DNA from: Selaginella moellendorffii
Taxonomy: Eukaryota; Plantae; Lycopodiophyta
DNA length: 64,000 nucleotides
Direction: 5' to 3'
Assembly (NCBI RefSeq): GCF_000143415.4
Contig: NW_003314362.1
Span: forward strand, 1-64,000
The notes beneath the pieces were generated by a model. The model saw only the letters and a list, made by a program, of their open reading frames with translations. It searched no databases and had not been told where the DNA came from. Below, in pieces: positions 1 through 64,000 of this stretch. Position numbers and translations under genes: made by a program. Within the stretch, counting starts at the first letter, position 1, and every line of letters begins with the position of its first letter.

Positions 1-1004
1 CTGTGAGTGTGCATCTTGTTCTATGTATAAAACTTCAGTACAAGTTCAAGTTCATTCAAATTGTACAACTCGAAGAATCTTCTGGAGCTCTAGCTGCTTC
101 ATTCACGCAGGATGGGCTCAATAGAAACCAGAACGTTTTTTATTCCATGAGGCCAGGAGCACTGCAGCTTGGAATAGTTCCTGGTTCCCAATATAGCCAC
201 TGGGAATAAGGATAAGGGAACACCATTTGTGAGATTTGTCAGCAGGTAATGTCATCCGCACTAAATTTTTTGATTTTCTTACTTTCCTCATATTCGCTGA
301 TTTCAATCAATACAGAATTTATTCAATCAACTTACAAAATTTCCTTGTCATGCTCGCTCGATGTTGTTGATATTGTATGGAGTTATGCATCCAAGTCGAC
401 TGTGAGAATTCCTCATCCCTTGCTGACCATGGCAAAGTTTCTCAAGTCAGAGTTCTCCTTCTCCTACCCAGCTGTAAGTTCCATGGCACAAGGCTCTTGG
501 CTGCCATGAAATCAAAGATGTGCTGGTTGTGTTCTTTGCTCTCCACACACGGACATTGAGAGACTCAGCACTGGTTGGGCGAGTCCCATTTCTATAAGAA
601 TGGAACCAGCTCAAAACCTGTTTTTTCATGTTCAGTAGATTCTATTTTTGCCCTGCTGGGATTTTATCGATGGAGGCTTTATGGAGTGATCCTTGTGATG
701 GTGGTGGGCAGGAGAAAGACGAGACTGGGAATCCTGAAATCCCATGCTCTTGTTGCAGCAGGTTGAAGGTAGGGACTTTGTTCCTTGAGTTGTCTGAGAG
801 TTCTAAGCAATTCTTGCTCGTCCTCATTTATTTTTCTCTCTTTTGTGTTTGGTAGTATGCTCATCAAAAGTGTGTGCAGCACTGGTGCAACTAAAAAGAG
901 GACACCATCTGCAAGATTTGTCTGCAGGTACATCATTTACAACTTACAATTTGCTTACCTTCCTTCTGTTTGCTGATTTCAATCATTCTTTAGTTTTAAA
1001 TGCA

Positions 1005-1765
1005 GCCAAGGTAGAGCTCCATTCCTGAGAGTTATGACACAACACTTAAGAACTTAACTGCAAATGTGGATTTCCGCACAAGGGTCACCAACCTGTCGCT
1101 GCTTCCATCGCTGCATGATGTTTGTGGTCATGAGAAAAAAACAAAAGCTGCAGAACGCACAGCTTAGAATCAAAGTTGTAAGTCTCAGTAGCAACTGGTA
1201 GTAGTAACAAGGTAAGAAACTTTGTTGTTTAGGCCGGCTGAGATTTCTAAGCAAGTTTCTGGCTTTGCTTGTGTTCTATGATTCTTATGATCATTTTTTC
1301 ATTTTTTTTTTCTTTTTCTTGGTGTTTGGTGCCTCACCGCTGTTTTGCAGCTTTTTAAATGCTATATAGCGCCAATCCAGTTTCATGCCACTCCTATTGC
1401 TCTCTCCCTAATGACCACTCGAGGTATGTGTACTTTTTCTTTTCCTTGACATGCTTACTCGGATTCTTCATTGTTTAGTTTATAATTTTTTTTTTATAGT
1501 GCTGTTTTTCATTAAGCAATTTCTGTGAAGCTGAGGTAGAGCTCCATTCATAAGAATTGTGCTCAAGAACTTTCATAGAAGGGTCACTAAACTGTCACTA
1601 CCACCATCACTGCATGATATCTGTGATTTTATGGCTCAAACTTGTCATGAGAAAAAACAGTTAGTGCAGTAAAGAAATGACTAAAAAGGCATGAAGGAAT
1701 TGCAAACCTGGTAAAGCTGTATAATACACATTGGAATCAAAGCTGTAAGTCTTGGTAGCAACCTA
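1005..1765. repeat. Degenerate tandem duplication (two diverged copies, ~1005-1215 and ~1531-1765)
   Basis: Shared blocks AGGTAGAGCTCCATTC, AAGGGTCAC-A-CTGTC, CATC-CTGCATGAT, GTCATGAGAAAAAA and GAATCAAAG-TGTAAGTCT--GTAGCAAC occur in the same order in both copies. Confidence 0.7.
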
Positions 1766-1890
1766 TAAAAATAAACATGCTAAAACAAATTAAGAAAAAG
1801 AAATAGTTTAAACAATTATAGTTACAAATACATCTTTTCAAATTGAAAATATTCTCTACTACTCCCAGCAGAGCTGGGATCCCTGCTAGT

Positions 1891-2517
1891 AAGTAAAAAT
1901 GGATATTCTTAAAATGGAATATGTGACGCCGATGCCAAAATAGCAACTTTAAATAAATGAAACGTACCATCTACATATCAATCAAAGGTGTTGGATAAGG
2001 AACAAATGTAGGTTGCGGCTTTTGGTAGGAGGTTTTTTGGTCCCTCGCCAGGCTCGACGCCACCGTTGCTGCAATTGGCCGGAATATCTTGGTCATCCTG
2101 GAACATCTCAAGTTAGAATCGCAGGACGACAATAGGGGGGTCGAGACTCTTTTACCAGATGATATTCTCTGTTGAGTACTTTTTCCATAAGTGTGACTCT
2201 TTTCTTCACGAACTCGGTAATTCTACGAACTCTACAAACAGAGATAAATCCCTTCCTAGGGTTAGAAATAGGATAAATGAAACGTACCATCTACATATCA
2301 ATCTGCAAAGCATTCTTAAGCAAAGCATTCCCTCCCAGTCGATGGAGCGGTTGCAAATCTAGAATTGAAACAGTACCTCCCATATTGCCATCTTGGCCGT
2401 CTATATCAATCGTCACAGATTTGGACAGTCAGATTAATAGTATCTGCCATAAGTAAATTTGAATATTCTTAAAATGGAATATGTGACGCCGATGCCAAAA
2501 TAGCAACTTTAAATAAA
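1891..2517. repeat. Dispersed near-perfect direct repeats (~60 bp at ~1903-1957 / ~2463-2517; ~31 bp at ~1953-1983 / ~2273-2303)
   Basis: ATATTCTTAAAATGGAATATGTGACGCCGATGCCAAAATAGCAACTTTAAATAAA occurs twice. ATAAATGAAACGTACCATCTACATATCAATC also occurs twice. Confidence 0.85.
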
Positions 2518-3424
2518 GAGTTTGATGATTTGTGGCACTTAGCATCAAACACTTTGAATAAAAATCTCTAAAATAGAAAAAGAAAAGAAAATTAATTAAG
2601 CCTTGAAGTTTATTCCACTGGCCCTGGTGTTGAAAGGAGGGCACCCTAAACCATCTAGTCTCTCTACTGTAATCAAACTCCATGCTAAATAGCTCCAAAT
2701 GCATCACTCAAGTCCCATTTTGCTCTGGGCTTGGGCTTGGGCTGGATATTTAAAGAATGTCTCACTTTGGAGGATCAAGCGATTGTGGTGCAAAGAGTAC
2801 CCATAGACTGCTTGCAAGAAAAGGTGACACAGCCCCAAAAATAGCTGACGTGATTTGCTGGAGAGAGAAGAGACGAAAAGAAAGAAACATTAGAACACAG
2901 AGAAAAGAAAAGTAGTAGCAGTGTGACTTTCTTGTCCATTTTTTTTGCTAAGTTTTGTTGGAAGAACATATTTGCTGAACTCATGGCCTTGTGTCCTAAA
3001 AATGGTGTGAAATGAAGGTGAAAAAACTAATGAAGTAGTTGGAGTATCAATAGCAATGCCACCTGGAAACTACTAAACACTAAATGATAGGAAATGACTG
3101 TGTAAAAAAAGATGATATGAAAAGAACTTTGAGAAACTCTAGAGTCACAAGCTTCAGGGAGAAACGAGATCGATGCAGCCTTGAGGCCAGAACCCAGGCT
3201 AAAGAAAAGAAAGATCACACTGCGGCATGCCCCAAATAATATTATAGACATGAAGATTGTTAAGCACGTGATGGTGGTGGTTTTTTAAAGTACTGTTTGA
3301 AAACATGTGAAGCTTACGTCAAGCCAGACGCATAAAGCCAAGGTTCGATTCCCAGTGTCATTAGTTTTAGGGCTTTAGGCAAGGGGATACCAAGAGTTTG
3401 GTGCAAAACAGAGGAAAGAAAAGG

Positions 3425-4155
3425 ATGTTCAGACATACTTATCAGACAGGATGCCTGTCCATTTTGTACAGCCTAAGGTGAGCTTCTTGTGTGGAGCGCT
3501 GACCTGTGGTTGGCCACCACTACAGGGGGAAGAATCCTCTCCAGTCGTGGAAGAGGCACGGTGAGCAGCACTTCGTGCATGGATTGACGGGAAATGAGTG
3601 GGGGTGTATAAGTGCGTATGGTGACGTTAAGAGCGTCCGGGACGAGGACATTGAGTCCTATGTTGTGGAGATTATGGGGGCGAACGTTCAGATGACAGGC
3701 ATCACTTGTCCACGGGACAATTCTGACTCTCTCGCCGTTCGGCTCCCTTTTTTCGTTATGATCGTCAAGAACATGAAGCGCTACTTCATGTTTGAAGTCG
3801 AGGTGATTGACGACAAAAACAAGCACCGCCGCTTCATTGCCTCCAATTTCCGGGTAAGAAATGCCCAGAACTGGAATGCGAAACATGTGTTGGCTTTTGT
3901 TGGCAGACAGCAACTCGCGTTGGTCAGTCCGTGTGCTTGATGCCTGTCACCTTGGACGTTGGGTGGAACCAGGTGCACTTCGACCTTCCTGGCTGCACCC
4001 GACTTGCCTACGGTACCAACTACAGGGAAACCGTCCGAGTGAGGGTGTTTGCCAACTGCAGAATCCGCTCGGTCTTTTTCTGCGACCGAATATATGCCGA
4101 GGAAACGCTGCCGCCCGAGTACAAGCTCTTCCTGCCAATTCAGGTAAAAGCCTAA
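3425..4155 (+). CDS. CFAP20: Divergent CFAP20/BUG22 (cilia- and flagella-associated protein 20) paralog, spliced
   Basis: Assembled MFRHTYQTGCLSILYSL..KNPLQ..DEDIESYVVEIMGANV..LPFFVMIVKNMKRYFMFEVEVIDDKNKHRRFIASNF..GWNQVHFDL..RLAYGTNYRETVRVRVFANCRIR..LPPEYKLFLPIQ is colinear with the CFAP20 consensus. Introns at 3478-3525 and 3854-3906; the status of 3561-3612 is ambiguous. Confidence 0.88.
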
Positions 4156-4286
4156 ATTCAGCTTCACCCTTCCTGGACTGGTACTTTGCAACAGCGAAAG
4201 CAGTGGATTGATCTACCCAGCCAACAGCAGACAGCTGCATACGTACCGCACTCCAAACGTTGTGTGGCTTAATGGCCTTGGCACCA

Positions 4287-7200
4287 TCAGTAGTCGATGT
4301 TCATGGACAGAGCAACTCCTTGCAGAACCCAATGTGACGTGTGTTCCTCAGTAGCCAAGTCCGCTTCAAAGATGAGTCCCACGCCCATAGCGTTTCGGCG
4401 TGCCTGTGTGACGTAAACAGGCGTTCTAAACGTGTTTTGAAGCTTGATCTTGCTGGCCTCCATGGGAATGATTTCCAATATTGGCAGCTCGACAACGAGC
4501 TGCTTTGGATCCTGGGGAGACAAGCAACGTTAACGCTTCTCTTCCACTGGCGTTGACTAGTACCTGTCGCTTGAGAAACGACTTTTCCAGATCCCAATTG
4601 GCGCCTTCCAGGTAGAGGCCAGTGACATAGCATCCATGCTTGGGCTTCTCCGGGACTTCATCAATGCTTTTGAACTTGGTCACCTGTGGAGCATCTTTAA
4701 ATGACAAGCAAGGAAACGGTATAAACAAAAACCTTGGTGTAGATAGTGGACTTGTCTAGTGGCCAACCGCGGTCCCTGCACGCAGTTTGAACAAGTGCAG
4801 CAATATATGTTTCGGGAATCTGGAGTCCCGACAGCCACATAACTTTCGGCTCCCCGTGCTCGGCCCAATTTTTGTATTGTTGATCTCGCCGCAACAACCA
4901 CACAATCCAAGCTGCAAGCATCTTCTCTGTCTGTGTTTTATTTTTTATTTAATTTCCAATGCATTAACATTAACCAACACATCAATAATACGGATTTCAT
5001 AAAACTGATCTATACCTGAGAGGTTAGCCTGCGCCACATGTTTGGAAGCTGCCCATTAAACAAAGCCGTTGAGAGCTCGTCTAAGTCTTTGCTCATCCCA
5101 ATCTCTCCAGCAAGTGCTTTCTTGAGCTTCCGAAGGCTCTCTGCCATGCTGGTAATAAGCCTGTTCCATCTCTCAATCTCTTGGAGAAGCACAACCTGGG
5201 GCAGGCATCCAAGAAGTTGACAAACAATAGCAGACGTGACTTACTTGCACGGGCGTAGGGACTCCAAATCTTTTCTTCAACACAGGAAGATCAAAAGGCA
5301 CAGGAAGCTTGGACAGTATATCTGACGCCACACGCTCAATGATGTCCTCTCTTCTCACCCCGCCTCCACTGTCCCCTCCACGAGGCTGCAAGTCCACAAG
5401 GTCTTTCCACAGGTTCTTGGTCGTATTGGTGTAGTAGCTAATATCGGCATTGGAGTGGAGACCAAACACCTCAGGCGTCTGGACTATTGGTAGGGAGTCA
5501 ATGTAATTGGTGTAGTTCTCTCTGGGCCCTGCAGGAGGAAGCATATAGCCAGAGCCATCGTCTTTGGTGTAGAAAAAAAAGGGATGGAACTTGTCAAACA
5601 AAAAGTCCCCCAGGTATTCATCCAGGTAAGTTTTCAAGATCCTCCGGTCGAACGAGTCCGAGACACGCCCTCCATACATGGCCTCACCAATGAGGTAGCG
5701 CAGCGTGCCCCACGGTATGGTGTCATCCCTGTTATCAAAAGCCTTCCGCAGGTACGTGGAGATGAGCAACAGGCTGTGCAGGAGGGAAGGCGAGGGGTTA
5801 AGCACGCGGAGCTAGCGCAAGAGCTCACCTGATGCGAAGGTCGGTCTCGTTAAAGTCGTAAGGGACATTCCATCCAAGCCTTCCGTACTTTCGCCGCTCT
5901 TGCACCACTGCATGGAAAAAGGCAACCACAAACACCTGCACATATACAGAAGTCAAGGTGGCGTGAGTGCCTCCGAGAGCAGAGACCCACCTGCGGACGG
6001 AAAGCAAAGTGTGGGCAGTCAGCAAGCATCTCTTCGGTGATTTTGGCGTACGATGATCTCAAGTTGAGCTTGAGCCCGTTGGGGGGCTCCGTGACAACTT
6101 TTAAGCTGCGCTGCAGGATGCCAAGAGGGAAAGTTGACGTCGGCTCCGTGGTGAGCCAAAGCCTGAATTCGGGATGAGGTTTGGTTATCTTCTCAAGGAT
6201 CTTTTCCAGCGTCTTTAGCCAGGACGGGAGCAGATGACAATTTTGAAGCATGACCCACAGGCCACGGCCGGAGCCCGACTCGAGTGTCTCTGCTGCCTTT
6301 GGCCCCATTCCCTGTCCCAGAGCCATATACTTGAGCTTTGCACCGGGCTTGAACCCCATCTCCTCTCCCAGGTTGAAAACGTCGAAAGCTGGGTCAGCAC
6401 CAGGGCTAAGAATGAAGACGATGGGCGTCAATGCCGAGCTTTGGCGGTGTATGCTCTTGTAGTCGAGCACCGGAGGCATGACATACTTCTCTCCCATCCG
6501 GTCTATCACGTACCGCTGCAGTTTAACAAGTGATCAAACACGTTGACCAGCAAACAATTAGCATTCAATTTTACCGTGACAGCGACCGTGATCCTGTCGA
6601 TGCGGAAGCAGCGTAAGACGCAGAGCTGCTCGAAAAGATTGAGCTTGTCGTTGAATTGTCCTGGCATGGATGCCATCTCTGGCTGATCTTCCTCGTACCA
6701 TGACTTCCATTCCGGTCCATTCTCCGAGAAGTGGTCTACTAGAGCTTTGAACTGCGGGCCCAGTTCCATCATCTCCACGACATCTTGCCACCCCGTGTCC
6801 GGAAACCAGTCGTGTGGCTTTGGCAGGGGCGATTTCTCCAGAGACAGGTTGCCCTTGAGGAAGAACTGCAGCTGAGCATGATCCATTCCTGTCTCCCCGT
6901 CGATGATCCTGGTTGTTAGCTGGAAGGAGAGCATCAACTTGTGCTTCTCAAACAGCCCCGTGCACGTATAATTGTACACGTCGTATGTGACAGCGTCGAT
7001 GATGCTGCGTAGCCGCGCATCTAGTGTGGGTTCCCGCTTGCTCGTGGCCAGTGATATCTCAAACACTTGCAGAAAGGATGCCAGCGAGTACTCGTACATG
7101 TTGTTGATAGCGGAGAGGCCGGACATGACAAAAAAGAGGATGGCACCCCTCTTGGCAGCCGGGGAGTACCTCAGGCGCAGCTGCACACGAACCAGAAAAA

Positions 7201-10200
7201 CTCACACGGTTCATGGACACAACAACTTACTTGATCGATCTCTACGGACGTATCCCGGGCGAGCTTCAGCTTGTGAGAAATCTCAGATGCTTTAAGCTTC
7301 GTGTTTTCCAAAGTTGTCAGCAGTTCCTCGTTATCCAGAATGTTACCCGTGGCATTGCTTAGTTCCTGACAGACCGGAGTGGAAACGCAGTCATTGCAGG
7401 TTTACGTAGGAACGAACACCAGGCATACCCGCAGAAGGGTGTCTTCGAGCTGTTTCAACAGCGCCTTGTTCTCGCTAGTGTCCCTCACAAGCTCTTCTCT
7501 TTGTTCCTCAAGGTCGGGTCTTTCATGTCTTACCTGTTGAAAAGCAAAAAAGAGCGTCAAACTCAGAAAGCTGGCCAGCTTACCGTGGCATTTAGCAGCT
7601 GCGACTGCAGCCCTTGTTCAGTGACGCCATAGTTGATGATCATAGTCTTTCCGGATATTTCTGGGCCATAGTGAGGATTCGGAAGCTTGCTTATTAAATA
7701 CAGCCTAAAGTTGTCGTCCTGTTTGCCGCTGAACAGTCAAAAACAAATACAGTCCTGGAAGATTGTATGCTCACCCATTCGACGTCTTTATCCCCGAGCT
7801 TGACACTTTTCCTTGCACCACCAGCAGATGTGAATGTTCTTTCTAGAACCGGATCTATGACAGGGTCTATATACTCGTCCACATTTTCAAACATAAATGG
7901 AAACCCATACTGGATTGCCATCTCAAGCTGCTTCACGAAGTCAGAGTCATTGAAGGTTTTCACCCGGCCCTCAAGCTGCTTGCCCTCCTTCTTTTTTATC
8001 CAGGATATGGCCTGCTCAGCAAAAGAAGCGTTGGGTTGGAGTTATCACAGAACTATACCTGCATTTGCGGGTCAATGCAAAGAGGAAAGCGGGACGCCCT
8101 TGTTGTTAGTATGCCGTTCTGAATGGAGAGCTCATTCGACGGCAATCCCTCGCTGTTCCACTTGCTAATCTCAACTTCACTCGTTAAAATGTTCTCTAGG
8201 AAGAAAGGGTCTGTGCAGGGCAACTCTTTGGATCGGATGTCTGCAAGCCAGATATTTTGAATGAGCTCCGTCCTGTAGTCCATTGTAAATGCCCCGCAAT
8301 AGCTGGGAGAAAACGATAGTAGTAAGTCAACATAACCGTAGTAGCATAGTCATAGTTTAGCCAACCTCAGGAAGCTGGAGGTGACGAGGCAGTCTCCAAT
8401 CAGCTTGACTCGAGCAACAGCAAGGTCGCCCAGTTCTCGAGACCATCTCTCGTGCTCCGAGCCCAAGCCAACGATAAGACGTTCAGCAGCGCTCAAACGC
8501 TTCTCCATGAGGTCTGCTTTCTCCTTAAGTGCTTGCTGCTCTGCTGTGTTGTCCTCAAATTGCTTCTGAAGAGCTCCCAGCTGCTCAGAAAGCTGCCTCA
8601 CCTGCGCTGGAGTAAAGGGGTGCTTAAGAAACAAAGAGTTGCCTTTTTAAAAACAAACCTCCTCCTGTATTTTCTCAAGCTCCTTCTGTGCATTCTTTAG
8701 ATTTTTTTCGGCATTGGCAACCGCCAGCCTCTTGGGCTGCACAACTTTTGCTACTCCGTAGTAGTTTACCATGGCAACCACCCAGCGGAGAAGCCCAGCT
8801 CCGGCTGTGGAGATGGTACTTAGTTCGTCCAAATTCAGTTTTGGATCCTTAAAGTACTCCTTGAGAGCTCGCATCTGAAAAACACCTCTTAGCTGTGCAT
8901 GCTTGTTAGGAGACGGGGAGCGACAGAGCAACCTGCTTCTCGGTAATGGAATCCTTGTCAAACTCCATTAACGTGGCCAAAAATCTGTTGTCAGCCATCA
9001 TTGCCTTGGCACCTTTCCAAGACACGTCTTTGATGCCCCGCAAGATAACCACGCACTCGCACACCTGTATTTTGGCCCTAGTAATCTCACATCACACTAG
9101 ACAAACTGTTACCTTTTGCACTAAGATGTGAGGCTTGGCAAAAGATCTAATCTCGGTAATCTCTTCCTTTTTAAGACTGTTAAGAGCTTCAGCAGCTGCT
9201 TCCAATGCTGGTAGTGCTTCCGCAAGAGCTACCTCTGCCTCTGCTTTCTCTCTTGTTATAACCTCACTTTGCTTGGATAAATCCACGGCTTTATCATTTG
9301 CAATGCCTTGTTTTGTCTGAACTTCAGCGGTATTCTTGCTGCAGCCTTCAGTGCATAAGGCAAGCATCCAGTGCATAAGGCAAGTTTACCTGATAACTTC
9401 GAGAAGCTCGTTACATTCCTTTGTCTTGGCATCAACAACAATTTTCGCGTCCGCAAGAGTAATCTAGGAAATAGCAGATTATAGGAAAAAGTTTGTAATA
9501 GCTAGAGGTAGTGTACCTGCATTTCTGAAACCTCAACCTTCGCCTGAATCAGTTTTTGGAGACCACCATTCAGTCTTGCAGCCATATCACTGTTATTAAC
9601 CCTGGTCTTGACGAGTGACGTCCGATAGTTTTCAATAAAGTCGAGAAAGTTTTTGGGTGTGACATAGTTGTAGCGACGCATTTTCTGCTCAAAACCTGCA
9701 CTCACCTTGCACACAGATTGGTGAACCATCACCATATGCTCTAGGATATGGGGGCGCAGGTTTTCCGGGAGGTCTAACTCCGATAGAAAGACCGTAGCCA
9801 CAGAGTGAAGTGCTTCTTCAGGCCATGGTGTTAGCCAGTTTATGACACAATTGTTGACCTGAGAAATTATAAAACAAATGTGTTGGCAAAGAGAAGAAAA
9901 ATAAAAAGACGGTATACCATGCCAGGAAAGTTTCGGCAGCGGGTTCTCAAAAGTTCACCAACTGGAGACATTGCCAGAGTGACATGCAAGTTACTGCGAC
10001 AACGATGAATGAAATAGGCCCAGCAGTTTTCTTTGGTGTCGACGATTCCAGCAGCGGTGACAGCATCTCGAATCTGCATTGGAAAAGGTGAGGACAGTGT
10101 GACCGGGGTACAGCATCGAACTTACCTGGCCGATCATTCCATCCTTCTCGTCTTCCGCAAAGAGTGCGGGTACCATTCCAGAAGTTAGCATGTTGTTTAC

Positions 10201-13200
10201 AAGCTCAAGAAAACCCTCGTCCACAACGTGAGCATCTGTGAAAAGGAAGACTACAGAACGGTTCTCAACGCCCAACATGTTATACAGCTTCTTCAAGTCC
10301 TCCCTAAATGTTTCCTCGTTGTAGCCCCTGGTGAGAGTTATCTCAAAAATGCTGCATCCAGCCGTAAAGGCGGACAGCTTAGACAGGCTCTTCTTGCCAC
10401 TGCCGCCAACGCCGACGAGGAGCGCATTCCCCTGGAGCAAAAATATTGGCAAGGCGGCTAAAATCTTGTTACGCATACCTGATCAAGGCGCATGATCCGA
10501 TGAATATGCGTCAGCTGCTCCAGCGCGTCCTTGAACATGACAAGGTTCATTCTCTTGTTCGTCAAGCTGTATTCGTCCAGGATTTCTTCAAATATTGGCT
10601 TCACTACGTCGTAGTTTCCAACGTCTACGTACAGCCGCACTTCACTTTCCTTGAGAGCATTCTTGTAGTCACCATATAGGATAGGATTGCCCGCAGCATA
10701 GTCTGCTGAATTTGGCAGCTTGAGTTTGAGTAATTCCGTGAGCTTACTCTGTTTATGCAATGAGAGCTGGCCAATGAGCATGAAAAGTACGACAGCATAT
10801 CGTACCTCCACAATCTCTTTGTCTTTGTCAGAGATGAGACGATCGTAGAATATTCTCAGTGCCTCGTTCCTCCATAGCCGCACCATCTGTGCGGCATTCT
10901 TCGTTGTGTCCGGGGTAGACAGGCAGAGTCCCTCGTATATCCTGCTTAAATCTCGTAGATTAAAGATGTAGTGGAAGCGCGATGGTGTTGGAGGAAGCCG
11001 ATCAAGTATGTAGTTGTAGAGTTCCAAGGTGACGTCCGTTATGACTCGAGTACTTTCCTGCAGATACCACACAATGTTGAGGTATAGAAGAAGCAAAAAT
11101 TGACGTTAACCTTAATGTCGGACGCAAGATTCTTGGCATGAGCCTCCAAAATCGCGTTATAGATATGCGACAAGGATTGGTTGGATGGAAACTGTATTTC
11201 CAGGACGGCAAAGAGGGAGATAAATCGCGGGTCGACGTTGTTCCTTGCACCTCCAGGACGACCCATTGCGCCAACATACTGCACGTCTTTGATAAATTTC
11301 CAGTTGAGTTCCTTCCTGCCAAGGCAAGAAGCATCACTCCTCCTGGGCTCACAAAAGAGACAAGACATTTACCCTCGGTCGTATATACCTCCACGCTCAA
11401 TCAGCAGCTTCAGCATTGCAATCGGCTGCTGAGTGCCATACGTGTCAACTCTAGGCATGTTCATGTCATCAATAAACAGTATCATTTTCCTTCCAACCGG
11501 AGGCCCGTAAATGTCCTGCGGGGAGACCCAGGCACCGCTGAATGAACATTAATGGACAGGTAGAGAGCAAGCACCTTGGTTCGTTTCTCTAGCACGTCTT
11601 CAACTGTAATCTGCACGTCCATGGATGTGGTGCGACTGCTAAAATTTGAGCTCAATATCAGCGTGCTAGCTGTCGGCATAGCGCCCAAGTACTTTTGTAT
11701 GATAACGGTTTTAGCGGTTCCACTTTCTCCAACGAAGAGAACAGCTTTGCCAATCTGCACGGAGTGAAACTTCTTCGGCCACAAAGTCGTGTAAAAGAAT
11801 AGCAAGCTTACCTCCATGAACGTGTCCAAAAGCCACGTTGATCTCACGGTGTCTATGGTTGGAACCAAGATTTTGCTGAACACGCGATCAGGTGGAGGCT
11901 GCAAAGGAAGTATGCATTAGGTGAGAACAAGCAGACTGAAAAAGTAATCTACCTCATATTCCGGGACCATTAACTTCCATGACCGCCACTGAAGATCCTT
12001 GACACTGAAGCAGAAATCGTAGAGGGATTCTGCCGGCAATTGTGTGGGTGGGAGGGGATCCGCAGTACTTGTTCCCATTAGAGCCAAAGACTTGATAAAC
12101 TTGTCGAAACGCTCTCGGTCACGGACTGCCGTGGACTGCACCACTCCGGCCCCTATTGACCATACCAAAGAAAAAATAAACACAGCCTCCAGCACCTGCA
12201 AAATGCGAGAGGCGTAAACACTAAGGTCCAGATTCCTTGCATCTTTAAAACCTGTGGAGCAGTGATAGGCTGATCTTCTGTCAGGATAGCTTCTAAAAGA
12301 GTGCACAGTTGAGCAGCCATATTCAGGTTGGTAAGCGGAATTGTCAATACCAAAGGAGAAGTGATTTCCTCCTCTGTTACGCCCTCCAGCACGTATTCTA
12401 TGCATTTTTGTGCGTACTTCTCGAATAGTTCGTTCAATAATCCAGCTTCCTCCTTACTGTAACATCTAGAAATGTAAATCCAGCCAAACAAATGCAAAAT
12501 CCCTACTTGGCTCGTTTGTTGACCCATTTCCAAATATACGGTTTGAATCCCAAATTCTTAGAGTCGACAAAGACCATCCCACACCTACTTACGGTAGCTG
12601 GTGAAGCGTACTGCAAATCCGACACCTACGGGAGCAAGGAATATAAAGTAGTCAAGTAAGGGGAAAATCGAAGTCCTCGTACCTCAAAAAGCAGCTTACA
12701 ATGATTCTGCAAACGGATTCGCTCTCCATTCGGAAGAGTGAGCAGCTTGTTGTCATCCATCACACTGTTCATATCCTCTACCCACAGAGCGTCCACGTCT
12801 CCATCGAATACGAGGTAGAACCTATCGTTTCTATCTGGAGCAAGAGGCTTGTTCATTTCTCGAAATATATTTGAAAGTAGACCATCCGTCCAGTCTCGAG
12901 TCTCAGGATCTGCATACAGTTTCTTATCAAGCAAATAAAAGAAATACCATGTCCTTACCCATCAAACCGTAGAGCTCAGTCGTAGGCTGAGCCTTTGGGT
13001 TTATAATGCTCAACTTGGTTGGACAATTGAGTTTAGTCTGAGCTCGCGCAAGCGTTTGTATGATCACGCTCTTACCACCTCCGGTTGGTCCGACAACCAT
13101 GGTGGTATGTCTAGTGAGCATAGTCTCGTATAGCTGAATAACTTTATCAACCTGTTCACTCGGACCGGTCATGACCAGGTAGCCATTTTCCTGTAATCCA

Positions 13201-16200
13201 AGATGCCATCAGCTAAGAGCTGCCTTTCACTGCTAGCAAGCTTATGTACCTCCAAGTCGTGTTCAACAATGTCATTGAATGACGGATAGCGCACACGAGG
13301 ACAATCCAGGCCAGGGAACAAGTCGTTAATAAGACCAAGGAATAACGGTACGTCCTCGAATATGAACTTCGGCAGGTTCATGTCACGAAGTGCTCGCATA
13401 AGCACCAGCTGTTCACTCATGTCAGGAGCACCACGTTTCAATGCCCCTGCCATTACTAGCACTGACTTCAGGGCACGAAGGCCAAAGTCATAGTGGTATT
13501 GCTTGGACAGTTGCTCCCTTGCAAGCTTGTAAAGTACAGTCATCTTCTTTGCTAGAACTTTTGCTGTGTCAAAACTGCAGCAAAGGGAGTTAGAGAGCTC
13601 CTTTCATAACAGGAAATCCGTACCCTTCAGAGAAAAGCATGATCTCGCAGATTTGCTGCAAGTCAGGCACGATCATTGTCACTGGACGAAACAGAGCCTT
13701 CAAGTTGTCAGGCAGCTCCGTTCTGCCGGCATAACCTGGATTCATTGTAATAAAAATACCTGTCCGTGAATCAAGAGCTATCTCCTTCCCCTCAAATTGA
13801 AACTTTTTGAGGTTGTTTTTCAAGGCTTCCTGCAGGAAAAATCGATCAGCATGAAGTCTTTGACAGAAGTTTACAAAACTTGAATTTGCTTAATCTGGGA
13901 AGAAACGACAGACAAAACTTCGGCTTCGATGCGATTGAACTCGTCAAAGCAACCCCAAGCTCCGCATTGCACGAGACCAGAGAAAATCGATCCCATGGCC
14001 TGCACAGTGAAAAAAGGATAACCGTAAGCTTTTCCAAAGCAAGAGCTTCTTTGGACTAACCTTGTAGTCCAGACCATCACCACAATTAAAAACGACACAA
14101 AGTAACGCCATAGATTTTGCGAGATCTTTTGTCGTCTCGGTCTTGCCTGTTCCTGCTGGGCCAGCAGGAGCGCCTCCAAGACGGTAAGTAAGAGCAGTTG
14201 TTAGAGTCATGTAGCATCGATCGGTTAAAGCAGTAATGACGAGCCTTCCGTTTAGACCCATGTATTCGTAGCCAAAAAGAAACTGTCCAGTACATTGCCT
14301 GCAATCAGAAACGTATGGTGAAACACAAGTTACTACAGCCATCCAACCTTATGACTATATCGTCAACCTCCCGGTCCCAGTAAAAACGCAGCTGGCTCTC
14401 CCAGGCAAACTCTCTGTGGTCCAGAATACTGTCTCGGACAAACGTATCTATTATATCTCTTGCATGCACCTCAATAATGATCAACGCATTCACCTGCGTA
14501 AAGCTTCGTGTCACTCGAGGAAAAGACTTTTAAACCATTGAACCTTCTTTCGCTGTAGATTACTCAAATCGGAGCGAACCATTCCAACTAGCTCGTTAAG
14601 CTGATCTGTCAACTTGAAGCTAAAGACTTTCATGGAATTTTTGTTACCAGACCGCACACTGTTGAAAGCATCTTCAACCTCCCATGTCCACCATATTTGA
14701 CTCCCAACAAGGGTAACCATACCGAGATTGTCTGTAATCCACTTGGTACGCCTTGCCTTGGCATAGTGATACACACCTTCCTTAGATATTTGATATAGCG
14801 AACGCCTCATTTCAGCTTCCACCTTTTTCATCCAAACTTCGACAGGCCCATCTGTTGATATAGGAGCCCGTAAGGCATATGTTTCACCTTCAGATGATTT
14901 CATCCCGACAACAGTTTTTGACCGCTCTCCAAAGTCTAAAGCTGCACAATTGTCAAAAAGTTTGAGCATGTGTTCCTGAATAGCAGTTGGATCAGAGCTG
15001 CCCAAAACTGAGAGAAGCTCGTCATCAGAAACAAAGAAAAAACGTGGAAAGGCATTTCTCTTTGTGTCCAAGTACCTGCATTTTCCGGCAGGTCAAAACA
15101 GTACTGAAAAAAGAAAACAGAACAGAAAAGCTCTTACTCTGTCAGACTCTTTTGACAAGTTTCCAGCTGCGTGTAAAGAACATTGAGCGTCGCAAGCCGA
15201 TCTGGTGCCGTGCAGGCATCCACTATATTTGGATTTTTAACAGTTTCATTCATTATCTTCTTCCAGGTCTTGTCGATATTATCAAAACGCTTGGCCTCAT
15301 CGGGCAGCTGATGTCGAATATCATCTGAGATAAATATGCTTTCCAAGTACATCCACTTCCTTTGCACCTACACAGATCATAAATCGATGGTTATATGAGT
15401 AAGTGGAAAAAGTGGGAAGAATACCTGCATTAAGATGTCGATGACCTCTCCAATGAGGCTCAACTTTCTCTCCCAGTTATTTACTTCGTTCAAGAATGCA
15501 CGCACAAAGCGCGAGCTCACCATGCTCTGAAGGTTAAGCATCATATCTTCGAGCAGTACAACGATAGGTTCTGTGGATTTTAATGCCCAGCCCCGATCCA
15601 TCCCGTCCTTGTTGTATTTGAAGATTTCAAATTGCTGCTCTTTCCATATTTCAGCCATTTTTTTCAGGTCCATTTCAATGTTGAGCTCCTTCTGTGCTGA
15701 ATTCGTTATGTCACTGTAGGAGCAAAAATAAAATGTAAAATTGGAACAGGTAAGTTGTAAGGGTGACAGACTGTTACCTGATTACAGCAGAAAAATTATG
15801 CAGCTCCATTCTGAAAAGGTTTGCCAGTGTGAATGATTTAGGATCCATGTCAAAAGATTTTCCTGTTACTTCCATCAGCTTTTCCCAATGTCGTGATCGT
15901 AACGCATCACTTTTCAGGTCCTACACACGTACACCAAAAAGAAGCACATTAGAACACCTTAAGTGCAGCAGCTTACTTGAATAAGCGGAAGAGAATCCTG
16001 AAAGCCCTTGACTTTTGCTTCTAGCAGGGCATACGGTTGAAAGTTTTTGAGAGTACGCAGTCTCTTCAGCCGAACAGTAAATTCTTCAGTAATAGCTACT
16101 AGCCTTTGGATATCCAGTTCAACCCATAAAGTGCTAGCGTAATTGTCAACGGTCGTTCTGAAATCGGTGTAGACTGTATAGATTTGTGAAAGGCTTTTCA

Positions 16201-19200
16201 ACAGTGTCTCCACCTTCAGTCACAAAGAACAAGTGTGCAGTGTGCCATAATAGCAGCAAATGATACCTCGGCTAAAAGAGGGTATGGTGTTATAGGCAAG
16301 TCAAACAGCTTTTGAGCTAGGACAAGTTGTTCCCTATTTCCCTGGAGCCTCAGCAACTCGGCCTGAAAAACCGCGATGAGACAAATTCACCATTTCGAAC
16401 TTGAGACAATACATGCGCGGTCTCCATTAGTTCCACTCCAACATCTAGGTCCGGAGCTTTTGCCGGACCTCGTTGTACTGCCTGATCACGAAATCCTGAG
16501 ACTTCCTTGGCAAACTCAACAACCTGAAAGCATAAAAGCAGGAGAGATGCATTTAAAAACAGAAGTGCGCTGATACCTGTTTCTTTGTGGTCTCAGTGAA
16601 CTTCAGTTTGATTTCTTGCAAGGAAACGTTTAGCAGAGCACACTCTTTCTCCAAGGTTAGCCATCTGGTAAGGAGTAAAATTGCAAATAAATAATGATTA
16701 TAAATTACAAAACATTACCTCTCTCTGATACTTAAAATACGTGACTTTTCTTCAGGATCGTTGTGTAGTCCAAAAAGTTCCCGCGTTCTGTTTCTTTCTT
16801 CCAGGTCCATGTATCTGTGTTTGACAAGGACATTGCCTGATCACATCAACAAAGATGCAATGACATACTCTAACTCCATGACCATGCCTGAACTCTGGAC
16901 TTCCGCAACCACATTCAGGACCATTTTCAGAGTCTCCAAGGTCTCTGGAGGCTGCGGAAACAACCTCGATAAAAACTAGGAAGCAAAAGTGGTGTTATAC
17001 CAGGTGTAAAGTATTGAACAGGTAGTCAATTTTTGCGTGGAGTTCAGTCACTCGGGGCTTTTCACAGTTCGACATTTCATTCCCAATAGCTTGGACCCAT
17101 CCAAGAGCTACTTGATTGATAGAAGCCGCCAACTGGTGGCTGTTAAATACGAGAAACTCCACAGCTTTCTCTTTAGGAAGCTCTAAGATGTCGGTTGCAA
17201 CCTGCAAAATTCATCTAAGCCACAATAAGGGTAAAAATGCATTACCTTGTAATACTTAGCAAGCTTTTCTTCGAATTTTGCACAAGTTGGATTCTTGGAC
17301 GCAAACTTTCCAATAATGGTGAGTTTATCTTGCCTCCATAGGTGTTGAAACTTTCTCCAGTGATCCAAATGTCTGACGAACAACCAAAAGGTGAAATGCT
17401 TCTTAAAGATCGCAATTTACTTGTGCGCTCCAGTCAAGACTTTGTCGATGCAAGTATTTAACGTGAGCATGGATGTTATGATCTGCAATGTATGAGAAGC
17501 CTCTTGAGCTAACTAAACAAAGTGGCGAAACGCACCTTGGGATTAAGCGAGACGTCGCTGTAGAATGAAAAGATAAAAGGCTCCGCATCTTCACTGCCAA
17601 CTCTCTGTTTGCATTGAACTGATTCAAGGAAACTATAATCATTTTCCAGATGCGAACCTGCTCGGGTGTCTCCAAACAAGTCCCATCCATCCACCTGATA
17701 AATGGCTTTGCCGAGTCAACGATACTCCGTACCTGATACAAGGCGGGTTACGTCACAACGCACACCCACCCAATTGTTACTTCGAAACGCATACCATATT
17801 TGTAAGCAGCTTGGTCAGCTCAGTCAAGCTTGGCTGCACAACTATGTCCGGGATATTTAAGTAGCAGTTCAGTTTAAAATAGCGTATAAAATCCGGTTTC
17901 TTACTGCTTGAAACCTGCATCACAATAATCACACGGCTACCCAGAAGAACTTGGAGCATGTACCTTTACAGTAGGAACCTTCTGATAGAGAGCTTTAAGA
18001 GCATCTAGCCCACCGATCACCATCTGGTTGAGAGCCTTGAAGATTTTTCGCTCCCAGAAACTATAGTAGTCAATCAACGCAGGTGATGATCCCGTGTTTG
18101 TTGCTACCACGACTTCTTCCAGTTTTTTCAGAAGAGGAGAGATCCCTTGGTACCTGTAACGTAAACGCTAAAAACTTGTAAGTTGTGTCAGATCTAACAC
18201 TCACTGTTTTAGTGCGTTCTCCTCGGCCTTAAGTCTCTGCTCTTCAATATAATCGTACATCTCCTGCACAAAGGTGCACGCTATAACATTTTTGCAGCAA
18301 CCATATGTCAAACTAGAACCTGAAATTCCATGCTTTCGACATCCCCAGTGGCAGGTGGTAAGTTCAAAAGCTTTGTTTTGGCAATGGTTTCTATGGCTTT
18401 CTCGATGCTAGCCGAGTTGTTTTGAACCTGTAAACAGGTTAGACAAGACAAAGTGACATGACATAGACTGTCAAGGTGACTTGTTTACCTGGGTTACTAT
18501 GGACTTAAATTCGTAGACTGATTTCATGCACGCCCCCACAAATTCCGGAATGCCCAACGAGTTCCAGTTTAGCTGGTTGTAGCCAGGATCAAGCACATGC
18601 TGCAGTTTATCCACACGAATTGCCAAAAGCTTCGACTCCACTGGCGTCAACATCTCCAGGACATTATGGTACCTCTGGAAGGAAAGATTTTCTTTAAATG
18701 CTGCACAATCCCAGATTAAAATCCGGTACCTGCAACATATTCTGAAGGCTCTCGATGCACGTTTGAAACTTTTCTTCCTGGAGTGCTACATTCAGCGCCA
18801 CTTCGGGAAGCTGAAAACCCATTGCGTCCAGATACTTCGCCTCTCTAATGATTTGAACAAGATTTGGATGAAAATTGATAGAGACATTCCCTATCGGGCC
18901 CTTGCTCAATATGGACTGCAAAAGCCTCACTGCATGAAGCTCAGCCTTCGGTTTTTGGCGTACCTGTTTCATGTATACCGATGCGTGGTGATTGACGGAA
19001 TCCGCCCACTTCGTTATCCATTGCTTCTCAAAATACATCATTTGCTTTGCAAACGCTCGATAATGTATTTCCATCTGTTAAAACATGGCTAAGAAAAAGG
19101 ATGGATTCAAATATACCACGACAACCAACCTCCAGCCCTGATGCAGCTTGAACGATATCCGTGCCACCTGTTTCGAATTTCCGCATTGTTTTGCGTAAAC

Positions 19201-21722
19201 GTCCAAAGAGAGACCTCGCCCAGTTTATCGAACCTGCAACCGGAGGCTATAGGCACAAAGGTGTCAGCCACAAGGTGTTTAAGCAACGGTCAAACGACAA
19301 GAAAGTACTTGGTTCCGAGTTCTTGGAGGGGTAGACGAGAGCCGGTCAAAAATTTCTCGTGCACTTTCAATCTCCTTGGTGAACTGCATTAACCATGAAT
19401 GGGGTAAGTAATCAATCGTGGGAAACTAGACAATAAGACTTATTATCTTACAGAGATAGCTGCGTGAATACTTGAATAATTATGTCATTGAATTTATCCA
19501 TCATCTGCTTGTTGATGGTCCCTTCGCTCTTGATGTTTTTGAAACTCCGAAGCAACTCCAAAGCGCCTATACAGAAAGAGCTCACTTAGAGGGAAAAAAA
19601 AAACGAAAAGAAAAGAAAAGAAAAGAAAATAGGAAGAACCACACCTTCAGCACTGCGCAGCTTCTTGAAGGAAGTGTCAATAAATGCTTTCGTAAGATGC
19701 TCAATATTTTCTTTCTCAATATTGAAGTTTGAGACTGTGGCCGACCATTGCAATGCGAAGGCTTTGTCAAACACGTCAAATGCAAGCTTTTCCACGGGCT
19801 CTATCATCGCAGCAACTTTCTATTTACACGAGGTGCCAACGTTAGCACGTGTAGGAACAAAGTAAACCATTCCTCAACTATTACCTGGGTCACAGCATCA
19901 ACACCCTGAGTATCACCGGTCACGGCCTTCAGCTCTGGCCCTAGGAAGTTGTGAAAATCGTAATAAACTTGAACTATATGTAAGAGGTCAATGCAAATGG
20001 ATGCCATGTAGCTTGTGCGCTCAAACAGCTTCTTTCTATCGAACTCCCACCTGCACTTGCAAAGACGGTGTAGCCCGCCAGCCAAAGCCAAAGAAAGAGA
20101 TGGTTCGTACCTGGGATCACGACCCTGAACTTCAATTCGTTCACGGACTTGCATATAAACTTCGCTCCATGAATCCAACACAGCTTTGCCGATTGTAAGC
20201 TTCGAGACCGCAGATTCAGCAGGCACCGTGAAAAGTGTCTTCAGGTCTATTTCCGACGAAACCTTTTCAGCAATCTACACAAAGAGTTTTGTTTTCGCCG
20301 CGCATGCCAACTGGCGGCCATACCTGGTGTGCAATTCTCTCCATCAAGGACCCCATTCGTGCGTCGTCCGAATAATGGCGAGAGATAATCCAGACCATGC
20401 GAAGGGCATTCACCATCGGATTCATTGTCTCCAGTACCCTTGGCAGCGCCCCGCCAGCAATAGTCTGAAACGTTGGTGTTAACCGGCATCACACATACTT
20501 GGGAGAGTACCTTGAAATGCCTCTCTAGTGTCGTGAGGAACTTGACATTGTCTTTGGCCTCCAGAAACATTTTTGCAAGCTCGCCAAACTGCGACATTCA
20601 GCCCACAGTGTACAATGTGAAAGAAACTGCCAGGCAATCCTCTTACGCGAGCTTTATAGGTCCCGACGAGCTCCGAGTTGCTGTTGCCATGCTCCAAAAC
20701 AGCGAGAACTCTTTTTCTCTTGGCAGAGTTGAGCTGCTGGTAGAGACCGCTCAACGAGCTGCTCCTGTCTCGCCAAAACTCCAGCTCTGCCAGAGGATTC
20801 TTCCCGGTTACAACCTGTGCGAGCATCAATCACATTGCAAGAGCAATATAGCAAGTTACCTTTTTCAGCTCGCGAGCTATTAGTGCTTCCAGAGCCTGCA
20901 ACCAGTCCGTAACTGCAGTCTCGAGCTGGTGACAAAACAAGCATGCATAGGTGAGTGAGGACAGTGTAGCACTATCATAGCACACGGCACCTGAAGGATG
21001 AGGTCGAAGTCAATCTCCACTCTGTCAAACGTTTCCGCTGGCAGCGCAGGTATTGCCAGCTGCGTGTCACCAATCAGGAGCTGCTTGACGGTCGACACCT
21101 GCGCAAAGTGGAAGCGAGTTGATCACATACAAGTACTGCTTTCTCCCCGGCACGCAAACCTGAGTTTGGAACCTTTGCATGTTGCTGAGGAGCTCACTTC
21201 CGCTGTGCTCGGCCACCTCGGTGGCCCAGAAATGCGTCTCCCCCCGCCCCGCCTCCTTGCTGAGCACGGGGATAAACACCTGGTTGAGCAGCTGCAAGGG
21301 CCAAAGCAAGGAACAAGGGAGTGAGAGAGGCGAGGAGGAAGGGCTCTTGCCTGCTCCAGTGTTGCCAGGGAAGGCCCCATGGGAAGCGTGCCAAACTCGA
21401 AGCTCGAGGCGATGGCGCCGGGCAGCACGGGGCCCGGCGTGAGCGACTTGACGAAGTACATGACCACGTCGGAGGTGGCATCCTGGGGGAGTACGCCGCT
21501 GGTGCTGCTCGACGACAGCAGCACCTCCATGTCCTGCTCGCCGTCGGGGCTGGGCTGCGTGCCCACGTAAAAGAGCACCAGGGGCGCAGGGCCGTCGAGG
21601 AACTGGAGCAAACCACCCATCCTCCTCGACTCCCCCTGGTAGTCTTGGAACATGCCATCGTCCAGTTCCAGGCCTGCGCATACCTTGGCCTTGAACCACG
21701 CAATGCGGCTGTCGCCCGCCAT
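4287..21722 (-). CDS. DNAH10: Axonemal inner-arm dynein I1/f alpha heavy chain (DHC1/DNAH10 orthologue), many tens of ~50-60 nt introns
   Basis: Four P-loops: GPAGTGKT (AAA1, with [25 protein letters not shown] and [13 protein letters not shown]), [16 protein letters not shown] and GVGGSGKK. The N-terminal tail, linker ([13 protein letters not shown]), stalk and C-terminal HWVLQGVAL are all present. [13 protein letters not shown] at 21722, stop at 4287. Confidence 0.95.
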
Positions 21723-21779
21723 CTGTGACCTAACCGACCGGAGGACACCCTTAAATATTTTTAAGTGTGTCATGGCATT

Positions 21780-23391
21780 TTAAGTTTGGAGCATCCGGAT
21801 TGCCTCGAGGCACAGCTGGAAGAGCGCTTGGTCCTTGTCTCTCACCACCGAGCTCGCGTGCTCTAGCGCCGCCATCGCCAGGCTGCTCCGGTGGTTGTAC
21901 AGGTGAAGGAGGCCCTGCGCCATGAACGCCTCGCCAACCCGGACGTGGTGTGGCCCGTATGACTCTGCTCGCTGCTGGCTTATCTCCTGAATTCACGATC
22001 CAAGCCCGGTGCTCATGTGTACCACCGGAGAAAGGGAGAGAGAGAGAGAGAGAGTTACCTGGAGGAGCTTGGTCATCTCGTGCGAATGGACATGAGCCAG
22101 TGGAGACGTGCACTCGACGTGGACACGGTCAGTGTCGGGCTTGAGGCCACACCCGTGGACATGGGAAGGATCAAACACTAACTCTTTGAGCTTGGGAAGC
22201 CACGACTCGATGACGAGATCGCAACAGGCCATATGGTCGCGCGTTCGCCCCTGGGCACATAAAATTCGGCCATCTTGGATTGCAGAGCTGGATTTGGATT
22301 TAAACACCCACCAGGGAGCGATGGACTTGGCCGAGGTGGAAGAAACTAACGCTGGTGTGGGTGTCATAGACGCCATACTCAAGAGAGTTGTAGTAAATCT
22401 CCTCGGAGTATGCTTTGAGGGCTTCGTCCACATTCCCCTGCACGCGACAAGTTGGTCAAATACTCGCCACCTTTTGTGGTAACCTTGATAACATGCAGCT
22501 GCCCGTAGAGCCGCCCTAGCTCTGCTCGCATGGCGTTGTGACGCGCTCCGGATGTGTCCTGGAGGAGTAGCCATGCAGCCAGCCCCAGCAGGTCCTCGCT
22601 CTGCATCACCCGCTCAAGACCCAGATTGGCCTGGAATATAATACAAGCACTTGTCAGAGATGTATCCAGCTCCGTGACGATGTTACCTGGATGACCATGA
22701 GGTAGAGAGGGACGAGCTGAGGAGTGTGGCGCGGATAAAAGAGCTTCTGCCCGATCTGGACAGCGTCCATTGCAAGCGGCAGTGCTTCCTCGTACTGCAG
22801 CTCGCCGATAAGCTGGACAGCTTCCTCGGTTATCATCCTCAGCAGGTTCACTTGCAGCGTTGCAACCAGATCTTCCTAAGTTCCAAACAGTTGGCCCTTG
22901 AAGAAAGAAAGGGGAGGAATTCACACTGTGGAAACTATACAAGAGGTTGCAGGAGGTTACTCGTCTCCGGTTGTGGAGGATCTCTTCCAGCGTCTGCGGC
23001 GACAGGAGGGTTGCTCCTTTGATTGTGGCTGATTCGGGGGGGATTTCGTGTTCATCCAGCAGCCTGATGAGCCCCTTCTCCTTCGTCTGGACTCTGCTGT
23101 ACCTGCCTGATCTCAGCTCCTGGTCAATCGATTGAAAGCGTGATTGGACTGGGTGTGGCGAGCTGTCGTGAAGAAAGAGACCAACCTTGCCAAATGCTCC
23201 TGGGTTCTCCTTGAACAGCGACACAGCTATTTCGCTCATTGCAAACATCTAGACAATGTGATATGACCGTGAGATGAGGCCGTTGCAACAAAGAATGTAC
23301 CCACATTCCCGTGCGGCGTCGGGAAGAGGTGCAAGAGGACGCCATCCAGATCGATGCCAACAACTCGATCCACCTTGTTGTTCGTCGTCAT
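21780..23391 (-). CDS. ZMYND12: ZMYND12/p38-like TPR protein (inner-arm dynein accessory subunit family), with no MYND finger
   Basis: YEEALPLAMDAVQIGQKLF..QLVPLYLMVIQANLGLERVMQSEDLLGLAAWLLLQ..RAELGRLYGQL..DEALKAYSEEIYYNSLEYGVYDTHTSVSFFHLG parallels ZMYND12 (AVPAALQSL..LVPAYLLLAEASLGLGR..ANDIYFAS..GGYFHLA). The last exon ends LEAIRMLQT* at 21780. Confidence 0.75.
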
Positions 23392-23471
23392 GGCGCGAGA
23401 GCGTTTAGGGCCTGTCCGGTAGTTAGGACGTGAACGAGTGCCTGCGCTAGGGTTTGCTTGCGGCTGGAGAG
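23392..23471. promoter_or_regulatory. 80-bp divergent (bidirectional) promoter with telo-box
   Basis: The ATGs of the ZMYND12-like gene (23391, -) and the Ycf20-like gene (23472, +) are 80 bp apart. The spacer contains TAGGGTTT (telo-box AAACCCTA on the - strand) at ~23448-23455 and TTTAGGG at ~23404. Confidence 0.55.
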
Positions 23472-23930
23472 ATGGCCGGGGCTGGGATCCTGTGCGCGCC
23501 GGCGGTGGCGGGCGCGGCGGGAGTGGCGGGCGCGGCCACGGCGACGAGGAGGAGAATTGGGAGGAATGGAGTGGCGGCAGCAGCAGTAGATGAGGGTGGA
23601 GGCAAGCGTCGTCGGCAAAGGCTGCTAGACTTGGTTGGGCGCGTCCCGGGTGCGGCTACAAACTACTTCAGGAGCCCCTGGAGGAGAGCCCTGTTTGGAG
23701 GCATATCACTGCTGGGCGGCTTCTTCGTGGCACAGACAATCTCCCTGTCGTTTGGGGCGGTGGGTGTCAACGATGTCATCGCGTCGGCGCTGTGCGTGCT
23801 CCTCACCGAGTACATGACCCGCTTCTACTTCACCCGCCAGCGCCCGTCCCTCGGGGTAGCGCTCCTCAACAATTTCAAGATGGGCTTCACGTATGGCCTC
23901 TTCATCGACGCATTCAAGCTCGCCAGCTAG
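23472..23930 (+). CDS. Ycf20-like protein (DUF565), plastid-targeted, intronless
   Basis: NYFRSPWRRALFGGISLLGGFFVAQTISLSFGAVGVNDVIA...LLNNFKMGFTYGLFIDAFKLAS is the Ycf20 signature, preceded by an Ala/Arg-rich transit peptide. Confidence 0.92.
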   Translation: MAGAGILCAPAVAGAAGVAGAATATRRRIGRNGVAAAAVDEGGGKRRRQRLLDLVGRVPGAATNYFRSPWRRALFGGISLLGGFFVAQTISLSFGAVGVNDVIASALCVLLTEYMTRFYFTRQRPSLGVALLNNFKMGFTYGLFIDAFKLAS

Positions 23931-24013
23931 CTATAGATCATTCGTGCTCTGGATCTCTTAAATCCGTGTAAGCGAGGAAAGCACCTAGGGCTTTAGGTGA
24001 TGTCGTGCTTGCC

Positions 24014-26443
24014 ATGGCTATGGCATGCCGCGGGAGTGCCCGCGCGGCTTCCTCCATTGCCCACGCCCACGGTCACAAAGTCATGCATCACCAGGCTCCG
24101 CTTGCGGGCCTCCCCCGCCTTTCCTTCCGAGGTACGGCCGATCGTCTTTCTCAAAGTAGCGCGCCTCCACTCACCACCAAACGAATGCAGGGCCATGGTG
24201 ATTCGCCCGTGCCGCAGCTCGTACGATTGCTGGGGCTGGACAATCCCCTGGACAAGCGAGAGGAGGCAGTGGACGAGCTGTGGAGGCAATCAGAAGGTGG
24301 CAAGGAGAGCGTGGAGGAGATTGTGAGCTGCCCCGGGTGCCTGGATTTGGTGGTTTCACTCGTTGCCTCGGGCTCTCATGCTGCCTCTGAAGCAGCCTCT
24401 GGGCTTCTTCGTGAGGTCTCGGCTGTACAACCTTATGGCTCCTTGGTTGCTCAGGCTGGTGCCATACAAGAGATTACGGGCTTGCTAACGCGGAAGAGTC
24501 CACCACCCGAGGTAGCTCTCTACTTCTGTGTCTCTCCCGTTTTCATCAATCTCGTCTCAGGTGAGAGACCAAGCTGCAAATGTGCTGCTCAATCTGGCGG
24601 CGGAGCCAGGGCTGCGGGAAAAAATAGCCAACCCCGAGTTGCTAGCTGCAGTAGTTCTCATGCTAGATTCGGAGCTACAGGGCGAACAGAATGCAGCTGC
24701 TGGGATGATTGCCAAGCTCTCGCTTTCGGAAGGCATCCAGAGCTTGCTGCTAGGCGCGGGTGTTATTCCAAAGCTGGTAGGCATGTCTTCTGTCTCGTGT
24801 TCACATTTCACTCACAGTGTGCTCTCGCCGCCAGGCCAATATCTTGAAAGCGGACTTTCAGAAGGTGTCCAAAGTTGCTCGGCTGGAGGCTAGGAACGCA
24901 CTGCTGAGACTTGCAAAGAATCCGGACGCGAAAATGGCCACAATAGACCAAGGCTTGATGTTTGTCCCGCTGGTTGGAGCTGATGCTTACAAGTCTCTCA
25001 AGGCTACTGGCGTGGGAGCTCCCAAAGTTCCGGAACAGGTGACCCTGGAGCACCCACTTGGATCGCAAGAGTCTCCATTCGGGGCTGGAGATCTCCTTTT
25101 GGGACTGCATATCAGTAGCCAGCAGAGTGTGGACGAAGCAACGCAACTGGCAATGGAAGGCCGCAGCAGGCTAAACTTTCTGAAGAGGGTGGGCTTAGTA
25201 GAGACTCCAGCCGGCGGCGACAACAAGCCCAAAAGTGAAGCTCAGAGTTCCACGGTATTGCCCTGGTGGGATGCTATCCCCCGTTTGGTCCTTATTCTCG
25301 GCCTCGAGGACGTGTCTTATGCCATGCAAGGTGCCCGGGCTATAGCGGAGGTGGCTATAACCGAAGACTACAGACGAAAGCTCGCCAAGGCTGGCGCAGT
25401 TCCTCACTTGGTTTATCTTCTGGGAAGTGGCGACGAGACTGCAATGGGGGCTGCAGCAACCGCCATCGAAAAGCTTTCAATAAGGTGACTCGTCCTTCCT
25501 GTTCTTTCGCGTGGATGGTTTCCTGATGCTGGCAATTTGATATAGCCAGAAAGTGAGGAGAGCTATCAATGCCTTCGGTGCTATTCCGGCCCTCGTCTCG
25601 GTTTTGAAAACACCCGATGTTCCGGAGTCCCTCCAAGAAAAGGTAAGGTCGCATCTTCAGCGCCTGTCTACTAGTTTTGCCATGTGATGCGTTTGCAGAT
25701 TGTTGGGGCTCTAGTACGCTTGTCTCAAACGCAGGAGGAGGTGGAGGCTACCACGGTACGCTTTGTACTCGCTCACGGCTCACCTCAGAGATTTGGATGC
25801 AGGTCCGGTCTGGAAGCGTCGCTCGGGGAGTTTTGGACATTGTCAACTCCGAGGATGCGACCTACGAGGCCAAGGTTGAGGCTGAAAATGTTCTCAAGGA
25901 GATCATGTCGCTCAAGGCAGATCCAAGGTACATACGCATGAGATCAATATTTTATAGGCTCAGCTGGCTGATTTCAGGGACAAGATCGTAGATGCTGGTG
26001 GTGCAGCGCCGCTCATTCACCTTGTTGCGTCAAGTGGCTCTTTCGCCTTGAGACGCAAAGCGGCAAGCGTCTTGGAGAGCCTGGCGACCAAGGAAGCTCA
26101 TGCCGTGAGCATGGCAGGCGCGGGAGTCGATTCTGCTCTTAAGTCTCTACTCCGAGTGGAAACGGCAGGTTCGTAGCTATGATGTGGCCTTCCTTGTTTT
26201 CGAGTTACGTATGCCTGCCTTGGTTTGTTTGTAGACGAGGACGATGGTAGCGGTGTGAGCGCAGCCTGTAGTTTACTGGGAAGGCTGCTCGACTGTGAAA
26301 ATGCCCGGGAGAAGCTCGACTGCCCGTCCTATGTTGCGCTCTTGGGGGAGTTTTCTAAGCTGGAGAGCGTGCCTCCGTCCATCAGACACGAGATATCGGA
26401 GTGTCTGCTCAAGCTGGGCGAGCAGTCGAGGAGGATGCATTAA
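24014..26443 (+). CDS. ARM-repeat protein (At1g23180-like), probable plastid transit peptide, spliced
   Basis: LVRLLGLDNPLDKREEAVDELWRQSEGG..GCLDLVVSL..SEAASGLLR and LPWWDAIPRLVLILGLED..AGAVPHLVYLL form armadillo repeats, interrupted by short GT-AG introns. Confidence 0.8.
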
Positions 26444-26517
26444 AGTTTATAGTGGCTCGTCTGTCTTGACAAGTATAAAGCGCTGCTTGCCCTAACCCTG
26501 GGGGCTCCTCCTCGGCG

Positions 26518-27796
26518 ATGGTCGCTAACGGCTGCATGGCGCCGCACGAGGCGGTGGAGGAGGAGGTGGAGAGGCTGAAAATGGAGATCCGCGAGGTGAA
26601 GGCGCTCATCTGGGAGGGGAGGATGAAGCTCGCGGCCACAGCGGACGCGGAGGAGCGGCAGTTTCTGCGGGAGGAGCAGCGCTGGCTGTTCGACGAGACG
26701 AGGAAGATCCGGGACGAGGTGAGGGTGCGGCTGGAAGCGCGCAACATTGCGATGCAGCACCAAATGGCGGCCCGCTTTGCGGCCGAGCCCGGATGTGCTG
26801 GTACGTCAAACACAAACTGTACGTCGTCGTCGTCGTGGAAGATGCCCGTGCTCCAGAGGCCCGACACTCCCGCTGCTGCTGCCTGGGTGTTCCCCGACTT
26901 TGTGCCCGGCTGTGGCTGGCCGCCTTTACTTCCCTGCTCGCAAGAGCAGCATCAACAGCACCAGCACCAGCACCATCAGCAGCAGCAGCAGAGAGATCGG
27001 CAGCCGCAGAAGCGTGAGCCGGAGCATGTGGACCTGTCGGGCTGGACGTCATGCCTGATTCAGCAGCAGCAGCAGCAGCAGCCACAGCAGAGCCAGGAGC
27101 GTCCGAAACCCAGGCTGCCACCGTTGCGGCCGAGGAAGGATGGAGGTACTGCTTATACTTCCTAGTTTGGTTCTGCCCGCGCATTAATTGTGGTTCGTGA
27201 CAGAGGCCAAGACTGATCCCCTGGTGATGCAGCCACCAAAGAGCAACGGCAACAGCAGCAGCAGCAAGAGGAAAAGAGTTTCCAATCCGGCAGCTGCAGC
27301 GTCGACAATCAAGGAGGAGCAGGATGCGGGTGGTCGAGAGGAGCGGGGGAAGCGGCCGCGCTGGAAGGACCACTGGGTGATGCAGCTCATCCAAGTCCGG
27401 GGTGGGATGCAAGAGGAGTTTAGCAAGCCGCCCAAGCAGGGCGTGGATCTGTGGAGGCAGGTCTACACAAAGCTGGTCGCGTCGTGCCCGGATTTTGACA
27501 AGGAGCCCGAGGCGTGTAGGAAGAAGTGGAAGACGCTGGTGACCGACTACAAGGCTGCCTCCACCAACAATTCTAACAACAACACTAACACCGCGAGTAC
27601 CACCACCAACACCGGTGCCAGCAGCGGTGCCGGTGAGGTGAACGAGAGGCCGGACAAGTGCCGCTATTACACCATGATGGACGAGTACATAAGCGTCAAG
27701 GACATCCAGACGAGCGTCATTGGCAGTGCCGCAACCGTGGCCACCATTGCCTGCCTGGACGAGGTGACGAGCGAGCTCGACTGTGTGGACACCTAG
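26518..27796 (+). CDS. Trihelix (Myb/SANT-like DNA-binding) transcription factor with N-terminal coiled coil and polyQ/polyN tracts; one intron ~27146-27203
   Basis: RWKDHWVMQLIQVR..KQGVDLWRQVYTKL..DKEPEACRKKWKTLVTDYK..CRYYTMMDEY shows the trihelix W-W-W pattern. CAG-encoded polyQ is present. Confidence 0.75.
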
Positions 27797-27905
27797 CGAA
27801 CATGCAACGCGGGTGACACTATCCCGGACCCGGGGCAAGGAGATATCTATCCCGGAGAGAGGGGAAGGAGACTTCTTTTCTTTTTTATTTTTGCGCGAAG
27901 ATAAT

Positions 27906-28237
27906 ATGGAGGAAGTAGAGGTCGAGGGGGAGGAGGAGGAAGAGGAAGTGGCTGTGGTGGAGGAAGAGGATCGAGTGAAGGAAGAACGGGCGCGGGTGTT
28001 GCGTGATCGGCTTCGCATTGCTGTGATTGGCGTCGCTGAATCACAAGGTGCTCTACTTGTTTGGCCCTATAGCTAGTGCCCAAGTCTCATATCGCGGTTT
28101 TGCAGCTCGACAGAGTGGACTGACTGTTTCCCAGCCGGTGATGACGGCCATCTGCGACATCACCCACAAGTTCACCGGTGAGTAAGTGAGGTATGATTTA
28201 TGCAAGTGTGTGAAGGCTCATTGCTTTTCTTTTTCTT

Positions 28238-28276
<39 letters not shown>

Positions 28277-28549
28277 CCCACATTTCCAGAACAGCTAGGC
28301 AAGGAGCTCCAACTGTTTGCGCATCACGCCGGTCGAAAGTCGATCAACATGGACGATGTTATCCTGGCTGGTAAGCTGTTGTGCTGTTACTGCGGGGCTT
28401 GTGTTACTACTCGTGTTCGTTTGCAAGCAGCGCGCAGGAATGAGGACGTGGCCACGGCGCTCAAGGCAGCGTCGCACGAGCTGCCCGACAAGAAGAGGAA
28501 AAAGGCTCAGGGGGAGCAACAAGACAACCATTTTCTAGTGATCGATTAG
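27906..28549 (+). CDS. MHF1: MHF1 / CENP-S histone-fold protein, 4 exons
   Basis: LRDRLRIAVIGVAESQ..VSQPVMTAICDITHKFTEQLGKELQLFAHHAGRKSINMDDVILAARRNE is the CENP-S motif. Confidence 0.92.
28242..28274. repeat. (TG)16 microsatellite in MHF1 intron
   Basis: Perfect TG run seen in the sequence. Confidence 0.95.
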
Positions 28550-28759
28550 TTCATCTGGAGTGGAGGATCATCGTTGTTTAGGACTGGATGACTTTGGAAA
28601 GAGAGAGCGGACACGTTTACTTGCATTAGCCGCAACAACAATAATGCAAATAGAGCGATTGGGCCCGGCCCGGCGTCAAATTTGGAAAGTGTCCAATCCA
28701 GCCATCTCTTCCTTTTCCTATTTTTCGCCCTTCACGTATTTGGTGTTTGGGATTTGATC

Positions 28760-30682
<1,923 letters not shown>

Positions 30683-30930
30683 CCTCTCGCAAAGGCCATA
30701 GAATTTTGCCAATAAAAGCCTCTTTTTTCACATCAAGCCAGAGGACTCGGCAATCAAGTCTGCGAGGTCCTCCTCAATTCTATTGTCGTGTCTTTGAGCA
30801 ATCGTCGTAGGCTATGCTGTAGACGCTTGAAACGAAGTCGAGAATCGTGTGTGAGGGAGCTTCTTTGGCGAAAGTGCCAATACGAAGCATGGGAACATTC
30901 TTGTGCTATCTTTCGAAACAGCTCCCATAA

Positions 30931-32049
30931 TCAAACCACGGTGGCCGCTCTACACATGTTAGAGAGCATTACATATGGTGAACCGACGCCAGGCTCCGCT
31001 TGCATGGCAGCCTGGGACGCGACGGCAAGGCCATCCGTGCTGCTGTAATGGCCGCCCCGACACGCCGCTACGAAGCATCTCCAGTCCAAGGCAGTCGGAG
31101 CGAATGGCATGGCGGCCATCAAGGCTTGGGCGTCGGTCACGTATCCCGCCCTGCACAAGAGGCTCACCATGCAGCTGTAGTGCTGCCCGCTCGCTACAAG
31201 CCCAAAGTCGCAAGTCATGGACGTGAAGCAGTGGCAGCCACCTCTCACAGCTCCTCTGTGGCTCCACGCCCCGAGAACGCTCGCGAAACAGATGCCATCC
31301 GGGTGCTCCACCAGGTTCATTTCGTTGAAGAGCTGCAGTGCCATCTGCGGCTGGCCCGCTTGAGCGTAGGCGCTGATGACTGCCGTCCACGACACCACGT
31401 CCCGCTCGGGCATGCATCCAAACAAATTGCCACACTTGGACATTTGCCCGCATTGGGCATAGGCTGCAAGCAGGGCGTTCCACGATATGACATCTCTCTC
31501 TCGCATGGCGATAAATACTTCCTTCGCTTCCTCTATGCTTCCGCTGCTTCCAAACGCCGAAAGCATTGCGTTGCAGCACGCGAGGTTCTTGTCTTGCAGC
31601 ATGTCAAATACGTGCTTGGATTGCTCCAGATGCCCTGTGCGGGCATACACCCAAATCATAACCAGCGCACACACGTTGTCTCGCTCCGCCATAGAGTCGT
31701 AGACGAGCTGCGCTTGGTCAGTCTGGCCGCCTCGCGCGTACATGTTGAGCAGGGCCGTCCATGCCACTAAGTTCCATGCCGGCATCTCGTCGAAGAGTTT
31801 CTTGGCCTGCTTCGGGCAGTCGTTGTTGGCATACGAGCACAGCATCAGAACCCAGCTGAAGCAGTCCTTGCAAGGGATGCTGTCAAACACTTGCCTCGAG
31901 AGAGCCGGGCTGCCGCACCTGCCATACATCTCCACCACCTTGTTGGCCACAAACACATCAACACGCTGCACCTGGGAATGAAGCCTTCTTGCATTTGGAA
32001 GGGAGCAACAGGAACGTATGAGTTCCAGGCAAGAGCTTCGATCTAGCAT
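30931..32049 (-). CDS. PLS-class pentatricopeptide repeat protein with E-type C-terminus, intronless
   Basis: Repeated VFD(S/E)MP..(D/N)VVSW(N/T)A motifs, HYSCMVSLLCRAG..AQALMAAMPF, and SPYVMLSN. Confidence 0.9.
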   Translation of the reverse strand: MLDRSSCLELIRSCCSLPNARRLHSQVQRVDVFVANKVVEMYGRCGSPALSRQVFDSIPCKDCFSWVLMLCSYANNDCPKQAKKLFDEMPAWNLVAWTALLNMYARGGQTDQAQLVYDSMAERDNVCALVMIWVYARTGHLEQSKHVFDMLQDKNLACCNAMLSAFGSSGSIEEAKEVFIAMRERDVISWNALLAAYAQCGQMSKCGNLFGCMPERDVVSWTAVISAYAQAGQPQMALQLFNEMNLVEHPDGICFASVLGAWSHRGAVRGGCHCFTSMTCDFGLVASGQHYSCMVSLLCRAGYVTDAQALMAAMPFAPTALDWRCFVAACRGGHYSSTDGLAVASQAAMQAEPGVGSPYVMLSNMCRAATVV

Positions 32050-32096
32050 GCCTCACTGGAAGAAACGAAAAAACTCAGACTTAGGAGCCGAGTTAT

Positions 32097-35000
32097 CTAG
32101 ATTGTTTCTTCCTGGACACTGGTTGTATACTCCGATATGATGGATTTGAGCGTGCTTCGCTCCAGACTTGTGCGAAGCAGCACCTGCGCATGCAACGTTA
32201 AGAGAGCAGAGAAGACATGCACACACGTACCTCCTGGACTTCGTTGCCAGAGCGAGCAAGTAACTTGTACGCTTCGTCATGCTGCGCCGAAGACAGGTAC
32301 ACCTAGAGCTCACCACCGAGTTATTGTCACGAAGAAATCCCAACAGATTCTGTACCTGAAAAGTCGGAACGACTGATGCACTATGCACGCGTCGCCCTTT
32401 CGCTATTTCCTGGATCTCCTGTCGCGATTCTAGCCTTTTAAGCAGTGCCTCCAACTCCGGAATGCTGAGGATCTAAGCATGACATACACTGAGAACGACT
32501 CAGGCATGAAACGATCTTACTTGTGGATCAGTTGCAGAATTAGAATTCACGTCTTCTTGTCGGGCCAGCATGCTTTCCACGGTCTCTAACAACGGGTCTG
32601 GCTGTTGTCAAAAAGCGAAAGACGGTCATTTAGCGTTCATTTGTGTGGACTCAGATCTACTTACAGACATCCTCTTCAGAGAAAGATAGATACGCTGTCG
32701 ATCGTAATCGAGTTTGTGTACCGCTGTCTCGATTTCCTACAAGTTGAAAGTTAAGTTTCAGCCAAGACGACATGACATCCGTACAACAAACCTGGCCAAC
32801 GTTTACGAACTTTGCCGGATCAGGAACAGGCGTCCACGAAAGCTCTGAGAAGTGCATCAGCCCACTAACACCTTCAACCAGCTGCGTGATACAAGTTAGA
32901 GCTTCAGAAAGCATACTGCTTGCTTATTTCTAACCTCTACAAAAACACCAAAGAGGGAGATGTTTCTGACTCTTCCCTTCACGATATCTCCAGTCTTCAG
33001 TTTTGCCTGTAAAATGCGCACGTTCAGTATCACTAGATTAGACTAGAACACAAGGCTAACCATCAAATCAGCTCGTCTCTGAGTAACCTCTGGATCTTCG
33101 AGGGCGGCCTTCCTTTCGGAGAAAACAAGCTTTTTCTTCGCTTTATCCACATACGTCACAGTAACCTTTGCTCTCTGTACAGGCAATAAAATATGCGATG
33201 TAAAATAAAACATTTCCTAGAGCTATACGTACCTGGCCAACTAAAGATGAAAGGAAGGAGAGCCTTTCCTCCCTGTAAACCCTGTCTAGATCAGAGTCGC
33301 AAGCTGGATGTAGCAAATGACTCTCAACTTCGCCGGTTAGGCCTTGGTTGCTCATCTTGGACACGGCAAACGTCGACTCTGACGAGCTAGATGAGTCCAA
33401 AATGCTCGTGTGATTGGCATCATGGCCCCTTTCTCTAGCCCAGGCCCTGAAAGTTTTCAGTCCTCGGCTCTCGAGCAAGTCCTTTCCCGGAACAAAACCG
33501 TTCAAGTGACCAAATCGCACCTGAGAAATGCCATGGTGACAAAATAATAAGAAGACGAACACAATCACTTACGATCATTCCACCCGCATTGCTCCCAATA
33601 AACAACACGTCTTGAATTGCCCTTGTATCCAGAGCAACCTCTGCTAGCGCCCAGTCCTTGTCTATTTCTTCCTGCTAAAAACCACATCAGCGACTAAACA
33701 AACATTCTTATGCGTACTTGATCAGGAGTTTCCGCCACAGTTTCTTGCACAAGACGTGGTGCAGGCTTCCTGCATACACCCAGTAAGGCTCGTTTCAAAA
33801 CAACACAAAATAACCAGGTTGAGGATTGTACTTTGCTTGCACAGCATCCAGGTCTACCTTGGCTGGTTGAGGAGATGAACTTTCTAGATGAGCGGCGGAA
33901 CCATTTCCACTGTCAACACCACCGGGAATCGCCTTCCCTTCTCCAAAACTGTCCGCCGCCTCGGATTTTTCGGACACTGGCACGGCAGGCTTGGCACTCA
34001 AGCTAGGCACAGGTATTTCTTGTCCACTTGTAGGCCGTTCTCCAGCTGAAAACTCATCTGCTGCAGGTGGTGTTAACGGCCGAAGCGCAGGTCTCGAAGT
34101 GAGACTTGGAGTTCGTAACTCCTTGTCTTGTCTGGTTGAAGCCGGGTTATCCGAGTGTTCTTTCGTCTCCAGTTTTGAAGACCGGACCTCAGGCCTGGGA
34201 GCAAGACCTGAAACGGTTAAGTCTGGTTCTTTCTCGAGTTTTACGAGATCTTCTACTTCTTGGATCGTTGCTGGTGGAGTCATCTCTGGTATCGGCACTC
34301 CTGTTAAGTCCGGTCCCATCTGCTGTTGGGCTTCGTGTTCGGCTTTACTAGTAGGAGCCGGCATTTCAGGTCTTGAGGTGAGGCTTGGAACTTGCATCGC
34401 AATCGTTTGTGGTGGAGCTTTGGACTCCTGTTCGGGTTCTGCAGGTGGAGTTGGGAGCCGCATTGTAGGTCTCAGCGTGAGCTCAGGCACGTGTAAGTCT
34501 GGTTTTTCTTGCACGGCATTTGCCGGTGTATGTTCTTGCTGATGTGATGGTGGAGCTGGCTGCGGGATTGCAGGCCTGGAGCTGAGACTGGGAACAGGCA
34601 GCTTTTTTGGAGGTGGAGGCGCCTGCTGTGGTGTTATACCTGCGACTGGAAACATTTCCTTAGCTCCGCCACCCCTCGACGGTCTTGAATGAAGCTCAGG
34701 AGCGGGCTTTTCCGGGGCTTTAGCTTTTCCAGGAGACGTCCTTTGAGCATCCGATGATGGAAGCCTGGGAACCAAAGGCTTACCAACGCGTGGTGTCGTC
34801 GAAGAACCACCTCTAGGCTTCGGAGAGAGCTGGATGATATCGGGCCTGGAGAAATCCCGATAGTCGTCCTCCAAATTCTTTCGTAGCTCGTCTGCTTCCC
34901 GGGGCCACTCAAACTCAAAACCTCCAGCTTGACGACGAGGTGGAGGAGAAGCAGCTCCATCACCAAACGAAGGCCTTGGCGGGAGCATGACCGGCGGCGG

Positions 35001-35476
35001 CGCTTCGCTTCTGGACTTGTCCATGGCTTCATCCTTACGTTGAATCGCTGCTTCTCGATCCTCGTCCAAATCCGACTCCTTGACAACCAGGCTGAGGAAC
35101 GTCTTGACACCTTTCTGCTTGACAATCTTCTCCACCTCGAGATTAGTGGCGGATGGATTGAGCTTCTTGGCCACCACCTATGGAACAGAACGAGAAGACA
35201 ATCATCGTATAGCTAGCCCTGGAATTCCCTCACCTTTGCAATGCTGAGGTCGCGAGATTCTCCGAGCATGCGACGCATTTCCAGCTGCATGAGATCCGCC
35301 TTGTCGAGCGTCACTTGTCTGGGCTCCCAGACGTCCTCCCACTGCTGCCTCTTGGCAGCGGCAATCCAAATCCCAGCCCTCCGCCCGCGACCCAATGCCT
35401 GCTGCTGTGGAGGAGAAGGAATGCATCCCAGGGCCAAGGCCGACGACGGATTCGGCCATAGCCAGGCATGAACCAT
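32097..35476 (-). CDS. Plastid S1-domain (OB-fold) RNA-binding protein, At1g12800/SDP-like, spliced
   Basis: N-terminal LDKADLMQLEMRRMLGESRDLSIAKVVAKKLNP, a long Pro-rich exon, and S1 motifs (LKTGDIVKGRVRNISLFGVFVE..GVSGLMHFSELSW). The C-terminal YKLLARSGNEVQE|VLLRTSLERS..QEETI* ends at 32097. Confidence 0.82.
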
Positions 35477-35542
35477 AGAAATCTTCCTATTCTTCCACCA
35501 GTGGAGGAGAGTGACAAAAAGCCCTACCTATGAACCCTACAT

Positions 35543-36380
35543 TTACTTGGCTGGTTTCCCCTTGTTCTTGGTGAGCTTCCTGTTCGCGTTAGCGGAGGTG
35601 GAGAAGGGCATCTGCCGCGACTTGGCCCTGCGCCTCCGCCCAATCACGTCACTGCTGCGAGGCCGACGATCGAATTTCTTGGCCGGCTTCTTGTCCGCTC
35701 GCCGCGCATTCATCCCATCTTCCTTTTTCATCACGTCCAGCTCGCGCTCGTTCAGCAGCTTGACGAACTTCTCCATGGAGATGTCGGTGTCCATCCACTC
35801 GGGGTTGACAGCAGCATCCAGCGTTCCACCATCCTCCTCCTCCGATGGTCCGATTGCTGGCTTGGGCGGCTTGGGTGCGAGAGCGATGAGGCCACCGTTT
35901 TCGAATTCTGGAGCTTGAGCGCGGGCGAGAGCAGCGATTCCTGGAGGAGGATTCACAGGCTTGGGTTCCGGTGGCTCCGTGGCGGCAGCAGCTCGTTGCA
36001 TCCAGGAATCGGAGACGAGGCGCATCAGAGCATCCGTGCCCCTCTTCTTCACCAGCTTGTGGATCTCCAGATTGTTGAGGTGGGGATTGAGTTTCTTGGC
36101 CACCACCTGCAGAGCAGGATCATGAGAAAGAGGAGGTGAGAATAAATGGAACCTTTGCAATGCTCGTCTCCCGCGACTCCCCCAACAACCGGCTGAATTT
36201 GAGCTGCAACAGGTCCGACTTGTCCAGCTCAATCTCACTCTCCGCCCCCTCCCACACCACGCTTCTCTCCTCCTTCTTCTTGACACACACCACACTCTGT
36301 GGCCTTCGCCATACCCTGCTGCCGCAAGGCACACTCATGCTGGCGCCATGGATTCCCCTTGCCTGGCAAAACAAAGCCAT
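35543..36380 (-). CDS. Short tandem paralog of the S1-RBP N-terminal domain (no S1 domains), 2 exons
   Basis: LDKSDLLQLKFSRLLGESRETSIAK|VVAKKLNPHLNNLEIHKLVKKRG aligns to the neighbour and has the same intron position. Transit-peptide-like start and basic C-terminus. Confidence 0.72.
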
Positions 36381-36420
36381 CTTTCTCTCGTTGCCCTACC
36401 CTCAGGTAAACTCTTTTATC

Positions 36421-37576
36421 TCAATCCGCACTAGCTTGGAGAGAGAGAGGTGATTGTGCCAAACCATCCAGGACGTGACCAATACTATCTGTGTCTCGGA
36501 CGATTTGTCTACCAGGAAGCACGACGGCAGCCAGGGGCATGTTATCCTGTCCGCCACTCTCGTCGATTATAAGCCTGTGACTCTCCATATGCAGCGATCC
36601 GTGATGGCCGCTCACCACCATCACGCCATCCTTGACAAGCTCCTGAACAAAAAAAAAAAAGGAGAAATTTTGAGTACCTACGAGAGACTCAATATACTTC
36701 TTGCCTCTGGAGCATTCCACACGTTGCTCCGTCCCAGCATGTTCTCGTGCCTCGAAAGCCTCACGTCCTTCTCCCTGAGAACTCTCAGCTGCTCTTCCAG
36801 GGGCCGCGCTGCTTCAAGCCCCGCGTGAACTGCAACGAGCTTGCCGCAGCTCTCGCTTCCATCCTGGTGGAGTGAAAGAATGGAATCGATAAAGAGTAAA
36901 AACAATATACCTGCTCGTAGATCCACACGAGCTTCCGCAAGAATGCCTTGTGATCCTCAGGAACAGCACCAAGCAGTCCTACGCACACCATCACAAACAC
37001 AGCATGGCTCAGGAAGGAGCAAAAATGGCTGCGGAAAAAGAAAAGACTACCTTCCCGATCGCCATGCTCCACCCCGTAAGAGCTAAACGTGGGCTCCGAA
37101 TCAAAGATGGAGCCCCTGTACTCCATGTTCTTCTTCACGTTAAACTTGGCCTTGACCCTGCCACCCCATCGCCTCCCTTGCAAGTGCATGTCCTCGAATC
37201 CACGCCCGCTCCACCACCCCTCCGCCTCCTGCTTCTCCTCGGCGCCCTTGGTCCCCTCCCACGTCCGGCTAAACGGGAAGCCGGGCACCGCCGGGAGCAG
37301 CCCCAGGAAGGCCGACATCCCAAAGTCGTGATTCCCGCACAGGAAGACGTGCTTCTGGGAGGGATACGAGGCGGGCAATGCGACGAGGAAATCCAGCACC
37401 CCGGCGGTATCGGGGCCCCTGTCGCAGTAATCCCCGAGGAAAATCACCGTGGCCGATGCGAACAGCGCGCCCAGTCCCGCTTCCAGATTCCGCCACAGCG
37501 CGCGCAGCCGGATCAAGTGGCCGTGCACATCGCCAATGCACACCGTCGGCCGCCTCGCCACGGTCGTCGCCGCCAT
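36421..37576 (-). CDS. Rhizobiales-like PPP-family phosphatase (RLPH-type), spliced
   Basis: CIGDVHG, FLGDYCDRGP, FLCGNHD, MHLQGRRWGG, YRGSIFDSEPTFSSYGV, VHAGL, VVSGHHG and IIDESGG motifs. Confidence 0.88.
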
Positions 37577-37728
37577 GGCCAGCTTCGCGAAGCTGCCGGG
37601 CCCGGGAGTGACAAACCCTAGCTTTGCGTGGCGCGGAGTGCTTAGATTTGGGGAAACCTCCTGGTGCGTTATTACGCGGATTCCCTTCCAAAGCGCGCCA
37701 TTCATCGCCGTCTCTTTAAGCAAAACTG

Positions 37729-37734
<6 letters not shown>

Positions 37735-37768
<34 letters not shown>
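37735..37768. repeat. (AG)17 microsatellite between divergent RLPH and DGD1 genes
   Basis: Perfect AG run seen in the sequence. Confidence 0.95.
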
Positions 37769-37773
<5 letters not shown>

Positions 37774-38036
37774 TGATTCCAGGGACATTCTGTCCACGTC
37801 AGCGGACCACGTGGCTACAGCATATGCACAGGGCGGGATGCCCGCATATCCTTTCCTCCTCACAGACGCAGAAGACTTGCTTTTAACCACCGCGGCGGCA
37901 TTGCGGCAATCTGGAGAAGAAATTCATGGGGTACGCACTACTGCTGGGCTGGGCGAGCTATAGTTAGAACGAGCTTAGGTCTCATCAGCAAGCAAGCAAG
38001 CAAGCGAGCAAGCGAGCAATTGGATTGCACCCAGGG

Positions 38037-40847
38037 ATGGCGGCGTGGGTGGATTCCGTGGATGGGCGGACGGAGCGAGCTCTGTCCTTCATCTCTCGGA
38101 GCTTATCGGACGTGCAAAGGAGCGCGGATCAGGACTTCAAGCTGATGAAGGCGCGGGCCAAATCGTTCCGGGATCTGGCCAGCACCCTAGACAAGGAGTG
38201 GGAGAATTTTAGGTTTCCAGTCCCGGGCAGCAGTCGCGATCTCCTGGGGAGATTTAAGGAGAGGCAGCACGCGTCGCCGGCTCCTCTGGCCATTTCTCCG
38301 CTCACAGCCATCTCGGCACAGGTGGAGGACGTGGAATTCATACGGAGGTTGCGGCCCACGCTCTCCACTTTCAGGAGAATCCAGTCGGATCCCAACTTCG
38401 TCAAGCGTGATGACTCCAAGAGGAGCAGGGACAGGATGGATCTGTCCATGCTCAAGAAGGCTCTTGCTCCCTTGGCCAGCGATGGCGATGGCGACGATCC
38501 ATCCACTACTTCCTTGGAGCAGCGCTCCCCTTGGGTCAAGGGCGACAATGCGAGCTGGAGGTGGCGGGAGAGGGGCACAGGCACCAGTGCCAAACGGACG
38601 AGAAAGATGGTGAAGTTGCCAGCCTCAGAGGACTGGGAGCCTCTCAAACGAATGAAAGAAGGACTCAGGGATTTGGAATCGACTGCGGCCAAGAGCAAGA
38701 CGCCCTCCGAGTTCCTCGAGAACGTCAAGAAGACGGAACTGTTTGAGAACGTCAAGAGCAGCCTGGTAAGCCACCTCTCTTCTGGTTCTCAGAGCATAAG
38801 TTTTGCTTTCGTTTGCTCCTTGTTGCAGAAACTCACTCTTCCGAATTCCGATGGTGCGAGAAAACTTACAGAGGTTCGACTCTTTTCTTTCTAGACTTTT
38901 ACTTAGTAGTTCTTAACGAAGGCGCGTCAGGAGCCTGGAAAGGATGTGGCGCCCTTGGACGTTCCCGAGCTGCTGGAGAATCTGGTGAGGCAATCAGAGC
39001 CTTTCCTCGATCAACTCGGCGTGAGAAAAGGTTCGTGTTTCTGTTTTGTGGCATTGACTGTATGATCCTCATGCAGACGTCTCCGTGAGCTTCTGTAAGA
39101 TGCTGCGGCGGTGCAAACGCGCATCCAGCGGCAACGCGGAGCTTGTAGCAACGTCGACAGAGTCAGAACCCAAGGACGACCTGGACTTGAGGGTCGCTAG
39201 TGTTCTGCAGAGCACAGGGTACAGGTACAGAGGTGGAATGTGGAAGGAGGGTACTGAAGCTGCGGATTTGCCAGACGATGGAAGGCGTAAAATCGCAATC
39301 GTGACGACGGCAAGCTTGCCATGGATGACAGGAACCGCTGTTAATCCTTTGTTCCGTGCGGCATACTTAGCCAAGGACGGGATGAGAAATGTGACCTTGC
39401 TCATTCCTTGGCTTTGTAAGAAGGACCAGGCTCTGGTATATCCCAGCCACATGAGCTTCAACACTCCCGAGGAACAGGAATCGTACGTTCGTACTTGGCT
39501 GGAGGAAAGAATTGGATTCAAGGCGGATTTCAAGATTGCATTCTACCCCGGCAGAGTAAGCTTGTATCATAGCGATCGTCTTAATGCTGGTGAATTTGCA
39601 GTTCTCGACGCACAAGCGAAGTATACTGGCTTGCGGTGATATCTCGCAGTTCATACCCGATAAAGAAGCAGACGTCGCGGTTTTGGAGGAGCCGGAGCAT
39701 CTCACGTGGTACTACCACGGGAGAAGATGGAACAAGAAGTTCAAGGACGTGATTGGCGTGGTCCACACCAACTACTTGGAGTACGTTCAACGCGAAAAGA
39801 ACGGTGCCTTGCAAGCGTTTCTACTCAAGCACATCAATAATTGGGTGGTCGGCATCTACTGTAACAAGGTACGCCGTGCTTTTTTTCACTTTGATTCTGC
39901 TTGTAGTGAACCGCGGTGTTTCAGGTATTGCGGCTCTCCGCTGCTACACAAGAGCTGCCGAAATCGCAAGTTTGCAACGTCCACGGCGTGAGTCCCAAGT
40001 TTTTGGAGATTGGGAAGAAGGTGACCGTGGAAACAGACTCTGGCAAGTCTGCCTTCACCAAGGGCGCTTACTTCCTCGGCAAGATGATATGGGGAAAGGG
40101 GTACAGGGAACTTGTTAATTTACTAGCGCAATACAAGCAGGACCTGGCGGACTTGAAGCTGGACGTTTATGGTTCCGGAGAAGATGCGGCCGATGTGAAG
40201 TCGACGGCTCAGAACCTTGGCCTGGGCATAAATTTCCATCAAGGCAGAGACCATGCAGACGAGTCTCTACACAGGTGCTCTCTTTTGGACTTGGATATGG
40301 TTGCTTACTAACGGGTCTCTCTTGCAGCTATAAGGTGTTTATCAATCCAAGCGTGAGCGATGTGGTGTGCACGACGACGGCAGAGGCACTGGCCATGGGA
40401 AAGATCGTTGTTTGCGCCGATCATCCGTCCAACGAGTTCTTCCGGGGCTTCCCAAACTGCCTCACTTACAGCAGCCCCACGGAATTCGTGGAGAAGGTGA
40501 AGGTGGCCATGGCGTCGGAGCCGGTGCCGCTGTCGGCCGAGGAGTGCCATCGCTTGTCGTGGGAGGCTGCAACCGAGAGGTTCCTGGAGATGACAAAGCT
40601 GGACAGAGGAAGCGCGAGTGAGCAGCAGGCAAAGGCTGGAGCAGCGGTGAAGCGGCCAATGACACTGTCCATGTCGCTTCCAAACTTGCGGGATGTTGTC
40701 GATGGCACTCTGGCACTGGCTCACTTCGTAGCTTCGGGATTTGAGCCGGCAAGGCTGGTGTCTGGAGCGATCCCTGGAACGATGCATTGCAGCGTGGAGC
40801 AGAGCAAGGATCTGGGCTTGCCACCTCCATTGTTTCATGGTTTTTAA
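38037..40847 (+). CDS. DGD1: Digalactosyldiacylglycerol synthase 1 (with DGD1-type N-terminal extension)
   Basis: [72 protein letters not shown] and [25 protein letters not shown]. Confidence 0.95.
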
Positions 40848-40928
40848 GTTCGCCATGAAAAGGAGGGCAGCCATGTCACCAAAGAGAATATAAAGTTTGC
40901 CGGAACCTTTAATATTTGCCCTAGAATT

Positions 40929-42575
40929 ATGGGTGAACAGGTTGTGACGCCTTACTCTGTTTCGGCGAGGAATGGCGGCGTTGATTACGCGCGGATCGTC
41001 TCGGATTTTGGATGCAAGCTGATCGATCCACAGCTCATCCAGCGACTGGAGAAGCTGACCAACAAACCCGCCCATCCGTTCTTGCGCCGCGGGATTTTCT
41101 TCGCTCACAGGTATGATCGTTTCGCTAAACCCGAACACCCTTGCAATCCCCTCTCCTCTACCAGGGATCTAGAGTCCATTCTCGATGCGTACGAGCAAGG
41201 CCACAAGTTCTTCTTGTACACGGGGCGTGGACCATCGTCGGAATCCTTACATTTGGGCCACCTTGTGCAATTCATGTTCACAAAGTACGTACTCTACTCT
41301 CTCAAGCTCTAGGAGTGTTTCTAACGATTTCCAAAGGTACTTGCAGGACGCTTTCGATGTCCCTCTGGTGATTCAGCTATCCGATGATGAGAAGTTCATC
41401 TGGAAAGACATAAGCCAGGAAGAGTGCCAAAGACTGGGCCGAAACAATGCCAAGGATATCATTTCTTGCGGATTTCGTTTGGAGCGGACTTTTATATTCT
41501 CTAATTTAGACTATGTCTCTGGGTACGTGGTGCAGTAATCTCGTTTTGATCTTTGCTTATGTCTCCGGCTCCCTACAGTGCCCTGTTCGACAACGTGCTC
41601 ACTATTTCGAGTTTTCTCAGCATCAATGCGGTATGATGATTTCTTTGATCGCTGGAGAATCTTTGCGACGGAGCCTGCAGATGAGTGCTGTTTTTGGATT
41701 GAATGCAGAAACGGATGTCCTCGGGAAGCTTTTGTACCCCGCTGTCCAGGTATTGCTCGCTGCTCTAGTCGACTTTTACTCATGTCATTTGAATGTAACA
41801 TCAGATTGCACCAGCATTCTCGACGTCTTTCAATGATGTGTTTGGAGAGGGAATCAAGATGAGATGTCTAATTCCATGTGCAATTGATCAGGTCTAACTT
41901 TTCATGTCTGTTTACCACTTTTATTCATTCTTTCTTTCTGTGTAGGATCCATACTTCAGGCTCAGTCGGGATTTGGCTCCACGCCTCAAGCTCTACAAGC
42001 CCGCTTTGATAGAGTCCCGGTTTCTACCGAGCATCCAAGTGAGCTATCGTTTTTCCTTGTTTTACTTCTTTCTTATGCTGTTGCCTCACCCAGGCGGGTG
42101 ACGATTCTGGCAAAATGTCTGCAAGTTCTCCCAACTCAGCAATCTTTGTCACCGATACGCTGGAGGAGATCAAGCAAAAGGTTAAGCAAAACTCCTTTAT
42201 TTTGCGTGTTCTTTTCTCCAATACTGTCGTTTCAGTTGGCTGGTGCTGCCGTGGAGTCTGTGCTCGCGTACTTCACCTTTTTCGAGGAGAACGATGCCGT
42301 TCTTGAAGAAATGAAAGCGGTAATGTACTTAAAACATGCTTTGTTCGTATATTAATCAAGGCTCTCACAGGACTTCTCGTCAGGAAAGAGATCTCTGGAA
42401 GACCTGAAAAACGACCTCAGCAAGGCTCTGTGGGAAGTGCTGGAGAATCTCCAGCAACTAAAAGCGGAAGTTGACGACAAGGTAGCAAGAGTGGCTTGAA
42501 AAATGGGTTGATTTTTCTTGCATGTTTTTCTTTCAGATACTCTCGGAATTCATGAGACCAAGATTGATACGATGA
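40929..42575 (+). CDS. Cytosolic-type tryptophanyl-tRNA synthetase paralog, atypical C-terminal domain
   Basis: [53 protein letters not shown] and [12 protein letters not shown] are present, but the segment INxYAFSGG...HR is absent. Confidence 0.88.
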
Positions 42576-43029
42576 CAAAATCAGATCTAAAATGCTAATT
42601 TGAAAATATTGAAAAGATTAAAAGGTTTCAAAAGTACAATATGAGAGAGAAATGTGAGGAAACCGAGAAAATACCCTATCATCGCTCCCATTTGCATCAT
42701 CAAGTCGACAAGCTCCGATGGCGATGCCCTCGGAAATCACAGCTCCATCGATGTGCCGAATCGAATGGCGAGAGCAGCGAAACACAATAGTCTGTGTCCC
42801 AAGCCTCGTCAGCTAAACCATTTTCAAGGTTTTCGAACAACGATTGGGTCCTTGAAATTGCTAAACTTCATAAGAATCTGAGAGGCAGACGAGAATATAG
42901 CTTTAACTCGTTTCAAAACATCTCACAAAGACTGTCATCCTGTGCCTCCTAGAAACAAAAACTTTTAGATGTGTCGATCGCATCAAACTAAAGAGCTCGC
43001 CAGTGTCTTATTTTGATGCGAGGCATTTT

Positions 43030-44420
43030 CTGTTCCAAAAGTTATAATGTGAATTACGTTTAATAAACCACGAAAAAAAAGAAACTTACAAATGAAACTT
43101 GTGGCTTAATTATAAACTAATATTATAAACCATGTAAATAATCAATCTCTTTAACTAATCAAATGAAACCCACTTTAAAATAATTTATTGAGAATTTGCC
43201 ACTTTAAATTAATTACAATTATATTTTTAAAATTTTAGTTGTCAATTTTAATTTTGTTTACACTTATTATATTACAAATTTGTCAATATATTTGTTAATA
43301 TGTTAGAGTCAGCACCTATGGAATGTGAATAGTGGGTTTGGATATTAATTTTATAACAATACTTGATAACATTGAAAATAATATATTTTGTTCTTTTGCA
43401 CATTTATTATAAATGTAACATTTATTGATATAACAATTAAAAATTAATTTAACCACCCAACAAAGAATTAGAGCTTAAAGCCATAAAAATGGAAATTCTT
43501 GGTGATGTGGGCAGACATTTTGTCATGGAGTTCATTCCCTGAATATTTTATGTGAGCGTATTTTATGTTAATTGAAAATGCAATACTACTAGCTTTTAAA
43601 TTTTATAGTTTTTCTAAAACTTTTAGGGTTTTATAAATTATTAAAAGTCAACTTAATTAATTTTAATCAAATTTAAAAAGTTTTTATTTAACTTGAGCTC
43701 CAAAAAATTGCTTAAATTCAAAATGAATAGTGAGATAAATTTTAAATCTAAATATTCTTAAATAATTTTTCCTTTCATCTCCTCAATTATTAAAGAATTT
43801 AATTTTGTTACTTTTACTTTAGTCTACCACTTTATAATTGATTTTTATAATTAATAATTTATTCACTTGGTCAAGGAATTGAATATACACCTTGAGTTTA
43901 AAATGAAAGTTTATCATTAATTAATTATTATAACTATAACATAGAAATTTAAACAAAATATAAATAAATAAAAGTAGAGATATTTGTATTTGTATATTAT
44001 AGTACTTGATTATACTTATACTAAATTTGTGTGGTGAGAAATAATCATTAAATTTAATACTTGTATCTTATAAAAAATTTACAATAGCTATTAATTATTT
44101 AAATTTAAAATATAGAAAAAAGTTAACTAAACAAAAAACATTAGAATTATTTAAATTAAAATTATTTTTAAAACAGTACGCTGTTATTAATTAATTATAA
44201 CTGATACATAAAATAAAAGGATTAATTTTGAAGTGTTATAATATAAAATCTTAATTTTTTATCACCCACAAGAAAGAAAACATAACAAATATTTATTTTA
44301 TAAATATATTATATAATAGTTTTTAATTTATACAAACCCTAAAAATTACTTTATGTTTTTAAGTTAATAAACTGATTTATAATCACAGCCTATTATATTA
44401 TTATTTTAAGGTATATATTT
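43030..44420. other. ~1.4 kb extremely AT-rich island, probable non-autonomous transposon remnant
   Basis: Abrupt composition shift with no ORF of 60 aa or more. It has an imperfect inverted repeat 43621-43640 / 44324-44344 and internal ATTAATTAATTAT(TAT)AACT repeats. Confidence 0.5.
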
Positions 44421-45977
44421 GTGGCTGGATGGGAGTATGTTAGTAAATGGGCTGCTAGCAACAAGGCGCTCAATGCCGTGGCTCCAACTTCAGGTGGAAC
44501 ATGGTGTGTTGCTCACAAATTTGATTAGGGGCATACTACCCTCTACCGGTGAGGCTCCCAGATGACGAACGACCAAGCGAAGATATCAACAAGTCTATGC
44601 GCCCTTGCCAACACGGTGCATGCGTCCAGCACCCTTCCAGGCCTTCGCCCGCCTGCTTGGTTGATTTCCCTGGCCGGCTCGTCTATGACGCCAAGTCGCC
44701 CTTGATCGAGAGCAGCCGCGAGCGGAGCAACGCGTGGCTTGACTTTGGCATGGCTGCTCTCGCCTTTCCACCATTCGACGGGCGCCCGGAGAGACTCCTA
44801 CCCGGGGATCCCTCATCGACGAAGAGTCCGTTTTGTTCGAGCTCCATTGCGAGGGCCCGTTCATCCATCCAAGAGAGGCGAGCCATGCTGCGTGATAGGA
44901 TACTCGAAACGAAGGCTTATGCGCAGGGAGAGTACGAGCAAGCGCTGATAGATGGCTTTGCAAGGTACTACTGGAGGCTGATTGTGTTCAACAAACCTTC
45001 TTTTTTTTTTTCCCTATCGCAGCGTGAACGAGTACCTTAAGCAGGGGACACCAATGAGGCAATGGTTGGTAAACTAGAGCTGGTTAATAAACTCCTCGCT
45101 GCTTAATTATCTGGTTACAGGCTGGGATGCTGCGCTTTGGTTGTGGAGCTTTTTCAACAGTGCTACTGATGAAGCGGAATGTCATCTACACCGCTGGTGT
45201 TCGTAGCCGCTGCGTTGTCTACTCACCCACCCATGAGCAAGTCTGTACGTGTTTCTTCCTTTTCTGTGTCTAAACATGTTGTGCCGTTGTCAGGAGAATC
45301 GTAAGTTTTCCACAATTGTGCCGCGCGATTACTGCAATCCTCATAATCATCCAGAGGCGGGGACATGGTGGTAATCACCGAGACAAGTATCTCCAGTCTC
45401 CAGCCATTGAGACGCACACGGCAAGTGTGCTAAACTCATCCCTGTTCTGGTGTGATAACTCTTATTTCCTGCAGTTTGAAGTAAGCATTGGATCTTATGT
45501 CATGCTGCTGCCCAGATATCTACAATAAGCGAGCTACTGATCAAGTATTTGACGGTCTTTTTCTTTTCTTTTTTTTCTGCAGTGGTCCAGAGGAGATGGG
45601 CATGCTGTATGGGGGACTGAAACTGGTACGTTTTCGTTTTTACACAGAGCTTGATTATAAAGCATGCTGATGATGCAGGGCAAGGACTTGCGAGAGATCT
45701 GTATGAGCATTCTCCTTTACCGCGGGATGAACTGCGAGGATGTGACTACACCGCTCGCTCTTGGCAAAGTCAAGGCTGGAAACCAGTAGAGTTACTTATT
45801 TTCATGAAGAAGCTATCATCTGTTGAATATTTCGCTTCTTCCAAAAGATTTCTTATCGAAAGAAATCTTGCATAATCGTATATGCTGCCCACAGCATACG
45901 ACTCTTCTATGGATAAAGTCACAGATTCCTTCTATAATCTATAGCATTTTTAGTGCTTTGACTGTAGCGGCGTGAAG

Positions 45978-46598
45978 CTATTGAGAGCCCCAAAGTGCAA
46001 CAAGGGGCTTGGTTTCACTCTGATCATCAGTATTTGCGAGGACTTCTACCTCCTGTCCATTTCTCTCAGGTGCCAATCTGATTTGGAATTTCGACACGAC
46101 ACGAACCAAATGCTGCTTTTTGGTGTGAGGAAGAACGAATTCTAGGGGATTTACGTTCTTACCCGGATCCTCGCTCTTATGGAGCGAATCATGGTTTCTA
46201 AAGAGCAACTTGCAGGAAAGAAACCTGTTCACCTTGCTGTTGGTCGTGTGCTTGAGGATCTCCTGATCCGAGTCTATCCCCACCTGGACGAGCTCTTGCT
46301 CCACAAACTGCCGCATGCTCTTGGGGTTCACTTCGGTGGCTCTCCTGTACTCACACAATCGCCGGTAGAGCATCTCGGTCGTGCGCCGCAGGCACCGACA
46401 CTAGCTGATAAACTCCTGGTGGAGGTCCAGCGGGGAGTCCGAGGATCTCGAGAGGAGCATAAGAGTACGTGAGGTCCTCTCCCTTGTCAATGCCCACATT
46501 GGCCCAGAAGATCTTGGCGGGTCCAACTTGCACCACGCATAAGTTCCCCTTGCTGCTGTATGCGATGAACCCCGGCAGCGTTCACAAGGCCCTGACAA
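45978..46598 (-). pseudogene. Unidentified ORF interrupted by one in-frame stop
   Basis: ORFs 46401-46598 and 45978-46373 share a frame and are separated by a single TAG. I recognise no family. Confidence 0.3.
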
Positions 46599-47204
46599 AG
46601 CCCAGCTTTGCAGCGTTCAAATTATGATTATGAATTACGTTTCTTGTGATCTACAGGGGTAAATTGAGTAAATGGAGAAATTGAGTAATATACGCAAACC
46701 ATAATAATAATTGCAAACTAATTTAATTAAAAATTAGAGGACACACCAGGAATTTAATGCTCGAGTCGAACATGTAGAATCGAGCATGGGCCCGGTGGCA
46801 ATGGTAGAGGAGACTGGAGGTATGTTGTTGAAAGTTGCTTGTCGGCCATGAAACTTTCTGGTAGCACTTGGATGGCTTGTGCAGCCGTGCATGCAGGATT
46901 GGTCTCAGCCCATGCTCGAGCTTTGCAAGCCCAGCGTGCGTCAATTGGTTGCTAGGCATCCTGTTGTGACGAGGGTCCGGTGCACGCAGCCCACAGTCGC
47001 CCATGGCGTTGTTTTATGCAGCCCGCGTTGTGCTCTGCTTGTTTCTGGACGTTGTTGGATCCAGTTTTCAACTTTTCTTTCAAGCTTCTGCAGAGTGAAG
47101 CTTCTTCCACATCACTCCAACAAGGTCCTAAATGTATTTTACATAAAAGGATAACACACAACAAAAAAGAGGGCGTTTGAATTCTTTCTTTGCCCTAGGC
47201 GACA

Positions 47205-49112
47205 ATGGAGCAGCTGGAAGGTGGAGCGATGGTGGATGACGGCCTCGCGCAGCTTGTTGAGCAGCTTAACCGGCATTGCCTTGCCCCCGACGGATCTTAT
47301 GTCGCCAAAGCTGCGTACTACGATCTCGTCCAGGTACTCTGCTGCTTAGCTAGGTCGATGAGATTGAGCGCCAATCCAAGTCTTCGTTAGGCGCGTGAGG
47401 AGATGGGGCGGGAGAGGCTTCGTTTCCTAGAAGTGATGGTCGGTGGTTCGTTTCATTCTTTTCGGAGTGCTCTTAAACCACTGGCGCTGTTGTTATAGGC
47501 GGCTTACAGCGAAGCAGTGACACTTGTGGAAGAATTCCAGCAGGCTATCTCAGTGGCAAATGCAGGTGGAATCAGGGATGTTCAGGCATTGTTCTTGCAG
47601 CTCGGACTACGCTCTACTCCACAGGTAGTGAAGAGCTTTTCAAGTTTAGTTTCTAGACTTTTTTCTTTAGCTGTTCTTTCTCCCGTCAAGGTGTATGAAG
47701 CCCTGGAGGAGCGTCTGGCTGTGGCCGAAGCTTGCCAGCGCTTGCGGCTCCCTTCCGTAACGAAAGATGGCGACATACTAGACGAGGAAGCGGAGAAGTG
47801 CAGCATTGTGTCGAAAAGCTCGCTGGACAGCAGCACCACCAGCATCAGCATGAGCTCCAGCAACACCAGCACTCCCAATCCCAGCCACGATGTTAATGAA
47901 GTTGGAGTTTCCGGTGTTGTCAACCGCTTCCTAGGAATAACTCCTGCGTGGCTTCGTCAGACACATCTATCAAAGGCCCCTTTTGCTGAGGTTAGTGCCA
48001 TCTCAATGGCCTTTTTCTCACGAGATTGTCTTGCCAGGACAGCACAGGCTACCTTATGCTGCTGATTCCGGAAATTGAATCACGGCTAAAAGCCAAGTGT
48101 GAGAAAATCAGCTCTTCCTTTCAAGAGAATGGTCAGTACTTTGAGTCGTGGCTTTCAGTATTCAGCTCTAACTTACTTTTGTCGTAGATGGCTTTGGTTC
48201 TCATGGTACAAAGAGCTATAGACTTGCTGAAAGGTCAGTAAAGATATTCGAGGTCATTTCCTATCAGGTGTTTCTTCCAGGGTTAAAGCAGCTGTAGAAT
48301 CCAACGAGAGCGAAGAGGCGGCTTTACTTAGCGATCTCTACTCTGCGGACCGAAAGTTTTCAGAATACTACAATGTACGTTTCTTTAAATTTTTGTCCTT
48401 GAAGAGCGAAGCTTGATCAGCCATATCCCAGGTTCTTGAGCAGATATTGGGAGTACTGATAAAGCTGGTCAAGGACTATAAGCTGCAGCACCAGCATGAA
48501 TATGTAAGTGTTCGAAACAATCGCGGGCATATAGATCGATTACTTGTCAAACTGGCAGGACGAGATGAGAAAAGCTTGGCTGTGTAAGCGTTGCGAGACA
48601 ATGAATGCGAAGCTGCGGTATACGTTTCCTATATTACTAATGCATGATTCCGTTATCTTTTCCTTTTTCTAGTGTGCTGGAACACCTTGTTCTCAGAGAC
48701 ACGTATACGGAAGAATCAATCGCAGCGTTGCACAAGATCAGGTGTGCGCTTTTAAATATTTACTGGCGTGGCGGGCTGCTCACTTCATGGTTGGCTGCAG
48801 GAATTATTTGCTGGAAGCAGACGACGAAGCCACTGCCGGATATAATAGAGCCGTAAGTATCGGGACCAATCTCACGGAAGCTCGTCGCTTACCAGTCGTG
48901 GTATTCGCAGGTGACGAGGTTGCGCGAGTACCAAGGCGTGGATCAGTACTTTGATGACATTGCCAGGCGGTATCACGACGTTGTTAAGGTGAGAGCAAAA
49001 TCGTGGGCAGCCTTTGATATGTTGGGTGGTGACAAACTTACAGAAACTGGAGGGAATTCAGTGGACAATAAGACAGGTGGAGATGGACCTCAATAATGGA
49101 CACGAGCATTAG
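47205..49112 (+). CDS. AUG4: AUGMIN subunit 4, multi-exon
   Basis: QLNRHCLAPDGS..YYDLVQAREEMGRERLRFLEVM..GGIRDVQ..VYEALEERLAVAEACQRLRLP..NRFLGITPAWL..DLYSADRKFSEYYN..WLCKRCETMNAKL..LREYQGVD..QWTIRQVEMDL. Confidence 0.92.
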
Positions 49113-49578
49113 TTTGGCTGGAACTGGGGAACAGCTCAGTAGATACTTTCGAGGCTCGAAAAGGCAGGCACAGGGAATGGTGAAAGTGGTGGTGGTGCCA
49201 TGCGTGGAACTCGCTGGTGTTAGTTTGGTTTCTAGTGGCAGGGAAGACGAGCAAGCTACAGCAACGGAAACAGACTTGTTGGTTGGATGTATCCACCGTT
49301 TTGCGCTCTGCTAGATTCAATGGACTTGGTCAGTGCGGCACGAATTGAATAGGTGGGGGATCTCCGAAACGCTTGCGTCCAATGGCAAAAGAAATCTCCT
49401 TGAAACGAGGATGTGGCGCAAGCAAGTACGTCTCCGAAATTAGCAGGCTCCGCCATTTGTGGAAGGCGGCCAGGCTTGACTGGCCATAGGCGGTGGCCGC
49501 CGTCGCCAACTCCCGCGCGTTACCGGTTGGACCCCGTCCCGCCAAATGCCGACCACCACACTTTGGAACAAGGCTGCC

Positions 49579-49585
49579 TATAAAA
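49579..49585 (+). promoter_or_regulatory. TATA box of cysteine protease gene
   Basis: CCTATAAAACC lies ~80 bp upstream of the ATG at 49662. Confidence 0.6.
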
Positions 49586-49661
49586 CCACATCTCCCTTGG
49601 TTGGAAACTTGGATCCTTGGCTTACAAAGGGAGGGAGGAGAAGAATCGAGCGAGCAGAAGA

Positions 49662-50933
<1,272 letters not shown>

Positions 50934-51134
50934 GAGAAAAAGCTACGACACACGGCCAATCGTCAAGTTGTTTGTACAGATCGATCATTCGTTTCATTCG
51001 TCCGGGTCGTATTCCAGGATTCATTTCGCCAGAAAACGTACTCTTCAATCTCTCTTTCTTTCGTTTGTAAGCATATCTATATATCGCTAGTGTAAGAAAA
51101 AAAAAAAGACAAACAAAACTTCAACTTCACTGGA

Positions 51135-52219
51135 TCAGCAAGAAAGAATTTGGAGCCCGTCATCCTGGACAATTTTGTCAATGAGACAGCTCGCGAAGGT
51201 ATCGGCATTTCTCAGCTCGAGGTGTGGTAGTGGTGTCTTAAACTCGTAGTCGGATTCCATCTTCGAGTAAGTCCCGCAAATCGCAACATCCTCCCTCCAC
51301 AGCCCGTCGTATCTACACCTGGAGGTTGTGTAATAGAACACACCCTTGCCATGCTTCTTGTCGTTGGAAAAACACCCCTCATACACATCGCCATTCACTG
51401 CAAGATCAAACCAAATCAAGTTTTTTCCAAGAACACTTGCCTAAGCTTTTGCTCACCCACTGTCAGTGTTCCCGTGCCTTCGCGCTTGTCATCCCGCCAC
51501 TGGCCAACGTAGACGTGATATCTCCCACTTTGGGGGCAATAGTACGTCTGTCGGCCATAGCCACTGCGAACGCCGCGCTCAAAGTCGCCTTCGTACACTT
51601 CGCCATAAGCGCAGTGAAGGTAGCCAGGCCCCTGCCAGTACATCCATCGTCTTGTGAGCTATCCTCACTTGTCGTCCATCCCAGTAGCAGCGAAAGAGAA
51701 CTTACGTGCAAGTTCCCCGATTTCCAGTAGCCTTTGTAGACAACTCTGTACTTTCCATCTTCCCGGATGTAGAAAGTACCATATCCTTCTCTTCGATCTT
51801 TCTTCCAGTCGCCCTCGTACCGATTGCCCGTGCAATAGCTTTGGATGCCACTCCCTGCACAAAAGCCACCATGGAAATGGTTGAGCTCGAGTTTGAGAGG
51901 AGCTCGATCGAGTACCTTCTTTCTTGTTGAGCCTCCAGTTCCCACGGTAGAGGTCCTGTGTGATCCAGTAGACATCGTGGTGGAATCCATTCTTGTTGGC
52001 CCGCAAGTCATTGATCCTCCACGCGCTCTTCTTCTGCTTTTCCAGTTGCTGCTCGCGCTCCTTGAATTTCCTGCGGTACCAGTGCTCGGGCTTCTTCCTG
52101 GCGACCGGCTGAGGCTGGTGCTGCAAGCGTGCCAGTGCCAGAGGAACCTCCTTGGTCGTAAACATCACGGAGCGCCTCTCCTTGATATACGCGATCTTCG
52201 CTCCCCTCCTCCGATCCAT
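51135..52219 (-). CDS. MORN-repeat protein (MORN3-like), spliced
   Basis: Repeated YxGxWxxxKxxGxG motifs (YRGNWRLNKKEG, YEGDWKKDRREGYG, YEGDFERGVRSGYG, YEGCFSNDKKHGKG). The C-terminal YDGLWREDVAICG..PLPHLEL resembles MORN3. Confidence 0.8.
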
Positions 52220-52538
52220 CCTTGCTGCTCCTCCTCCCTCCTCCTTTCTTTCTTAAAGCTTTGAATTTGCTGTGGCGCGCGGCGCGGGTATATACACACG
52301 AATATTCACTCGTTCTGTTGTAAGTAGTAGTGCGTGGCTTGCTCCACAAAAAATAAGTTCAAAGCCCTGTTTTGATCGTATGGAGTCAGTCGTGACAAAA
52401 AAAAAAAAAAAAAAAAAACACCAACAAGCTCTCTCCTCTATTTTCAACCAGGTCACTCTCACCTTTCGCTAAAAAGTCTCGCTGGAACTCAGAGTCTATG
52501 TACGAGTTAGAAGTCAGCAACACGGACCCTCGTTCTCT

Positions 52539-54801
52539 CTATGTCAATCCCCGAGACAGGGGAAACATTCCAAAGCCGACACCTCGCTTCTCGATCCTGG
52601 AAGCAGCAGTCCAGAAGAAAAGTGGTGAGACAAGAGAGCAAGCAAATCGAAGAGAGCTAGAGAACTTACGAGGGAGCGAGCTTGCCCAGGCACCTGATCT
52701 CATTCCCGGTGGCCAAGTCCACCACCACACCGTCAATGTCGATTGTGTAGGAAGTGTTTGGAGTGGAAGGCAGGCCGCGCTTGACGAGAACCTGGAGATC
52801 CTGCTGGTGTAACTCTCGGCCATTGATCACCACTCCGGTTTTGCCACCCGCGCAGTTTACTGGCATCGCCGGGTGCTTGAACTCCTCAATGCATGGCTGC
52901 AAAAAGCAAAAAGTACCCGGTCAAAAAACTATAGCAGGGTCACATGATCTTACAGGAACTATCCCGATGCACGGCCCTCCCATCACTCCCCAGAACCCAG
53001 CACGGTAGTCATACCTGTTGATCATCATCGTCAAGAACAGGAAAAAGAAAGAAAAAGATAGCAAAAGTGAGCTTACCAATAGTTTCCTGGATGAATCGGC
53101 CCAGCTAGTTCCTCGGCCTTTCTCACGAGCTCGTCCGGTATGGTTGCGCCGTTGATTGTCACAACCGAGTAATGCTGCTGCTGAAAATGGAGCTTGCTGA
53201 TCTCCTGGATGCTCTTGAGAAGCAGCGCCTTAATTCCGCCACCCCCGGCTTTGGGCTTTGGGCTCGTCTCCGACGAAGACTTTGTGGAGGACCTCGTGCT
53301 CTTGTTGTCAGCCACCTTGAGGAACTGCGATGGCGATTCGTAGCCGAAGAGCTCGTGGAGACAGGGCGCCAGCGGCACGGTGGAGCTGGATCCCGCGGAG
53401 ATGGTCCTGGCGTGGCTTGAGGGAGTGGAGGCGGAGGCGCCGTGATGGAACTCGGGAGCCGACTCGTAGCCTTTGCTGTTGCTGGTGATGTTGTCCGTGA
53501 TGCGCTTTTGGAGATGGAAATGAGCTGCGTGATACGAAGCTGGAGCCGAGCCTGGAACTGGCGAGCTCGAGGAGCTCATCATCATCGCCACCATGTCCAT
53601 CTTCCTGTTGTGATCGATCCCTGACGCGTTCTTCATCGTCGAGCCGCCGCTGGAACGATCGAAAGAGTCCACGGGAACAATGCCTGGCTGCTGCTTCCTC
53701 TCGTGTTCGACGTCGGCGAGTGCGAACTTGGAGATGGAGTGGCAAGCTCCACACCGGAGCTTCTGGACGCTCGTCTTGGAGGGTGGCAGCGAGCGAGGGA
53801 CCTCGAGCAGCTTGTCACAGTGTTGGCACACGACGTAAGGCGAGTTGAGTGGAGGATACGCTCTCTTCTTCTTGTTCCCTGCGGGGCCGGGGGTGACGGC
53901 AACCATAGCCAGATGATGATCTTCTTCATGTCCTCCCAACGCATCGGACGAGCTGCTACTGTTCCTGCTCCTCCTCGCCGCCGCGTTGCAGCGCAGATCT
54001 TCTCCAGTCTCAGTGGCAGCAGTGGAAGTGGGAGCCTCCACTGGATGAAGATCATGAACGCACGACTTCCGGCGAAGATCGTCCGACTGAGCACTCGAAT
54101 CGAGCTCTTCCAGTGTGGAGTGATAGTCACTCATGGCATCCAAGTCGCGAGCTTGCCTGGGAAACGTGAACTCGTCCAGCTCCTGCCTCGTCATTCTTCC
54201 TCCATTGCCGGCGCTGCTGCCATTGCTGCTCGCTAGCCTTGTGGTGGCGTTCTTGCCGTCCTCCGGAGCTTGGACTTGTGCCGGGAAAGCTTCCCTGGCC
54301 AGCTTCCTCATGTCCTGGAGGAGCAAAGAATTGTCCTCGTCTATGGCTGCCGGTGCTGGTGCTGGTGCCGCGGCCGAGGACATCCTCCCGCTACCACTGC
54401 CAATCCCATTCCTGGGCGTGTACAAAGGCGAGGCCGAGGCGTCGAGTGGATTCCCGGGAAGAGGGCTGGGATTTGGAATGGCGATGGGCTGCCGCTCCCT
54501 GTGCTTGTAGAGCGGCGGCGGAGGAGGAGGAGGAGAAGGGGTGGAAGCTTTGGCAGCAGCGGCGGCCGCGGCGGCGTTGTTTTGATTTTGATCGGCTGCG
54601 ACTGCGAGCGAAGATCTGGCATGCTTGGCTGCCACACAGAGAAAGAATGACACCACAAAATCAGTGCCAAGCAAGCGAAGAACACGCGAGGAGCTCACCG
54701 ATCAAGACCGTGAGGCAGTTCCCACACTGGTAGATTGTGACCCCGGCCGTGGGCTCGACAAGCAGCTCCTTGCATCCTGGGCAGTGGACGATCCTCGTCA
54801 T
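52539..54801 (-). CDS. EDR4-like / DUF3133 zinc-ribbon protein with XLG-like C-terminal domain
   Basis: N-terminal CPGC..YQCGNC, internal PYVVCQHCDKLL..KLRCGAC, and C-terminal KAEELAGPIHPGNYWYDYRAGFWGVMGGPC..GVVINGRELHQQDL..LGKLAP. Confidence 0.85.
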
Positions 54802-55594
54802 GATCTTGGGCTAGGATCCCTTCTTTCTTCCCAAATGCGCCCTCACTCTCTCTATACCTCGTTGCTCGCTCTCGCCCGCGGCTAAGTCACGCCCATGGAT
54901 GGAAGAGCTAGGAGCTAGGAGCTTTGCTGGGCTCCCTCCATCTCCCCCTCCCTGTAGTGGTGGCTGACCTAATTGCGCTGGAAGGATACAGCTGCAAAGG
55001 ACCCACAATCAATGCCGCGAAAACGAAAACGCTGCGCGTTCCCTGCCTCTTCGGGTGCTCGATTCCTGGAGCGAGAACACAGGGCCAGCTCGCTTAGGTA
55101 TATAACTGTTTTGTTTCTAGCTCCTCCACCCCGGGCGATGATCCATTCCATCCAACAACAAAGCGCGAGCAGACAATGCGGGCGAAGAACAAGGGGGAAA
55201 AAAAATTGGAGAGGGATCTCTTTCTTTACAGGAGAATCCAGAAAAAAAAAGGATCGATCGAGGAGGAACTGGGCATTGGATTGGATCTTCGCTCTTACAA
55301 AAAAAAGAAATTAATCAGAGGGATGCCGCTCGCTCGCTCACTCCCCTGGCGCGGTCAGAGAAGTTATAATTCTTGTCCACAAGCGAAACAAAGAGAGGAA
55401 AAAAAAAAGGTGGACGGACGCGTGCTTCTCCTCTGACTATAAGACGAAGACGACGCGACGATGGGAGATCGATCTGGCGTGAACCATGCATTGACACGCT
55501 TTACGATGCGTGTTGGATAAGGCCACTCGGAGACATTCCATTTATTAGGGTTTGAGTTCTCGGAGAAGAAGAGGAAGAACTTGCAAGGAGCAGC

Positions 55595-56204
55595 ATGGCG
55601 GGAGAAAGTGGCAATGCCGTGAGTTGTTCTTGTTCTTGGGTTTTTCTCTCGCAGCTCTGATCGATCCATGCCATGGTTTTGCAGCAAAAGAGCGATGTTT
55701 ACATCGTCCACATGGCGAAATCGGGCGAGGAGAGCCCCAACGCTTTGGAAGCCAAGCAGCTAGACGTGCTAGCCTCGGTTCTTGGAAGGTAAGCGTGAGA
55801 TTTTGTGTTCTTGGTCACTGATTTCCTTGAGCTTTCCAGCCCCGACGCGGCCAAGGACGCGATCCTCTACCACTACAAGCACTCGATGCACGGGTTCTCC
55901 GCCAAGCTCACGGCGGATCAAGCCAAGGCGATCTCCGGTAAGAAGAAGAAAACCCTCTGCTCTCTCTTTTTGAGGTTTTCGTGCTCTAGCTATGGATGAA
56001 AGAATAGAAAAAAAGAAAAGAGGCTGTAGCTATGGATGAAAGAGTAGAAAAAAAAAAATGGCTTGTTTGTTTCTTGTGTAAGTACCTAAGATTTTGTTTG
56101 GGCGTGTGATACCAGAGCTTCCAGGAGTCCTCCAGGTGCATGTAAGCCAAACATATCAACTCCATGGCGGCGGGGCAACACCAACTGTGCAAGAGGCTTC
56201 TTGA
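55595..56204 (+). CDS. Stand-alone subtilase propeptide-like inhibitor (peptidase inhibitor I9), 4 exons; largely missed by the ORF track
   Basis: Spliced product MAGESGNA|QKSDVYIVHMAKSGEESPNALEAKQLDVLASVLGS|PDAAKDAILYHYKHSMHGFSAKLTADQAKAIS|ELPGVLQVHVSQTYQLHGGGATPTVQEAS*. Confidence 0.88.
55987..56058. repeat. Tandem duplication in I9 intron
   Basis: TAGCTATGGATGAAAGA(A/G)TAGAAAAAAA occurs twice, 40 bp apart. Confidence 0.85.
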
Positions 56205-56809
56205 GAATTGTTTACATTTTCCCAGGAAAGAAGTATCATGTAAATCTATACTACTAGTAATAATAAGGTGGTATCAAGGTTTTGATTTTAAAGAATGGCA
56301 GATGGTTTTGGTTTTGTCCAGGCGACTCGGTCAACATGGATGATGATGGTCAATTCATGAATCCATCAAAAAATTTCTAAAGGTATGGGGCCCTAACCAA
56401 ACGCGGGCTTTGGTGAGCGAGCGTGTTGTTTTTTATTTCTAGAGATTTCTAGGGGAAACATGACGTGGGTCTTACTCAAGCACAAGCATCGACAGTGTCA
56501 CATGCTGATTTACCATTCCTTTCGGAAGGTGGTAATAGTAGATTCCTTGGTTTCTTATCTGCTGGGGAATCTTACAACATTGGGATGTAGTCGACCGAAA
56601 GAGGAAGGGCTGTGATTGAGGGGAGGAGTTTTGGCCCGCAAGGTAAGTTGGAAAGAGATCAAACCAGAGCTATACTTGTCTTGAGGTTTTAACAGCTACT
56701 ATGGCACTGGATCTCATCATACCTCCGAAGTTTGTGGTCAATTCTCATGAATGGCTGATTCTTTGGGATGTCTTGTAGAGACTAAAAGAAGTTCCGGCGC
56801 GAATCACGG

Positions 56810-57602
56810 TTGGGTGCTTATAAAGATAGACCATTTGCTTCCATGGCTGTTGACAAGATCGACGAGGAGGAAGCATTTAGCCGCGGAAAAGAGAATGTGG
56901 ATGAGGATTGGGATGATCAGCCCAAGGTAACAGTGCGTGATAAAGTTCCACCCGTACTTTTGTCTTGTCACCATTTCCGTACGAAAAACTTCCGTGCACA
57001 GGTAACAATGCATTTCAGATTGGGGGAAGTGTGTTGCGAGGCTAATGCAAAGACTATCAAAGCCAAACTGGAAGCCATCCGAGGTACGTACACCAAAAAC
57101 ATTATGTAAAATTCATAGAATAGATTCAATCAGGCATAGACGAGGTTCGCGTGGATCACAAGCTCAAGAAGGTGACGATCAAGAGCTCAAAACTGGCGGC
57201 AAAGGGAGTAATAGACATTATCTCCAAGTTTCGTGGAGTACAGTTGGAGCCATGGAAAGAACAAATGGATGCTCCTTCCAAAAGAATTCATATTGTTGAA
57301 GTGATTAAACGTGAAGATCCACCGATGAGGGCGAGAATGGCTGTTCATCACCCAAACCAAGGCCAGATCTTCGTCTACACAACCAGCGACTGCTACGAAA
57401 CGTGGTACGAATCAAAAGACGCCAGATTCTAAGAGTAGATTCTGTCGTCAAATATATTAATAATCCAAACGGCCTTAGAAATAATTTACTTATAAATCCT
57501 AGCGGAAGAATAGAGTTTGAAGAACAAGATTGCGCTACCAACAGACTTGTGGAGCTCCTTGGCGGTCGGCTTTGGCAGTCAATGAAAGTAAACAAATTTT
57601 GA
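56810..57602 (+). pseudogene. HMA (heavy-metal-associated)-like domain gene with unknown C-terminal domain; probable frameshift near 57420; 5' end unclear
   Basis: VTMHFRLGEVCCEANAKTIKAKLEAIR|GIDEVRVDHKLKKVTI follows the HMA beta-alpha-beta pattern, but CxxC is changed to CCEAN. Confidence 0.5.
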
Positions 57603-57714
57603 GGACTTGCACTGACTATATTGACTTTTTATTGACATGAATTGACCGACTGCTTATCAAGCACAAAACAATTTATCTATACCATCTAGATGTAAAAAAT
57701 CGCTAAATAAACTC

Positions 57715-58752
57715 TCAGGCTAAACGCCTATGTTTAGTCTTGCTTTTGGACTTGCTCTTGGACTTGGGCTTCTTCTTACAAGGGTCCTCCACATCCTTGT
57801 TACGCTCCCGCATTTCCGCAAATAGCCGTTCACGCTCCTCACACCATGCCCGCTGCTCCTCCTCGGTTAGCGTGAGCTCGTAGCCTAAGTCATTCCAGAC
57901 AGGCTCCGGTGCCTCGTTCGTCACACCATCAAGCAATCGCTGCAAGTGATAGAGATCAATCACCACATCCGCTGGCGGCAGCTCCATCTGGTAACCCTCC
58001 AACCCAATTCTATCACACGCCACCCCTCCCAGCCCAACACCCGAAACTTGAGCTCCGTCCCTCTCGAGTAGTAGCACAGTCGACGGGTCCAGCGCCTTGG
58101 ATCCAAAACTCACAGCCTTCTTCTCAACTGTGCCATCGCCCTGCTTGCAGCTGCGGATCGCCACCAGCTGCTCGGTTTTCATCTCGTACTGCTTCACTCC
58201 CAGCACAATGCGAACGGCTGGGTTGGCGGCCAGTAACTCATTGCAAGCCTCCAGCAATTCGGGCAGGGTCCGAGCCACTCCAAACACGATGAAGCCAACC
58301 GAGTCGTCGTCCGAGTTGAATTCCTCTCCCTCTCCCTCGTCTGGATCAGCCAATGCGATATGGAAAATAGCTCCCACTGCCCTGCTGCCGGATGGATTCA
58401 GCTTGATTGGTGTGCCAAGATGGAGCATGGTGTCGTCGGTGAGGTAGTGTTCGCCCAGGCGGTCGAGGGTTTCAGCGAGGATGGGCGTCACCATGTCTTC
58501 TACGTAGCAGACTTTATCCTCCAGGCGGAAGCTCATTCCTGCTTTCCAGCTGATACCAGTGTCTGAAACTGAGAGCTTTGCCTTTTGAGCCTCACAGATC
58601 CCCTCAAATGATTTGAGCGTGCTGATCTGCCCCTTGTAAACAAACTCTTTGGGGTTGCAGTCGAGAGCGTCCCCCTGAGCAGCGGTGAGTAAAGCTTTCG
58701 CCCTCAGACGAGCCATCAGATATGTATTACCCGTCTGCGTCCTCCGCGCCAT
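57715..58752 (-). CDS. Intronless ORF with CRN/Uma2-type PD-(D/E)xK restriction-endonuclease-like fold and basic C-terminal NLS
   Basis: ADPD...FIVFGVARTLPELLEACNELLAANPAVRIVLGVKQY..LVAI..AVSFGSKAL..VVIDLYHLQRLL follows the pattern I recall for CRN-associated REase domains (PxIVVEVAxSxxxxL..IxIK..ISFG..IDLxxLQ). It ends KKKPKSKSKSKSKTKHRRLA. Confidence 0.5.
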   Translation of the reverse strand: MARRTQTGNTYLMARLRAKALLTAAQGDALDCNPKEFVYKGQISTLKSFEGICEAQKAKLSVSDTGISWKAGMSFRLEDKVCYVEDMVTPILAETLDRLGEHYLTDDTMLHLGTPIKLNPSGSRAVGAIFHIALADPDEGEGEEFNSDDDSVGFIVFGVARTLPELLEACNELLAANPAVRIVLGVKQYEMKTEQLVAIRSCKQGDGTVEKKAVSFGSKALDPSTVLLLERDGAQVSGVGLGGVACDRIGLEGYQMELPPADVVIDLYHLQRLLDGVTNEAPEPVWNDLGYELTLTEEEQRAWCEERERLFAEMRERNKDVEDPCKKKPKSKSKSKSKTKHRRLA

Positions 58753-58971
58753 CGCTCTTGCTAACGACAATAAGGTGAACCCTAAACTGTGACTCTTGTT
58801 TTCTTCAATATATAATTATAAAATATATACAGAAATACTCTTTGCTTCTTGTAGACTCTTCCAAGTCGAGGTCCTTTTACATGGTTTCTTTCTTCTTTCT
58901 CAAGCTTGCTCTACATCACTCATGGAGAACCATGTTAAGTTTGTCGTTGCTACAAACATATATATATACAA

Positions 58972-61662
58972 GAACCTCGATGGACGGATTTCAGAGAGGG
59001 AGGTAAAAGAGGTATGCATTTTTACAAACCTTTTGAAACTTCAAAAAGTTTCCAGATTTTTTTTCTTTCTCCTCTTTTTCTTTTTGTGAGAGGAAGAAGC
59101 ATATCCAGAAGAGAATTGTTGAACACTTGCAATGGTGGCAGGTGATAATGCTAAGTGCGTCCGCCAACCGGCTGTCGAAACTCAAGGAGCAGGCCGAGGA
59201 ATATGCCGCGGTCATGATGGAAGAACTGGATCCGGAAAACCTGGCTACATCGAGGTGGGAAATGAAGATTTAGACGTGGGAACAGAAAAGAAAGCAAAGA
59301 AGAAGCTTCGGATGGGAATCTAAAGTGTTCCAATCCGTCACAAGTATCTCAACGTTTTTTCTGACACCACCTTTTTGGTGCTTTTGGTTTGCATTGCATG
59401 GTTTGCAGCTATGGCAACTAGAGACGCTGCTGATGCGAGGACCACACTCCAAGGATCACAGCAGCCAGCAGGCGAGCCAGATCATCACGAGCACGAAAGC
59501 ACCAGGCATCTCACGCCGATTGCAGAGATTCCTGCATTCTTTGGGTGATAACTGGAGGCGAATGTGGGTGGTGTCGCTGTGGATTATGGCTATGGCCGGG
59601 CTCTTCAGCTGGAAGTTTGTGCGGTACAAGAACAAGGCGGCATTTCAAGTCATGGGCTACTGCGTTTGCACCGCCAAGGGTGCTGCCGAGACGCTCAAGC
59701 TCAACATGGCTTTGATCCTATTCCCGGTTTGCAGGAAGACGATCACCTGGCTTCCATCGACTTGGCTCGGGAATCTTGTTCCTTTTGACGATGATATCAA
59801 CTTCCACAAGGTGAGATCACCTTCGAGAAAGTTGTATACCAACTTGGCCGTCAACGTTTTTGTATACTTTGCAGATCATTGCTCTAGGGATTGTTGTGGG
59901 GGTTCTCATCCACGCAGGAACTCACCTGGCTTGCGATTTCGTTAGGATTGTCAACTATACTGACCAGGAGTTTGTAAGGATGATCGGGAAAGGATTCCAC
60001 AACAAGAAGCCAACTTATGTGGACATTCTTCGATCGGTGGAAGGGGTGACAGGAACTATCATGGTAGTATTGATGGTCATCGCCTTCACTCTCGTGTCGA
60101 GATGGTTCCGGAGAGATCTCATCAAACTTCCCTGGCCTCTCAAGAACATGACCGGTTTCAATGCGTTTTGGTACTCGCATCACCTCCTCATCGTCGTTTA
60201 CATCCTCCTCCTCGTCCATTCCTTCTTCCTCTTCCTTACTTACAAGTGGCACGAAAAAAATGTAAGACAAAACTCCTTTTTATCTTTTTCAAAGCAGAAT
60301 TTTGAATTGCAGACATGGATGTATTTGGCTGTGCCCCTACTGCTGTATGCTGGAGCAAGTGTATCGAGCTTGCAGGGCCAATTACACTTGTACAAATCAT
60401 CAAGGTGAGCAAGGCTTTTGGAAAGATTTGGGCTTTTTCTTATGATAGTCGCGATATACCCCGGAAATGTGCTAGCTTTACACATGAGCAAGCCTCCTGG
60501 ATTCACTTACCACAGTGGAATGTATCTCTTCCTCAAATGCGCTGAAATCTCGCCCTTCGAATGGTATGATGCAAATTATGGTTCTTGCCTTTGAAGCTTA
60601 TAATGTTTTCCACAGGCATCCCTTCTCCATAACCTCCGCTCCAGGAGAGGATTTCCTGAGCGTTCACATCAGAACTTTGGGCGACTGGACTCAAAAGATG
60701 AGGAAGCTCTTCTCTGAGGTACAATTTGTTTCCAATCATATGGTTTGCCAACGTTCATTGACGGCCCGTATGTCCTTCGCAAGACTATAGAAAGTACGAT
60801 GTTCTTCTCCTCATTGGACTGGGAATCGGTGCCACTCCATTTATCAGCATTCTCAAAGACATACTCAACCAGCGCACAGCTGCAAGTAAGTGCGCTCAAG
60901 CCTCTTCAAACGATCTCTCGTGAGTAACAAAAGCTAGGCTCGATCGATTGTGCTTGCAGGATTTATCATTCTCGATTGATATGAGCAAGTCATTTGGATC
61001 TCCCAACGGAGCACTAGCGCTGGAGAGCCCCAGGAGACACTCGCTCGAAAGCCCACGTAGACGCAAGCGGAAGTGTCCCACAAACGCGTATTTCTACTGG
61101 GTGACGCGGGAGCAGGGATCGTTCGAGTGGTTTAAAGGTGTCATGAATGACGTTGCGGAAATCGATCACAAGGTAAAACCTCTCTATGTTCCTCCAAAGT
61201 TTAGATTATCAATCTTTTGCTTATCAGGCCGTGATTGAGATGCACAACTATCTCACGAGTGTTTATGAGGAGGGTGACGCGAGGTCTGCTCTCATTGCAA
61301 TGGTTCAAGCTTTGCACCATGCAAAAAACGGAGTTGACATTGTTTCTGGAACTCGGGTATGAAATTTTGGGTATTTTCTTATGGTATTTCTGAGTAATAA
61401 TATCAATCGTATATAAACTTCCAGGTTCGCACACATTTTGCTCGTCCAAACTGGAGCAAAGTTTTCTCAAACTTTTCGACCACGCATGCTAACTCCACAA
61501 TTGGTCAGTCAAATTGGTTTTCACTTTCCATATAACTTTTTGATATTCGCAGTTGTTTTTTACTGCGGGCCGGCGCTGCTAGCAAAAGAGCTACGCACAC
61601 TTTCACAGGAATACACACAGCAATCAAGCTGCAGGTTTGAGTTTCACAAAGAAAACTTCTAG
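58972..61662 (+). pseudogene. RBOH: Respiratory burst oxidase homolog (RBOH), 5'-truncated and frameshifted
   Basis: Begins at an EF-hand exon (NLDGRISEREVKE). [62 protein letters not shown] and FEFHKENF* are present. Frameshifts at ~60355-60390 and ~60770, and a missing exon/acceptor after KLFSE. Confidence 0.88.
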
Positions 61663-61966
61663 ACGAGATCGAAGCAAAAAATTTTAGGCGAGAGAGATTT
61701 TATGTACATAATTGTCTAACCATTTGCGGCACAGGCGAAAGCAAATCGCCTGCTCCAAAGAGTTTGTGATCGATTGGAACCAGAGCATACTCCAAAACGA
61801 ACTAAATCTCTGGCGATCGATCGATCCCAATGTCAAATTCAACTCTAGACTTTCGCGGCGAGAAGATGCTCGCAAAGTCTGACTAAACCACCGCGATCTT
61901 TAAGAACCAATCCCCCAGATTGTCAGGAGATCGATCGCTTTTTCCGCAAATCTCTCCAACTCTACA

Positions 61967-63682
61967 ATGCCCAATTCTATCCCGGTTCTTCTCGCCACGA
62001 TCACGCTGTTCTTCGCGGCCGGGAGTCCCCAATCCACGAGCAGCGCCTGCGGCAAGCCCTGCGCGAGCGTCAACGACTGCCCGGCCATGATGATCTGCGA
62101 TCCCTACGGCCAATGCAACAGCAATCCCTCCAACACCCACATGTCCGTTTCCCCAGTCGCCCCGGGCTGCAATCCTGCCCAATCATTCGTCTACACCGCT
62201 CCTACCATCGACGAGGATCACTGCGCCACAAACACCACACACTATCTCTACAACTGCTCGCCCCCAGTGTCGCGCCGCCGCCCCAACCCCGCCATTCTCT
62301 ACTACATCGAGCTCGATAATGGCTCGAGGTGCGAGGAGAAGAAATACCAGCCGTCCGATCTCGTGGCATCCATGGCCACCGGATGGTATAATAACTATCA
62401 ACGGCCAGGGGTAGAAACGTAACCATCACGGCCCTCAACGGCCGTACCGTGACGGCCATGGTTGTGGACGCGTGCTCGGCCATGGCTGGCTGTACGGCCG
62501 CCACTAGCTTCTATCCATCGTGCTCTCCAAAGAGCCTGGGCGCCACGCAGGGCGTTTGGGAGGCCCTGGGATACAAAATCTCGGAAGGAATCATCGATAT
62601 AACATGGGAGTTTGAGCGCGCGGGAAAGAGGCCGCGTTTGAAACGGACGGTTGTGATTGCGTCCTCTGTTGCGGCAGCGACGGCTGGGATTGTTCTAGGG
62701 TTTGTTCTTGGTTCCGGGCTAGGGATTGCGAGAAGGAGAGCGAGCTCGGGGGAATGCTGCCGGAGCGATTCAGGCATCGGAAGCTCTGTGCCGCGACGGG
62801 GGATTTCGGCGCGGGATCGAAGCTGGGACAGGGCGGATCGGGGTCTGTCTTCAAGGGTGTTCTTCCGGATGGGAGATTGGTGGCTGTCAAGCGGATCGGG
62901 GGCTCTGGCAAGCAATTCCGGGCGGAGGTGATGGCCGTGGGGAGGATTCACCACTTGAATCTCGTGAGGCTGCTGTGGTTTTGCATCAAGAGCCCGCTCC
63001 ACTTCCTGGTGTACGAATTCATGCCAAACGGGTCGCTGGATTCGTGGATTTTTGGCAAGGGGAGGTACTTGGATTGGAGCAGCAGGGTCTCGATCGCCAT
63101 GGATGTCGCTCGCGGGCTGGCCTATCTCCACGATTCATGCCGCGAGAAGATCTTCCATCTGGATATCAAGCCTCAGAACATTCTTCTGGATGGGAAGATG
63201 CGTGCCAAGATTTCCGATTTTGGATTCGCCAAGATTGTCGACAAGGACAAGAGCCAAACGATCACGGGGCTACATGGCGCCCGAGTGGCTCCATTCCACG
63301 ATCACAGACAAGACAGACGTCTACAGCTACGGTGTGGTTTTGATCGAGCTGGTTTCGACACAGCAATCTCCAGAATTTTCTGGCATTCCACCTCCACAAA
63401 ACTGGGATCTCTCCTCAGCCTTGGATCGATCAGGCTGTTGTGGGAATCGGCTTGGATCTCAACATCCTCCACTCCAGCCAAGTAATTCGATCCAGAACTG
63501 GTTTCTTCCTCACTGCCCTCGATTGCCTGATCTCGTGTACACAAGAGGAACCTTGGTTGAGACCGTCCATGGGACTGGTGGTAAAGCAGCTGGAATCTCT
63601 TGTGGAGCTAGAGACCACCACCTTGCCTAGATTCTCTGTTAACTTGCCAACCTCTCCCGATGATACAAAAAAGCAAACATAA
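61967..63682 (+). pseudogene. Kissper-Kiwellin ectodomain / TM / non-RD Ser-Thr receptor-like kinase fusion, intronless, disrupted by frameshifts and an internal inversion
   Basis: In order: signal peptide; CGKPCASVNDC..IC..GQCNSNP (kissper); YNCSPPV..LVASMATGWYN..ITALNGRTVTAMVVDAC..GC..VWEALG..DITW (kiwellin DPBB); TM VVIASSVAAATAGIVLGFVLG; kinase LGQGGSGSVFKG, VAVK, HLDIKPQNILLD, DFG, RGYMAPEW, DVYSYG, RPSMG. Confidence 0.85.
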
Positions 63683-64000
63683 GGGAAAAAGTAAATTATT
63701 AATTGCAAAAAAGAATATTATAAAAATATACTTCTCTAACAAATTGTTAATAGCTTATCTAGAATTAGCATTTGCCCAGCATATGCTGTCCTGTTAACAA
63801 ATATTGTTTTGAATGTTAAATCTAATAAACAAATAAAGTGAACTTGAAAAGCTTGTATTATAACTATATATCAAGAATTTCTTTCAGTGCTACAAACAAT
63901 GCATGGAGCATTTAGTATTAAACCTCCTTATAAACTGTGTTGATGGTGAAAGTAGGACTTAAAGGGAATAATTGTCCTTGGAGTGACATGTTCTGTACTT

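Follow-up and report, generated by a model that had tools for sequence, protein, structure and literature searches.

The closest conceptual precedent for kiwellin receptor kinases is the PR5K family of PR5-like receptor kinases, in which the extracellular part of a single-pass receptor kinase is likewise a pathogenesis-related protein that is normally secreted. The two differ in what is displayed outside the cell: the PR5K ectodomain is a thaumatin domain (PF00314), whereas that of the Selaginella proteins consists of a kissper module and a kiwellin double-psi beta-barrel (PF24300), and the copy in the DNA analyzed here is in all likelihood a pseudogene. Populus PR5-like receptor kinases and Salix thaumatin-domain kinases are also among the kinase matches (~44% identity, E ~1e-76). 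On the side of the ectodomain, maize KWL1 and KWL1-b and the kiwifruit kiwellin have the fold that is predicted for the intact Selaginella ectodomain, at an identity of only ~33%, but they are free secreted proteins of ~190 aa, whereas the Selaginella domain is tethered to a kinase via a transmembrane (TM) helix. The nearest kinase domains (~45-50% identity) belong to SD2-5-type G-type lectin S-domain receptor-like kinases (RLKs) and to At5g20050-like kinases; unlike the SD2-5 RLKs, the Selaginella proteins are devoid of B-lectin, S-locus and PAN domains and have a kiwellin as their ectodomain. To our knowledge, all kiwellins described so far are free secreted defence proteins, one of which neutralises a fungal effector.

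The window, by which we mean the whole stretch of 64,000 nucleotides that was analyzed, is Selaginella moellendorffii GL377666.1:1-64000 (assembly GCA_000143415.2), with 100% identity over 56482-64000 at the same coordinates. Three-frame translation and Pfam searches recovered a signal peptide, a kissper module, a kiwellin domain, a putative TM helix and a non-RD kinase, in that order, on the plus strand of 61967-63682. The KWL1 profile (PF24300) is matched in two pieces, one at 61967-62419 in frame 1 (E 5e-4, 20.1 bits, profile 63-132) and one at 62398-62600 in frame 3 (E 2e-10, 41 bits, profile 135-200); against the curated cut-off of 27 bits, the C-terminal half lies above and the N-terminal half, taken alone, below. 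Pkinase is matched at 62754-63270 in frame 2 (E 1.4e-28, profile 4-156) and at ~63244-63360 in frame 3 (profile 155-194), and translation places a final kinase piece at 63534-63682 in frame 1. All KWL1 and Pkinase pieces are colinear, so that the kiwellin-TM-kinase unit of the original prediction is real, and translation and Pfam found no second copy of either domain elsewhere within the 64-kb window. The hydrophobic N-terminus is evident directly from the translation. Between the ectodomain and the kinase, a hydrophobic stretch read by eye occupies 62650-62712, its end and the basic residues that follow being cut by a 25-bp deletion. The kinase had been called non-RD, and its catalytic loop at 63156-63179 indeed reads HLDIKPQN, with the HxD but without the Arg before the catalytic Asp. 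The same motif is found in the proteins P0001, P0028 and P0055 and in the partner ORF of the intact locus L001 (model P0108). The features of the locus are collected in Table 1.

Table 1. Features of the duplicated block and of the kiwellin receptor kinase copy it contains (positions are those of the window; L001 and L003 are the loci with intact copies).
Feature	Position	Strand	Evidence
5'-truncated Rboh (NADPH oxidase) copy, left part of block	58968..61762	+	colinear with L001 821-3781 and L003 reverse complement
Junction where head-to-head partner kiwellin kinase is missing	61759..61762	.	4-bp AGAG microhomology
Remaining ~205 bp of shared upstream (promoter/5' UTR) region	61763..61966	+	aligns to L001 5788-6000; 9-bp deletion at 61780
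First ORF (151 aa): signal peptide, kissper Cys module, N-terminal kiwellin half-barrel	61967..62422	+	ORF list; Pfam KWL1 63-132
Gain of 3 bp, in frame	62388	+	alignment to L001
Loss of 10 bp, frameshift; removes conserved barrel Cys	62410	+	alignment; stretch present in both intact copies
C-terminal half of kiwellin barrel, frame 3	62411..62616	+	Pfam KWL1, 41 bits
Putative TM helix remnant	62650..62712	+	translation; alignment to intact copy
Loss of 25 bp, frameshift, at TM helix end	62710	+	alignment to L001
Juxtamembrane and kinase subdomains I-VII, frame 2, with HLDIKPQN and DFG	62736..63266	+	Pfam; translation
Loss of 17 bp, frameshift; part of activation loop, just before GYMAPEW	63267	+	alignment to L001
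Kinase subdomain VIII-IX piece (GYMAPEW ... IELV), frame 3	63268..63355	+	Pfam Pkinase 155-194
178-bp inverted segment (kinase subdomains IX-X), with 25-bp loss at left junction	63356..63533	-	alignment to L001 and L003, matched in reverse
Kinase subdomain XI and C-terminal tail, frame 1	63534..63682	+	translation; alignment
Loss of 3 bp, in frame	63630	+	alignment to L001
Loss of 10 bp, near C-terminus	63656	+	alignment to L001

An intact paralog had been implied, and it exists twice. A full HMMER scan with the C-terminal kiwellin half plus TM helix as query led to P0001, a protein of 549 aa that is 92% identical to the query and contains KWL1 and a complete kinase. Among genomic sequences, L001 (GL377634.1) holds at 6001-7770 one uninterrupted, intronless ORF of 589 codons, which begins with the MPNSIPVLL signal peptide as in the window copy, and L003 (GL377589.1) holds at 7914-9695 a second intact single ORF, also intronless, of 593 codons. 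Both carry KWL1 (75.9 bits in the intact paralog) and a complete Pkinase domain, with a hydrophobic stretch of ~25 residues and then basic residues between ectodomain and kinase. The junctions are the same in the two copies, which establishes the intronless kiwellin-TM-kinase gene as a genuine unit rather than a chance join. The two genes, here termed B-type, differ at pS 0.041 and pN 0.011 (pN/pS 0.27), and both intact copies are to all appearances under purifying selection. In L001 as in L003, the B-type gene stands head-to-head with a more divergent A-type kiwellin kinase (ectodomain ~37-39% identical), and a full-length Rboh gene adjoins the A/B pair (L001 1-3681; L003 12011-15790). GL377575.1 holds a third A/B pair, which is older, and at least seven distinct S. 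moellendorffii proteins combine KWL1 with Pkinase, which RefSeq names after SD2-5, At5g20050 or lectin kinases. A search with the ectodomain of the intact paralog alone returned only itself and was uninformative, the word index being too coarse for divergent ectodomains. The A-type partner on GL377589.1 (L003 10001-11824, P0228, 607 aa) has a non-hydrophobic N-terminus, unlike the signal peptide of the L001 copy, which suggests a lesion or a wrong start at its 5' end.

The fold of the ectodomain was examined in the intact paralog. In phmmer, it matches kiwellin 4PMK over residues 26-217 (E 4e-28), that is, over its whole length including the kissper module. Its AlphaFold model (pLDDT 73.8) superposes on maize KWL1 in the Cmu1 complex (6FPG) with a TM-score of 0.88 and an rmsd of 1.9 A, and on 4PMK with a TM-score of 0.91. 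Across the solved kiwellins 6FPG, 6TI2, 4PMK and 4X9U, target-normalised TM-scores of 0.8-0.9 and rmsd values of 1.6-2.6 A were obtained, with the exception of one full-length 4X9U chain that aligns poorly. The intact ectodomain thus models as a kissper module plus a double-psi beta-barrel of the kiwellin type.

The window copy itself is heavily damaged. Lesions were scored by alignment to the intact paralogs in L001 and L003, both of which are free of them; the window copy alone carries every lesion in Table 1. The frame changes that had been placed at ~62410, ~62745 and ~63265 are real and correspond to the deletions of 10, 25 and 17 bp, but the earlier inventory of damage stopped there and overlooked the inversion, the 10-bp C-terminal deletion, the 3-bp gain and loss, and the absent partner gene. 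The 10-bp deletion at 62410 brings in a premature stop at 62420-62422, and the copy as a whole is spread over four frames and one inverted segment. Translation that starts at the ATG runs for only 151 residues, so that no receptor can be made from it. In reverse orientation, the inverted segment aligns with L001 7629-7464 and, at 98.9%, with the L003 copy, and it is because of this inversion that a minus-strand ORF at 63302-63544 reads a peptide that runs forward in P0001. The kinase domain is incomplete, with the activation loop partly deleted and subdomains IX-X inverted; Pkinase coverage is limited to profile positions 4-156 and 155-194, compared with 3-260 of 263 in the L001 protein. Substitutions private to the window copy include C62S in the kiwellin and G348W at the conserved Gly of the LxGxC motif, and C62S together with the loss of the nearly invariant barrel Cys (C150, alignment A1) breaks the conserved cysteine framework. 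As the frameshift splits the barrel, this copy cannot adopt a kiwellin fold. Private substitutions comprise 13 nonsynonymous and 9 synonymous changes, not clearly more relaxed than in the intact lineages, so either the decay is recent or the counts are too small to tell.

RefSeq annotates XP_024519379.1 (P0002, 305 aa) at window 62449-63485. To bridge two frames, this model relies on an invented intron, which takes out the TM helix; its end is read out of frame, and its Pkinase match covers profile positions 4-156 only, without activation segment or C-lobe. It is an artefact of the pseudogene. The 2011 S. moellendorffii models (EFJ accessions) split the receptor genes into partial pieces of 134-216 aa that contain either the kiwellin or the kinase (P0268-P0270, P0272, P0220-P0223, P0225-P0227). 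This may explain why kiwellin kinases went unrecognised and were counted as plain kiwellins in family surveys.

The damaged gene is part of a larger block. Homology to the intact loci is restricted to 58968-63766, the right end falling shortly past the kinase stop codon. At its left, the Rboh copy is 96-97% identical to L001 821-3781 and to reverse-complemented L003, and its homology starts ~930 bp inside the full Rboh genes. Several of its indels have lengths not divisible by 3, and its public model has no NADPH_Ox domain, whereas the L001 and L003 models have one. In L001, the A-type partner gene (581 aa) lies within 2,002 bp (3782-5783) to which nothing in the window corresponds. The window, L001 and L003 copies are about equally diverged from one another (1.3-2%), with the window branch somewhat longer. 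Outside the block, the flank at 47716-58796 is colinear at 98.4% with scaffold GL377669.1 (L005), whose counterpart stops exactly at 58796, leaving 171 bp to the start of the duplicated block; past this breakpoint the scaffold is unrelated to the window, and no Rboh or kinase was found on it within 9.7 kb. Because colinearity with GL377669.1 is lost here, the allelic haplotype must lack the block at this position. The block is therefore a partial duplicate that, at this position, only one of the haplotypes carries; it may be a paralogous locus in its own right or a large structural variant confined to one haplotype, ~10 kb on each side having been examined. That the window could be an allele of the L001 locus was considered and rejected, as L001 pairs with L003 (7.8 kb, 97.4%) and the window flank pairs with GL377669.1. 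The 5.7 kb downstream contain no repeats of at least 40 bp and no ORFs of at least 100 aa, and thus no LTRs, TIRs or ORFs that would explain the copying of the block.

Independent public data were available over part of the damage. Logan contigs of four public runs were aligned to 61400-64000, and a contig was taken to bridge a lesion under a rule of 31 bases. X8 has contigs that reach across the 17-bp deletion, across the inversion at either junction and across the 10-bp C-terminal deletion, all without a single difference from the window. In X4, which comes from another study, short exact contigs extend 29-30 bases past each inversion junction and so narrowly miss the bridging rule, and the uninverted, intact-type form is also present. 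X1, a DNA sample with ~204 Mb of contigs, has the intact-type form only, at every lesion covered; the window copy appears to vary in presence among plants. Contigs of X4 and X9 in the intact-type form skip 49 nt at 61505-61553, with GT..AG ends if the cut is shifted by one base, which is within the tolerance of the tool; read in this way, the skip would be a short 3' intron of the Rboh gene. This spliced intron makes X4 probably RNA and suggests the same for X9. The window copy may therefore be transcribed, a point that contigs cannot prove. When the most window-specific 381 bases were searched against the indexed runs, no run exceeded a word share of 0.38, which by estimate is roughly what the intact copies have too, and the search could not show expression.

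The original prediction had allowed for either a pseudogene or assembly errors, and only the former has held up for the lesions with contig coverage. That the gene is intact in the plant, and that its frame changes and inversion arose in assembly, is very improbable. The reading draws what strength it has from the 10-bp (62410) and 25-bp (62710) deletions, which have no window-form contig among those listed and rest on the assembly alone, and from the 5' half, most of whose window-specific words are held by no indexed run. The lesions are, however, multi-base deletions and an inversion rather than homopolymer slips, and the same copy has a truncated neighbour and lacks its partner gene. The 17-bp deletion at 63267 and both inversion junctions recur exactly in independent contigs and hence are not assembly errors; the lesions covered by contigs, the C-terminal 10-bp deletion among them, are real. 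An even weaker case can be made for a separate kiwellin gene and a kinase fragment joined by chance, in which event the architecture would not be a real gene type. The window locus has indeed been rearranged, yet the two near-identical intact single ORFs with the same junctions have already refuted this idea, and both the further S. moellendorffii proteins with KWL1 and Pkinase and the separate origin of the same design in angiosperms (see below) argue against it, so that its probability is close to nil.

Somewhat more room, though still little, is left for a locus that continues to make something useful, whether a secreted half-kiwellin of 151 aa or a soluble kinase-like protein such as XP_024519379.1. 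The first ORF keeps its ATG, signal peptide and kissper cysteines, the upstream region is retained, the exact short contigs of X4 over the inversion junctions are consistent with transcription, and RefSeq does annotate a protein here. Against this, the 151-aa product would have only half a double-psi barrel and would be two conserved cysteines short, the RefSeq model has the defects described above, and the block is absent from both the allelic haplotype and the DNA sample X1. We consider it unlikely. The sequence at 61967-63682 is, with high probability, a pseudogene of a B-type kiwellin-ectodomain non-RD RLK, the decayed copy from a partly duplicated block. In the history we propose, a block of Rboh, an A-type kiwellin kinase on the minus strand and a B-type gene head-to-head with it on the plus strand would have been partly copied to a second locus, the copied segment beginning inside Rboh. 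A single clean deletion of 2 kb would later have taken the A-type partner out of the copy, and the B-type gene would then have gained the three frameshifting deletions, the inversion with its accompanying deletion, the C-terminal deletion and the damaging substitutions.

The same domain order is not confined to Selaginella. It is found, with an SD2-5-like non-RD kinase, in Carnegiea gigantea KAJ8448161.1 (P0003), in Cuscuta campestris (P0255) and in further transcripts, and the ectodomains of the angiosperm fusion proteins (P0003, P0255, P0055, P0232, P0256 and P0261) are 67-93% alike. These ectodomains are 62-69% identical to angiosperm soluble kiwellins, compared with 38% to the Selaginella ones, and the kinases are 57-62% identical to angiosperm SD2-5-like kinases, compared with 42-45% to those of Selaginella. 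Both halves are thus much closer to angiosperm proteins than to Selaginella, which makes this a second, independent fusion. A search of the accessible literature found no description of a kiwellin receptor kinase, and the word 'kinase' is absent from the text and the available supplements of a kiwellin family survey (PMC9813671). As it is visible in automatic domain annotation, the architecture is undescribed rather than unseen. A family with kiwellins wired to non-RD kinases would add a new class of ectodomain to the plant receptor kinases, and such proteins would offer a direct handle on what kiwellins recognise.

The question of receptor function belongs to the intact copies on GL377634.1 and GL377589.1 and not to the window copy. 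Taken together, the kiwellin fold, the kinase motifs, the non-RD loop, purifying selection and the kinship with SD2-5 and PR5K kinases fit a ligand-sensing defence receptor. In intact members, the kissper-kiwellin ectodomain would most likely recognise a pathogen protein or a glycan outside the cell; this would switch on the non-RD SD2-5-like kinase, probably in concert with the A-type partner of the pair, and the activated kinase would trigger defence signalling. The 'integrated decoy' or effector-binding role that was proposed for the ectodomain is an analogy with maize KWL1-Cmu1 and not a result, and a wall or glycan ligand is a live alternative to an effector. Related double-psi beta-barrel folds, such as expansins, barwin and cerato-platanins, bind glycans. 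It is conceivable, if on balance doubtful, that the intact A/B pairs beside Rboh are cell-surface immune receptors that use the kiwellin as bait and feed the oxidative burst, that the window copy is a trace of birth and death in such a family, and that the design re-evolved in cactus and dodder. Like immune receptor families, this one varies in presence and absence and shows decay; if the bait-receptor reading is true, the hemizygous, decaying copy in the window would record the kind of turnover that immune receptor loci typically undergo.

A minor observation concerns the right edge of the duplicated block. The AT-rich sequence at 63749-64000 has a contig depth in X1 that is 5- to 10-fold above that of the neighbouring gene, and is probably a dispersed repeat.
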